From the NCBI RefSeq assembly GCF_000150275.1, contig NW_002060945.1, positions 383,872 through 447,871 on the forward strand: DNA of 64,000 nucleotides. The letters are read 5' to 3'. Position numbers and translations under genes: made by a program. This document shows positions 1 to 64,000 of this stretch, one piece after another (positions within the stretch are counted from its first letter, which is position 1; each line of letters opens with the position of its first letter). The DNA is from Trichoplax adhaerens. Its lineage: Eukaryota > Animalia > Placozoa. Below the pieces are notes generated by a model, which made no database searches, was not told the origin of the DNA, and was given only the letters and a program-made list of their open reading frames with translations.

Positions 1-1621
1 CAATTAGGTAAAAGCCTCTTTAAAGAAACATTGTCTATTTACAGACGAAGTTTACATATTATCGACTAATAAGATGAAATGGTACATACGTATTTAGATA
101 GGAAAAAAAATAACGCAAATGAAATGAATTAAAAAATAGGAGAACAATCAAGTGCTATGTCTTCGCATATTGTTATAAAAAACTATTACTGCAATCAATT
201 CTGTACAATATTAATTATCTCTGCTACGGCTACTGTGTCTGTAACATTTTAAATCACAAAGCAGCAATAGAAGAAGATTTATAAATATTGGATATTATCA
301 CTTTTTACATTAACTTCCTGCACATTAAAAGATCATTCGTCATGACGGCATATATAGACGTGATCATCGCTAAATTACCCATGGCTAAATTCCCCAAATT
401 TACTATGCATCAATTTTTCTACTGACATAAAAGTATGGCCTTACAATGCTGTCGTAGCGAAGCTACTAAATAAACTATAGTTCTAGTTATTGTTGTCAAC
501 ATGTTTGCAGAAGTTAAAAATAGATACTTGTTAAAATGGGAATAATTTTAAAAGAAACTAATTTTGTACTGTCATTATAATATTATATCAATTTAGTTTT
601 CCGCAGAACTATAATAATTGTAGAATTTTCCACTCGTATACAAAATCTCGTAAGTTGTAAGTAATAAATGCGATTTGAATACAGTACTATTATTTAAGAT
701 CTCAAGATCGTAAAAATATAAGGTGCACGTAAAATAGCCTCACAATTCTTGTAAAAGTTATAGAAAATTTTATCTACCAGGGCTAGTTATATACAACTGA
801 TTCAATTTGATACAGAACCAGTATAAAATCTGTTATATTCCGAGTCTTTTGTGACTAAATTGCGCCCAGTTGAAGAAGTAAATTTAGTTACAATTACAAT
901 AATATTCATACTTTCTACATCCATACTGTCTTGAAAGAAAATAGAGGTGATGATAACTTAAACAATATTCTACTAATGATTTCTAAGGTGAAATGAAATA
1001 AGAGCTAGTTATAAATCTAAATTTGTAACCAAAGTATTAAATTACAATCTGTAAATTAAATACTACAAGTCTACTGTAAGGCCTATCCTCCCCGATATCG
1101 ACCTACAATACGATACGAAACACTAATGATATTACTGTCGTCAGAAGATTGCCGTAAACTATACATCTCTCTAGATTAAACTATTAAAGCATAGAAATCT
1201 CATCAATAGCAGTAATATAAACTAATATCACATCGTACTATCTGTCGAAAATAAAGGAGTATTTGCCTACCAAAGTCACATAGTGGCAGATTACGTCGAA
1301 AATTCTTACGTAATTGCAGCTAGTACTTTCACTTGATATAATGCGAATTCAATAATAAATCTGAATTAGAATATGATGCTTATAGGTGAACTTTATATAA
1401 CATATAAGCGTATATATATTTGTTCAATATGCGACAAATTCAGTTATCAGAATATAGCTATAGGCACGTAACTTACGTATTTTTCGCATGTAGATTATGG
1501 AATGTACAATGTTCTAAGTGATACTAGTATTATAAACTATCTTATCAAATTGTAGAAAAGTGTAAAGTGCACACTCAAACATCCTACCAATTTAAAGACA
1601 AAAATATAGATAAACCTACAA

Positions 1622-1764
1622 AATCTCTGATGATTTTTAAATAACACAGTTTATTAGATGATAGCATTACTGAATGCGATATAAAATCAATAATCTCTGA
1701 TGACCTTTAAAATGATGCAGTTATGACAGGAAACTAATACTGGAGGCGACATAATATCAATAAT
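1622..1764. repeat. Diverged 70-bp tandem duplication
   Basis: aatctctgatga...gcga.ataa.atcaataat recurs at 1622 and 1692. Confidence 0.75.
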
Positions 1765-3207
1765 TAGTACAATTCTTTATAAACAGAATTAAAGAATGGT
1801 TAGTGTTTTTGCGACATAAGTTACTTTACAGCAATGAAACTCTGCAAAATAGCGATACAGAAAATCAAGTTGATCGATAGCCCAACATCCTGTGATAATA
1901 TTTTCTTTAATCTAACATATTGTAAGAACGCTTTTACAGTATAGCATTTAGGGAGAAAAATACAATTCAGAAAATTGGATAGATTTTTCTCATATGTATC
2001 GTGTCTTATCCTGCTATATATACAGTAATGAAGCCTATCGATTTTCATAGTTTATAAATGGGCGGAATAGTTATAACAATTGTTGCTTCATATCAACTGG
2101 CTTACTTAAATTAAAAGTTTTTTCATGTTAGCCTCTTCAAAATTATTAAAAAATTTTAATTTACTAATCTTGATAATTTAATTTTGTTCTTAGAGCTAAT
2201 TTCAAATAGAAATATTTCATTGTTATTATTCACATATTACTAACCAATTACTGTAGATCATATTCACATTGTTTAAATTAAACCTATCGCAAATTTTATC
2301 ATGCGCACACTGGCATTCTTTCGAGATTAATACTATAAATTGATTAGTGTTTCTTCAATACTTTTATCGATCAAAATTTATAGACCACTAAATCAACTAG
2401 TGCATTAAATTGGCATACCATAAGCTCTCAATCGCCACTCGATCAATAATGATTCTACTATTTGACGGACTTAAATGATATCATCAAGCTGCTAAAATAG
2501 TAAATATATTACAGTATATTAACGGATCCGCGATAGCTAAAAAAGGTTTTTATCTATTATACTTCAGAAGATACTGTGACGAAAGAATAAAGGTGGTACA
2601 AACTGATCTCCAGAGATATTTTTCTGCTGGATTTGGTTTATCTGATGCCTCATCGAAATCATCGATTAAACATTTTATGATTGACATATTATAAACAGAA
2701 TATATATTACCAAAGTTTTATCTATTTGCATTTCATGCGAATGCATTAATAACGAATTAAAAATTTGATAAAAGATAATCAGCAGCCGAGTAGAAACTGA
2801 GGCTCATATCCAGTGTAAGAGCAAATATTAAAATACATTGATATTATGAAATGATATTACTGTTACAGCATAACGGTTCTAATATTCAATAGCACATATT
2901 CTGAATCATTTGATATTTGCTATTTGCCAAAGAAAATTAGTTGATTATCAATGTAATATAATGGAATCATCAGTCAACTGAAGGCCAAGGCTTTTACATC
3001 TAATGCATCGAATAATTTTACATTTATGTCAATGAAAGGTGGTTCATTGTAACAGAATAAAGGAATCTAGCATAAAATGTGTGCTAAAAATATTTACTAT
3101 TTCATCAATATCCAATAGCATTGTTGAGAAGTTATAGCTGATACACCCACGATAGCAAAATTTTACGAAATAATAGATCTAGCATCAATTTTTCATTATA
3201 AAAATAA

Positions 3208-3425
3208 ATCCTTGTAGTATAGTCCCAAATATATCTAAGACTAAGATTGTTAGATTGTGCGAAAATAGATAAGTTGTAAGCGAGATTGTAAGATTGTATA
3301 TGGATAGTCCAGAGTTAGTCTAAGAATAGTCCTTGGTAGTAGTTAGACGAACCTAACTTATGTAATAAAGTGAAATTTACGAGAAACTGCAAGTCTTGTT
3401 TTATCTTTGAGAAGACACTTTATAA
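3208..3425 (+). repeat. Interspersed repeat; second copy at 54701-54838
   Basis: Shared blocks taagactaagatt, ttggtagt.gt.agacgaaccta and tttgagaagacactttataa; this copy has roughly 80 bp extra internally. Confidence 0.75.
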
Positions 3426-6400
3426 AAACTCTATAGACATACAAGAATAAACGCTATCTAGATAACTTTCTAATGATGATCGTTTAACCATAGCTAACAG
3501 TCATTATTATTAACACAGCAAGAATTATCACAATAATGTTCTAAATACCGTACTTCTTTGACTCAATTGTGGTATTAAGTTAGAATTTCGATAGCTACGC
3601 CTGGCGAAGATTAATAGATAAATCATTTATTTAGAAGTGAGCCGCCAATATGTACAATTGTTATTATGATTTATAAAAAAAATCAATCACAACGCTCCCA
3701 GCCTGTTGTAATAAAAATATTTCTGAAATAACTGTCTTAGTCAAATATTATTTTCAAAAAGGCTTTTACTACAAAGCTTAAGAATAGTAAAGCAATAATT
3801 GATTGCTAGCAAAAATTTAATTTAAAGTATCACGAGCTCAAAGGGAAATGAAGTCTCTTACGTGAGTTCATCTCTGTAGTTCTTGAATACATTTCAATAA
3901 ATCATTTATGACAACACAATCTGTCACTATCAAACTTGAGTTATTAAACAAAATACTTTTCCTCAAATAAACCATCATTATCTTCTATAATCCGAATCAT
4001 TCTGCTTAAAATATCACTTTTCTTCTATTAATATCTAGCACCTAATATATAGAAAATTGCTCATTATCAGATATTTAACCTAAACCTCAATTAGACTGAT
4101 ATTACATCCAGTCTTAATAGACAACAAGGATATTTACTTCGTTACTTTAAAAAAGTAGGAAGACCTTTACAAACTTTTGGCATTATGAGTTAGGAAAGCG
4201 ACAAGCTACGGAGATAATAGTCTACGTATAATGTACTTAATTCAACTGTCTTCATAAAATACAGTTAATATTAGCAACCGCTAGCAGAGTCAATGATAGC
4301 TCCAGCGTAGCACTAAGGCCATTGAATAAAGAAATTATCCAACAGTAATAATGTACTATCATTCTATTTACTATCCTATTGCAGCTAATTTGCGCTATTA
4401 CGAGGTAAAGCTTTTAATTTACGATCGTTCAATCGTATTTTAGAATAGGAATAAATAACGTTAGTATGAAGTATCAATAAAATAATCTTTTACAGAGATA
4501 CAATTTAATCATCAATGCTCTTATTCTTAGTTTTTATCCAGTAGAAATATAGATTGTAATTTATGAAGTAATCAATTACGACTAAATTCCTTATCAAAGA
4601 TCGGAACAATATGCTTAATACCTAGTGGCTATAATTTCTTGATGGCATGTTTATTTAATTTCTAATCAATGAGAGTAGTTGATTTTTATGGATGTATATA
4701 TACTACAAATATACATATATTCAGCATTGCACTATACCGGTATACTCTACTTTATATCCATAATCTAATAAAGATAGTATAGAGTAGATTAAATTATTAA
4801 CGTGGATATGGTTAATCAAAGTATGAATGATTAACGAAATCGTTAATCATTGTTAATAGTTTTACCTTCATGTAGTAAGTAATTTTAACGAATCATTAAA
4901 TCGAAAAATGCAGTAAAGAAAACCTAAAATATCTTAAGACTTATTCTAAAGTTGATGAATTCTAATCGTATTGGCAACTAGACTCAATTCATCGTAATCA
5001 TATTATCAATCGATCTAAAAAAACTTGCTTCTTAGAATAGCTTACGATAGACGATATGCTTGACTCGATTTCAAAAGGTTCCTTTCGCCCCATACAAAAG
5101 GATATCAGTCATGCGGTAGGATTATTTCATTCCGTAGTTTTTCTATCGTTCCATTTTAGATTGACTAAAAGTTTCCTAATGTATAACATACAGGTGACAG
5201 CATTATAAAGTAAGATGTTTTATGTATTATAATCCATGACAAATAAAAGAACGGGGATCTTAAAGTGGAAATTCTTAACACAATCATTTTAATCAATAAC
5301 GGAGGATATCTAAATTTTTCCTGACGAATAAATGAGAATCTTAACTATTTGCATATTAAGGTCTAAAAATAATTTAATTGGTACAGATAGGCATCAGTAC
5401 CTCATCAAAATGATTTCAATTACTCCAATAGCGATCTATGTATCGCATTAAGACATTTTAAAACTATAATAAAAAATTTAAATTGATCTCAATACGAATA
5501 CAGTATTCAATTCATATTTTTACAAAGTCCGTCATACAAGTCACCACCTTCACAGTTAATTGTTATTTATTGATTCATACAGAAACGTTGTAATCATATG
5601 TTCGCAACTCCGAATTGGTTCATTTTTTTAGCTGTGAAAAATTTTAGTATTCATCATCTTGCAGTCAATTTTTAATTTTAATCTAGAAGAATGCTGTTGA
5701 ATAGCTTATGCAATGTAGCCAATGAAGCAGACAATGCATTTCTTAATGCATGTATCGCAATTTAGCTATCTTAAATTCGTTAAAGAAAAAACTTGCAAAA
5801 ATCATGATCGATAATATCATTCGTAATTATAATTAATACTTCTCTAATATTTATGCTATAATTAATTTATATCGATTTATATCTATTATTTCTTCGTGTC
5901 GTAAAGTATTAATTTAAACATAAAGATTTGCTAATAAGTTATTTAAAAATTTTAAATTTTAATATCAGTAAATCGTCCCATCAAAACTTTAGGAAATTTT
6001 ATAAAAGAGATATAAAAAGATGAATTAGAAGTAAATTTAAATAAACTTAGATACAATTACAATCAGTATTGCCTAATTTTTGCTGTGTTACTAATTATCT
6101 GACTCTAGTTGATGGCTAATATGTTACGGAGCTAACAGAAAGCAATCTTAAAATAGAAATCTATAGAATAGTAAAGCGATTCAGATGTGATGAAAAAACT
6201 GTTGTAATTTGATAGTTTTTTACTTCTTATCAAAAAATTTGAGCCTTTTTCGAGCAAGTAAAGATGAAATTATTGCAAATGCTTATTAATCAAAGCATAA
6301 GCGCACAGTTACATAATTTACAAATGAGACAGTAATTGTTAATCGATAGACTATAAAAAAAGGCCTATTTCTGCTATTGTGATAGAGCTTATCTTTTGAT

Positions 6401-7362
6401 AGAAGAGAGGATATTTTTTAGCGTAGGCAGATGTTAATATTTTCTTTATAAATTATTTTATCGATATGTTAAAATTGAATTTCTAATTCTTTGTATAAAA
6501 TTGATTTATTCTAATACTATAAATAATTTTTTCAATACAAATCTATCAAATTAATTATTTAATTCTCACGTGAAATGCAATTTAACTTGATTAAGCTATC
6601 AATTCTGGTACTTCGTAAAATACGATATCAATACATTTTTGGAAAAGTATAGAATTAATTGAATAATCGAATGCCAACATGCAAAATATACGATGCTATT
6701 TATCCTTAAATGGAATATTTAATAAAAGAAGATGTCGGATAATTTAATTAAAATATTTTATAATGACTATAGAAGAAAAAGTTAAATGAATGAAATAACA
6801 TATATCTTGATAGTTAGGTATAGATACAACACCTTCATCGTCAGCGTTAATCATTTTGTCGTCCCGTAATTATACAGAAGTTTATTTACTATTAAATCTT
6901 ACCCATTGTAAAATATATTACATGGATGAGCAATATTATAGACAATATATAGGTATATAATAGAGTTGTTTGCTTTTAGTAAATAATCCAGCTGATGTCA
7001 TCTCCTGATTTTATTAATAATTATAGTCAATTGAAGTGATTATTATCAATACTAGATGTTTTCTTCTTCAAGTCATACCGACTATTTATTCGTTCGTTCT
7101 GTGATATGTAGAAATTGTGTCTTATAAATCGGCTAATTAAAATTGATTTGTTCAGTCTTAAATCAACTAACGAGCTGAATTGAATAGCGTTGTTACGCTT
7201 ACCTTCATTTATTTAGAGTGTAAAAGAACTTGCAATATAAAAAATTTCTATCAAATTTAGCATCTTGCACCGAAAGTTATATTAACAATCCAGCCGTATT
7301 TAGTAATCTATATCAAATTATAACTTTAATCATTTTAGGTTGGACAGAAAAATTGATTACCT

Positions 7363-8478
7363 ATGGCTGTTAATGGACTAAATCAAACGATTATTAGTAA
7401 CCAAACCAGTGAAAACGTCTTTGGTCGTGATTGGTATGTCAAACGTTTTATGCATATCTTATATTGCGTGCTGGCTACAACGGCTATAATCGGAAATGCA
7501 TTAGTATGCATAGTCATTTTAACTATAAAGAATGGCAAAATGTTAAAGTCTGGTTTGAATTTACTTATTTTAAGCATGGCAATCATGGATACAATGACAG
7601 GTATAGTTATGTTTATTGTGCCATCATTTGCTATACCAGCTTCAGATTATATATATCCTACTGGCAATGTTACTGGGATGCTATTTTGTCGCATAATTGC
7701 TACACAATACATCTTTTTCTTCTTTGGATTTGGTTCAGTTTTTACTATTACAGCCATTGCTATCGAAAGATGGGTAGCTATTGCTAGACCTTATACGTAT
7801 CGAAAGATTATTACATTAAAGCGAACTAAAGTATTTCTGACAGGTTTATGGACAATAAATATCCTTATACCGCTTGATATAGTATTCCAGATGGATTTTA
7901 TAGGCAATGAACAGCCTCCATGCAAATGGAATAATTTTGTTCGAGAGCGACCAGGCATCTATTTCTTCACAATATTAGAAATGATACGTATGTTTATACC
8001 GGTCATCATCATCATAGGATGCTATACTGATATTGCAAAAAGAATCATTTATGCTGCACCCAGACCAAAAATTCATCAATCTTTTCCACGACCCTTCGCT
8101 TCTCGAAGATCAACAAACTCAATTAACACTCGTCGCAAGGTTACTATTATGGTTGCAATATCAGCTCTAGGGTTTATTACATGTTGGCTACCCAACGAAC
8201 TCTATTATACGCTGTACGCCTTCAACGTTGTTAAATCTATTAATGTTGATATTACACGAACCACCAAAACATTGATTGTAACTAGCTCATGTTTAAGCCC
8301 TTTAATTTATACGGCAGCTAATGACGATTATAGGAAAGGTATTTGGCAATTTTTTAACTATTGCAGAGCTACCAAGTTACCTTTACACAGTGTCCATCAT
8401 GTTCGAAATGTTATTGCACCATTAAATGTCAGTAAGAATGTATCAACTCCACCTGCTTATGAAACGGAGAAGCAATAA
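7363..8478 (+). CDS. Intronless class A (rhodopsin-like) GPCR, 371 aa, peptide-receptor-like orphan; paralog 1
   Basis: Seven hydrophobic segments with class A motifs: TM1 GNALV, TM2 SMAIMD, TM3 C...AIAIERW, TM4 W, TM5 FIP...Y, TM6 CWLP, TM7 SCLSPLIY; N-terminal N-glycosylation sequons (NQT x2). A candidate 3' splice acceptor (cattttag, ending 7338) just upstream suggests a 5'UTR intron. Confidence 0.95.
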   Translation: MAVNGLNQTIISNQTSENVFGRDWYVKRFMHILYCVLATTAIIGNALVCIVILTIKNGKMLKSGLNLLILSMAIMDTMTGIVMFIVPSFAIPASDYIYPTGNVTGMLFCRIIATQYIFFFFGFGSVFTITAIAIERWVAIARPYTYRKIITLKRTKVFLTGLWTINILIPLDIVFQMDFIGNEQPPCKWNNFVRERPGIYFFTILEMIRMFIPVIIIIGCYTDIAKRIIYAAPRPKIHQSFPRPFASRRSTNSINTRRKVTIMVAISALGFITCWLPNELYYTLYAFNVVKSINVDITRTTKTLIVTSSCLSPLIYTAANDDYRKGIWQFFNYCRATKLPLHSVHHVRNVIAPLNVSKNVSTPPAYETEKQ

Positions 8479-9279
8479 TTTATCGTGTGTAAATCTATTT
8501 TAAAATTTCCTTTCAATTTAATTTTGTTGTTTATAAATCCTTAAATAGAGCATGTACTGTATTGCTCAAAATTTAGGTTGATCATATTGCCAATACTAAA
8601 TATATCCAATTTAGTCAATAGATAAACCTAATCCCAATTTAAGATTGAAATTGAAATTTCCATTTCACTTGATATCTTGTGGATTCTTTATTGGTAATTA
8701 CAATCATCTATTGTATGAATACGTATACATTGTATATTACCGATCGTATACTATAGAGAAAAAATCTCAGGGATATAGCTTACACTATAATAAAATATCG
8801 ATATCCTAATGTACCATTTCCAGAATTGAAAAAGTGGTGCTCATTTATCGAAATGAAAGCCTACGGTAATTAATCAAAATAATTATTGGTAAGAATGTAA
8901 AGATAGCATATTTTTCTGTCATAAATTTATGACGAAGTTTACCTAAGATAAATCTCGAAATTTCTAAAGTCTCCAGGATTCAGTATCCGTGGACTATTTA
9001 CAAGAACTTAGACGCCTTTGTTTCTACGTTATGCAACTAGAGGACTGGTTTTCTTAAACTATCTTCGGATCTTATACACCTAGTAGCTAGTATTGATGGA
9101 TCATCTTAAGATTAACAGTCAAGTCTTACTTAATAGCCAAATTAATACCGAAATATTTATAGCCATAGGCTCTAGTAAATAATTCTAGATAACTAAACTA
9201 TCGTAGGTCCATTCACAGAATTATTTTAGTACGCCTAATATCTACTACTACTCAAAATTATAACCATGTGATATATACC

Positions 9280-9830
9280 GATCACGAAATTCCAAATTTT
9301 AGAAAATTAAGGGCTTTATTGAATCTTATACAAAGATTAACTACACACAGCTCTGCTCTAGCCGAATACTACCAACAAAGACTTCTAGAACGAACTAACA
9401 GAATAATCTAAAGTTGCATGCTTTTATACTTTTCGTAGCATTCGCAGCTACAGTCCGCACGGCAACCTTTTACCTTATTTTACACATAGTTAAATTATTC
9501 TTAGTAACACTATTCTACTGCGGACCATTATTAATCCGATATGGATACGACTACAGTATTTATGTAGACATTATTCACACCAGCCAAAGTACAATGAATT
9601 AACCATATCCTAATATGTGATTTGCGGTTCTATTTTTACCTATATACTTATTAGTAACTCAGCACCTTACTGTATATAGTCATTTGTACTCTAGCATAGA
9701 GTTTATACCACTACAGTCTATAGTTATGGCTACCAACTATCTCTTATGATAAATATAGAAGTTACGCTACCGTACAATATACTAAACATGGCTAACAGTC
9801 TACAATCATAATATTAAGCTACATTACAAA
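9280..9830 (+). mobile_element. Interspersed repeat copy A; possible decayed non-LTR retrotransposon RT fragment
   Basis: Clearly alignable, diverged direct copy at about 42215-42665 (e.g. ttaatccgatatgga, ctacagtattt..gtagacattattc, gataaatatagaa, acatggctaa.agtctacaatca). Degenerate translation ILFVAFAATV and LIRYGxxYS loosely recalls LINE RT motifs. Confidence 0.55.
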
Positions 9831-12800
9831 CCACAAGAACTTGTAGCGTAATCCTGACTATCTAAGGGTTAATGTTACCGTCCAATATACAATTTTTTCT
9901 AGCACATCATATCTTCGGTGATTCCTACTGTAAGTAATTAATTGTAATCACCGTATATAAATATCCAATTTGCTAAATTTATTCGTTTAATTCTTCGCGG
10001 CAATTCATACCGTGACCACCCATATTTACGCGTGTAATGTCCAAGAAAAATGTAAATGTACATGCACAAGAACTTGTATATATATACAGTATACACCGTA
10101 CAAGCGATATAATTAATGAGTGAAATCAGCATTCTCACGATGGAACAATTTCACTTTAATCTATTCTATAACTTTATTATTGAACTTGTATGATTTTTAC
10201 AACGTACTTGATTTCAGTGAAATTTTTGTAGCATATTCGCTACTAAAATACTGCAATTTACATCTTCGATTATACGTGAACATATTGAGAATAAATCTTA
10301 AATATATTGAGTAAAGAGTTGTTGTTTCAACAATTTCAGCACGATGAATTACATAAGTCATCCATGTTAAATACATGGCTTCAGTTTGAAAGTATACAGT
10401 CGTGTCTGTCAATTTTTAACAGCCAAAAGTAGCATAGAACAGAAAGGAGGGACACTTACGATAGCGAAGCAATTCCAATTTAATCAACCGTTTAATATTA
10501 CTCTTAAGAGAATCTTTGCATTGTATCTGTTATTAATAATATCTTAAATTTGCTGATGTTGCCTTCAAACAAATATTGTATGCCTACAGTATCGTATCTA
10601 GACTGTGTAAGGATTTTGATTCATGACATTTTTAATAAGATGTTACAGCTTCCATCTTTGGATGTTAATTCATAGAAAGATACCATTCTCTCAGAAATAT
10701 CATGTGTTGTAGCCATTATAGTTTATTAACAATTGCATACTTAGGTTTAATTTATACACTGATCCGCTTTTAACTGTAATGGCTTGAGACCGGTTAAGTT
10801 GTAATTATCTTCCCGTTCTGAAGATATATTCTAGAACTTATCGTTTACTGGAAAGTTTCAATGAAGATTTCACTATCTTTCTATAACTTATTTGACGCTA
10901 ATCCGTTCCTAAACTAAGCGATTGGAAGCAAGATGCAATGATATTTAAAATAATATTCATTCATTTCAATACATCAACATTATAATTATAGTGCTACGCT
11001 TTAGTTATTATACTTTTCAAATTAAGATATCATTCAACATTTATTATGTGCCTTGAATACGTAAGCAATAAATAAACAGATAATGAAGATCCTAAAATTT
11101 GTGTCGCGGTAAATAACCGGTAGCGGCATGATATGTTATTGGAAAAAGTAGAATAATACCATTATTTAAAACTATTTTTGATATGCACCCCTAGTAATAC
11201 TGAATTACGATTAAATCATTTCAGAAAATTGAATTTTCAACACTTACAAGCATATCAATGTCTTAAGGATTGTTTACGTTTTTATCGAGACAGTTTTCAA
11301 AAATGATCAAGGGTAATAGCAATACTTGCTATCCTCAGTAAACCATTACTTTTATGATTTTAAGACTTGACTTCGTATCTAATATTCTCAAGATTTTAAT
11401 TTGGCGGTAACATTAATAAATTTATATCGGAAATACATTTCGAGTTTAATTTCATTTGGAATCCTGTCACATAAACTCAAAATCAACTTAGGTAATTTGT
11501 CTTTCACAAAGACTTGTTGGCTTCATCTATTCCCTTAACGCCTACAGCTGTAATACTAGATCATTATCTGATCTCAAACATCATTGAATTGTTTAACTCT
11601 TCATTGATATTGTGTTGGGAAATGTTATTATGGTTACCAAGTTTAAAATAAAAGGATTTCAATTTCCGATTGCTGAAATTACATTCTCAACAATTGAAAT
11701 AAATAATTCTCAATCACTGATTAGTCTGTTATTTACTGATATTCATTTAGGTCCAGAACGGAATCTTCACTCCTATTCGCTTTTACTAGTAATGTTGAAA
11801 TGATATCGCAATGAAGGCATTCTCTCGCCGTAAATGATATTCTATAAATCAAAGATCAAAACTATTAACAAAAGCAAACAGTAAATGCTGTACAAAATTA
11901 TACAAGTGAAAGTATGCAATAAAATAAGAAATTAAAACATATGCTTAATTTTTTTCAATATAAATTCACATTTGCCAGAAAATTTCCCTGAGTAATTTAC
12001 CTTTCGGAATTTATAAACGCTAAACCACCCGATATCACATACGATATACATAAACATCCGCCAAGTAATTATTTCATTATATTATTTTGGCTAGAACAGA
12101 ATGGCATTCTCAGAGTAATTTATTGTCGATAAAAGGATATTATCTGCTCAACTATAGATTCCAATTTTAAATAGATCCTGTGTTATATTTTGGGATGTGC
12201 TGCCACAATAGCGCTAGAAAATATAGAGTTAGAATATTGAAGCGGGAATATAATCTTATGGGCGTCCTATCAGTAGAATAATTTTGTAGTTCTATATATT
12301 TTTAGTTAAAATTATCCTAAATGCAATCTATTTATTCGTAAAAGAAATATTATAGTATACATATAACCAATTTAAGGTTAAATAAAATGCCATCAGAATA
12401 ATATTAGCTTGTTGTCTTTTTAAAGCTTCTTACGACTTTATTGACGCTTGTAACAAACTTGCTAAGCTATCATATGCTAGTATATATTTCTTTACATTAT
12501 TTTATAATTCACATTTTCTATTACTTAAGTTATTACTTAATACTCGTATGCCCTGTATTTATAACAACATTAACAAATACGTAACTGTTGTAAGGGCATT
12601 GAGGAATACGTCAGCAATCGCATTTTTAGAAAGTGGAACACATAGTAATCTGAACCGTGCTCCAAGATCTAGCTGCAGTATTTGATATTTTGATAAGATC
12701 AATTTACTACAATTCGATGTCTTTTGAAAATAGCTTTGTAGAGATTGATTTAACTTATTATGCTGTAAGGCATCCAGTCAAGCAAGCGTGCATGTTGACC

Positions 12801-12949
12801 ATTTTCCGTATCGTCAACAAATTAAATTGAGTTTGCATGCGAATAGAAATAGCCGTGGTGCAAATTGGCATGATAGCATTAGACAATTGGTCATCTAAGA
12901 CTACGCAATAGCCATTTATCTAAAGTGCTCGACATGTTTCATCCTTTCC

Positions 12950-13275
12950 ACATTTTCTTCTGACTACACCTAGAGCTCGGAGAGATTTACACCCTAAAAA
13001 TTATTCTAAAAGAAATGAACACTTCTCAAAGAATTTGTTCTCTGAAATGTTGTACATGCTCCATTTTATCTTTTCCCCATTTTACTCTATCTAAACAAAG
13101 AAGTTCGGATCGATTTATACCTTGTAAAGCATTGTAAAAGAAATGGATGTTTGATAAAGAATGAAATATTCGATAAAAAATCCATTATGGTTAAGTGTTG
13201 TACAGTACGTGGTCAATTTGATCCCTTCTCCATTTTAATCTATCTAGGCCAAGAAGCTTAGATAGACTTATACCC
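12950..13275. repeat. Three diverged copies of a roughly 45-bp core at 130-150 bp spacing
   Basis: ccatttta.tctatcta...aagaag.t..gat.ga.ttatacc at about 13077 and 13230, with a weaker copy at about 12950. Confidence 0.6.
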
Positions 13276-15049
13276 TCAGCGTGTCTGCAAAGTAATGTTG
13301 TTGGGTGTTCAGTAAGCGACTCAGGTTTCGTATTGGTAGTTGAAAAGTATGCTTTTCTACTAAGATTACGCTAGACGCGACGCTAACAACAAGAACTGCC
13401 CTTTACATACAACTACCGAGAGATACATATGTAGTATGCAATAATTGCAATATATAGCTATTACGATGGGCTAGCATTAGTGTAAAGCCGATTCGGTTAT
13501 ATCTACAATATCCTCAAATAATTTGTGCGCAAAACATATAAAATTAGTTACATGAATTTGTAAGAGAAATCATAAAAAAATATACAATTAAAGAGGCTAA
13601 GAAGAACGTCATATGAAATTGTGGTTTAAAATGAAGGAATTTCTCTAGTTTTAGTGACATTATAGTTAAAACGGCAATCACGTTACCCAGCGAACTATGA
13701 TAGGAATATCGCGCATTTATCAACATAGTATTCGTATTTTGCGCGTAAACGAAGATCCACAAAAACTTTTAAAATTTTTGCCGTAAAGCAAGTTTCCTCA
13801 GTCATGCTGTCAGATAGCAACGCTCTTATTGACACCTGATTTACTTAGTCGATTCGACTTGCTAAATTAAATCTCTCGGTAGACTGAATACTATCCATCT
13901 AGAAATTATTTAACTAAAAATGTTTGTGGATGCATATTAAAATATGTCCATTACTTAATTATTCATTTTTATTTTGTCTCTCGCTAGGTAAACCTTTTAA
14001 TACTCCGTCGTATCCATATTCAAAGCTCTTTTCCGTACTATTTTCATAGTGAACTCCATTTTTGGCTACTAGATTTGGTTACGTTGTACAGCTGACAAAG
14101 TTAATCATGATCATATGCGAAGAAAATGCATTTCCACCTAGACTTACCTGAAGAGATACAAGCATCCAAACATATTAACTAATCAATATACCAATTTAAT
14201 CTTGATTCAAGATATATATTGTATAGAGAGTGTAATCAATAGATACAATTGCTATTATATTATTGAAGTGGACGAGAAAGACAACAATAAGTCTTCTACA
14301 CGTACTTGTCTCACCTTTCGAACTTTACGAGAAAAGTTAATTATTAATGGCGTTATCTATAGGCGATCAATGTCTTTCTTTTGTCTCTTATCTAACGATC
14401 ACCTTGAACCTTTATTTATCTAGTCACTTTCGCATTCGAGATTGATTCAGTTATCCGCCACGTTAGCTTTGATCATCCAATCAAAATCCATTTCGATCAA
14501 CAAACATACACATTGCTGAGATCATTATTATTCACGATAATTATCGAAAAAGCGTCATTTAAAGCGCGATGATACGTGACTTTACTCTCAACACGATTGG
14601 CATATCCACTGCAACGTCGTGTTCGAATCCGAAAACAGGATATTGAGCATTGATTTATCTTGCAATCAACTTAATGGGTAGGCTATATAAATTAGAATCA
14701 AGTCAAGTACTCATCAATATCGATTTAAACTCGCTACCGGAAAAGGTAGTCGATTGGTCCACATTTTAATGTATAGTTATTTAGTCATCAGAGCGTAAAA
14801 TCATTGATTAATTTTTTTTACAAACCGCTCAATGGGCTAGGTTGTGATCAAAAATACAATAATGTGTAGAAATGAGTTCCTGTAACAACAGTAGACTTAC
14901 CTACTTTACGAAGGTAAGGATAGCAAGCTTGAAGATGCAAATTAGCCCATTCATACATAGATTAAAGACGAACGATCAAATTATATTTTAATATTAATTT
15001 TTCTACTGGCTGGCAGACTTGCAGGTTGACAGCAATCATCGATGCAATC

Positions 15050-15425
15050 AATCGATCATATCGAAATTAGAGAACAAACCAAGCATGTTGGCGTCTATAC
15101 TGATCTTACTTTGAGTACGGTAATGAAATTAAAGACTCGCAAAATTGGCGTAAAATAATTAAAAACGATCTATTATCACTTCATTACATCGAAATTACTA
15201 ATTAACGAAGCATAAACGCGCCTACGTTCATCTTACATTGAGTGGGGTAATGAAATTAAAGTTACGCAAAATTAGCGTAAGAAATTAAAAGGGATCTAGC
15301 CACATTTTATCGCATCCAAATCATGAAGAAATCAGACGTAGTCGCACTTGTGCGGATCTTACATTAATATAGGTAGTCAAAATAAAGTTGGGCAAAATCG
15401 GTATAAAAATTGAAAATAATCTACC
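15050..15425. repeat. Three-copy 126-127 bp minisatellite
   Basis: atcttac.tt....ggta...aaa.taaag...gcaaaat at 15103, 15230 and 15356. Confidence 0.85.
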
Positions 15426-16634
15426 ATAATACAAAGACTACATTTATTTCTTGCACAAAACTAAGATACGAAATATCATAAGTATAGAATCAATTTCTTT
15501 ATTGCCCAGTAACGGCCAATGGATCATTATTGCCAAGAGACTTGAATGAAATCTAAAATTGATAATCATCAAACAGCCATATCAAGATGTTGACCTACAT
15601 TTTCCTCAAAATCATTTTCTATTTGTAATACAAGTATTTTATCGAACAATATTTTATTTCTGTCTACTACAATAGTTTATCTATGTAAATAATTCATTAC
15701 ATAGATTCGGAATCGATGGTGAAATTTGCTACAATTAAGTAAATTGTCCATGAAACAAACTTCACCAACAATTTTGTATCTCAGTGATAATAATTAGTCT
15801 GGTATCGCTTATATCCTTCTCTTGACAGGTATAAAGTTTTTTAAAGTAAAATCTTGACCATAAACTTCTTGTCTTTGATATTGTATCAGAGCTTATCTCA
15901 GTGAAGCCGTCTAGCGATTAAATTACAAGATGGGTATTAGATCTACTCCATCATAGAAAAATCTTTTTAGGTGACATTATTCATTTTATTCATGTGATGG
16001 AGGGTTCGAAGAGTCAGATAATGTGGTTTTAGTTGCCATGCAGAGAATTGCACAAGGAGCTTAAGAAAAGAGGATACTTTATTGTAGATTGTAGTTACGT
16101 ACAGTGTGATAATTACGGTAGGTCAGTGTGGTAGCTGCGGTGAGTAAAGTGTGAATATTAACTGTGACTAATAATGCAACTTGACAAATCTAAGGTAGAA
16201 AACGGCTGTATTTATAGCTATGGCATTAGAACACATGCAGAGAACATGATTGTAGGATTAGATACAACATATACCATAACAGGTTATAGAATAGCAGATG
16301 ATTGTAGAAAATAGCGAGGACTATAATAACTAAATGCAGTAAGCCATATTTGAATGTAGAGCAAACAGACTGTAGATATTTCTAAATATAAGATCAATAC
16401 AACATGTCTATATTTAAGAGTAGAATATAGTTACAGTATATTCTAAATACACTACAACTCATTGATCCAATCGTCGAAGATCACTTTTGGTCTGAGCAAT
16501 CCAACAACGCTAATAATAGCCACTTTTTGACTGGAAAAATGAATAACTTTTTCATAGATTTTCAGCTTAGTCTCCTCATCATGACTGCTAAATTCAAATC
16601 AAGTACTATATTTTTTAAGCGTTATACACAGAAC

Positions 16635-16699
16635 ACGGTATAAAGTTACTGAACCTCTGACAGGTCTACACGGTACGGTATAAAGTTACTGAACCTCTG
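16635..16699. repeat. Perfect 25-bp direct repeat with a 15-bp spacer
   Basis: acggtataaagttactgaacctctg at 16635-16659 and 16675-16699. Confidence 0.95.
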
Positions 16700-19600
16700 T
16701 TAAATGAGCACATTATCGTAAACCGTCAGTAAAGCGACGGGAGTTTGCACTAGTATTATTGATTTACCTTTCTTTTGTGATTGAACGACAAAGTAAAACT
16801 TATTTTCGAACTATATAAGGACTGTATACTTAAACAACGTAAAAAGATTGCCAGCTGATAATCAGCAAAAATCTTCATAATCCGTAGCCTTGGAATTAGT
16901 TGGAAATTAATGAGCTACTAAAATTTTTTTACTTTGCAAAGAATCTTCCGAACATTATAGTTAATATCACAAAGTGATTGTGAAGGCATTCATTGTCTTA
17001 GTAACAAAGGCGATGAATTTCTTGTCTGAAACATGACAGAAATTCCCTAAAATTAAAAAGTACTTATAATGTATGTGTTATATATGATTTTATTTTGCTA
17101 TTCGTAATAAATTGTACCAAAATGGCCTACAAAAGAAAAACACTTTACACCTTTACGAGTATCGCTTTCTATCATCAAAGTCTGTATTAAATACGGTATA
17201 TCATTCTTCTAGCACATTACAGTGTATGCCGTTACTCTATGTGAGAGAATAATTTCCCATACAATTCTTGTTTAAAATTAGGTACCCAAACTTTTAATAA
17301 TCATCATCACTTTAGGCTTTTATTCATTGATCGAAAATTAGCGTTATTTAGCATAATAATAATACGTTTATAATTACAGTCAACGTCTTTAAATGATAAA
17401 AATCGCTCATCAATTGCGCTCATTTATAACGTATAGTCTTCATTGATCTGATAATGAAAGTTAGCCTTCATTTTAAAAATCGATACTCTATATTTCAATC
17501 GTGGACTATTTGGAACTTTTAGTCCCTATATCGAAATTCGACTATCCTCACACGATTACCATTATCAACAGCGGTACGATATCCACTTTTATTATATTCC
17601 CTAAGCAGAAGCCCGGTTTTAATAATAATTTTACAACGTTTAGAAAGGATATCAATTTTTTATTTGTATTGTAAGAATTTCGATAGCATGTTTACATGCT
17701 TTGGGGTCCCACCTTTAAAATGAAGCAAAAACCAGGCCACGCCATCCTCCATTGACAGCCTTGAATTTTTGTTCTGCAATCTGCAGTATTAACGTGGTAA
17801 AAGTAAAAATAGATCGATTAGATATTAGATATCTCAATTATTCGATGTAAATAAATTATCACAATCGCAATTCGGAATTGTTATCGCTCCTGGATAATTA
17901 ATGTTAACCCATAGTTTTTGATTTAAACAGTAGTGCGGTAATGAAGGGTACGATGAATGCTATAGCAACTTAATGACGTCACCTATTATTAGCCAACAGT
18001 ATCATTAGACTGTATTTTATGCAGATAATTTATAATTTTGCAATGTTACTTTTAGGTATCGATAAATACATACCTTAATTTCTGTACTAGACCACATGAT
18101 AACAACTATTTAAACAAGTAACGTTATACGACTATGATACTTACCTTCGCACTGATACGAAAATAGCAAGCTGCAAAAGAATTTCTGCTAATAGCCCATG
18201 AAATCGTACGGTAGTACTTTAAATTTCTACACCAGTTTTGTAGAATAGCTAGTATTTATTGATTCAACACGATAGTCGATTTATCGCTAAAATCTATCTG
18301 TATCTCTTTTCATTTTACGCCTAACAATAGAAAAATATTTATTTGTGTTTGCAGGATGTAATATGAGCGCGTTCTAAAGATATACGGAACCTCATAGATA
18401 ACCAAAGAAACGTCCTATAAATAGATATGTCTATATTATAAGAACGTCCTAGAGTTGTGTTGAATTTAGGACTAATAACATATGAGATAAACAGTACAAT
18501 ACTCGCACATATGTACAGAAGTACATAGATAAGATATTGAGATTCGAAGCCGAAATCACATTCAGAATTAAATTTTCCATCTTAGCGCATTATTTTTGCC
18601 GATATTTACTTGATAGATTATCAAATACTTTTGCAAATTTTCTTAATTGTATTGCAAGCATTAAGCCAATATTATTGTTAAGTTGCTAGGTGTAATCATG
18701 TGAGTTTATGTAATTATGAGTTGATTATAAAGTTTTTTTATGTCTAGCTTTGCTTCGACGCACCTCTTAACTGCTCAAATACATCATTATCATAGCATGA
18801 TTAAAAATTATTTTAAAAAATAGATTTGCATTTTAATGTAATGTTTACTTATGATTTCATAACTAGTAATTCGGCTGGATCAATTGGCTTATAGCATGAT
18901 CTAATGACCGAATACTTGTTTATAATAGGCATTAATGATCGTATAAATGATTTATAGCGTTATCATTTGATCAGTGATCATTGTTACGGCGTTATGATTA
19001 GCCTAAAGGTTGATATTGTAAACTGTAATTCTTCACAGTAGGCTTTCAATAGTCTTGTCTTACAGAATGGCTAAATATGTGGTCGCAGATATGAGCCTGA
19101 TAGACTAATCTTTCCTACTCCTAAAGTCTTATTCGATGTTTCAATAAAATTAGGACGTGTCTGCCATTCATTGCCAGGTTACTATGGATATTAAAGAGAA
19201 CTAGTGATCTAAATATTATATCTTAAGGACATAAATTTTGTTTAAATTATATTTCTAAAGTAATGCAAATCCTAAAAAATTTCACTAAAATGGACAATAA
19301 TATCTTATCGGAAACTGCGTAAAGTAGCTTGGCACATTACCCATATAAACAGAAATAAATGCGAGTACTGTACCAGAAAGACACATGGTAGGTGTGGTAA
19401 ATCAATAAATTATGTAACGAGCGAGCATAGGAGGACAAGATTTTAAGTACATCGTCAGGATCCGGACAAATAACTGATAATTACTTACATTTAGATTTAC
19501 ATATTATCAATAGATATATTGTGCCTAGTTTCAGGACTTTTGCCGACTATGATGATAATCCGTCACCAATATTTACCTTACAGTTAGTTGAATTGGGCAC

Positions 19601-22174
19601 TTTAATTGAGCAATTTGGTTACTGATTGCTTCCTATTCCTGAACTTCCATGCTTTTACTATCACCCCTTTTGGAAGTTAAATATGTATCTAGCTATAAGA
19701 TCGCAATGAGTAATATTAATGTAGTGTGCTATTCAATTTTTTTTGAGCGCTACGTAAAAATTTAATACAACTTGCAATTATAGTATAAAAATCGCTCAAA
19801 TTTTCTACTTTATCGAGTAGCATACACTAAATCATATTAATCCTTTCTGAATAAAAAAGCTCGCTGTAATCTCAATTCCATCACAGCTTGACCACTAAAT
19901 ATTTTAGACACTGTTTATTAATATGTTTAGAAGACACCTACATTGCATGTCTAGAAAAATTATAGTTATGCGTTACATTACAAAAAGAGATAATTGCATA
20001 ATTCAAATTACAAAAATGAGACATGAAATATATCAGTACATCATTATTGCAGTTATAGTGCTATTACATAACCAAGTACTGTACTACAGAACATGGATGA
20101 ACTTGGTAATGTTTACCGTGAAATTAGATGCTATTAAGTTTAGTGAAATTTTTAATAATAAATAATGAATAATAAACTGCATTATGACTGATATACCTGT
20201 TATAGCTAAGAAGTCAGTAGGATTCTAGAAGGTTAATGTAAATTATTAAATACTATAGATTTTAGGATCTCATTTCTTGCAAGACTACTCCAAAAAAAGA
20301 ATATGAATAGTGTAAAGCGTCTAAGCTAGTAATCCCGAAGAGATAGCTCCTTCGTACTTTTGTGTTCGTTTTGAGAATGTTGTTATTATTATTCTTATAT
20401 AAATAGCTAAACGGCTGGAAATAAGATACGATAATTCTGTTTTTAGAAAGTTAGTTTCTCATAATAACATCATGGTATGGTTTTTCGATGCAGATGCTAT
20501 TACTAATTTCTATTTTTGATGCATCGCAAGATCGCTACAATGCAAGGTTAGGTCGGAGAATAAAAATAGCCATTAACAGTCAGCGATCGGTAATTCGTTT
20601 AGCACCATTATCGTACACACTTTACTACAACATGACAGATAAGCAATAGTTCGAAATATCAAATACCGTAGGTTGTAGTTATATTGTAAACTCGCCAATA
20701 GCTTTTTACAACACCCAATTAATTTTTCAAATAGGTGTTAACAACCGTAATCTATGCATCAATAAAGACTTTCGCAATACTTCTGCCTAGCAAAGCAGTC
20801 AAGATTGATAATTTCTATTGCATATCGATATAGCGATCACATTTGTAGGTGACAAGAGTACTAATGCATGAAGATTGATGCGAATTTTAATCTGTTTGCT
20901 AGATAATCGTATAAGATTATTCTCAAATTCTAGTTTATAAAACGAAAATCAAAGGTTAAAAATAATTGAAAATTTCTTTTAGTCAATGGTCTGATATGAT
21001 ATTATAATTCTCGATACTACTTATTGCTCTATTCCCTCTTTTCAAATCATTAAGATCATTTTCTTAAAAAAATTACGGAGGATATCAGTAGCAATATAGT
21101 TTAAAAGTAATAATGAGCAAAATAGTCTGGAGAACTGCTGGTTGTAGAACTTGTGACTTTTTTCTTAAGGTAGTCAAACGATTTAAGTTCATAACAAATC
21201 ATTAATACTATTTTATGCTCTATCCTTACCCATATTATAAAATTCATGTATAATTAAAACTTCTTAATGGCAATCTATCTTAATTTGTTAATAAATGATC
21301 ACGTTAGTTATTATAATCGCTTGAACAGATGTTTCACTTTTAGCATTCTCGGTGCATCATAATTCTGTCATTTCTTATTACTTTCTCACAATGACATTTA
21401 AAGATATTAAAGATATTAATAAATTTCAATATTTAACTTAGTTCTCCAAAAGTATTTACAATAAATTTCAGCTCAATCTAGGTACAAATAACGTTAATGA
21501 TACTATTAATTCTCTTTAATGAAGAGAACAAAAATAGTGCATTTTTCTCTCTTTATGTAAAAGGTCATTATTTGTATCCTTAAGATCAATACATTGATGA
21601 AACAGCTTTATACAATATTCTTTCTACTTCTTTTATTTACCTTAAATTGCAAGGCTAAAGAGTCATTAATGATTGTAACGAATGAAAAAGAAGGCAATAT
21701 ACACGTGATAAAAAGACAGACAGATTAGTTAATGGCTTGGAAGATCAAAATTTGCTGATGGATAAAGCATTATTCCAAAGCACTGGATCGTGGTATTAGC
21801 CGCAATTGACGGACTATAATATATTAAAGTTGTTACATCCATTTTATTTGTAACAATTTGCACCTAATGATCACTTTTTTTATTAACAGTAGGTCAAAAT
21901 ACTGAAGCATTGTACATTACATTCATTTTTAAGATTACTTTAATTACGGGTAACTTGACCCTGATCGATAGAAGAAATCTTAAAATTTAAATATAGACCA
22001 TTAGATTAACCTTTCTGCCCTTTTAAAAGAACTTTAAATTTAATAGGCACTGTTGCAAGTTTTCTGAAGGCAAAAAAACTGATGATTGAAAAGTCTTGAA
22101 TTCTCGCTAGTGGTCGACCTGTATATTTGGACGTTACAATCGAATTCAATCTAGCGGAAAGGCAACAACTCATC

Positions 22175-23269
22175 ATGGAATACTTATATGATCGAACTGC
22201 TAATAGAAGTAATTTATCTTCTGAGGCACCGCAAATTTTATTAAGAAATGGCCTAACTATACGGCAAATTTTACATATTATCTATGGTATCTTAGCTTTT
22301 GTCTCGATCCTCGGTAATAGCCTCGTCTTTGCAATTATTACTACTCATCGACGTGGAAAAATGCTACAATCTAGCAATAATTTACTTATCGCCAGTATGG
22401 CCATGATGGATATGATGACTGGTATAACGATATATGCTACGCCGACATTTGTTTTTCCGGCTGAAACTTATCCATATCCGAAAAATCCATCAGCCTGTGA
22501 AGCATTTTGTCGTATTATCGCTTCAGAATATTTACTATTCTATTTTGGATTTGGTTCAGTTATAACTGTTACCGCTATTGCAGTAGAGAGATGGATAGCG
22601 ATAGCTAAGCCATTAAGTTATAGAAAAATTATGACAACCAAGCGCGTTAAAATTTTCATCAGTATTTTATGGGTATTTTGCCTATTTATATCGGTTGATG
22701 TTATGATACAAATTAAATATGAGTCAAATAATACAATACCATGTCAAAGATATGATTTTGCCACCCGTCAGCCCGGAACAACAATTTTCCTCTTATTAGA
22801 AGTAGTACGCTTATTCTTCCCCGTTCTTTTAACTTTGGTCTGCTATGCTGATATCGCTAGAAGGATATTATGCCCTAGTAAAGTTAATACTCTAAACCTA
22901 ACTTCTAATCGTGTAATAGGTATTCGATATAAATCGAAACGAAAAGTAACCATTATGTCCGCTACTACTGCATTAGCTTTCATTTCATGTTGGTTACCGA
23001 ATGAAATTTATTTTAGTCTTACAGCATTAAATCAAACTATTTATGATCAAACTACAATTCGTATAACTAAGTCATTAATAATATTAAGTTCATGTCTAAG
23101 TCCATTTATATATTCTGCAACGAATGAAGAATATAGAAAGGGTCTACGCTCATTATTATCGCCTCTTTGGAATTCAATATCGACAATTTGCAGATTCAGG
23201 TATCAGAATCCGTTTCCCGGTAGCAAAAGTAAGAGTATGGTTATCAGTACCTCTGCGGTAGCGCTTTAG
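22175..23269 (+). CDS. Intronless class A GPCR, 364 aa; paralog 2
   Basis: Same motifs (GNSLV, SMAMMD, AIAVERW, CWLPNE, SSCLSPFIY). The ORF track starts at TTG 22127; the first in-frame ATG is 22175 (catcATGgaa), matching the caccATGgaa start of paralog 3. Confidence 0.95.
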   Translation: MEYLYDRTANRSNLSSEAPQILLRNGLTIRQILHIIYGILAFVSILGNSLVFAIITTHRRGKMLQSSNNLLIASMAMMDMMTGITIYATPTFVFPAETYPYPKNPSACEAFCRIIASEYLLFYFGFGSVITVTAIAVERWIAIAKPLSYRKIMTTKRVKIFISILWVFCLFISVDVMIQIKYESNNTIPCQRYDFATRQPGTTIFLLLEVVRLFFPVLLTLVCYADIARRILCPSKVNTLNLTSNRVIGIRYKSKRKVTIMSATTALAFISCWLPNEIYFSLTALNQTIYDQTTIRITKSLIILSSCLSPFIYSATNEEYRKGLRSLLSPLWNSISTICRFRYQNPFPGSKSKSMVISTSAVAL

Positions 23270-26200
23270 AATATGGTACTAACTAACTTTAATCCTTTTT
23301 AAAATTTGGTTTCACTCGTCCAATTTATCGTGGCTTAGCAATTCTTACTATATTAGCTCTTAATTTTTATATCGAAAACTTTTATTGCAAATCGACTTGA
23401 TAGTCCACATAGATTTCTTTTCGCTTATTAGCTACTTCGCTTAGATAAATATAATATGATATACATGAGCTCGCTTACCTAAAAAAGGAACATGTTGGAA
23501 CATTGCTTTAATATGAACATCCCGAAGTTGCTACATCTCTCTTTATAGTTAAGCTTCTGTTTATTAACTTTACCAAATATATTATCAAAATAAAAATCAC
23601 TATATCCATTCAAGTGGGGTAATCATGGAGAATGATATGTGTATTATGCAATTGTCTTCAGTTCGATGATTTTATTATTCTAAGATACTTTAATTGAAAA
23701 AGTTTCATGCTAACCTTATATTATTTACTATCATCGTACTTTACGTAGCAGCACATTAAATCTATCATTTTATCTGAGTGGTAATGATAATTATTTACAG
23801 TTTTAGCGCGATAACATTTTATTTATCGGCCATACGATTACTTATATAGAAACAAACTCTGTTTTCTATAAAAAATTGATTTCTTACCAATAGTATTTTT
23901 TCGCGAAGTTACAAATTAAAACTGAATTACCGTAGTATGATATTTAAAGCGGCATATCGATGCTTATTCGTACGTTTAATGCCGAATAAACTTTATCATA
24001 CGTAACTCTACCATTACAACTGCACTACCGTTGTACATACCTACTCGTAAACAGCAATTCATCACTCAGATAGTCAAAATATTAGTAGTGACATTTTAAA
24101 AACTTCTCTTTATCAACTAGAATATGATACTTTTACTATAATATCGATAGCGTAGATCACATTGAAAATTCAGTGGCGTAGCCGATGCACAATAGTATAG
24201 AAATTTGTGATTGTAGACGATTCCGGTTAGCTTGCTTTAATATGAATTCACCGCATGAAAAATGTTCTGTCGGTGTACTATAATGATACACGGCAGCTAT
24301 GAAAAACTACATTAACTCAAAGGCGGTAAATAATTTTTCATGATTTCTATTTAAGAATTAATTACATGTTAAATTGTCAAAAGTAGAACAATTAACGTAT
24401 GAGTAATGTGGAATTCTTTCCGTATCTATCCCACCACGAATATAATATTTATGTATTTGTATTGTATCGTTATAAATAGATATATAGGTTACGATATATG
24501 TTAATATATTTATATAAAATATGTGTAAAGCTAGGCGTAAGCTAATGTCCTATCTGTAGTTCTTATGTTGCTAAGTCTTTATTTACGTAATTATAAATTT
24601 ACCATCAACACAATTGTATCTGTACACGTAGTGTATCTACAGCAGAACTTAGCTAAGTAGCCAATTAAAATTTGAGATATATAGATATCTATACGTACTC
24701 TGATAATGCATATTGCCCATTTTCTAACTAATGTTAATAAATCAACAACAATAAACTCACAAATCCTCAGTTCCAGACAATTTATGATATCACAACAAGT
24801 GACTTATAGTTAATAAAATATGTTTACATTTTTACCATCTGAATTCTCAGATTTCGCATTATACAGAAAATTTCTACAGTTCGTAATCAAGTGTAAAAGA
24901 AAACAAGTTGGGATATCAATCCAATCTATATATGGCAAGTTAATGAAGTTCGATTGGTTTATAAAGTATCATTTGTAGGTAGGTACTATGTAATAATATA
25001 ATACCGTATATCTATGTTACCTGACTTTTAACATGATCATAAAAAAATTTGTAATGTTTTCAATTAGAATTGACAGCAATAAGTCGTTTAACATACTAAG
25101 ATTATAATCTATTTACCGTTCCTTAATCAATCACTAATATAACTAGGCCTTGGCAATGCGAATGAAACAAGCTGAACTATTTGTCTTAAGATACCCGTTT
25201 TTGAAATTTTCATAATTTTTTAATACTTAAAATGCGCATACTGAATAACTACAGTTCTGTGTATAGGAATGACCGTAACATATTGCTATTTAATGCAGAT
25301 CTTTATTAAAAATTTGCAAACACCACCCTCACAATAAAAGATTGCTCATGCTGAAAGCTTCGATTAAGTTGTATTACAACTTGCAATCATACCTTACTAG
25401 GCACTGTAGCAGATACGAATCAGAGTAATACCCAATTTTGCCCTTATTGGTGTAAGTGGCTAACGTTAGTGGTTATTTCTTAGATGAAAATAGATAATGA
25501 AATACGCCAATTTTTTCATGGGGTACTTTACAGTTTGTGGTATGCTAGACTATGTCAATGATTGTTATTTAAGTACATTCTTTATTAATATTTTTTTATC
25601 AACTGATCAAATTTGTTATATTTCGATTGATTAATTATCTAGCATGCTATAATATTAAAACGTTCGATACAGATTTTGAATTTCTACTTTAAGAGAGATA
25701 AATTTTACTTCAGTGATACTAATTATTATCTTCATAGTTAGTTCGAAATGCAATTTTTAAATCAATTATTATTAAAATCTATCATTTATTATCAAAACAA
25801 AATAACAAAGTACTGTGTAATTTGACTTATTTGAATAACAATTTCACTACTTTATCTTTAATAATTTGCCAAGAAATATCAGATTGAATATTGCGTTATG
25901 GTCAATCCCCGAAATTGGCCGACGCTTAATTTGTTTAATATTTTGAAAGCAGCATATGTTCTATGCCATTACATTTAACGGCAGGAGGTGAACCGACTAA
26001 TATAAGTTTAACTCGTACAAGTAGCTATTCCGAAATCATATTAAAAATATTCCTATAATATCTAGCATAATTGCACGTTAACATCAAAACTGTATGGACT
26101 TTGACTGACAAAGGTATTACTCGAATAACAAAAATTTTCAGAACAGGTGCTATACCGTAAATCTCATAACTTCTACTTGGAAGAGAGTTGTCGATTTTGT

Positions 26201-27828
26201 TGAGGGTCATAGTGATTTTAGAAATGAAAGGAATATTATTAGAATAATCAATTTCACGATATATGATGCTATAAATAGATGCTGTGAATTCGTAAGATTA
26301 AAACGTTTGATCAGGCATTGGCTAACGTCGTGTTGGTCCACCATATATTGTATTAGAACTGGTAGCACAAATGTTACTTTCTTATTATTGCAATATAATA
26401 TATTTTGTCGTAGTCTTTCATCATTCATTACTTGATTAATTACTACTTCCTACTAATAAATTTCGCTATTTAAATTGTTCTTAAAAAATAACGGACGGTT
26501 CTTGAATAGAATCCAACTGTGAACTTATCACTTCATCTCAAAAGCCATTGTTGACCTAGATAAAATATTACGATTGCCATTAGTTTATGAATACTACACC
26601 AGTGACCTAAGTATTTCGATCGTTATAGTCAAGTTAAAGCTCTTACTTCGTTTCCATGATATAAAAATTTATAGGTGTTCAGCTAAAAATTATTGTCGTT
26701 ATCTCCGTTAAAATAATGCACTGTAGATCCTATCTCCACATGGCCTAATTAAATGTATAGATACATCCAAAGGCTAAAATAGTTTACCAAATTATGTACA
26801 GGCACTAATCAAAACGGCTTAGTGCATAAACTATCATTAGGGCGTTACGCTACTTATAAATTAGAAACGATATAGAAATTACTGAAGATAAAATCATAAT
26901 ATCGCTATAAGTAATACGGTACTGAGTTCATAATGGACTTTTAACTAGTACGAAGATTCTTAAATTAAAGAAGATAATGATTGTGCTGGTGCGGTATACA
27001 ACGTTAAGTATGCTTTCATCAAATTATTTGCATATCTAATATCCGTATACGATAGATATATATACACAGCCTAATCCTATATACTTTTATGATCTGAATA
27101 ATTTTATTTACAGTTATAAATCTTTCACATAAATATACAGCGTCTGGCAAACACTGTTACTATTGTCAAGATGACATTACGACTGAAAATTCCATAAAGA
27201 ATACTAAATATGCATTATGAACATCATATTTTCCGCAGTGAGTTTATTATTGTTAATAATGTTCTTCCGATTAGTTTGATTTGGACTTTGATATCGCATA
27301 ATCCCAATTTACCATCAATGGTAGTGATGATTGCAATAATTGCACACGTGACGATTAGATGGAAAGAGCAATTAAATAGTAAAGTTCAATATTTGCAAAG
27401 TAGATCAGAAATTCCCATTATTTATTTTAAGTAATCTACGATATAGCTGCACTCATTAAATATGGACTTAAATTATTATTGCATTTTCATTTTGAAGTAA
27501 TATCAATCATAGTCAGTCAGCTTTTATTTTATGTATCATACGCTAGAGGATTAAGATTTCTAACATTATCATCTTAGTTTATATTATTTAACTAAAGTAT
27601 TAAAAATCTAACTAAAAACTGTAATATAGAAGCCTTTTTGTGTCTTATACAGCTTAACCTTAACCGAACCATTTGAAGTAAACATCTCTAGTCATCTCCC
27701 TGATACGATCTTGAAAGACATAAGGGAAAAAGCTATAACTGATTTTAAAACTACTGTTCTACGATATACGTAAGCTGGATGACTCTACCAAATTAAATTT
27801 CATCGTAAAGAAAAGAAAACAATTCACC

Positions 27829-28920
27829 ATGGAATTTTTACATAATATGACAAGTAATGAAAATAATTTATCTTCCACCACAGTACCCATTCCATCCCCA
27901 AACGGGCTAACTGTGCAACAAATTCTGCATGTTATCTATGGTATCCTAGCTTTTATTGCTATATTCGGCAATGGCCTTGTCTTTACAATTATTGCTACTT
28001 ATCGACGTGGAAGGATGATACGATCAGGCACCAATTTACTTATCGCCAGTATGGCTATAATGGATATGATGACTGGTATTACGATATATGCTATGCCGAC
28101 ATTTGTTGTCCCAGCAAAGAGTTATCCGTATCCAAAAGATGCTTTAAGTTGCAATATATTTTGTCACATTGTTGCTTCAGAATATTTGCTATTCTATTTT
28201 GGATTTGGTTCTGTTTTAACTGTGACTGCTATCGCAGTAGAGAGATGGATAGCAATATCTAGGCCATTTAGTTACAGAAAAATTGTGACAACTAAAAGGG
28301 TTAAAATTTATATTGTTATTTTATGGATACTTTGCTTGTTCCTATCAATTGATGTTATGCTACAAAATGAATATGTAGCGAACAGTACAATACCGTGTCA
28401 ATTCAACTCATTTGCTAGGCACCAACCTGGAAAAAGTATATTCTTGGCATTAGAGATAATACGCTTATTTTTCCCCGTTCTCTTAACCTTGATCTGTTAT
28501 GCAGATATTGCTAGAAGAACACTATTTTCTAGTAAGGTTGATACCTTAGACCAAAATTCTAATCGTAAAATGAGTATTCGACGTAAATCAAAACGAAAAG
28601 TAACTATTATGTCAGCTATAGCCGCTCTGGCTTTTATTTCATGTTGGTTACCTAATGAGATTTATTTTACTCTCACGGCTTTCAATCAAACTGCCTATGA
28701 TCTTACAACAACTCGCATAACCAAATCATTAATAATATTAAGTTCATGTCTAAGTCCATTTATATATTCTGCTACAAATGAAGAATACAGAAAAGGATTA
28801 AATTCATTACTGAGACCGATCCACCTTATTGATACAGCTGGATGTCAATGTACTATTCAATACTCAGTTCAAATCAGTAGAACTGAAAGTAGCATCAATA
28901 ATATTGCAGTATTAAACTAA
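27829..28920 (+). CDS. Intronless class A GPCR, 363 aa; paralog 3, closest to paralog 2
   Basis: Collinear with paralog 2 through all TMs (ASEYLLFYFGFGSV, ERWIAI, RLFFPVLLTL, CWLPNEIYF, RITKSLIILSSCLSPFIYSATNEEYRKGL); good Kozak context caccATGg. Confidence 0.95.
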   Translation: MEFLHNMTSNENNLSSTTVPIPSPNGLTVQQILHVIYGILAFIAIFGNGLVFTIIATYRRGRMIRSGTNLLIASMAIMDMMTGITIYAMPTFVVPAKSYPYPKDALSCNIFCHIVASEYLLFYFGFGSVLTVTAIAVERWIAISRPFSYRKIVTTKRVKIYIVILWILCLFLSIDVMLQNEYVANSTIPCQFNSFARHQPGKSIFLALEIIRLFFPVLLTLICYADIARRTLFSSKVDTLDQNSNRKMSIRRKSKRKVTIMSAIAALAFISCWLPNEIYFTLTAFNQTAYDLTTTRITKSLIILSSCLSPFIYSATNEEYRKGLNSLLRPIHLIDTAGCQCTIQYSVQISRTESSINNIAVLN

Positions 28921-30959
28921 TGAGTCAGATCAACTAACTATCAGATATGCTTGATTTTAATAGATTAAGGCATTAAAAATAAAAGTCATTACTTTTTCAT
29001 CGTAAAGTTCCAGTATCTACCATTTTGTTATTTCAAGATTTAAGATTCCGAAAATATTAAAGTCTTTCGACCTCACTGTTTCACTGAAATACAGTTAAAG
29101 TGTGTAACAGGATACGCTCCAATTTTCTTTGATTGAAATCGAAATCAAAATGATTTCTTACGCTCATTCTATTGAATCGATATTATTTACTTTTCTTAGC
29201 AATTGTAATTATCAGACTGAAAAGGAATATTTGCCCTGTTAGCTATATATCCTCTAATTGAAAATAGCGATATAAATTAATGGTTGTAATTAGACAGAAG
29301 ACTTTAATATATGTCATCTTGCTACTGTAACACTTGTTAATTTTAACTTGCGAAGATTTTTTGCGGTCTGTAACGTAATACCCTCTTAATCTAGCAATTT
29401 TTGCGATTTTTTTAGATTAAAGCTTAGTGCTGTAACGCTAAGAGTGCAAGCAAATTAGGTAAATGAATGATCTACAGTATATTATAACCTATCAACTGAT
29501 GCAAAATAGAGTTAATAATACAATGCACAAAATAAACCCATTTCACTAAAATCACTTCAAGTGTTTGCATATCCTTGAGTTGGCTATAATTTTCAAAACA
29601 GACATTTTATCTATAATAATTTTCTATAGTCACTACTTAAATGCTATTCAAGTATAATGAAGCATTATACTCGAAAATCCTGCCAGTTTTTATTGCGTGA
29701 TCATCGGTATCATATTAAACAGTGATTGATACGATAATAATAATAAGCGTTCTATTTATTGTCAATTACTGAAGCAGTGCAGTGCTTGCTAATAGGCACA
29801 AATTGAAACCATAAGAACAATACAGAAATCAGAAAGAAGTCATAATTACTTCTGTTACTTTGCCTGATCTTTGTCCAAAGACAGAAGACAATATGATAAA
29901 TTTCTTACAAAAGTACTCTGATAAACATTGCGATGTGCTTCTATCTCTTATATATATAATCCGGCAATATTATATTTTATGATTTCATATACTGTACCTA
30001 CCGATTATACCGCAATAGTTAGTTTTATTGTTTTTTTGGTTTTGATGCAATCGCTGAAGCAATAACAGAACTAAAAATTTCACTATTTCTTAAATTCCTA
30101 CATCGTGAAACTTGTTCTTATTAGCTGATAATGACATTAGTTCCAAGCGCTATTATGCTTTACTGAGGTTAATTATTAAGTAGACAATTTATACTATACA
30201 GTAGCATTTATTATTTTACATTTTGCTGCCTTTCATTAGGATCCAACTACCTACGTATATTAATTTTATATTAGGGCTGATTTATGTCTTGATTATAAAA
30301 AGTATTTTATATTATCCGGCGGTAATTGAAAGTGCAATATCAAATTCTTCTTCTAGTCTAGTTTTCAATGCTATTCTGTAGTAAATATTCATCGATTGTG
30401 CGTTACTGTTAGTACATTAGGCAATGTAAATCACCGTTATTTTAATTGGTCTGGTATTCATAATTGAGTTTCGATGCCGATGTTTATGGCTTTATTATTG
30501 ATAATTAAAACGTTTAGATTTGAAATACGACTCAGAAATATGGAAGCTTTAAGAAATTAAACAGGTAAGTAAGGACATTTTGTAAAGTCTTAACAAAGTA
30601 AAGAAGAGTAATAGTAACTTAGAAAATGCTAAAGCTTTGTAAATGATAAACTACTGTCACAGTCATCAAAATAGCTTAGATATGGAAGTGTCGTTTATGA
30701 TAACATTTTGCTTTGAACTTTTTACGAGTATCAGCTACTACTTTAGGAATTGTTATTGTTAGTAATAACCTAAGTCATTACGGTATTATGATGATATAGT
30801 AATATATTACAAGTATGTAATGAGAACATAGGAGCTTGACAGGGCTTACAGTCGGAGTAGATTTACATATGAAATTGTTTATTACCTCGAATGTCAGTAT
30901 TTGATAATTCAATCGTAAGAACATACTTGTTATTGAAATATGTTAATAGTATAGTAAAT

Positions 30960-31215
30960 ATGTTTATAACTACTGAAAGAGTATGTAAGAAGGACTGTGA
31001 TCAATAAAAAGTGATCCAGGTTAAGGCTAACTTGTGTGATAGCTTTATATGGTGTATTGTGTTGAGCGAGTTAGTACTTCGCAAGGATTCCAGCTACAAT
31101 GCCGTAGGCTAGGGAAGTAGTTCTGGTGATTAAAGTAAAGTTTATTATAAGTACTGTGTTGTTTTCTTGTGTCGTAAGAATAGTTCTGGCAACTATTCTG
31201 CCAGTTCTACCCATA
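30960..31215 (-). mobile_element. Possible decayed APE-endonuclease fragment of a non-LTR retroelement
   Basis: One frame with one stop: GRIVA...VLIINF...GIVAGIL...TPY...SLNLDHFLL, in the order of APE motifs (GRI.., I.N.Y.P, IVAGDFN, S.LDH.L). Confidence 0.38.
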
Positions 31216-34200
31216 TAGGAATGTTGCGTTTCTGATCAGGTTTATCAATCCAGTAATCGTATTGGCATACATCAAATTACTTACTTTACCAATGGTCTTA
31301 TTGATCTGTCACAATTTAAACTCTGCGACAAGAAAGTGTGCAGTAAAAGTTTATAAGAAACACTGACTTAAATGCCTTTTTACTAAACGTTAAACACACA
31401 CTGTAAAGTACCGTAAAGATAGAACTTTTATTAGCATAGATATATCTACAACTTTCACCGCACAACGTAAGTCAAGTGTTCCCGTCATATAGGAACTGTC
31501 CAATCTGTAAATAACGATAGTATTATTATTATATCTTACTAGGAGAGATATCTCGAGCTGAGATGTTCCTTATATAGATTTTCTATCAGTAAATATTTTT
31601 AATCTCTTACTCATACTTAATCTTAATTTAAGCATGTGTTTTGTTTAATTCAACTATTACTAGCTAGAACTTGAATCATATTACTACTATCTACACATAA
31701 TAGCAATCAGTATCCACGTTAAAGCATTACTTATCTTACCTAGCACTACAAATATGGATATTTTCCATATTAGCTACTGTACTATTATTGTAGAATATCC
31801 TAACGGTAAGGTAACACCGTAACAAGATCATAAATAGCACGGCTTACCTTGTGTGTAATTCTAAAAAGTCGCTGATTGAAGCAATTTAGACAATCTGCTA
31901 CGCAATTGGGATCAATTTTAACTATGAACTAGCAATTGCTAGGTAATACTCAACAATAATGAAAAATTAAGGTTCCTGTATTGCGAAATTATGGTAGTCA
32001 TTTTTTAATTTGAGCATTGTTACAAATCGAAATTTGTAACGAGGAAAATATACTGTAGAAACTAGGAGTCTACTGTTGGGTTTGGACCTCCGTGATATTT
32101 ACCTACAATATAACTCTAAATACTCACAACCTCCTATTGTCGAGAGGAATAGTAAAACTACACAAGCTAAACCCAAACTTTATTGAAAGATCCTTCAATT
32201 TATACTAAATCTATACAAACATTACTTATCACTTTATACATAATACTATAAAACTATACACTTATCTATTAAAAGAATGCACAATGTCAAAGTTAAATTA
32301 ATATAAACATTTTCCTAGATAAGTTATCTTATGGAGACTATATTACGACAGCTATGCAAAAGTTACTCTGTAACAAGCATGTACTTGTACTTAGTAAAAT
32401 TTTATTCTATATTCATAGCCAATCATATTGTGAGAAATATCGTCTAATAACCGCACTTTGCATATTCACGAATAGCATAAGTGAGGCTGAATATTAGCTT
32501 AGTTTTTAGTAGGATCCTCAATTTAGACTAATTTTAATAAATTTTGGTATATTTTGTTTACTATCTATTGGAAGGTAGACCTGTGCGATCATAAATTCTT
32601 GCACGATAAATTTATGCAGAATTACGGTATATTTTTGCCAAACATTGATTCTCTGAATCGGAATGCCTTTGGCTTTTCATAAATACAGAACTTAAGATTG
32701 AATGTAAGCGAAGTAAAGCTTAAATTGTATCGACTACTAACCTTAAAGCCTGTAACTAAATCTTTATATTGCGGACCTCTCTTACTTCTTATTGTTCGTA
32801 CTCGTGACCTCAATTTATAATCATATAACATTGTAATCATCGATATTTCAAAATTGCTTGATAATTATTCCTAGCGGCATTTTCTGATTTTAAAATTTTC
32901 GAAGAAACTAAATTTCTTTGTCATCGTAACCTTGCAGTGACTTGTAGCAGCGCTACATACGTTTATTAAAGAAATTGCTAGTAAATATTAGCTGTGAAGC
33001 TACCCATTCCCGGCTAAGGATATATGAATTAGTTAGGTACTTAATTTATAAGAAATCTCAAAGATCAAATTGTGCTTTTATTACAATTAACTTCGTGATA
33101 TATGCATGCTCTAGCGTGCTTTAATATATAGCTTGTAGTCATAAATATTTAAGTCTGGAGTTTATTAAACTAATTTTCTTAATTAATAATAAGTTTTTGA
33201 AAACATTATTTACTCTTGAAGCTGCTCGGAATGATACTGAAAGGTACTTAAGCACGATATTTTATACAAAAATGACTTTAAACATTGAACTCAAAAAGGA
33301 CTCATTCTTGCCTATAGTTACAGCTGGAACCTGTTCTTACGTCGCTGTAGGAAATGTAGAAAGGCAGTGTTTATGCATATTGCATAACATATCCAGACTC
33401 TAGGCTTTGTAATTTTGTGATAGTACGAAATGTAATATTTGCTTGCCAAATAATTCAAGAATTGTTAATTTTGTAATGAAGACTATGAAAATGTGGCAAT
33501 CGTAGCGTCATCAGGGCTAGGAATTACAGTTATACCGAAAAATATACGCTTTCATAAACTTAAAATTTCTAGACTAAAATGTTACTAAAGTCGTAATAAT
33601 AACGAAATGTGACAAATTGCAAATAATACATCATCAAGATGATGTTACATATGTAAACGTGTGCAGTTATACCGTAGAATTATTTTTACTTCTATAACCC
33701 GCTCTACCAACAATAAGGTTCATACGTAGGTACCTCATACCTCAATATACAACAAATTTAAATTCAAATCTGGAGTTGAACGGTAACGTATTTTCGTCTT
33801 GGCTATTTACCGTATTAGCAATATTGTGTGTCTACTACATATTAAGGCAAATGGAATTAGCGAAGTAAAGCGATTTCATCCAATATAATTCAAGAAATAA
33901 AACTAAATATGAAGGCCTTAAATATTTAACAATACTAATTCCAAATTCAGCGAAAATATTTTTAAAAAGGGATTGAAAAAGGAAAATATATTTATGTTGC
34001 ATAGAAAATCATCTGCTGTTGTGCATTGAAAACATTTTATTAGCCGACAAAACCTGAATGATGATTTTATTTATTTATACGAAATATAAATAAAAATATC
34101 TTGTTATTTTTCTCTATTAGGTTGACATTGTATATAAATAATTCAGTATATAGAGTCATAGATTTTCACAAGTCTTTTCAGAAATTTAAAGATAAGCAAT

Positions 34201-37049
34201 GCAAATTATTTTTGATACCTTAGACTGCATTTTAAATCATTTAACCGAGATATTGCATATGCTAAACTTCATTTTGTGTCCTATGCGACAGTAGTGATAT
34301 AAAATTTGTTGTATCAAAAGTCATAATGGATACTCCGACATTTATTGTTCAGGATAATTCATTTGTATACGACGTTGTCCCTTAAGAATTTTGGCTTATT
34401 CATATAGTATCATTTTTATCGGAATGATTACTTAATCAACTTTAATCTACAATGCATCATGAACTAAGCTTTCAAGGACTGCAATAACGAATAGACCAAA
34501 GTGCATGACATGACGAAAATAATCACGCATCTCAGGTCTATGATATCTACTCATGTAAATAATAAACGTCGATACACTGGTAAATTTATAAGTATCCGAA
34601 CACTATCTAGAAAAAGCCTATCGAATACTGTAATCGAAAACATGACTGAACATGCCAATTTACATTGAGAATTTAAACTTACATCGGCGAAATTTGCTTA
34701 TCTTATTAATTATCTGTAAGGAGATAACTTTTAGCTAACAGATATACCTGCTATAATTATTAGAGTAATAACTAATTAATTACCAGTACTGGATCAAAGT
34801 CCATCCTCCCAATATCACTATGAAACTCTTAGAAACTACATTATGCACACTGATACAGCAAAACATTTCTCTATTATTATGACCAGAGTTGATAATAATT
34901 AATAACTGTCTCATTTTGCTGCAGTGTTCAATTATCAAGGAAACACCATTCAGTATCAGCTAGCGACATCACTGTCATATAAGTAGATACTATTGATTTT
35001 TAAAAGACCAGGTATTAGATGCCATGATCACAATCTAATTCTAGCACAATTACGAGATACGTGAGAATGAATCTTTTTTTACAATATCTTTCTGCCTGAA
35101 TCAGAGCTCCTTTGTATATTTAGCTCTACGTAGATACGAAATAAATGTAGCGAATACCAACACAATAAACGATGCTAGGCCTACTATATAAATAAGTACA
35201 GTAATAAAATCATACAAATACTTATACTACTCGAATGTGCACATATACGAAATATTTCGTTAATGTAGAATTGAAAAAATTTACTGCATATTATTGTAAA
35301 TGAATAAATATATACTGGTCTCCTTAATACAGAAGTTCAAAGAATAATTTATTAGTCTATCATGATATTTTGAAGCATTTTGCCACCGTTAGATTAAAAT
35401 AATTAGTTGGTAATCAGTTTTAGTAAGGTAAAAATTGAACATATATATAGGTTAAAATCATTTCTAGCAGTATATGCAGCGGACTTTGGTTAATAATTTA
35501 TTTACATTCTAAGCACCGTTGTTACTTTGGATGAATAGTATAAAGACATCAATTTATCTATAAAATGTGATTTCTGAGCTAATCTTTTCTGATTTCGAAA
35601 ATTAAAGAAAAAAAGATGCTTTATAATATAATTTATAATATTATCCAGCTTGATAAAACAATTACGGAAAATGGTAAAGTTTTTAAATTGCAAAATGTAT
35701 CAGTATGCTTATTGCGAATTCAAATCAGTCAGCTAAAATATATTAATACTGAAAGTAATTAGGAAATTCGAAAGCATAAATAAATTGTAATTGTGATTAA
35801 ATCTTGACGCTATTTGTGGGGAGATCAAGCTATAGTTGACAAAATCGATGATCTTAGGACAAAGGCAGTTTGAAACCAATCGCCTTACCTAGAGGCTATA
35901 GCAGCAATCAACGTTATTAATTATTTGATGTAAGAAATACCTAAAACATACAGCGACAAATGTATATATAATTTCGACAGTAGGATTGGTGCTTATTGTA
36001 GAATTAATAGTGTTGGAAATTGAACAGTGTGTAGGTCTTAATCATTTTTGATGTATCTTTGGATTTTGAGTCAGTTGTGTTTACAGTATAGATATCATTT
36101 AGTAAAAGCCATCTAATCTTAAATGATGCATTGAAGAGAAATCATTTAATTTATCGTTTTAATATAAGTAAATTTTAAAATTTCACAGTTTGGTACGTAA
36201 TTTTCATTTGATATGGAAGAATGAGTATTTTTAAATTCGATATCGATCAGTTTGAAACTTACACTAGCTATCTCGTACATCGAATATCTAGTTTCTATCA
36301 TTATTGCTCAATATTGCGTTAGTTTGCAAGAAAATATTATTCGATATAAATTACTTCTTGCAATTAGATATATTTTGCAATTAATCGTATTCTTAAAACA
36401 CAATTGAACAGCAGATAGAAGCTACAAAGCAGTTCCTACATAGAATAGCTCCTATTAGGTAGAATTAATTGTAAGTAGTTTGGTTAATACGATCATAAAT
36501 ATAACCTTGGTCACTCAAGCATAAGTTAATGCTATAGCATTAAAGTGCCCAGATATGTATATCGTACATAAACATATATGCCAGTAATTTAGAATATATT
36601 ACAGCTTTAAACTGTGATAGCTTCAAGATTGTGTTATAGGACTCCATTTATATTATACAAGCAAATTAATTCGTATAAGCAATATGAGTCAATAGAGCAC
36701 AAACTGCTTATATCTATGTTGTATAAGGGGACACAGTTAATTATATAAATTAAATTGTATTTTAAATGAAAGTAGTATATTGAACTTTCATATTAATCGT
36801 CATAAATCATTTGTCTTATTTGAATCTGGATTGTTAAATACTGCTTGCGATTTGGTATTTGTATGAAATAAATAAATTAAAATGTAGTTTAATCGCTATT
36901 TTAAGATCATATTCGTACTGGATTAGGAATGAAGAAAAAACGCATGTACATTGGTAGCTATTTTCTTTTTTTCAGTTATTTTGAACTGATACAAACAATA
37001 GCTCATTAATTTAAGAAACCGAAGGTGATATTTAGACTGAGCTTGATGA

Positions 37050-38192
37050 TTAAAAACGAGTTGACTTGAAATAGAATTGTTCGGGATAAGTATGATCTTT
37101 TTGAAATAATTTTGTATCTACATTGTATCCAAGTTTACAATTTCGAATTTTGTTATTATTCAGCGTTTTTGGAATCGTTGGAAAACTACCAGAGTTTGGA
37201 TATTGATTATTACTTGAATATTTCGTCTCACAGCATAGTTGATTTTTTATTGTTTGGACTGTATGCTGGCGTAGTACTTGATTAAAGTAGCCATAGAGGA
37301 AAGCATTAATAGCAGGATTACTGAATGCAATGTAACGCAAGATCTTGATAACTTTCATAATTTCCTCTAATGTCCAGTTAGGAGGTACTTTATAGCGTAC
37401 AACAAGAAATATCGTAACAAATGGTGTCCAACATGCGATATAAATTCCAACCAGAATAGATAGTGTCTTTGCAGCTCGAACATTTTGTATCCATTGCTTG
37501 CATTGATCATAGGTGGTTAATAGTTTGGCATGATGATGAGCGAGACAATAAATTCTACCGTAAAATAAAATCATTCCTCCACATGGAACGAAATAAAGTA
37601 CAATAAAATAAACCAAGTAATATATGCTTTCATATTGCATTTTGTTAGGATCTACAGTTATACAGTAATCGCGATTTATAGGCCGCCAAATAAAGTATGG
37701 TAGAAATGAAAACAGTATACTAAGTATCCATATCACTACCAGATAAAGAACTACGCGTGTTTTATTAACGATACGGTTGTATAGAAATGGATGAGAAATA
37801 TAAATATATTGATCTAGACTAATAAGAAATAAATGCAGATTGGAATTGATAATAAATGCCAAACCTAAGGTTACACAAATTTGGCAAAAGATAACGTCAA
37901 CGCTACTGGGAGATAATACAAAACGGGGAAATATGTAAAAGGCTGCAAGTAAGATTGCATTAAAGGACATACTGCCAATGATAATATTAGGGTTAGTTCT
38001 ACATTTACGATACCAATAAATGAGAAATATGAGAAATAAATTGGATAGAATCATAACCACGCAAATAAAACCCCAAACATATTGGTCTTCTATTACTTTA
38101 CCAAGCTCCGAAAATCCGTCATTATTATTATTATTGCTATTGCTATTGCTATGAGAAGAGGTATTGTTAGCATTTAATGCAGGAGTAGACAT
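37050..38192 (-). CDS. Intronless class A GPCR, 380 aa, amine/adenosine-receptor-like fold with atypical motifs
   Basis: 7TM pattern: TM1 SNLFL, TM3 C...LHLFLISLDQY, ICL2 HPFLY, TM4 IW...FSFLP, TM5 FVP...FY, TM6 AAKTLSILVGIYIACWTPF, TM7 SNPAINAFLY; N-terminal Asn/Ser low-complexity run with sequons. Confidence 0.93.
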   Translation of the reverse strand: MSTPALNANNTSSHSNSNSNNNNNDGFSELGKVIEDQYVWGFICVVMILSNLFLIFLIYWYRKCRTNPNIIIGSMSFNAILLAAFYIFPRFVLSPSSVDVIFCQICVTLGLAFIINSNLHLFLISLDQYIYISHPFLYNRIVNKTRVVLYLVVIWILSILFSFLPYFIWRPINRDYCITVDPNKMQYESIYYLVYFIVLYFVPCGGMILFYGRIYCLAHHHAKLLTTYDQCKQWIQNVRAAKTLSILVGIYIACWTPFVTIFLVVRYKVPPNWTLEEIMKVIKILRYIAFSNPAINAFLYGYFNQVLRQHTVQTIKNQLCCETKYSSNNQYPNSGSFPTIPKTLNNNKIRNCKLGYNVDTKLFQKDHTYPEQFYFKSTRF

Positions 38193-38455
38193 TTTTTATA
38201 AGTTAATAAACGTATTGCGATATTATCTCAGCGGTAATAGTCTTATAAATTTATCTGAATTTTTTTCTATTTTAAATTAGTCTGTATATTACTAACTTCG
38301 GTACCAATTGATTATATTTATGGCAACAACGTATAACACTAGTAATGATATACTGGTAGGAAAAATCTTACAAATCACTCGGTACAGAACGATGAAATGA
38401 CGCCTTCGATATCGTTACCACAACTAGAAAGTAGATTGCAGTTTTAGAATATTGT

Positions 38456-38539
38456 GAAAGTTAATTCGATCTTTATAACGAGGTATGTTCGCAGTCTTCG
38501 ATTATTACGAAAGTTAATTCGACTTTTATAATGAGGTAT
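38456..38539. repeat. 31-bp near-perfect direct repeat (period 53) upstream of the minus-strand GPCR
   Basis: gaaagttaattcgatctttataacgaggtat / gaaagttaattcgacttttataatgaggtat. Confidence 0.85.
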
Positions 38540-40914
38540 CCAGGACGAAATTGAACTGAAGCCTTTTCTTTTTCACAAGTTTTTTAAATTTAGACTAATA
38601 ATAGGATTTTATAGATTAATTCAAAAGTTGCAAATTGCTATCTTCATCTTTCTTTATCATCAATGAACCGTAAACAGAATGAAGGCGGCAAATTTTCAGC
38701 TACCATACATATCGATACATGTTTACGTATATTCACTTGTATATTCTTCTTTCTATTATCTTGGCACGAAGTTTTTTGTAATTATAACGTATGATCAAAA
38801 TTGTAGTATAAACTACAAATATACAATGATTATAGACAATTTCTGATTTAAGAATACTGAAGATCCGCAAGTTTTAGACACAATATACTATCTTCCATTT
38901 AACACAGGGTAATTAGTCTAAGAGAAAAGAGAACAAGAACAAATTACGATTCAATGCTTTAAATTTGATTATTCTTTTTTGTCAGTTGTCTTATAAAGGT
39001 ACAAGTACATTGAATAGATGAAACGCCACATCATATTTCTTTACATTTTCGATTCATTAGAGAGAGAAATAATACTTTTAATTACCACTATATTTCTGTG
39101 TGAAGTTTTTGACATAACGAAATGAGATAATTTTACAATATTTTAAAGTTTTCAACTTCTTCACCTCCAAAGATATTATGATTACTTTTCATGTAAATTT
39201 TGACATCTTACCTTTAAAATGGCATCAAAAATAGATAGAAGGAAGAAAGCTAGACTATCTTTTATTTCTTCTATCTCTTGTCATTCCTTTCTCTTTTTTG
39301 GTAAATAGAAAAGTCTTTGCGATAAGTTAGGCCTTAAATAAAATGTAAGGTAATAAATTGATATTGAGATGAATCATATACGTATACTCTGTCGCATTAG
39401 AAAATAAGAAAAGAACTTGATAATTAATTTTTATCAAATCATACCGATGTATTTCATTAATTTAGCATAGCACTAGAATAATAAAATAACGTGAAGCATA
39501 TATTCACATTTAGTGTTATGTAATAAGATTAAAAATTCGTAACGATTAGGACAATGGAATTGAAAAACGAAAATAAGTCTGGCAAGCACTTTACCTTGAT
39601 ATTACAATAAAGCCCATGGGAACGGTAGAATAAGTAAACTTTTTATGTACAGACAGCAACCATTTAAATTGTAACCACTATTGACTCTGGCTATCATTGG
39701 TTGGGCGTATTTTTTTCTGTTCTGTCTACATAATTCACAATGCAACCTTATTTTTTGTTAAACAAAAGTCGATTCTTTCATCAATAATGCCAGGAATCAA
39801 TCAAAAAGTAGCATAGAAAAATACATTAGCCAATAAAGTTGTTATAATAGCTAATATCATTTTAATGATCATTATAATACTTGAGCATCAAAGGTCTATT
39901 CAATGTGATAAATATACGTTCTAAAATGATGTTATGATCAATGTCATTGGTAACATTGACCTTTGACGATAAAAATGAAATTAAATATGTTCCATAGGCA
40001 TAACAGCGTTCTAAATTGTTTATAATTAATCGATAATAACCCCTTCCTTATCGTTTTCACTAGCATAGCAACTTACAATATATTTGGTATTCAGTTAGGG
40101 TAACTGGTAACAAAATTTTCAATTATTAGAGGTCATTAATACTTCTAACCGTTCTATACATATTAACATCTTTGCCTTAATAAATGATTAAGTAAATTAT
40201 TTCATTTATTACAAGGAAGTAATTTCTCGTCAAGGCCTATAAGATGTTATGAATAATCTTTTTTTCCACATGAATATCCTAGTATTATAATTAATTCATA
40301 ATCTTATAAATAGGTGTAGGTAAGCCTAATTAAAATTAAAATTTTCTTCCTTTTTATCTAGAATTGTCAACGTTCTGCATAAAGGAAAAACAAAAGACTT
40401 TGAAATATTTTTTCATCAAATAATTTTAGGTAAACGTATCAATATAGAATTAGGCAATAGTATAGTATCCTAAAATATTTATGCAATTCATATTAACTCT
40501 TTCAGAATTAGTTTAAGCCTTCAGTATTCACTTTACTGAAAGTCATTATTATTATCTAAGTATACTGCTTGAAGGTTAATCTTTGTAGTTGGTCACTAGG
40601 ACAAATGTCGTATTTTCGATTGTTAGTAATTCGAATTTTTTATTTTTGTCCTTAAAAATCGGTTTTAGTAAATTTTAAACGTCTATTTACTAGATTAAGC
40701 GTACGAATATTGAGTGAGGGACTCACAGTATATAATCAATTGATTACTTCTATGCAGCCATTATTGCTCTATACAAGCACGTCTAGAAGTCATTTTAGAA
40801 AGGTTTTTCTATAGCTTTAGTAATTGCACTGAATTCTTCAAAATTTATGTAATACTAGTAATTTTCGATTATGTTATAAGTCCAAATCAATATAATTATT
40901 ATGCTCGTATATTT

Positions 40915-41153
40915 AATTTCTGATTGATCCTGAGTTTTAAAAAACTTTAAACATATTTTTAAGCTTTAGAAATTAAATTGAGTCCTCAAATCCCACACTA
41001 AGGTAAACTGTCTCTTGCAAGTGCAAATCAATATGATTATTTTTTATACACAATTTCTGGCTTGATCTTGAGTTTATCACTTTAGATACATCATCTTTAA
41101 ACAGTAGAAATTAAATGAAGCCCTCAGATTTTGTACCACAGTAAATTGTATCT
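40915..41153. repeat. Diverged tandem duplication, period about 137 bp
   Basis: aatttctg..ttgatc.tgagttt ... tagaaattaaat..ag.cctca ... gtaaa.tgt.tct occurs twice. Confidence 0.65.
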
Positions 41154-42214
41154 AGTAGAAAAATAGTATCAAAGTCAACATTCATAAGTTGTCTTACATT
41201 GTTACCAGATGGATCAGAAACGTATACCTTCGACTGATTTCCTTATGATGATACTATAGATTGAATTGTAAACTTTATTACTCTATCATCTTGCAGTTGC
41301 ATATTTAGTAACTTATATTTAGATGTAAATATTTAGTTGTAAATCAACATTTTTTCACTCTATTCGTACCAATTTACCATTGATCATCATCAACTGATTA
41401 CTGACACACAGTAATTACTTTTATCTTTCTGTAGTCATCTCTTTGATTGGCAATAAACTAAAATTATACACTACACGTTGGAAGTCAGATATAACGAAAA
41501 TAATTTAGTTTTAATCCCCTTTTAAGACCTAATAGCCATAATATTACTTTGAGAAATTCTTTATTCATCACCGTTTTTATATAAAGCACTTTGTCTGTGT
41601 AATATTGAATCGTTTTCAATAATTATGCTTGATAAGTTAATATTATAACTTACACAAGTTGTGTTGTCTTGTATATATACAATTTTAAAAGCATCAATGC
41701 TATATTCCAGGATAATTTCAAGGTTTCTTATTAAGTCTACTACCTAGATCAAAAGTAGCTTCGAGATTTTTAGTAATTATATTATCAAATGCTCTTAATA
41801 TTAAACATGTTAATCTAATTTTATTAAAGTAATTATAATGCAGACTCTCTATAGTGTACACCTAGTACTAAAAATTTGTACATAAGCGGTTAAATAAAAA
41901 GATTCATAACCAGAACAAATTATGACGTAGAAAAATTCTTCGAAATCTATAGTAGACGGAATTTTAAAAGGGTTTAATAGCAATTTCAAAATAAGAGACT
42001 AACACAACCATAAGAAGCGGATCATGCTTTGATAATTAAGCATTATAAGTAATCAATAAAATATAAAATTAGTAATAACAATGGGTAATGTTAGTAACCA
42101 ACTGAATCCAATAGATCTATCATTACGACTAGATCATGTACGAGTGCAAATATTGCATTTCGAAAGAGAATTCTACTTTACTTGAATCAGTTTAAATTAC
42201 TACGATAAAATCTA

Positions 42215-42665
42215 ATCACGAAAATTCCAAAGTTGTAGACTAAAATTGCCAGCTTATATTCATTTGGTAGCAGTCGCAGCCACAATTAGCACAGCAACAT
42301 TCTACCTTAATTTGCACATAGTCAAATTATTATTAGTGACAAACATTTTACAGCGGATCATCATTAATCCGATATGGAAATAACTACAGTATTTCCGTAG
42401 ACATTATTCTTAGCAGTCAAAGTACGGTAAGCTAAGCATATCCTACTATATGAATTACACTTCCATTTTTACCACTAACCTTAATAGCAACTCAGCGCCT
42501 TACTATATATAGTCATCTGTACTATAGCATAGAATCTATCATTACAGTCCATAGAAGCGAGCTACCAAATACGTCTTAAGATAAATATAGAAAGTTACGC
42601 TTCCGTACATCTTACTAACATGGCTAAAAGTCTACAATCACAATACTAAGTTTCGTTACAATTAC
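42215..42665 (+). mobile_element. Interspersed repeat copy B (same family as 9280-9830)
   Basis: Diverged direct match to 9280-9830 with an internal deletion near its 5' end. Confidence 0.55.
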
Positions 42666-42820
42666 CAAAATGATAGTATGGTATCTGTTGGAAATTTAAT
42701 TAATATGCCTGTTATATAATTCTACCATACGGGTCATTATCTATTATTATATACAGACATTTATAAGTTTACATAAGCACAGATTTGATTTTTTCCTCGT
42801 TATATCTCATAAATATGCCG

Positions 42821-43120
42821 TTATTTCTGGGTTATTTTGCTACATAGATATGTATACGTCGTAACATTTACTAATAAAGTAGTACCAATGCAGATTGGAT
42901 AAATAATTCTTAGTAATTTCTTACATTTAGTTTTCAAAGCTATATGGTTGCATAATTCATTATTTTTATTACACCAATAGAAGTAACTAATTATGACAGC
43001 GATGTGGAGAGAACATAACAGTAGTTCCATCAGAAATCTTGGAATGAATAGCATAGGCATGCATAAGTTACTTCTACTTTGACTAGAATACAGTTAATTG
43101 CAATAGCCTCCAGTTATGCC
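42821..43120 (-). pseudogene. Possible decayed paralog of the 37050-38192 GPCR
   Basis: Ordered fragments FIPRF (cf. YIFPRF, TM2 end), LHIAVIIS (cf. LHLFLIS, TM3) and a TM5-like hydrophobic stretch ending Y..I; same strand as the intact gene. Confidence 0.3.
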
Positions 43121-44139
43121 ATATTCTACAGTTGATTTACCTAAAGTGTAAGTCAATATAACTAAAGCAGACTTCTAATTAGACATATTTACTGTCAATA
43201 CGGAAACTCATCTTTGCAGGCGATGTTTTTTTTATACGCATCTAAGGAAGAAATTTGTCAAAGATTTTAATTTTCCTTTTATTAGAATAGTAAAAGGGAG
43301 AAGGAAACGTTATTGTGAAGGAAATGAAATCACATATTTCCGTAAGTCTTCACGAAGGCTTGAAGTAAGCGTACAAAATATTCATGTCGAAATCGTGAAT
43401 CCTTCTTTCTGATTGTATTTACAATAATATATTTTATGTCATACATCAAGAAATTTTCACTGACTAGAATCACAGCTGTAAATTATTTGCCGAAGTCGTT
43501 ACTGTAGGAAGGTTATGTATTGTAGAATTATGTTCTAGTATAACTATATCATCTGTGTTTTAAGAAATAATTTTATAAGTTGGATATATTTATTTGGATA
43601 TAAATACAGTATATTAGAGTTAGAGTATATAGTGCTTAAATCATCAATTCAAATTATAAAGATTCTTGAGTCTACAACTGCACGTCGGTAGTTTATGTTG
43701 TAGCGGAACTATATTTGTATACAATTCTATAAAAAATTGTTCTTATCTCAGGCTATATTTGCAGAACATTATCAGCTATTAGAACTAGAATTCGTAGGTA
43801 TTTCTGAAAACATGATAGTACGGGGGGGTTTTATATCGCAACGATTATATTCTAGTGCGATTATATCCGCAAACTTAATAATTAAAATTTATTTCATAAA
43901 TTGGCCACATTATCATTGTAGTTCATCTATAAATTATTAAATTTGTTATTACATGATGCAGGTCTTTTGATTTAGGCAAGAAATGGAATAACTATGTCTC
44001 CCAAATACTACTCGAAATGAATATAGATTACCGTACGTCAGCTGGTTGTAAATAAGAGGCTTTACGTCTACATTGATGTCACAAACCGGAATTGTTTGTG
44101 GCAAGGAAACGCAAGATAAAAGTCCTTAAGCAAACTTAT

Positions 44140-44500
44140 GACTTAAACGCCCTTTTATTTACGTAAAGACGACTTATAAACCGGAGAACTACAACAACTA
44201 GAGCCTTTTGCGCAGCGCATTCGCTTTTATAAGGCTCGATGATAATCGAACATACCAATAACAAAAACAACTTCGATACCACATTACACATGATTTCGAC
44301 TAAGAGATAGTATGAGATTATTCTATTAAGTCATAGTAACCATTATTACATATTGCCGATACTGTCAAACAATCCATTTAACATAACATGGTCATATATC
44401 GACAATAATTAGTAAACAACAACATCAAGTTATCATCAGTTCTACCATATTAGCTAAGATTACGTAAATCTATTCAAATGGTGAGATAACACCGTAACAA
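44140..44500 (+). mobile_element. Possible decayed LINE RT fragment
   Basis: Frameshifted PFYLRKDD / PENYNN*SLL resembles the P..KKGD...P.NYRPISLL block preceding LINE RT; NFDTTLH resembles AFDTV.H. Confidence 0.28.
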
Positions 44501-46139
44501 TTGAATACCAATACACTAACAAGCCAGCTGTAAGACTATACGCGTAAGCTAGTGTACGAAAAGTATATAAAGAACTAAGATCTAATGTTTGCAATTATTA
44601 GACATAAATAATTTATTGTTGAGCATATTCGATTTACAGTATGAACGAGTACCGTATATATACACGTATGCCTGCGAAATCTTTTAACGATTATAATTAT
44701 TTGTATTTGAAGGATCACTGTTACAAGATATCTAACTGAAGAACTGTCATCTTACGATAGTATAACATTATTTAATAATAGTAAAGGGCTAAATACAGAA
44801 TTACTTTCGTAGGATAGATCGATTAAGTCTATAGCATTAGAACTTGGTTAGTTATTTACGTATTTTATGTAATCACTTTTACTTATGTACAATTATGTAC
44901 GGGTATATATGAGTATATATGTTAAGAGCTAGTAATAGCCCTAACTTGCAACAAGGGTTGAAGGAGTGCTTTCTAACCTACAGCACACTACTGTTACTTG
45001 GAATACTAGTCAGTTGGTATTCCTAGGCAGATAGAGTTTAACACCGTGAAACCTTCAAACTTTCTAGAAATTCACAATCTAATTTATAGTCAACGAAGCT
45101 GCCGCTTATATAGGTTTCGATACCTAAAATCGGTTTAACTCCATAGCTTCCGATCTTGTTTAGCTATTTATGCATTTCATGTAATCGCTTCTACTTACGT
45201 GCAAATATATATACGAGAGCATAGAAGTATAATAGAACTACTATAACTATAAAGAAACCTTCCTGATTAATCCAATGTTTTAAACTATGATCATTCTTGT
45301 ATTACGGCAATGCCAATCATAGGAAGATACTGAATGTGATACGGTGTGTTGCATATAAAATACTAATGTTAAAGAATAAGTAATAAAAAATTCAGGATTT
45401 CTCTCAATTAAATTAAGTTTACAAGCATTCAAAATATCCGTTGCCTTTCTTCAACCTTGCAGCCTTATTTTCTACACCTGTCAGGTAAGAGTAATTATGA
45501 TATTGGAGGTAAAATAGATCCTATTACAGGATCATAAATATTTGTATTTGGCCTGAAGGTTGCTAAAGAGTAATGTAGCTTGAACATTTTTGCATATTAC
45601 CATATCGGTAGGCTTGATTAGGATCGACTCTTGAGTCAAAATGCTTGTAAGTTCCTCTTTTTGGCCCACTACTAAAGCTTCAATAAAAGTAAAGTAGGTG
45701 GCGTAGTAAGTGGATAGACATATATAAAAGCTTCAGAGTTATTGAACTTGTATATTTCAGGCAATAATAAGATTTAAATCGCCTGAGAAGTGAGGTCTTT
45801 CCAAATGCAAACTCATTCTTAAACATTCTTTTAAGTATAAGTTAAAGTATGATAAAATGTCTTAAAATTTTACATTAAGAATTTTAATTTCTCGTAAACC
45901 TTTCCTTAATTAGATGGATTAAATCCGTCTGTAAGTGGCTAAGGATTATCCACCTTTATCAGAATAAAACTATCTAACCGCCTACATTAAAAATCTACGA
46001 ATTAGATATTATAATTTTATTCTTAAGGGGCCTTCAGTGCATAAAACAATCTACAGGAAAGATCGATTGTATGGCATAATTTCATTCTTTCATATACGCC
46101 CATTTAGTCATTAAATTTATTCAATATTTCAAGATGCCG

Positions 46140-46601
46140 CTGTTCAAAATGCCTTTGTCACTCTGAGTTCATGCACGTTTTCTAATTGTACGATAATTGC
46201 TTAACTGCTTAATGATTATTGCCAAATGATGGCTAGGGATAGTAGTATCGAAATAGCAATAAAACTAAAATGCTGCTTTAATGCTTCCTTCGCTTACGGT
46301 GCATTGATCTATCGGGCAACTACTACTACTATAATGTAAGTCAATTACTTTGAAATAATTAATTTTTCTTCCATATTTAGTACTATCTTATAGTGATTTT
46401 TAGTTAGTTATGGTAGTCACATGAAGCACAATAGCACCAGGAATTTCTTTGTAGAAAGCAGAATAGACTGGTACGCTTAATAAAGTAATTGTAAAAGATG
46501 GCTGCTATGATGAAACCGTTAACTAGTACTATTGATATTGTACATAATATATAAGTGGCGGTAATCAACAACCATATCACGATATGTTTTATATAATGCA
46601 C
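46140..46601 (-). pseudogene. Possible GPCR remnant (TM1-like segment plus a downstream hydrophobic fragment)
   Basis: YILCTISIVLVNGFIIAAIF resembles TM1 (N1.50); a broken hydrophobic segment FSFIAISILLSLAII follows further downstream. Confidence 0.22.
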
Positions 46602-47498
46602 TAATGTGATCCCTAACTCTAGAGTAGAATATTGCAGAGAAATATTTAATTATATTTTGAATAAGTTACATGGCGTTGTTGTAGAGACTTATCAAGGCGA
46701 CGATTTGGTTTTATCTTAGCTGTTTTCAACTATTCTTATCTTGGGAAAATAAAAAATTCTTCTCCGATATATATGCTATTAATAAATAATACATTTAAGG
46801 CTAAAATACGGTGTTGATCTGTTGTGTTACATTAGAGATTTGCTCAATTTTAATCACTCAAATTTTCAGATAGTAGATTGTGAACCTATGGGGTTATAAA
46901 ATCCATTCACTACATCTGTACAAATTTTCAAGTCATCATTATAAAATAACAAACAAAGGATTCACTTGATAAATTAGCAATAGGTAACACAATCACGATT
47001 TCATCATCTTTGTTAATTGAACAGCCAAGTCTACACGCATGTATTTTAATAACGGAGTTACTAATGGTCTATCGAATCGTAAAAACCAGCAACAGACAAA
47101 ATTATTACCAGAGCTTAAGTAATCAATATAGTATTAGCTAATCAAAGATCAATTATCCATTTTGTAACAGTGGCATTCGTAGTTATGGCTTTCTAATGTT
47201 TATAAGATAAGAGTTGCACGAGCCCGAATACTACCAATACAATATCGTGACTTCTATAATTATTCAGGAATCTAAATTACACGTTATCCTTAGAGGTAAC
47301 TCAAGTTATTTCCTCAGGCAAGAACATTTTACCTATGGTTATGATGTTACAGTATAAAACTAGATGACTGAAAATTTTAAGGTAGCTACTGTAACATAAA
47401 AAATTAAACCTCAATCTCGATATCCACGATCATACAATAATAAAAGAGATTATTTTTGAAAAGGGCACAAACTTTAGCTAGTTCAGACTATCATAAAA

Positions 47499-48947
47499 TC
47501 AAATTTTCTTTCTATCGACAAATTTGCGTAATTTTGTCGGAAGAACTCCTGCTGTTTTACGATAATGATCAATTAATTGATCTAAATCGGCAAATTGATA
47601 TTGATCCTCTAAGCTATATATGATGATCACTTCTTTTTCGGTTATTTTTACCTAAATTGAAATGATGAAAATGAATACTATTTTAATATAAATAAACCTG
47701 ATAGTACTTAATGGTAGTATTCCAACAATATTATTAAAGGGTGTTATGTAGTTTTTATTAATACAGACGAAAATATTAATAAGTTTTTATCCATCAACGA
47801 GTACTAGCATTTAATTAAATCATATGATAAATTTAAGCTACGTATAGTACGATAAGAATATTTCTACCTTGGATGCCATTTTTTCTTTTAGGGCTTCACG
47901 ATTCGGGCAAGAGCCGGCACGAGAGCGGATCTTGTTAATTCTATCAGCCTCAGTTTCTATAGGTACTTTAACTAGTTTTGGTGTTCCAATAATTCGGCTA
48001 GATGATTTACCAAACTCCATCGGTACTAGATGATCACCTGCGTTTTCTCGTAAATCCTAAGAAATTAGCGATAAAGTTTCCGATATCACAGGCGCATCGG
48101 TTTAATAATATATCTCATTAATTAAAATTAAGTGATATTATAAATATGCATTTTAGCTTTGTAATATCAATTAAAGAACTACCCTATTCCTTATAACATA
48201 CCATGTAACAATTATTCTAACAGTACTGAGCAGTTAATCATTTCAGATAGTAAAAGTAATATTTTCTAATGTTGTTGTCTATTTTACTTAAGGAGCTAAT
48301 ATTAAAATCTAATTCTGCTGCTATTGAGAATAAATAGTATCATGCGATAACCGGTTGCGACCTTTAAGAATTAAAAGCATCTTATTATAATACAAATAAA
48401 TATAGATCTAATGATATACAAGCATAATAATAATTTGCAATCAGCCTTTCTTGATTAATAGTGGACTTACAAGAACAATTTGAATGTGATGAACTTTCTT
48501 TTTATGGCATAAGGACAATACTAGAGACCCTGGAGTACTTGTGCTTTCGCGAATAAGAAAAAGCCTAGAGGATATCATTAAAAGTTCATAAATAAAGGTA
48601 CCAACTCGTTCCCATGATTAAATCCTATTTACTTGCTAATTTATTTTCCCTTACTTTATATTGATAATTATTAATAATATGCAATTGTGTTTTTAATATT
48701 GATAATTATCAATAATATACAAATATATGTTTTTTGAGAGTTTCCTTTAGCAATTCTTATCTACTGGCTAGTTTAACTTATGTTACAGCTCTTAATATTG
48801 ATAATTATCAATTAATATGCAAATATGTTTTTTAATACTCTTACCCATCAGATGTTCCTTTATCAGTTAAAATATCGACTGCTTGTATTCGGCTGATAGA
48901 AGTATGAAACCATGGCTGATCGTAAGATAAATCTTTCACGGAAATTC
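47499..48947 (-). CDS. SH2 domain exons (48845-48947, 48471-48564, 47499-47651)
   Basis: PWFHTSISRIQAVDIL...DG|LFLIRESTSTPGSLVLSLCHKKKVHHIQIVL|VKITEKEVIIIYSLEDQYQFADLDQLIDHYRKTAGVLPTKLRKFV; the FLVRES-type arginine is intact. Confidence 0.93.
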
Positions 48948-51900
48948 CTTTAATTAAGTAGATCATCATCAGAAAATAAGCTCATCAAAGATTTATTTGG
49001 TGATAGGATTGCAATTCATTTGTAATTATTTTTGCTTACAGCAATACAATTTAAAATTAGTGTACATACTGTATATCTACAATAAAATAAAACCTGTTAA
49101 AAATACCTTTTTTATCTCTTGTAAATCTCTGTAAATAGAACAAATATGTATAAATTAAAACTAGTTCCAAACACAAATTATAAAATTCTCTTGTAAGGTA
49201 AAAGCGTCATTTTGAAATTGAACTACTAGATTATTTGCATTACAAGTAGATGAATAAAGCTATAAACCAGTCTATAGCTAATGAAGTTATCATAGCTCAA
49301 CAATCGTATTCACGGACCGCGACAGTAATAGAGGGGCTAGTGCATTTACATAGTGCTTTGAAATTTTATTTGAAATTAAAAAGAGTTTTACTTACCATTG
49401 TACCCGTTCTTGCTCTAGGTTCTGGTGCATGTAATAATGGGCCAGACAAAACCGGTGAATCATTAGCTGGCGATGAAGGAGTAGTAGCTACTGTATCTTT
49501 CCTTTTACTTAGACCACGCAAGAATGAAAGTGATCTACTCCTTGGTAACTCGCTGGTAGTATGGCACCGCGATCGCTGCAGTATAAGTTAGATAAATAGT
49601 GATTATACGTATATAGAGAATCTAAGGCGTGTTATTAGATAATCGTAGCTTTATCTAGCAATATCTTAAACTTGGCTATAACTTTTAATTTGTTAACTTA
49701 CCGTGGATGCAAAGTCTTGTGACATAACCTCGGGAGAACTTTGAATCATTTCCGTGTAATTTGTTTTTAATTGCTGGCCGTACTATTAAAATAAATTAAT
49801 CGTCAGTCATATTAGCTATAAATTAATTACTGATGCACCCAATATCATGAGAATAATCTTATATTATGTCTTTATAATTGCAAAAGCCAAGCATTTGATA
49901 TTCAAGGTTATTTAAAATAATAAACACACAGATGACAGCTATATTTCAAGCCGTAAAGCAACCCATTTAGTTATTACCTTTCCAACGCGAAATACGCTAA
50001 ACCATGCAAACAACTTCTCAGCATCATTAGTACACAAACTTTTAAAATTCTTAGGATTAAAATTTTGTAAATTTTCCTGAAAATATATTTATCTGCAGTT
50101 AATTTCGTATCTTTATTAATCACTGTACGTATCATAATCACTTAGGATATAATCTTTAAGCTAGGAAACCAACACTTGGACGAATAAAAATGATTTCCGC
50201 TTGATATAGAATAAGATGTTATCAAGCAAATAAATGAATTCATTTGAACTTACTATAAATACCAAGCAGTGATTACTCGGTGCCCCAAAGTGTTTTTTAT
50301 AATTTAATCCATAGAAACAATCTAGTTCGGCAAACCGACAATAACAGCTAGCTGATTCCTGTGATCAAGAATTAATTGTCATCATAATTTAAAATGGAAT
50401 GAAATCTAAATATTACGTTATAAGTTTCGATATTATTATATATACGAAACGCTGAGAACGTTTCCTTTTAGAACAATTGACTGCGGTCAAGGTGACATAA
50501 ATAAAATGTTATTAAAGAAAAATTTCGTTTTTCATTCCTTTACGTATTGACTTGAAAGAGGAAGTACAATACTAATAGCAAAATCTGTCTATCTTAACAA
50601 AGGCATTATGATAGATTTTATTAGGAATGTATTAGAAATTTTTAAAAAGCTATTAGTTGTATAGAACAAATTTCAATACTCTGGGATTAAATTATCATCT
50701 GCCGTAGAACAGAAAAGTTATATCATGAGATAGTTTGTTGATGTTTGTTACCACTGCTACAGGAATAACTTTAATCACCGCCTATTACGGCTTACTTACT
50801 TTAGAGTCTGATTTACCACAAGTATAAATGCCGTCTTTACGCATTATTGCCAGAACTTTTTTCCATTTCTTACCCTCCTTGATATGTACATTGCCTTGCA
50901 ATTCAAGTAAATGAGAACCGCCATTAAAAATATCCTGAGTAAGAAAGTGCCTAGTTACCATAATTACATTGTAAGCGCTTTTACATAAAATAGTATAATG
51001 TTGATTTGTAATATTACCATTAATAAAACTTGACGCAATTTTTCAGTATTCTTACTACCATCACTTTGGGTAAAGAAGGGTCCCAGGCAATCCTATAAAA
51101 TCAGCCCTGTGATTTACTTTTGGAACTTTTTGAAAAAGTACACCTCGTATATCTATATGCAATAGTACCGTCTCAAAAAGATTAAATACTTATCAAATCT
51201 AATCAACAAATAAGTGATATTCAATAATTATACCGCTGGTCTTTTGATGATATCATATTTTTTCTCATGTAAACGAAGAGTGAGTAAATGATTAATCGCT
51301 GTAGATGAAGATTTGCATATATCCAATACAATTTGATGATCCTCTATAGGCCTTTCTAAAAGTATATACGGTAGAAATCAAAATTAAATCAGTAATACGA
51401 TAAAAATTACAGGTGAAAAAACTGTTGAGTTACAAATATCAATTATGCAGCTTATAGATTAGCCGATGAACTTAAAAAGTACATATATAAATTCTAAAAT
51501 TTCTTAATTTGGCAATATAATATTTTAATCCTATATTGCAGTATACTAATTTCTTGTTATATTACAGAAATATTGTTACCGGTACTCACCAATTTTATAA
51601 TCAGGATAATATTCATACAACTGCCAATAAATACTTTCTGCCTGCTGATGTTGGTATACTGCAAGCTGACAAATTTCACTTGCAGGCATGGTCTTTCCGA
51701 ATTTGATATTTTTATTGCAGTTATTTTCATTACAATAGATTTCGTGAGTGGTCTAAATATTTATAATGAACAAAAACCAATTACTCGCCTACCTAGCATT
51801 AACTGTATATTAGAGAATCGGATTACGAATAAAAAACAATGTCTAACGCATTAAGTAATTTTTAGCTGAAGAATTAATAAGCTGATAGCTATAACTGACT

Positions 51901-52752
51901 CCAATCATAAAAAAATTACTTACTTGTTCAACATCATTAATTGCTCTGTCGGCTACAGCCAATGCAGCAAAAAAATAAAATGAAAAAACAATCAAGAATT
52001 TTAGATAGCATCTTGCTAAAATTAAAAATTATGTTATTCAGTCACTTTAGCTTTTTAAGGAGGTATATGCCATAATCTTCAAATTGACCTACATTTAGAT
52101 TTCGGAGACAAAATTGTTACTCTAGGATGGGCATAGGACATGCTACGTTTGATTTCAATTCCATTGGATTTTTTTTGAGGAACTGACATTATCTGCTGAT
52201 GATTTCGAAAGCGAACGCGAGTAACACGGCAACTAGGAGATGAAGATACAGGCTCGCGTGGACTATCTTGTTCGTCTAGAAATAAAGAATATTAATCGCA
52301 TCCATAACTATGTATTAAGACTGTATCAAATGTTAAATTATCTCTTATTTTAATTAACTTCTGCTATTAATATACCTAACAGGCACACTATACAAGCTAT
52401 CATAAGAATTTCTATCTATCTAAAGTGTCATCAATTAGGTATTTTAAAAAATTGCTTGAATCACACAGTTTGCGTAAATCTTTCTTTTAATATACCAAGA
52501 TCTTCTTCGCTAATGCTGTTCATATTTTGCATCGAACCCCTTCGAGAATTAATCCTGAGCTATGTGCAATATAGTATGGATATAATTTCAAATAAAAGGA
52601 CTTTAGCATATTCTGTTACGCGTATTTTCTCTATCGAATTTATTAACCTGAGTGCCATAAGCAATATCATCGGTAATAACTTGGATATCATCCAAGGTAG
52701 AATTAAACGAAGGATCGCCTTGATTGTCCTTTGTACCGTTAATCTTAGACAT
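47499..52752 (-). CDS. GRB7/10/14: Grb7/10/14-family adaptor (RA-PH-SH2 plus displaced BPS exon); 17 coding exons; 633 aa with the BPS exon, 570 aa without
   Basis: Hand-assembled exons in transcript order, all GT-AG and phase-consistent: 52648-52752, 52496-52559, 52093-52275, 51924-51952, 51590-51752, 51234-51355, 51018-51092, 50800-50934, 50254-50358, 49978-50076, 49702-49782, 49396-49575, 49107-49128, 48845-48947, 48471-48564, 47868-48056, 47499-47651 (1902 nt, ends TGA). Translation shows RA (WQLYEYYPDYKIERPIEDHQIV), PH (ELQGNVHIKEGKKWKK...RKDGIY; LCTNDAEKLFAWFSVFRVGKYG) and SH2 (QPWFHTSISR...DGLFLIRES...LVLSLCH...FADLDQLIDHYRKTAGVLPTKL), matching recalled Grb10/14 motifs. The N-terminal exons are less certain than the domain exons. 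Confidence 0.92.
47868..48056 (-). CDS. BPS-like exon (63 aa, phase 0-0) lying between SH2 exons 2 and 3
   Basis: Acceptor ttcttag|GAT and donor AAG|gtagaa; open frame DLRENAGDHLVPMEFGKSSSRIIGTPKLVKVPIETEADRINKIRSRAGSCPNREALKEKMASK. LVPMEFGKSSSRIIGTP aligns without gaps to the Grb14 BPS core LVAMDFSGQKSRVIENP. Confidence 0.8.
48659..48835. repeat. Three roughly 38-bp units containing the palindrome tattgataattatcaata, within the first SH2 intron
   Basis: Units begin at 48659, 48697 (perfect 18-bp palindrome) and 48796. Confidence 0.8.
49702..50934 (-). CDS. PH domain exons of the Grb7/10/14-like gene (50800-50934, 50254-50358, 49978-50076, 49702-49782)
   Basis: ELQGNVHIKEGKKWKKVLAIMRKDGIY; KKHFGAPSNHCL; LCTNDAEKLFAWFSVFRVGK|YGQQLKTNY resemble Grb10 EIQGFLHVKELGKKSWKK...[42 protein letters not shown]. 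Confidence 0.9.
51234..51752 (-). CDS. RA (Ras-association) domain exons of the Grb7/10/14-like gene (51590-51752, 51234-51355)
   Basis: TTHEIYCNEN...MPASEICQLAV...WQLYEYYPDYKI|ERPIEDHQIVLD...KKYDIIKRP resembles Grb10 [22 protein letters not shown]...AKYEFFKNP. Confidence 0.88.
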
Positions 52753-54700
52753 AATGGATTGACGATGATCATAAGACTGAATACCAATGGAAATTAGATC
52801 ATGGTTTGTTAAATTTCTAGTTGAAGGATAAAAGATGTAGTGTTAATTTGATGAAGGAGTAAGATTTATGAATGACTTTTGCAAAACTGAATCGACATTA
52901 TCAGATTTCAGGATATAGAGTGTATGTAGTTTAATTCAATAGAACCATTCATTTGATAACGTGAATTTACTGTTGATTGAAACTATTATCGTTTCGAAAT
53001 TGTTTCAATATTGATTTACCTTATATCAGAAAATTTATATAAGCTAAAATTAACGCTGATGAATAGCTTACTATACACCATAGCAGTATCAATAATTACA
53101 TGATATACTTGATAATATGATTTGCACTCCATTAAAATAACCATTAGAAAATGGGCTGGCAAAATATAACGATAGCAAGTGTTCAAAAATAACATAAATG
53201 CCCAATTTTAAGTACGGTCTTATCAGAATCTATCTTGAGTCGTTCATACTTGTGAAATAAATAATATGTGCACCAAGAAGCTGTATAAGTGTAGCTATCT
53301 TGATTGTAACCGAATAAAAAAATATTTTAAAACTGAGATTGTCTTAATGAAATATAATAAATAATTCGATCATAACTTTAACTAACCATTCTATTTTATC
53401 ACATCGCTGATGTATGCCTTACTATGGAATGGCTACTACATACTAAATATTTTACTGAGTAAGCTGTTTTATTTGAACTATTAGTTTCAGAGTAAATCAA
53501 ACGAGATTATTTCATCTATAAATTTAATAACCTTTCCACCAGTTAAGAAATACCATCGATTTGCTATGATTTATTTACCCCTTATATATAGACATGGCAA
53601 ATTTTCATGATAATTTTTCAGCCTGATACACACCCTTTGCTTTACGTATAATTAAACATATGCAGGTAATCTCCTAAATTTATCATTTCATTAATTGTTT
53701 TGGTTGTTTATCATTAATAAGACGATAATATCTTCTATCCTAGTCAGCGGATGACAAAGGTTGGAATTTATAATTAATATAGCTTTACGATGGAATTAGT
53801 GATACAGACTTTTATTATTGATATAGAATGCTATGATGAATATTATGGTTACCACATAGCGGGATATTTGTAACAGGAAATTAATAGGCCGATCAATGAA
53901 CAAAATCGACGATAATATCCATTTCAGACTAATTTTTGTTTTGACAGTAAATGTATGAGGCCAAGTCAATCAACCAAATGTTGTGTTTAGAGCGATAGCA
54001 CAGTATATTAATAAAGCACGATGATATTTAATGACTGAAAAGTCTTGAAATTATTGTTAATTAATTTTCAGGGTGGATATTTATGAAAGCTTATGTATCC
54101 TGACACAGATTTTGATCTGCCTCCATAAATTGAGTCTGTATGGCGAAGGCATGGGTTTTTTACGCATCCATTTTAAATCATTCCTCTAGTCAGCTGCGGA
54201 ATCAGTTATGAGGAATACAACTGTTTACACAGTCCTTTTAGGTCGGTTTATCAGAATAGGGTAGGTTTATATTTGTAATGAAAGCAGTTAGTAAATATTT
54301 TATGCTGTATATCTAAATAGACAGTCAGATGGTAGCTGATCCATGCTATCAATGGAATGTTGGTTTCAACAATTCCATTTGTAATTATGATATTGATAGT
54401 AAATTTCGAATTTAAGGACTGATCAAATGATCGCAATATAGTATGTTTCTTAGCGCAATTCCATAAAACAACTTCATGATTACGATATTCAAAATTTTAA
54501 TTAGATGTTGTAATTTAATATCTGTCATATTAAGAATAATTTCCCTAATTAATGAGTAAGGGTCGATAAATTTTCTCTAATGAAGTAGAATGAAAAATAG
54601 TAAAAATAATAATAAAAAAAATTTTTTTTAAGGCGGAGAGATGTGAGAACTAATATTATAAAGCGCCCAAAAACTGTTTTACATCTCAAATTTATCATAG

Positions 54701-54838
54701 ATCCTTATAGAGCAGCCCAAAATAAGCTTAAGACTAAGATTATATTGGTAGTTGTAAGACGAACCTAGTCTTATGTCATGAAGTGAAGTTTACAAGAGAG
54801 TGTAGTTCTTATTATATTTTTGAGAAGACACTTTATAA
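54701..54838 (+). repeat. Interspersed repeat; shorter copy of 3208-3425
   Basis: Same blocks in the same order and orientation. Confidence 0.75.
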
Positions 54839-56060
54839 CAATCCTAAAGAGCGAAGCTGATGTTAATGATCTTGAGGATTTAATCTTATAGTGATGAAGT
54901 AATAAGGACAAAATCATAATATGGTTCTGTGCACTTCAAGACATTTTAAAAGAATATAGGATATTTTTAATAAAGTATACTAATCATTTAAGCTAAATCA
55001 TTTATCTATACTATCCGTAGTATATACAACTACAATCTAGTTTAAAATTTAGAAAGATTCAACATTGATAAATCCATTTGGTAAAGGTATAACCTTATTG
55101 ATCGATATAAAGAATATTCTGAGTGAAAGCTAAAGTATTCCATTAAAGCCGTAGCCTGCCTATTAATCAATCCATATTATATAAATCGTTGTTTGTAATT
55201 GCAATCGTTTTTATTAACATTGAGATTGAATACTGACGAGTTTTACTGTAATATGATCATATATCAATTAACAAGAGATAACATTTGATTGAAGAAATGG
55301 AGTGTAGTAAGATAATTGGTCGCAAGGTGGAACTAACGATTCTAAAAATAACAGCTTAGAAAGATCAATTGAAAAAATTAAATTATGATATTGAGGGACA
55401 AAATTAATCGTTTACATTTTCTATGGCATGTAAGGTGAGATAAATTGTTCTGAAAGTGCTGCACTTCGGGCTAATCATACAATACCGCATGAACAAGTTA
55501 ATTAGAAGATGATGCAATTAGTTCAGTGCTGAGTAGCAGTACTGAAATTGTGGACAAGTACAAGCAAATATTCTAATGGTTTATAATAATGTTGTCTCTA
55601 AATGGATCATGCTGGCGCATTAGATTGTAAGATCATACAAAATGTCTATTATACCTTGACTGAAGACGTAATTCATAAAAGACAATGAAGTAAACGAGAA
55701 ATGGATATTTTTGCCTTCTTATTTTAAGACACTTTATAATAGGTATAACTTTTTTTTTAACCCAGAAATAGTTTAGATTACTCGTTAATGAAGATATGCA
55801 AACATTCTTAAGTATCACTTGGGATTAGAGTAAGGAGATGATAGATTAATAGAGGCAAAATCAGCTTGTAATCAAAGCTTTGTGCTCAGTCATGGTTTAC
55901 AATATGGCGTTCAGGGAGAAATAAAAAATTATCAAACTATTTCATTTCGAGTTGGCAATTGTCGATCAGTAGAGTAAATTATCGGTCACATCATCATTTA
56001 GATAAAAAGATTGACTCGATAGATAGTGGTTGATATAACTACTGGTACTATATTACTTAC

Positions 56061-56190
56061 CTTCATAATCGTCTTAGATTATTAATTCTACCTTTAGTGA
56101 TCAATTGGTTGATTTTCGATGTAATTTTCGACGGATTGATCAACGAAACAGCGACAGAAAGAGTTGAAGGCTGAATCGAACTTTCATATA
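56061..56190 (-). other. Candidate non-coding 5'UTR first exon of the Grb-like gene
   Basis: Strong minus-strand donor GAAG|GTAAGT at 56061/56060; matching acceptor (cttttatccttcaactag|) at 52817/52816 upstream of the ATG; locally CpG-richer. The upstream boundary is a guess. Confidence 0.4.
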
Positions 56191-59102
56191 CGCATATACA
56201 GTATACTAGTACAAGTGTTTTCTAACAATTTTTACACTCTATTCTCTCTCTACTTGCTGTAGGATGAATGAATATCAACGAATTGGCGTACCCGATTTCG
56301 ACCGGAATAGGAATCGTCTCAAGAAGCAAAAAACCTTTATTTTCACCAAAATAAAATGAAAAGGATGAATCTTGATAGTCTGTTCTTTAGTACTGATATC
56401 AAGTGATTTTCACCAGTTAATGCACTATTCTATCGTGAATAAAACATAGAACTGATTGGCTTATCCAATTTTATTCCTGATAGAAGTTACATGGTAACAA
56501 TTCTTTATAAAAGATCTGTATTAGTTCATTTCCAGTAAAATGGTGCGACAAAGATCTATTGTCTGATAAATGATTAGCTGCTTATTGTATGCTTGCATTG
56601 GAAATTTGTTTAGTTAACATCAACACCATTTCTTATATCTATTAAACGATACTTAATCTGAGGGGTACTTGCCTTGTATGATCGAGCGGAAATTATCAAG
56701 TATCTACCCTATCATTCTTATATGAATAGTTTAAGGAAAGGCCTAAGACAATAGCAATAAATGATTCATTTAATTCTTATGATAAAAAATGATGACAAAA
56801 TGATGTTGGTAATTAATGAAATACGACTACGCGTATTCAAGGCGATACTCTGAGTAGAAACAAATATCTTTTGCCTTATTCACAAGCAGATCGATGCCCG
56901 GACGTAGCAAGATTTTATGAAGGGTGTAGTAAAATTTTCAAAAATTACTCTTCAATCTTAATATTTATTCTAAGCATGAGGATAATATCAGTAATTGTTG
57001 AGTCTCGACAGTAGAAATGAATCTTTCGAGCTCATGAGATTCAACCATTGCTAGATCAAGAAATGATCCATTTTACAGCAGTTGAGAATAGTTTCTGTCA
57101 CCTTGTCTATCTTGACATTAAAGATGGGAGATATTACATAGACTAATACCAATCATAGCTGTAATTTTATCTCAACTTAGAAGGATATAGAACTGGCAAG
57201 AAATCCCTATTTAATACAAACTTGATATCTTATATAGTTTATAAGCATAAAGAAGATCATAACTGACAGCACCAGATAAGATACGGTGCATATAAGTCAA
57301 GTTTTCACCGGCCGTAGCTAGACATTGTTAACGAAATGAATGCAGGTGATGAACAGTTTCCGGTAGAATTAATTTTAGTGTATAGAAACTTATTATATTT
57401 ATAGGTTCATATTCGATATTTTGAAGATTAATTGCATCTCTTCATGTAGAAGAGTATCATTGAGTTCCGCTAATACAGTCAATATATCCAGCCGATATCC
57501 AACGAACATGACTGTAGAGTAGAGGAAATAATAACTACCTAGTGTTAATTTATAAGAAAAGTCATTCAAATGTTTTGATCTTATCCTTGTACATTTGAGC
57601 AATATGTTTGGGGCAAAATTGCCATCTTACATCTTTTCTCATAATAGCGCTACATATCCATCAGGCGTATCTAAAAAGTAAGAGTGATAGACTACTTTTG
57701 TGCTCCGAAGGAAAAGTAAATTTTGTGAACACTACGAATAAAAGCGACCATTTGCTTTAGGGTAATCAAATATGGATACAGTGATTTTCAATCATGTAAA
57801 AGAATTTTCATTGCTCCTATTGTCGTCCTTTTTTAATGTTTCAATATTCAACTTTACTATTCAAAACTCGCTTAGCAAGTCAAAGCGTGATCTCTAAATT
57901 GAAATCAATGACATTACTTTTCGTTTGTGGTAATTTAACCCCATGAATGTGGAAAGCAATTGATCAAAACCGACAATGAAATAAACCAAATCATGTGCTG
58001 CGACAACAATCTTTATAAGATAATCGTAGCCTATTTCAATGCTAGTCGACAAGCTATCTCATTTATGATTTTTACCCTTTTAATAGGATTTCATCCATTT
58101 TAAACAAGACTTAAGTACTAGAAGAAATAAGTACTAGTAGTAATTGTTATTAAATCCATGATAAATTGTAACACAGTGTTCAAAATCAGAGTCTAACGGT
58201 AAATCAAAATAGTAGCATGTGGGACAGTTTATATCAGTTGCAATGGATAGGCGATATTTCGTCAGACTGGTAATCTATTTTCTAGCGAGATAAAGCAATG
58301 TATTTATGGCAGATAATGATCATAGAAGAGCAATTATATCTTGTGTCAGGATTATTTCATTGAAGACAATTCTACTCAATGACTAGGTATGAAAATATTT
58401 CTGTGGAAATTGAATAGTAAAGCATAAAAACGAATAGCTGGATCGTATTTTATCATTCTCATTTTTATCTGCCTGCTAGGCAGATCAAACTTGTACTACC
58501 TACCTTAATTCACCTACTGTTCTGATGTTATGTTTCAAAAATTTTTCCAAATAACTGGATAAGTGGATCGAATTTAATAAGGTGATAATATCACCATCGA
58601 TTTGGGAAGCCATTTTCGATCAGCTAAATAATGTTTATCAACGCCTGGAATCTATAGAATTTCTTTTATTGCCACGACCTTGGCACAATTTCAATCAAGA
58701 CAGTAGACATAAAATAAAGGAAGAAAGCAATAAAACAATTTATAAGGCCGATACTAATTATCGAATCTTTCTGTATTGATATCACTGCTGGAATAATATC
58801 CAGTTATTAGCAGAGATGATTAGAGTGTAACAGATCCAACATTCAACGAAGGCAATTTATTAGTAATCAAGGAGTTTCTGAAGTGATTATCAATAAGCAG
58901 TTATTATTAATAATGATGCCATTATTCACGTGGGCTAATAGTTTTAACAAGGAGGCAGTGTAAAGTGTGATATTTCAAGAATAAAGTCAATTTAAGTATT
59001 AATTTTATTCAATTATTCAAATAAGTCTACGTTATTTTTCTTATTCAAAAAGTTATTGTTTTGATTTGCTGCTTTGCATAAGAAGTAGTTAAAACAAAGC
59101 CA

Positions 59103-60330
59103 CTAGACATAATTTATTGCTGACAGCAATTGGCTACTAGGCCCAATAAGCTTTCTCCCCTTAAATGTGCATATTGTCATGCTTAACTCCACACCCTTTG
59201 CATTTAAACGACTACAAATAGAAATTAAAAGTTGAATATAGCCTTCATGATAGCTGAAAACTAGGCAAACAATACCATTTATCATGATTGTATTCATTTC
59301 TAGCTCTCAATACGCAATAATTTATTTCAAGACTCCGTAGTCATCACTTAACCAATTTACTGTTGTAGCTATGACTATTGATTGCCATTCTTTTCCAGCG
59401 ATAGCTATCATTTTGATTTATTGCTTGATCCAATTTTGCTACTGTAATAGAATGACGTAATACCATCATGATAGAATGGACAATATAATATATATATATG
59501 TTAGAAATAGAAAATAGACTCTCGTGAGTCTTTGTCCAATTACTATAGCCATAGGAAAGGAATCGTACCACCTTGAACAGAATCAACATTTGTAACACAA
59601 CTGAATTGTAAAATAAAGCAGAATGCTGTTATGCTGATTGTAGTTGCAAATGCTACGAAAATCATATAAGCAAAACAACTTTAGGTTACTCTAGTAGTTG
59701 TATACGGCTAGAGTACGACTGTGTTAGGTATGTTTAAAGGTCAAATACGCGCAATGTTATAATTTTTCTACCAGGCTTGGAATTTTGCGATCAATTTGCT
59801 CACCGCATTATTCCAAATGAAAAATTATTCCGTGAATTCATCGCTACCGTAAATTGTTCTACGTCTGTTCGGATTAGGCTTTACTTTACTCATGCGACAA
59901 CATTGTGCTATTCATCTACGAAGAGAATCAGCTTTGTTTTACAAAGATACAATTATTCTACTGGCAGTAAGTTATAAGAAATTTGTTCTTTGATATCAGA
60001 CACCGTAATGTAGTGCCATTAGTACTAAAGATCAATATCATGAGCCAAGAACAGTCTTCAATGGTAATGAGTCGTTGCAATATATTCCCCAATATGGCTA
60101 ATCTATGGATCGCTATGACAGACTATACAGTATAAGGAATAACAAGTTGAAATTACGAAAAGATCTAACTATAATGTAATGTTTATCAAGATCATCGATA
60201 TTATTAGCTAGACGTTTCCAGCTAAAGGCTATAACCAATAAATTGTTCAAATTGTTCAAAGTGAACATTAAAGCAAAATGTTTATTGTCACCTCCAATAA
60301 AATTCGCTAAACCTATCCACCAAAGAGGAT
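59103..60330 (-). pseudogene. Decayed class A GPCR pseudogene
   Basis: Fragments in different frames but in correct order: TM1-like NNLLVIAFSW, TM2-like LVIPYTV, ECL1/TM3-like PYWGIYC, TM4-ECL2-TM5-like FLSYGYSNW...IYIYYIVHSIMMVLRHSI, TM7/H8-like MINGIVCLVFS...EGYIQLL; many stops and frameshifts. Confidence 0.45.
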
Positions 60331-61279
60331 ATCACGAGTAACTCGTTAAAACATTAAAAGATCTGTCAATATAATTAAGCAGATAATGATACGAGGACAA
60401 AATCGTTAATTATGAATTAATTGAAATTTTGCTACTCTAGTATGGTCCTAAAAGGGAAATGGGAAATAAATTGAAAGGTATCGCGCTTTAGTGAGCCTAC
60501 GTTATGCTATAATTAAGAGTGGCATTATTTACCATGGGAGCCTATTTAGATATCGCTATGCAAGCTGTATCGTCTCGTTCCCAATATTTTAGATCAAATA
60601 GTGGATAAAAAGACTACTTTAATCCAATGCCTTTTTTATTTATTTTATTTGTGATCGAATAGGATATCAAAATCAACCAAATTCAAACTCAAAGAGGATA
60701 GGTATCATGGTCATGTAATACCTATTATATATACATTTAATTATTAATGAGTTCATCTGGTCGAATTTCGGTCAAAACTCGAGTTGTCCTCATTATGGCA
60801 CAAGACAGGAATTGATCCATCTTAAATCCCAATTTTTTCCATTCGTGTATGCGGTAGCCATTTTACTCAGTCCATACTTAACATTTCTGCATGAATGATG
60901 GATTGAGATGTAATTGACAATGGAACATGAACTAATCCATGTCGAGCAAGTGAACAACTTCGAATAGAGGATATGCCCTTTATTTCTATCTACTGTTTTA
61001 TTGAAACTAGATAATTAATTGAAGGCCATTTCTAGTGTCTCTGATCGATCATTGAGCACAAGAACTGGACATAGTAAAGATATTTTCTTTTCAGTTGGTA
61101 TCAGGAGTAATAAATATAATATCTAACTTTTATCACTCGTTGATTAAAATTTGATACCTTGTTGGCCATAGCCCATAAGGTGATCAATGCCCAAGCAATT
61201 TCATCTTCATCCGTAATAGACTATGCATCAGTGCGACATGATATTATTTGAATAACCTCATCCGTTGTTGATCAAATGC

Positions 61280-62305
61280 ATTGTTTACCATGATACTGTA
61301 CATGAACTTGTTAATGTCAACTAAGTTTTAACTTCATGCATTGTAAATTACCATTTACTATTTTCTATTTTGATTAAAGAGATCTAATCAGTTGTGGGTC
61401 AAAATTTTATTTATTCTGCAGCGGGTGAAAATATAAAGGCCAAGCAATCTCGAACTGTAGGCGTTACTATCTGGCATTTTTAATTAAAATAACGTGATCA
61501 ACCACTGATTAAGACTTATTAATAACCAAGACATTTTGGAGTTTAAATATTGGAAATGAGGCAATAACAGGTTACAGTAGTACCTGTAGTTAGCATTTCA
61601 TGAAAATAACAAGATCAATTGTTGGCCAATTCTGACTTAAGCAACATATTAGCTATGGGCTAATAATTTATAATACTGTACATAAAATGATCGAATACTG
61701 AGTATTAACCGATGGCTGATAATTTCGACAAGCTCATGTACAACATATTATATAAAGAATTCGACCTACAACAGATAAGATCATTTTACTATAATCAAAG
61801 TGCCAAACGGTCAATACTCACTTGCTACACTATAAAAATTTCAAGTTGGAAACCATACAGTAGTACTTGGGATATTTTATTAAAATACTCTGATTAGGCA
61901 AACGATTAAATATTCATCTTCGACACTGTGAAAGTTCCTAGTTAGAAATCATCCATTAGTACTTGGGTAGTATTAATCAAAATATCCTTTAGCCTAAAGG
62001 GCTTCTGCTTATCCTGCTATCGATAAAACTCACTGCCGTACATTTTATGAAAATTCCAAGCTGAAATCATACACTAAGAGATTGATTAACATTCCCTGAT
62101 TAGTAGTAGGTTAATCCTTGCTTTCTACTGTATCTAATACCTTGTTGCCTTTGGGCTTGTCCACTTCTAGAAAATTTCCAGCTTATGTCTTGAAAATTTT
62201 ATTCTAGTCTATGACAATATTATTATAATCAGCTGTTGGTCGATATTTTATTTACAATGACAATGTACATGAACTTTTCAATGTCAACCAAGTTTCAAGT
62301 TCATA
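61280..62305. repeat. Diverged direct duplicate, about 55-bp core, about 970 bp apart
   Basis: tttaccatgatactgtacatgaacttgttaatgtcaactaagttttaacttcat (about 61284) vs tttacaatgacaatgtacatgaacttttcaatgtcaaccaagtttcaagttcat (about 62251). Confidence 0.7.
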
Positions 62306-62884
62306 TATAGCAGGGTGGTTAACATAGGATGTTTTGAACTATTGTGGTCATAAATCGTTCAGGAAAGATTCCGAAAATAGAAATGATCATTCTGGTACTA
62401 CTCAAGCTTGCTGCTGAGCAAAGTACGCTGACTCTTAAGTGGATATTTGGAAGTAATGATGAAATTATTCATAAAGAATTACGTATGATAAATATCTTTG
62501 ACCTTAATACGGAACTAATTTTAACTCTTGTCATCGCAGCCAATTGAAACTATTTTGTCAACTAATCTAGTATGTATGGACAGTGTGGTACCGGTGCACA
62601 GTTCTTATTGACATTTTTGACATTCTTTAACACTAAATTATTTATTAAATAGATTTCACCCTCGTAATTGGACTTTAACGGTGCTATTTGGACATTGCAA
62701 CGTGACCTATTTTTGTTCAATGATGCTACCATAATGACCTATTTGTCGTAAGGATAAATAAAAAGTAAGCATTAGCACTATTCCAGAGTAATGGAATAAA
62801 TAAATATAATGGATCAAAGGGTAACGCCATAAGCTCTATCCTATTTAGTAACACAATCACTACAATTCTAGGGAGAACTATGAA

Positions 62885-63060
62885 AGATCATAGAATCATT
62901 TTATATATAGCTTATTTGTCCATATTAGTAGAGTTAGCATAATTTACAAATTCACTAACCAATATTATACCGGGCACTGTCATGACTGTGTAATACCTGT
63001 TATACAATTCTGAAGAGAATTAGTAAAAATCATAGAATCGTTTTATAGATGACTTATTTA
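62885..63060. repeat. Short diverged direct repeat (about 33 bp, about 142 bp apart)
   Basis: atcatagaatcattttatatatagcttattt vs atcatagaatcgttttatagatgacttattt. Confidence 0.7.
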
Positions 63061-63246
63061 TCCTTTTGACCAATCAATACCACCATTACCTTTCGAGATA
63101 AATGGCAAAAATGAAATGCAATATTTCATGTACAGTGGAGAGCGCATATAATCTACGAATATAGCAACAATCGTCAAACCACCCAATGGCAAAAATGGAG
63201 TTACTGCTGTTCTATTCATGCTGTATTGAGCGCAATAATTGTACAA
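63058..63246 (-). pseudogene. Internally deleted GPCR remnant
   Basis: LTIVAIFVDY..SPLYM resembles TM3-ICL2 (L..IS.DRY..I..PL.Y); ISFLPF resembles the TM4 end (cf. FSFLPY of the 37050 GPCR). Confidence 0.35.
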
Positions 63247-64000
63247 TTCTCCACAGAAATAGCTAAATTATGACGTCGTGCTTTACACACTCTAATCCAT
63301 TACGTATTCTACTGGATCTTCTTGATCTCATTACCATACAGTTTCATTAAAGTAAAGTTTATGAGTATCATTGCTGTTTTTCTAGTATTACGTATTTAAT
63401 GTGAGAAACAGGAAAATGATTGCATTACATTAAAACACGTTTAAGGTATGTTCAGACGAGCGTAAGAAATCACCAAATGGATTTGTACGGCCATCGTCTA
63501 AACCATCAATGTTAAACCATGAAGTTCATGAAGAGTGAACGCACATGTTTTAAGTAAACATAGACTGTAAATTGATTTCTGTGTTTATTAATATGAATAG
63601 AGTGAAGCAACACTCGGGATACTTTTTAGATAGTTATTCATATTGACTGATGCCGTAATTGATTTCCATTGATCTTATAAGATTGCTGCATAGAGTATGG
63701 AAATAACAATGGAGTTTATGAGTCTCACGATGTAAATGCTTTGCACAAACTGAATCAGTAATAAAATTACTCGCCCAATTTTTCAATCATATTGATGACA
63801 ATATCGAGCTAGAAGACGATAGAGTATATTCCTATCCAGATCTTTATACGTATTAATTACGCTGTATTGCTCATGCTAGGAGTAAAAATGAGAGCATTTC
63901 TATGCATTCAAGTGCCTTTAAAACTCTATTAACAAATTCTGAGATATTGATAGAGCCATTTATAAATTGGTATACCGGGAAACGTGTCTACATCTATAGT

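Follow-up and report, generated by a model that had tools for sequence, protein, structure and literature searches.

Grb10 and Grb14 are textbook examples of proteins that inhibit the insulin receptor as pseudosubstrates, and the BPS segment of their family was named for its position between the PH domain and the SH2 domain, where it precedes the SH2 domain in vertebrates. In the stretch of Trichoplax adhaerens DNA analysed here (64,000 nucleotides, hereafter the window), a gene on the minus strand carries a BPS-like motif in an exon of 189 nt that lies among the exons coding for an SH2 domain. The locus raises the question of whether this exon is a genuine part of the gene, and whether its motif is a BPS that has changed its place. 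The reading that we prefer, with a probability of roughly 0.55, is that the SH2 domain is interrupted after strand betaD by an included exon of 63 residues, which bears a displaced BPS-like pseudosubstrate that would act on a kinase.

Exon chain of the gene

Positions 47300-51100 were compared with the contigs of four public sequencing runs in order to obtain the exon joints. Spliced contigs come from X6, a run recorded as an RNA-Seq library, and from X10, an RNA-type run from a different study, while X1 is DNA-like with even depth and 0 splice joints. All the joints of the exon chain were found in both X6 and X10, where CT..AC on the plus strand corresponds to GT..AG on the minus strand. The relatives used for comparison were L001, an ENA metagenome contig, and L004-L006, genomic contigs from three Logan runs of one lineage. 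The genome searched has 105.6 Mb in 1,414 contigs and is AT-rich and intron-rich. The exons are listed below in the order of the gene.

50800-50934, minus strand: first PH-domain exon, 135 nt, 45 codons, phase 0-0 (X6 and X10 joints)
50254-50358, minus strand: PH exon, 105 nt, 35 codons, phase 0-0 (joints; 88% conserved in L004)
49978-50076, minus strand: PH exon, 99 nt, 33 codons, phase 0-0 (joints; present in L004)
49702-49782, minus strand: PH-end exon ...DFAST, 81 nt, 27 codons, phase 0-0 (joints and sequence)
49396-49575, minus strand: linker exon RSRCH...TGTM, 180 nt, 60 codons, phase 0-0 (joints 49702 to 49575 and 49396 to the micro-exon)
49107-49128, minus strand: micro-exon, 22 nt, RFTRDKK plus 1 nt (X6 and X10 contigs)
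48845-48947, minus strand: SH2 exon a, 103 nt, ..QPWFHTSISRIQAVDILTDKGTSD, betaA-alphaA (joints; weak Pfam SH2 match)
48471-48564, minus strand: SH2 exon b, 94 nt, LFLIRESTSTPGSLVLSLCHKKKVHHIQIVL, betaB-betaD, ending ...HHIQIVL (Pfam SH2, E 1.7e-8)
47868-48056, minus strand: inserted exon, 189 nt, phase 0-0, 63 residues (both flanking joints in two runs)
47499-47651, minus strand: terminal SH2 exon c, VKITEKEVIIIYSLEDQYQFADLDQLIDHYRKTAGVLPTKLRKFVDRKKI then stop, betaE-alphaB-betaG, 153 nt including the stop (joint 47868 to 47651)

The micro-exon is confirmed by the contigs of X6 and X10, in which joints 48951 and 49396 are separated by 18 extra letters that together with four ambiguous ones correspond to 49107-49128. 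It adjoins the start of the SH2 domain and is also found with AG/GT flanks in L004 (2230-2251). Further joints in the contigs of X6 and X10 lead from 49396 through the micro-exon to 48947 and from 48845 to 48564. SH2 exon b is in phase 1 at its 5' end and in phase 0 at its 3' end; its ...HHIQIVL end agrees with the earlier note, with the small correction that the exon spans 48471-48564. The block formed by the micro-exon and SH2 exons a and b comprises 219 nt and both begins and ends in phase 0. Five successive exons at 49396-50934 (135, 105, 99, 81 and 180 nt) are all in phase 0-0. Downstream of SH2 exon c, the 3' UTR extends below 47300.

Position of the insert and family of the adaptor

Searches were carried out exon by exon. 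Among the solved structures, the top six matches of SH2 exon b are SH2 domains of Grb7, Grb10 and Grb14, and the best matches of SH2 exon c are the SH2 domains of Grb10 (3m7f_A, 1nrv_A) and Grb14 (2aug_A). Residues 1-30 of exon b align to residues 30-59 of 1nrv_A (Grb10 SH2) and residues 11-43 of exon c to residues 68-101, with the break in the domain at residue ~60, just after betaD. Following the usual SH2 nomenclature, we take ...KVHHIQIVL to be strand betaD and ...EVIIIYSLED to be betaE; with this assignment, the insertion point of the 63 residues is the end of betaD, within the betaD-betaE turn. The arginine of FLIRES (the phosphotyrosine-binding FLxRES) and the betaD histidine are both kept and aligned with those of Grb7, and the weak Pfam match of SH2 exon a covers positions 1-18 of the SH2 profile. 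Without the 189-nt exon, SH2 exons b and c join in frame to give an uninterrupted Grb-type SH2 domain. The proposal of the earlier note that a BPS had been relocated into the SH2 domain near the betaD-betaE loop therefore holds for the presence of a 63-residue insert at this place, as supported by the RNA joints and by conservation, and holds only partly for the identity of the insert as a BPS.

For the exon at 50800-50934, the best structures were the RA-PH units of Grb10 (3hk0_A, E 0.0017) and Grb14 (4k81_A), ahead of RIAM. The single PH and linker exons give no Pfam assignment, being short, and the RA exons were recognised by eye. Since the SH2 exons are closest to Grb7/10/14 and the PH exon is closest to Grb10 and Grb14, the minus-strand gene is classified by its sequence as an adaptor of the Grb7/10/14 type, with a probable RA-PH-SH2 layout.

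Conservation and selection

The 189-nt exon has the same length and phase (0-0) in all three lineages, with 83-87% amino-acid identity between them. Aligned at the DNA level, the three exons form conserved blocks that retain their AG and GT sites, and the introns cannot be aligned. Differences at the three codon positions of the exon number 8/2/23, 12/2/28 and 5/2/16, so that most of them fall on third positions. The dN/dS of the exon is 0.05-0.12 among the three lineages, with synonymous sites close to saturation, and is similar to the value of 0.076 found for SH2 exon c. Read in antisense, all three frames of the exon contain stops in all three lineages.

In protein sequence the 189-nt exon is 87% identical to its counterpart in L004, a value surpassed by the SH2 exons alone (94-97%); the PH exons (54-88%) and the linker (68%) lie below it or about level with it. 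The amino-acid sequence of SH2 exon b is identical in L001 and 97% identical in L004. The 189-nt exon is a used, constrained coding exon under strong purifying selection.

Resemblance of the insert to the BPS core

Two short motifs were annotated within the 63 residues, the BPS-like one in the N-terminal third.

47979-48029, minus strand: BPS-core-like motif LVPMEFGKSSSRIIGTP, exon residues 10-26, putative kinase pseudosubstrate (match to Grb14 376-392)
47904-47927, minus strand: RSRA(G/S)SCP (RxRxxSxP), putative basophilic-kinase or 14-3-3 site (invariant in three lineages except G/S)

The second motif fits RxRxxS and RxxSxP, which we take to be the consensus of basophilic kinases and 14-3-3 proteins. 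Another RxRxxS motif, RSRSLS, is present in the linker exon at 49530-49547 and may likewise be recognised by a basophilic kinase or a 14-3-3 protein.

The Grb14 core given in the earlier note, LVAMDFSGQKSRVIENP, is identical to the sequence in PDB chain 2auh_B. Two longer Grb14 BPS peptides were also compared with this chain; the 24-mer matches it fully and the 30-mer in all but one residue (Ser for Cys in the crystallised chain). The gap-free identity of 8/17 between LVPMEFGKSSSRIIGTP and this core was confirmed, with a BLOSUM62 score of 39 and LVPMEF..SRIIGTP aligned with 376-LVAMDF..SRVIENP of Grb14. This score is the best of 33,983 stop-free windows of 17 residues taken from six frames of the 64-kb window, the next being 28, and it was reached by none of 20,000 ungapped shuffles of the 189-nt exon. 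A gapped local alignment returns the same 17 residues at a score reached by 2 of 5,000 shuffles (P 4e-4), and when the alignment of the three lineages was compared with the Grb14 peptide by hhalign, the result was P 8.8e-5 with a probability of 60%.

The residues shared include those with a reported function. In Grb14, 376-LVAMDF-381 is named as the pseudosubstrate, with Leu376 placed in the active site and with Val377, Met379 and the LVAMDF Phe touching the kinase, all four being reported contacts of the insulin receptor (PMC10780909, citing Depetris et al.). All four of these contact positions (L, V, M, F) are kept in LVPMEF, and the relatives have either LVPMEF or LVPIEF, with the change of M to I occurring in L001. 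The absence of a BPS motif between the PH domain and the SH2 domain, also claimed previously, was borne out, as the exons there score 10-18 (the linker exons 17-18) against 39 for the insert; the linker exon, which with the micro-exon occupies the place of the vertebrate BPS, has a local score of 17 against the Grb14 BPS core and no Pfam match.

The same 63 residues could instead form a real, constitutive and lineage-specific insertion in the betaD-betaE loop that is unrelated to the BPS, its motif being alike by chance or convergence. Such an insert would act otherwise, for example as a phospho-regulated docking loop through RSRAxSCP. Several searches turned out as this explanation would have it. 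The earlier note had pointed to the Pfam BPS model as a check on the 63-residue peptide, and PF08947 gave no match at E<=10 (the family cut-off being 27 bits); run against the six-frame genome, the model also gave no match, and the control genomes likewise gave none. Neither phmmer nor a two-sequence profile recovered 2auh_B from the PDB chains, where only noise was returned. Among that noise, a sodium channel beta-3 subunit (E about 1) was rejected as a match of the peptide. The resemblance covers 17 of about 48 BPS positions, and nothing in the insert is similar to the helical C-terminal half of Grb14's BPS (shuffle P 0.66). The strictest conservation of the insert lies outside the motif, in DLRENAGDH and NKIRSRA.SCPNREA.

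Significance of the motif match depends on the space searched. The Grb14 24-mer found nothing at E<=10 in the whole genome, and by our estimate 211 million six-frame residues should contain many matches of 21 bits by chance, so that significance holds only for a search confined to this gene. Corrected for some 560 coding residues, the P value within the gene is about 4e-3 (a rough estimate). An origin of the likeness by chance has to contend with this value as well as with the shuffle and hhalign values for the exon, with a motif that sits in the sole family known to own it and is otherwise missing from this gene, and with the persistence of the kinase-contact positions across three lineages. 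We consider an insert unrelated to the BPS less likely, and judge that the core of the insert is probably homologous to the BPS core on the strength of the alignment. AlphaFold2 with the exon alone (two-sequence alignment) gave a low-confidence model (pLDDT 67, pTM 0.27) with predicted strands at residues 9-15 and 26-31 and predicted helices at 36-48 and 53-61.

Inclusion of the exon in the transcript

The intact exon described in the earlier note (47868-48056, minus strand, 63 residues) was recovered with exact boundaries, both by translation and by the contig joints. Its acceptor is an AG that lies within a TAG stop and its donor is AAG/GT. Both of the junctions that had been put forward for checking, 48471 to 48056 and 47868 to 47651, are present in X6 and X10 as minus-strand GT..AG junctions, and one contig of X10 carries the linker exon, the micro-exon, SH2 exon a, SH2 exon b and the 189-nt exon in collinear order. 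The exon is included in the main mRNA and is constitutive, or at least predominant.

It could in principle be a regulated cassette that switches the protein between a plain-SH2 adaptor and an insert-bearing form. Its phase of 0-0 and its length of 189 nt in three lineages would allow this, a skip from 48471 to 47651 would restore the Grb-type SH2 domain, and its donor (AAG/GTAGAA) is not strong. The skip joint was not seen in the contigs of X6 or X10, from which rare forms are dropped and a minor isoform could therefore escape. Strong purifying selection and the 87% identity point to a used form, and most exons of the gene are in phase 0-0; exon symmetry being the rule in this gene, that of the 189-nt exon is no sign of cassette use. 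Taken with these observations, regulated skipping appears improbable.

The order of the exons is the same wherever it was found. In X1 a single contig of 3,358 nt spans 47300-50093, keeps the genomic order and differs from the window at five bases, so that X1 cannot just be the data from which the assembly was made. The order SH2 exon b, 189-nt exon, SH2 exon c is common to L001 and L004-L006, and L004 is collinear over the whole series of PH exons, linker, micro-exon, SH2 exons a and b, 189-nt exon and SH2 exon c. The 189-nt exon is single-copy in the genome. Scrambled or trans-spliced transcripts, one of the possibilities raised earlier, are excluded as the main form by the collinear X10 contig, and no scrambled junction occurs in the contigs of X6 or X10; the local misassembly suggested alongside is contradicted by the contiguous X1 contig with its SNPs and by the common order in the relatives. 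An artefact of any of these kinds, including a chance intronic open frame (chance frames of 60-110 codons do occur in the AT-rich window), can be dismissed in view of the canonical joints that flank the exon in two runs, the two contigs just named, and an order, splice sites and coding-type conservation that are the same in two other lineages whose introns are unalignable.

Public protein collections contain very little of the exon. A search of a library of 1.84 billion proteins with the exon peptide returned one match, an ORF fragment of 76 residues, and two ORF fragments (P0001 and P0002) are the only library proteins that contain the exon. Public full-length models either omit the 189-nt exon or are absent from the libraries searched, and homology-guided gene models may skip it. 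The exon peptide had no usable match in the ESM Atlas, and no relative was found in the JGI metagenome contigs scanned.

Possible mechanism and origin

From the motif, its position and its conservation we infer homology to the BPS, inhibition of a kinase, a target for it and a route of relocation. In the preferred reading of an interrupted SH2 domain with a displaced pseudosubstrate, the SH2 domain would dock on a receptor tyrosine kinase in its phosphorylated state, which would probably resemble the insulin/IGF receptor, and the insert would leave the betaD-betaE turn as a long flexible loop. LVPMEF on this loop would then occupy the substrate groove of the kinase and block it, which would amount to a two-point inhibition like that of Grb14 with a different tether point on the SH2 domain. 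The RSRA(G/S)SCP site may regulate the loop. Insulin-like peptides and insulin/IGF-like receptor kinases have been reported for placozoans (review PMC12702675), and a plausible target for the insert therefore exists.

As for the origin of the arrangement, the block of micro-exon, SH2 exon a and SH2 exon b may have swapped its order with the 189-nt exon, possibly through tandem duplication of the two units followed by loss of the outer copies. Such a swap would keep the reading frame since both units are in phase 0-0. Repeat searches around the 189-nt exon revealed no remnant of a recent duplication, as would be expected if the swap took place, as proposed, before the three sampled lineages diverged. 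The full scenario is that of a natural split SH2 domain, in which a BPS module was moved into the betaD-betaE loop via permutation of two phase-0 exon blocks, became fixed across a whole animal lineage and still serves as a two-point inhibitor of an insulin-like receptor kinase. We offer it tentatively, with slightly less than even confidence.

Comparison with known systems

The closest known system is the BPS of Grb7/10/14, as represented by Grb14 with the insulin receptor kinase (PDB 2AUH). The host family is the same by the PH and SH2 matches, and the Grb14 BPS and the insert have in common LV-x-M-(D/E)-F ... SR-(V/I)-I-x-x-P as their core, including the four residues reported to contact the kinase. 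The two differ in position, the BPS of Grb7/10/14 lying between PH and SH2 whereas the insert lies inside the SH2 domain after betaD, and in extent, as only the 17-residue core is alike while the helical C-terminal half differs and the Pfam BPS model has no match.

Two further systems offer analogies. In SOCS1 and SOCS3 the SH2 domain anchors on the phosphorylated kinase or receptor and the KIR blocks the substrate groove as a pseudosubstrate, the targets being JAKs. The logic proposed for the insert would be alike in combining an SH2 anchor with a short pseudosubstrate; however, the KIR is N-terminal to the SH2 domain, the insert is within it, and there is no sequence relation between them. 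The split PH domain of PLC-gamma and the PH domain of syntrophin are signalling domains interrupted in a loop with the fold kept. The split SH2 domain described here would resemble them in having a functional segment inserted in a loop, although in the PH cases the inserts are whole domains and here an SH2 domain has received a segment of 63 residues. A full-text literature search found no comparable split SH2 domain or SH2 domain insert, and nothing on non-bilaterian Grb7/10/14.

In this gene the sole BPS-like motif sits inside the SH2 fold, and the arrangement is expressed, conserved and strongly selected. If the insert is homologous to the BPS and active, the module order in a Grb7/10/14-type adaptor would not be fixed, leaving the BPS module free in its position relative to the SH2 domain, and the SH2 domain would tolerate a large functional insert after betaD. 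Under the same condition, two-point inhibition of an insulin-like receptor kinase would date to early animals, before Bilateria, and the locus would illustrate cleanly how modules can be permuted in nature through shuffling of phase-0 exons. If the motif is not homologous, the gene still has a conserved insert of 63 residues in an otherwise canonical SH2 domain.

Other observations at the locus

The exon at 50800-50934 was found to have the highest score among the exons against the C-terminal half of the Grb14 BPS (33, roughly KEGKKWKK against EEGLAWRKK). This match is probably due to chance and driven by W and K residues.

The intron between SH2 exons a and b contains a near-perfect palindrome, ATTGATAATTATCAAT, at 48655-48812, where it occurs in three copies, each within a repeat unit about 38 nt long. 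In the intron that follows the 189-nt exon, X1 and an unspliced contig of X6 have four base differences in common (47770, 47822, 47824 and 47826). A second allele or strain is common in the public data.

One contig of X10 joins 45705 to 47892 on the plus strand (45676-45705), and the stretch skipped starts with GTAAG and ends with AG. The 30 joined letters (45676-45705) are unique in the genome. Position 47892 was considered as an alternative 3' end of the adaptor gene in X10 and rejected, the junction being a plus-strand GT-AG junction. The joint belongs to an antisense transcript that is spliced and has an exon starting within the 189-nt exon. Because of the stops in its three antisense frames, this transcript is probably non-coding within the 189-nt exon.
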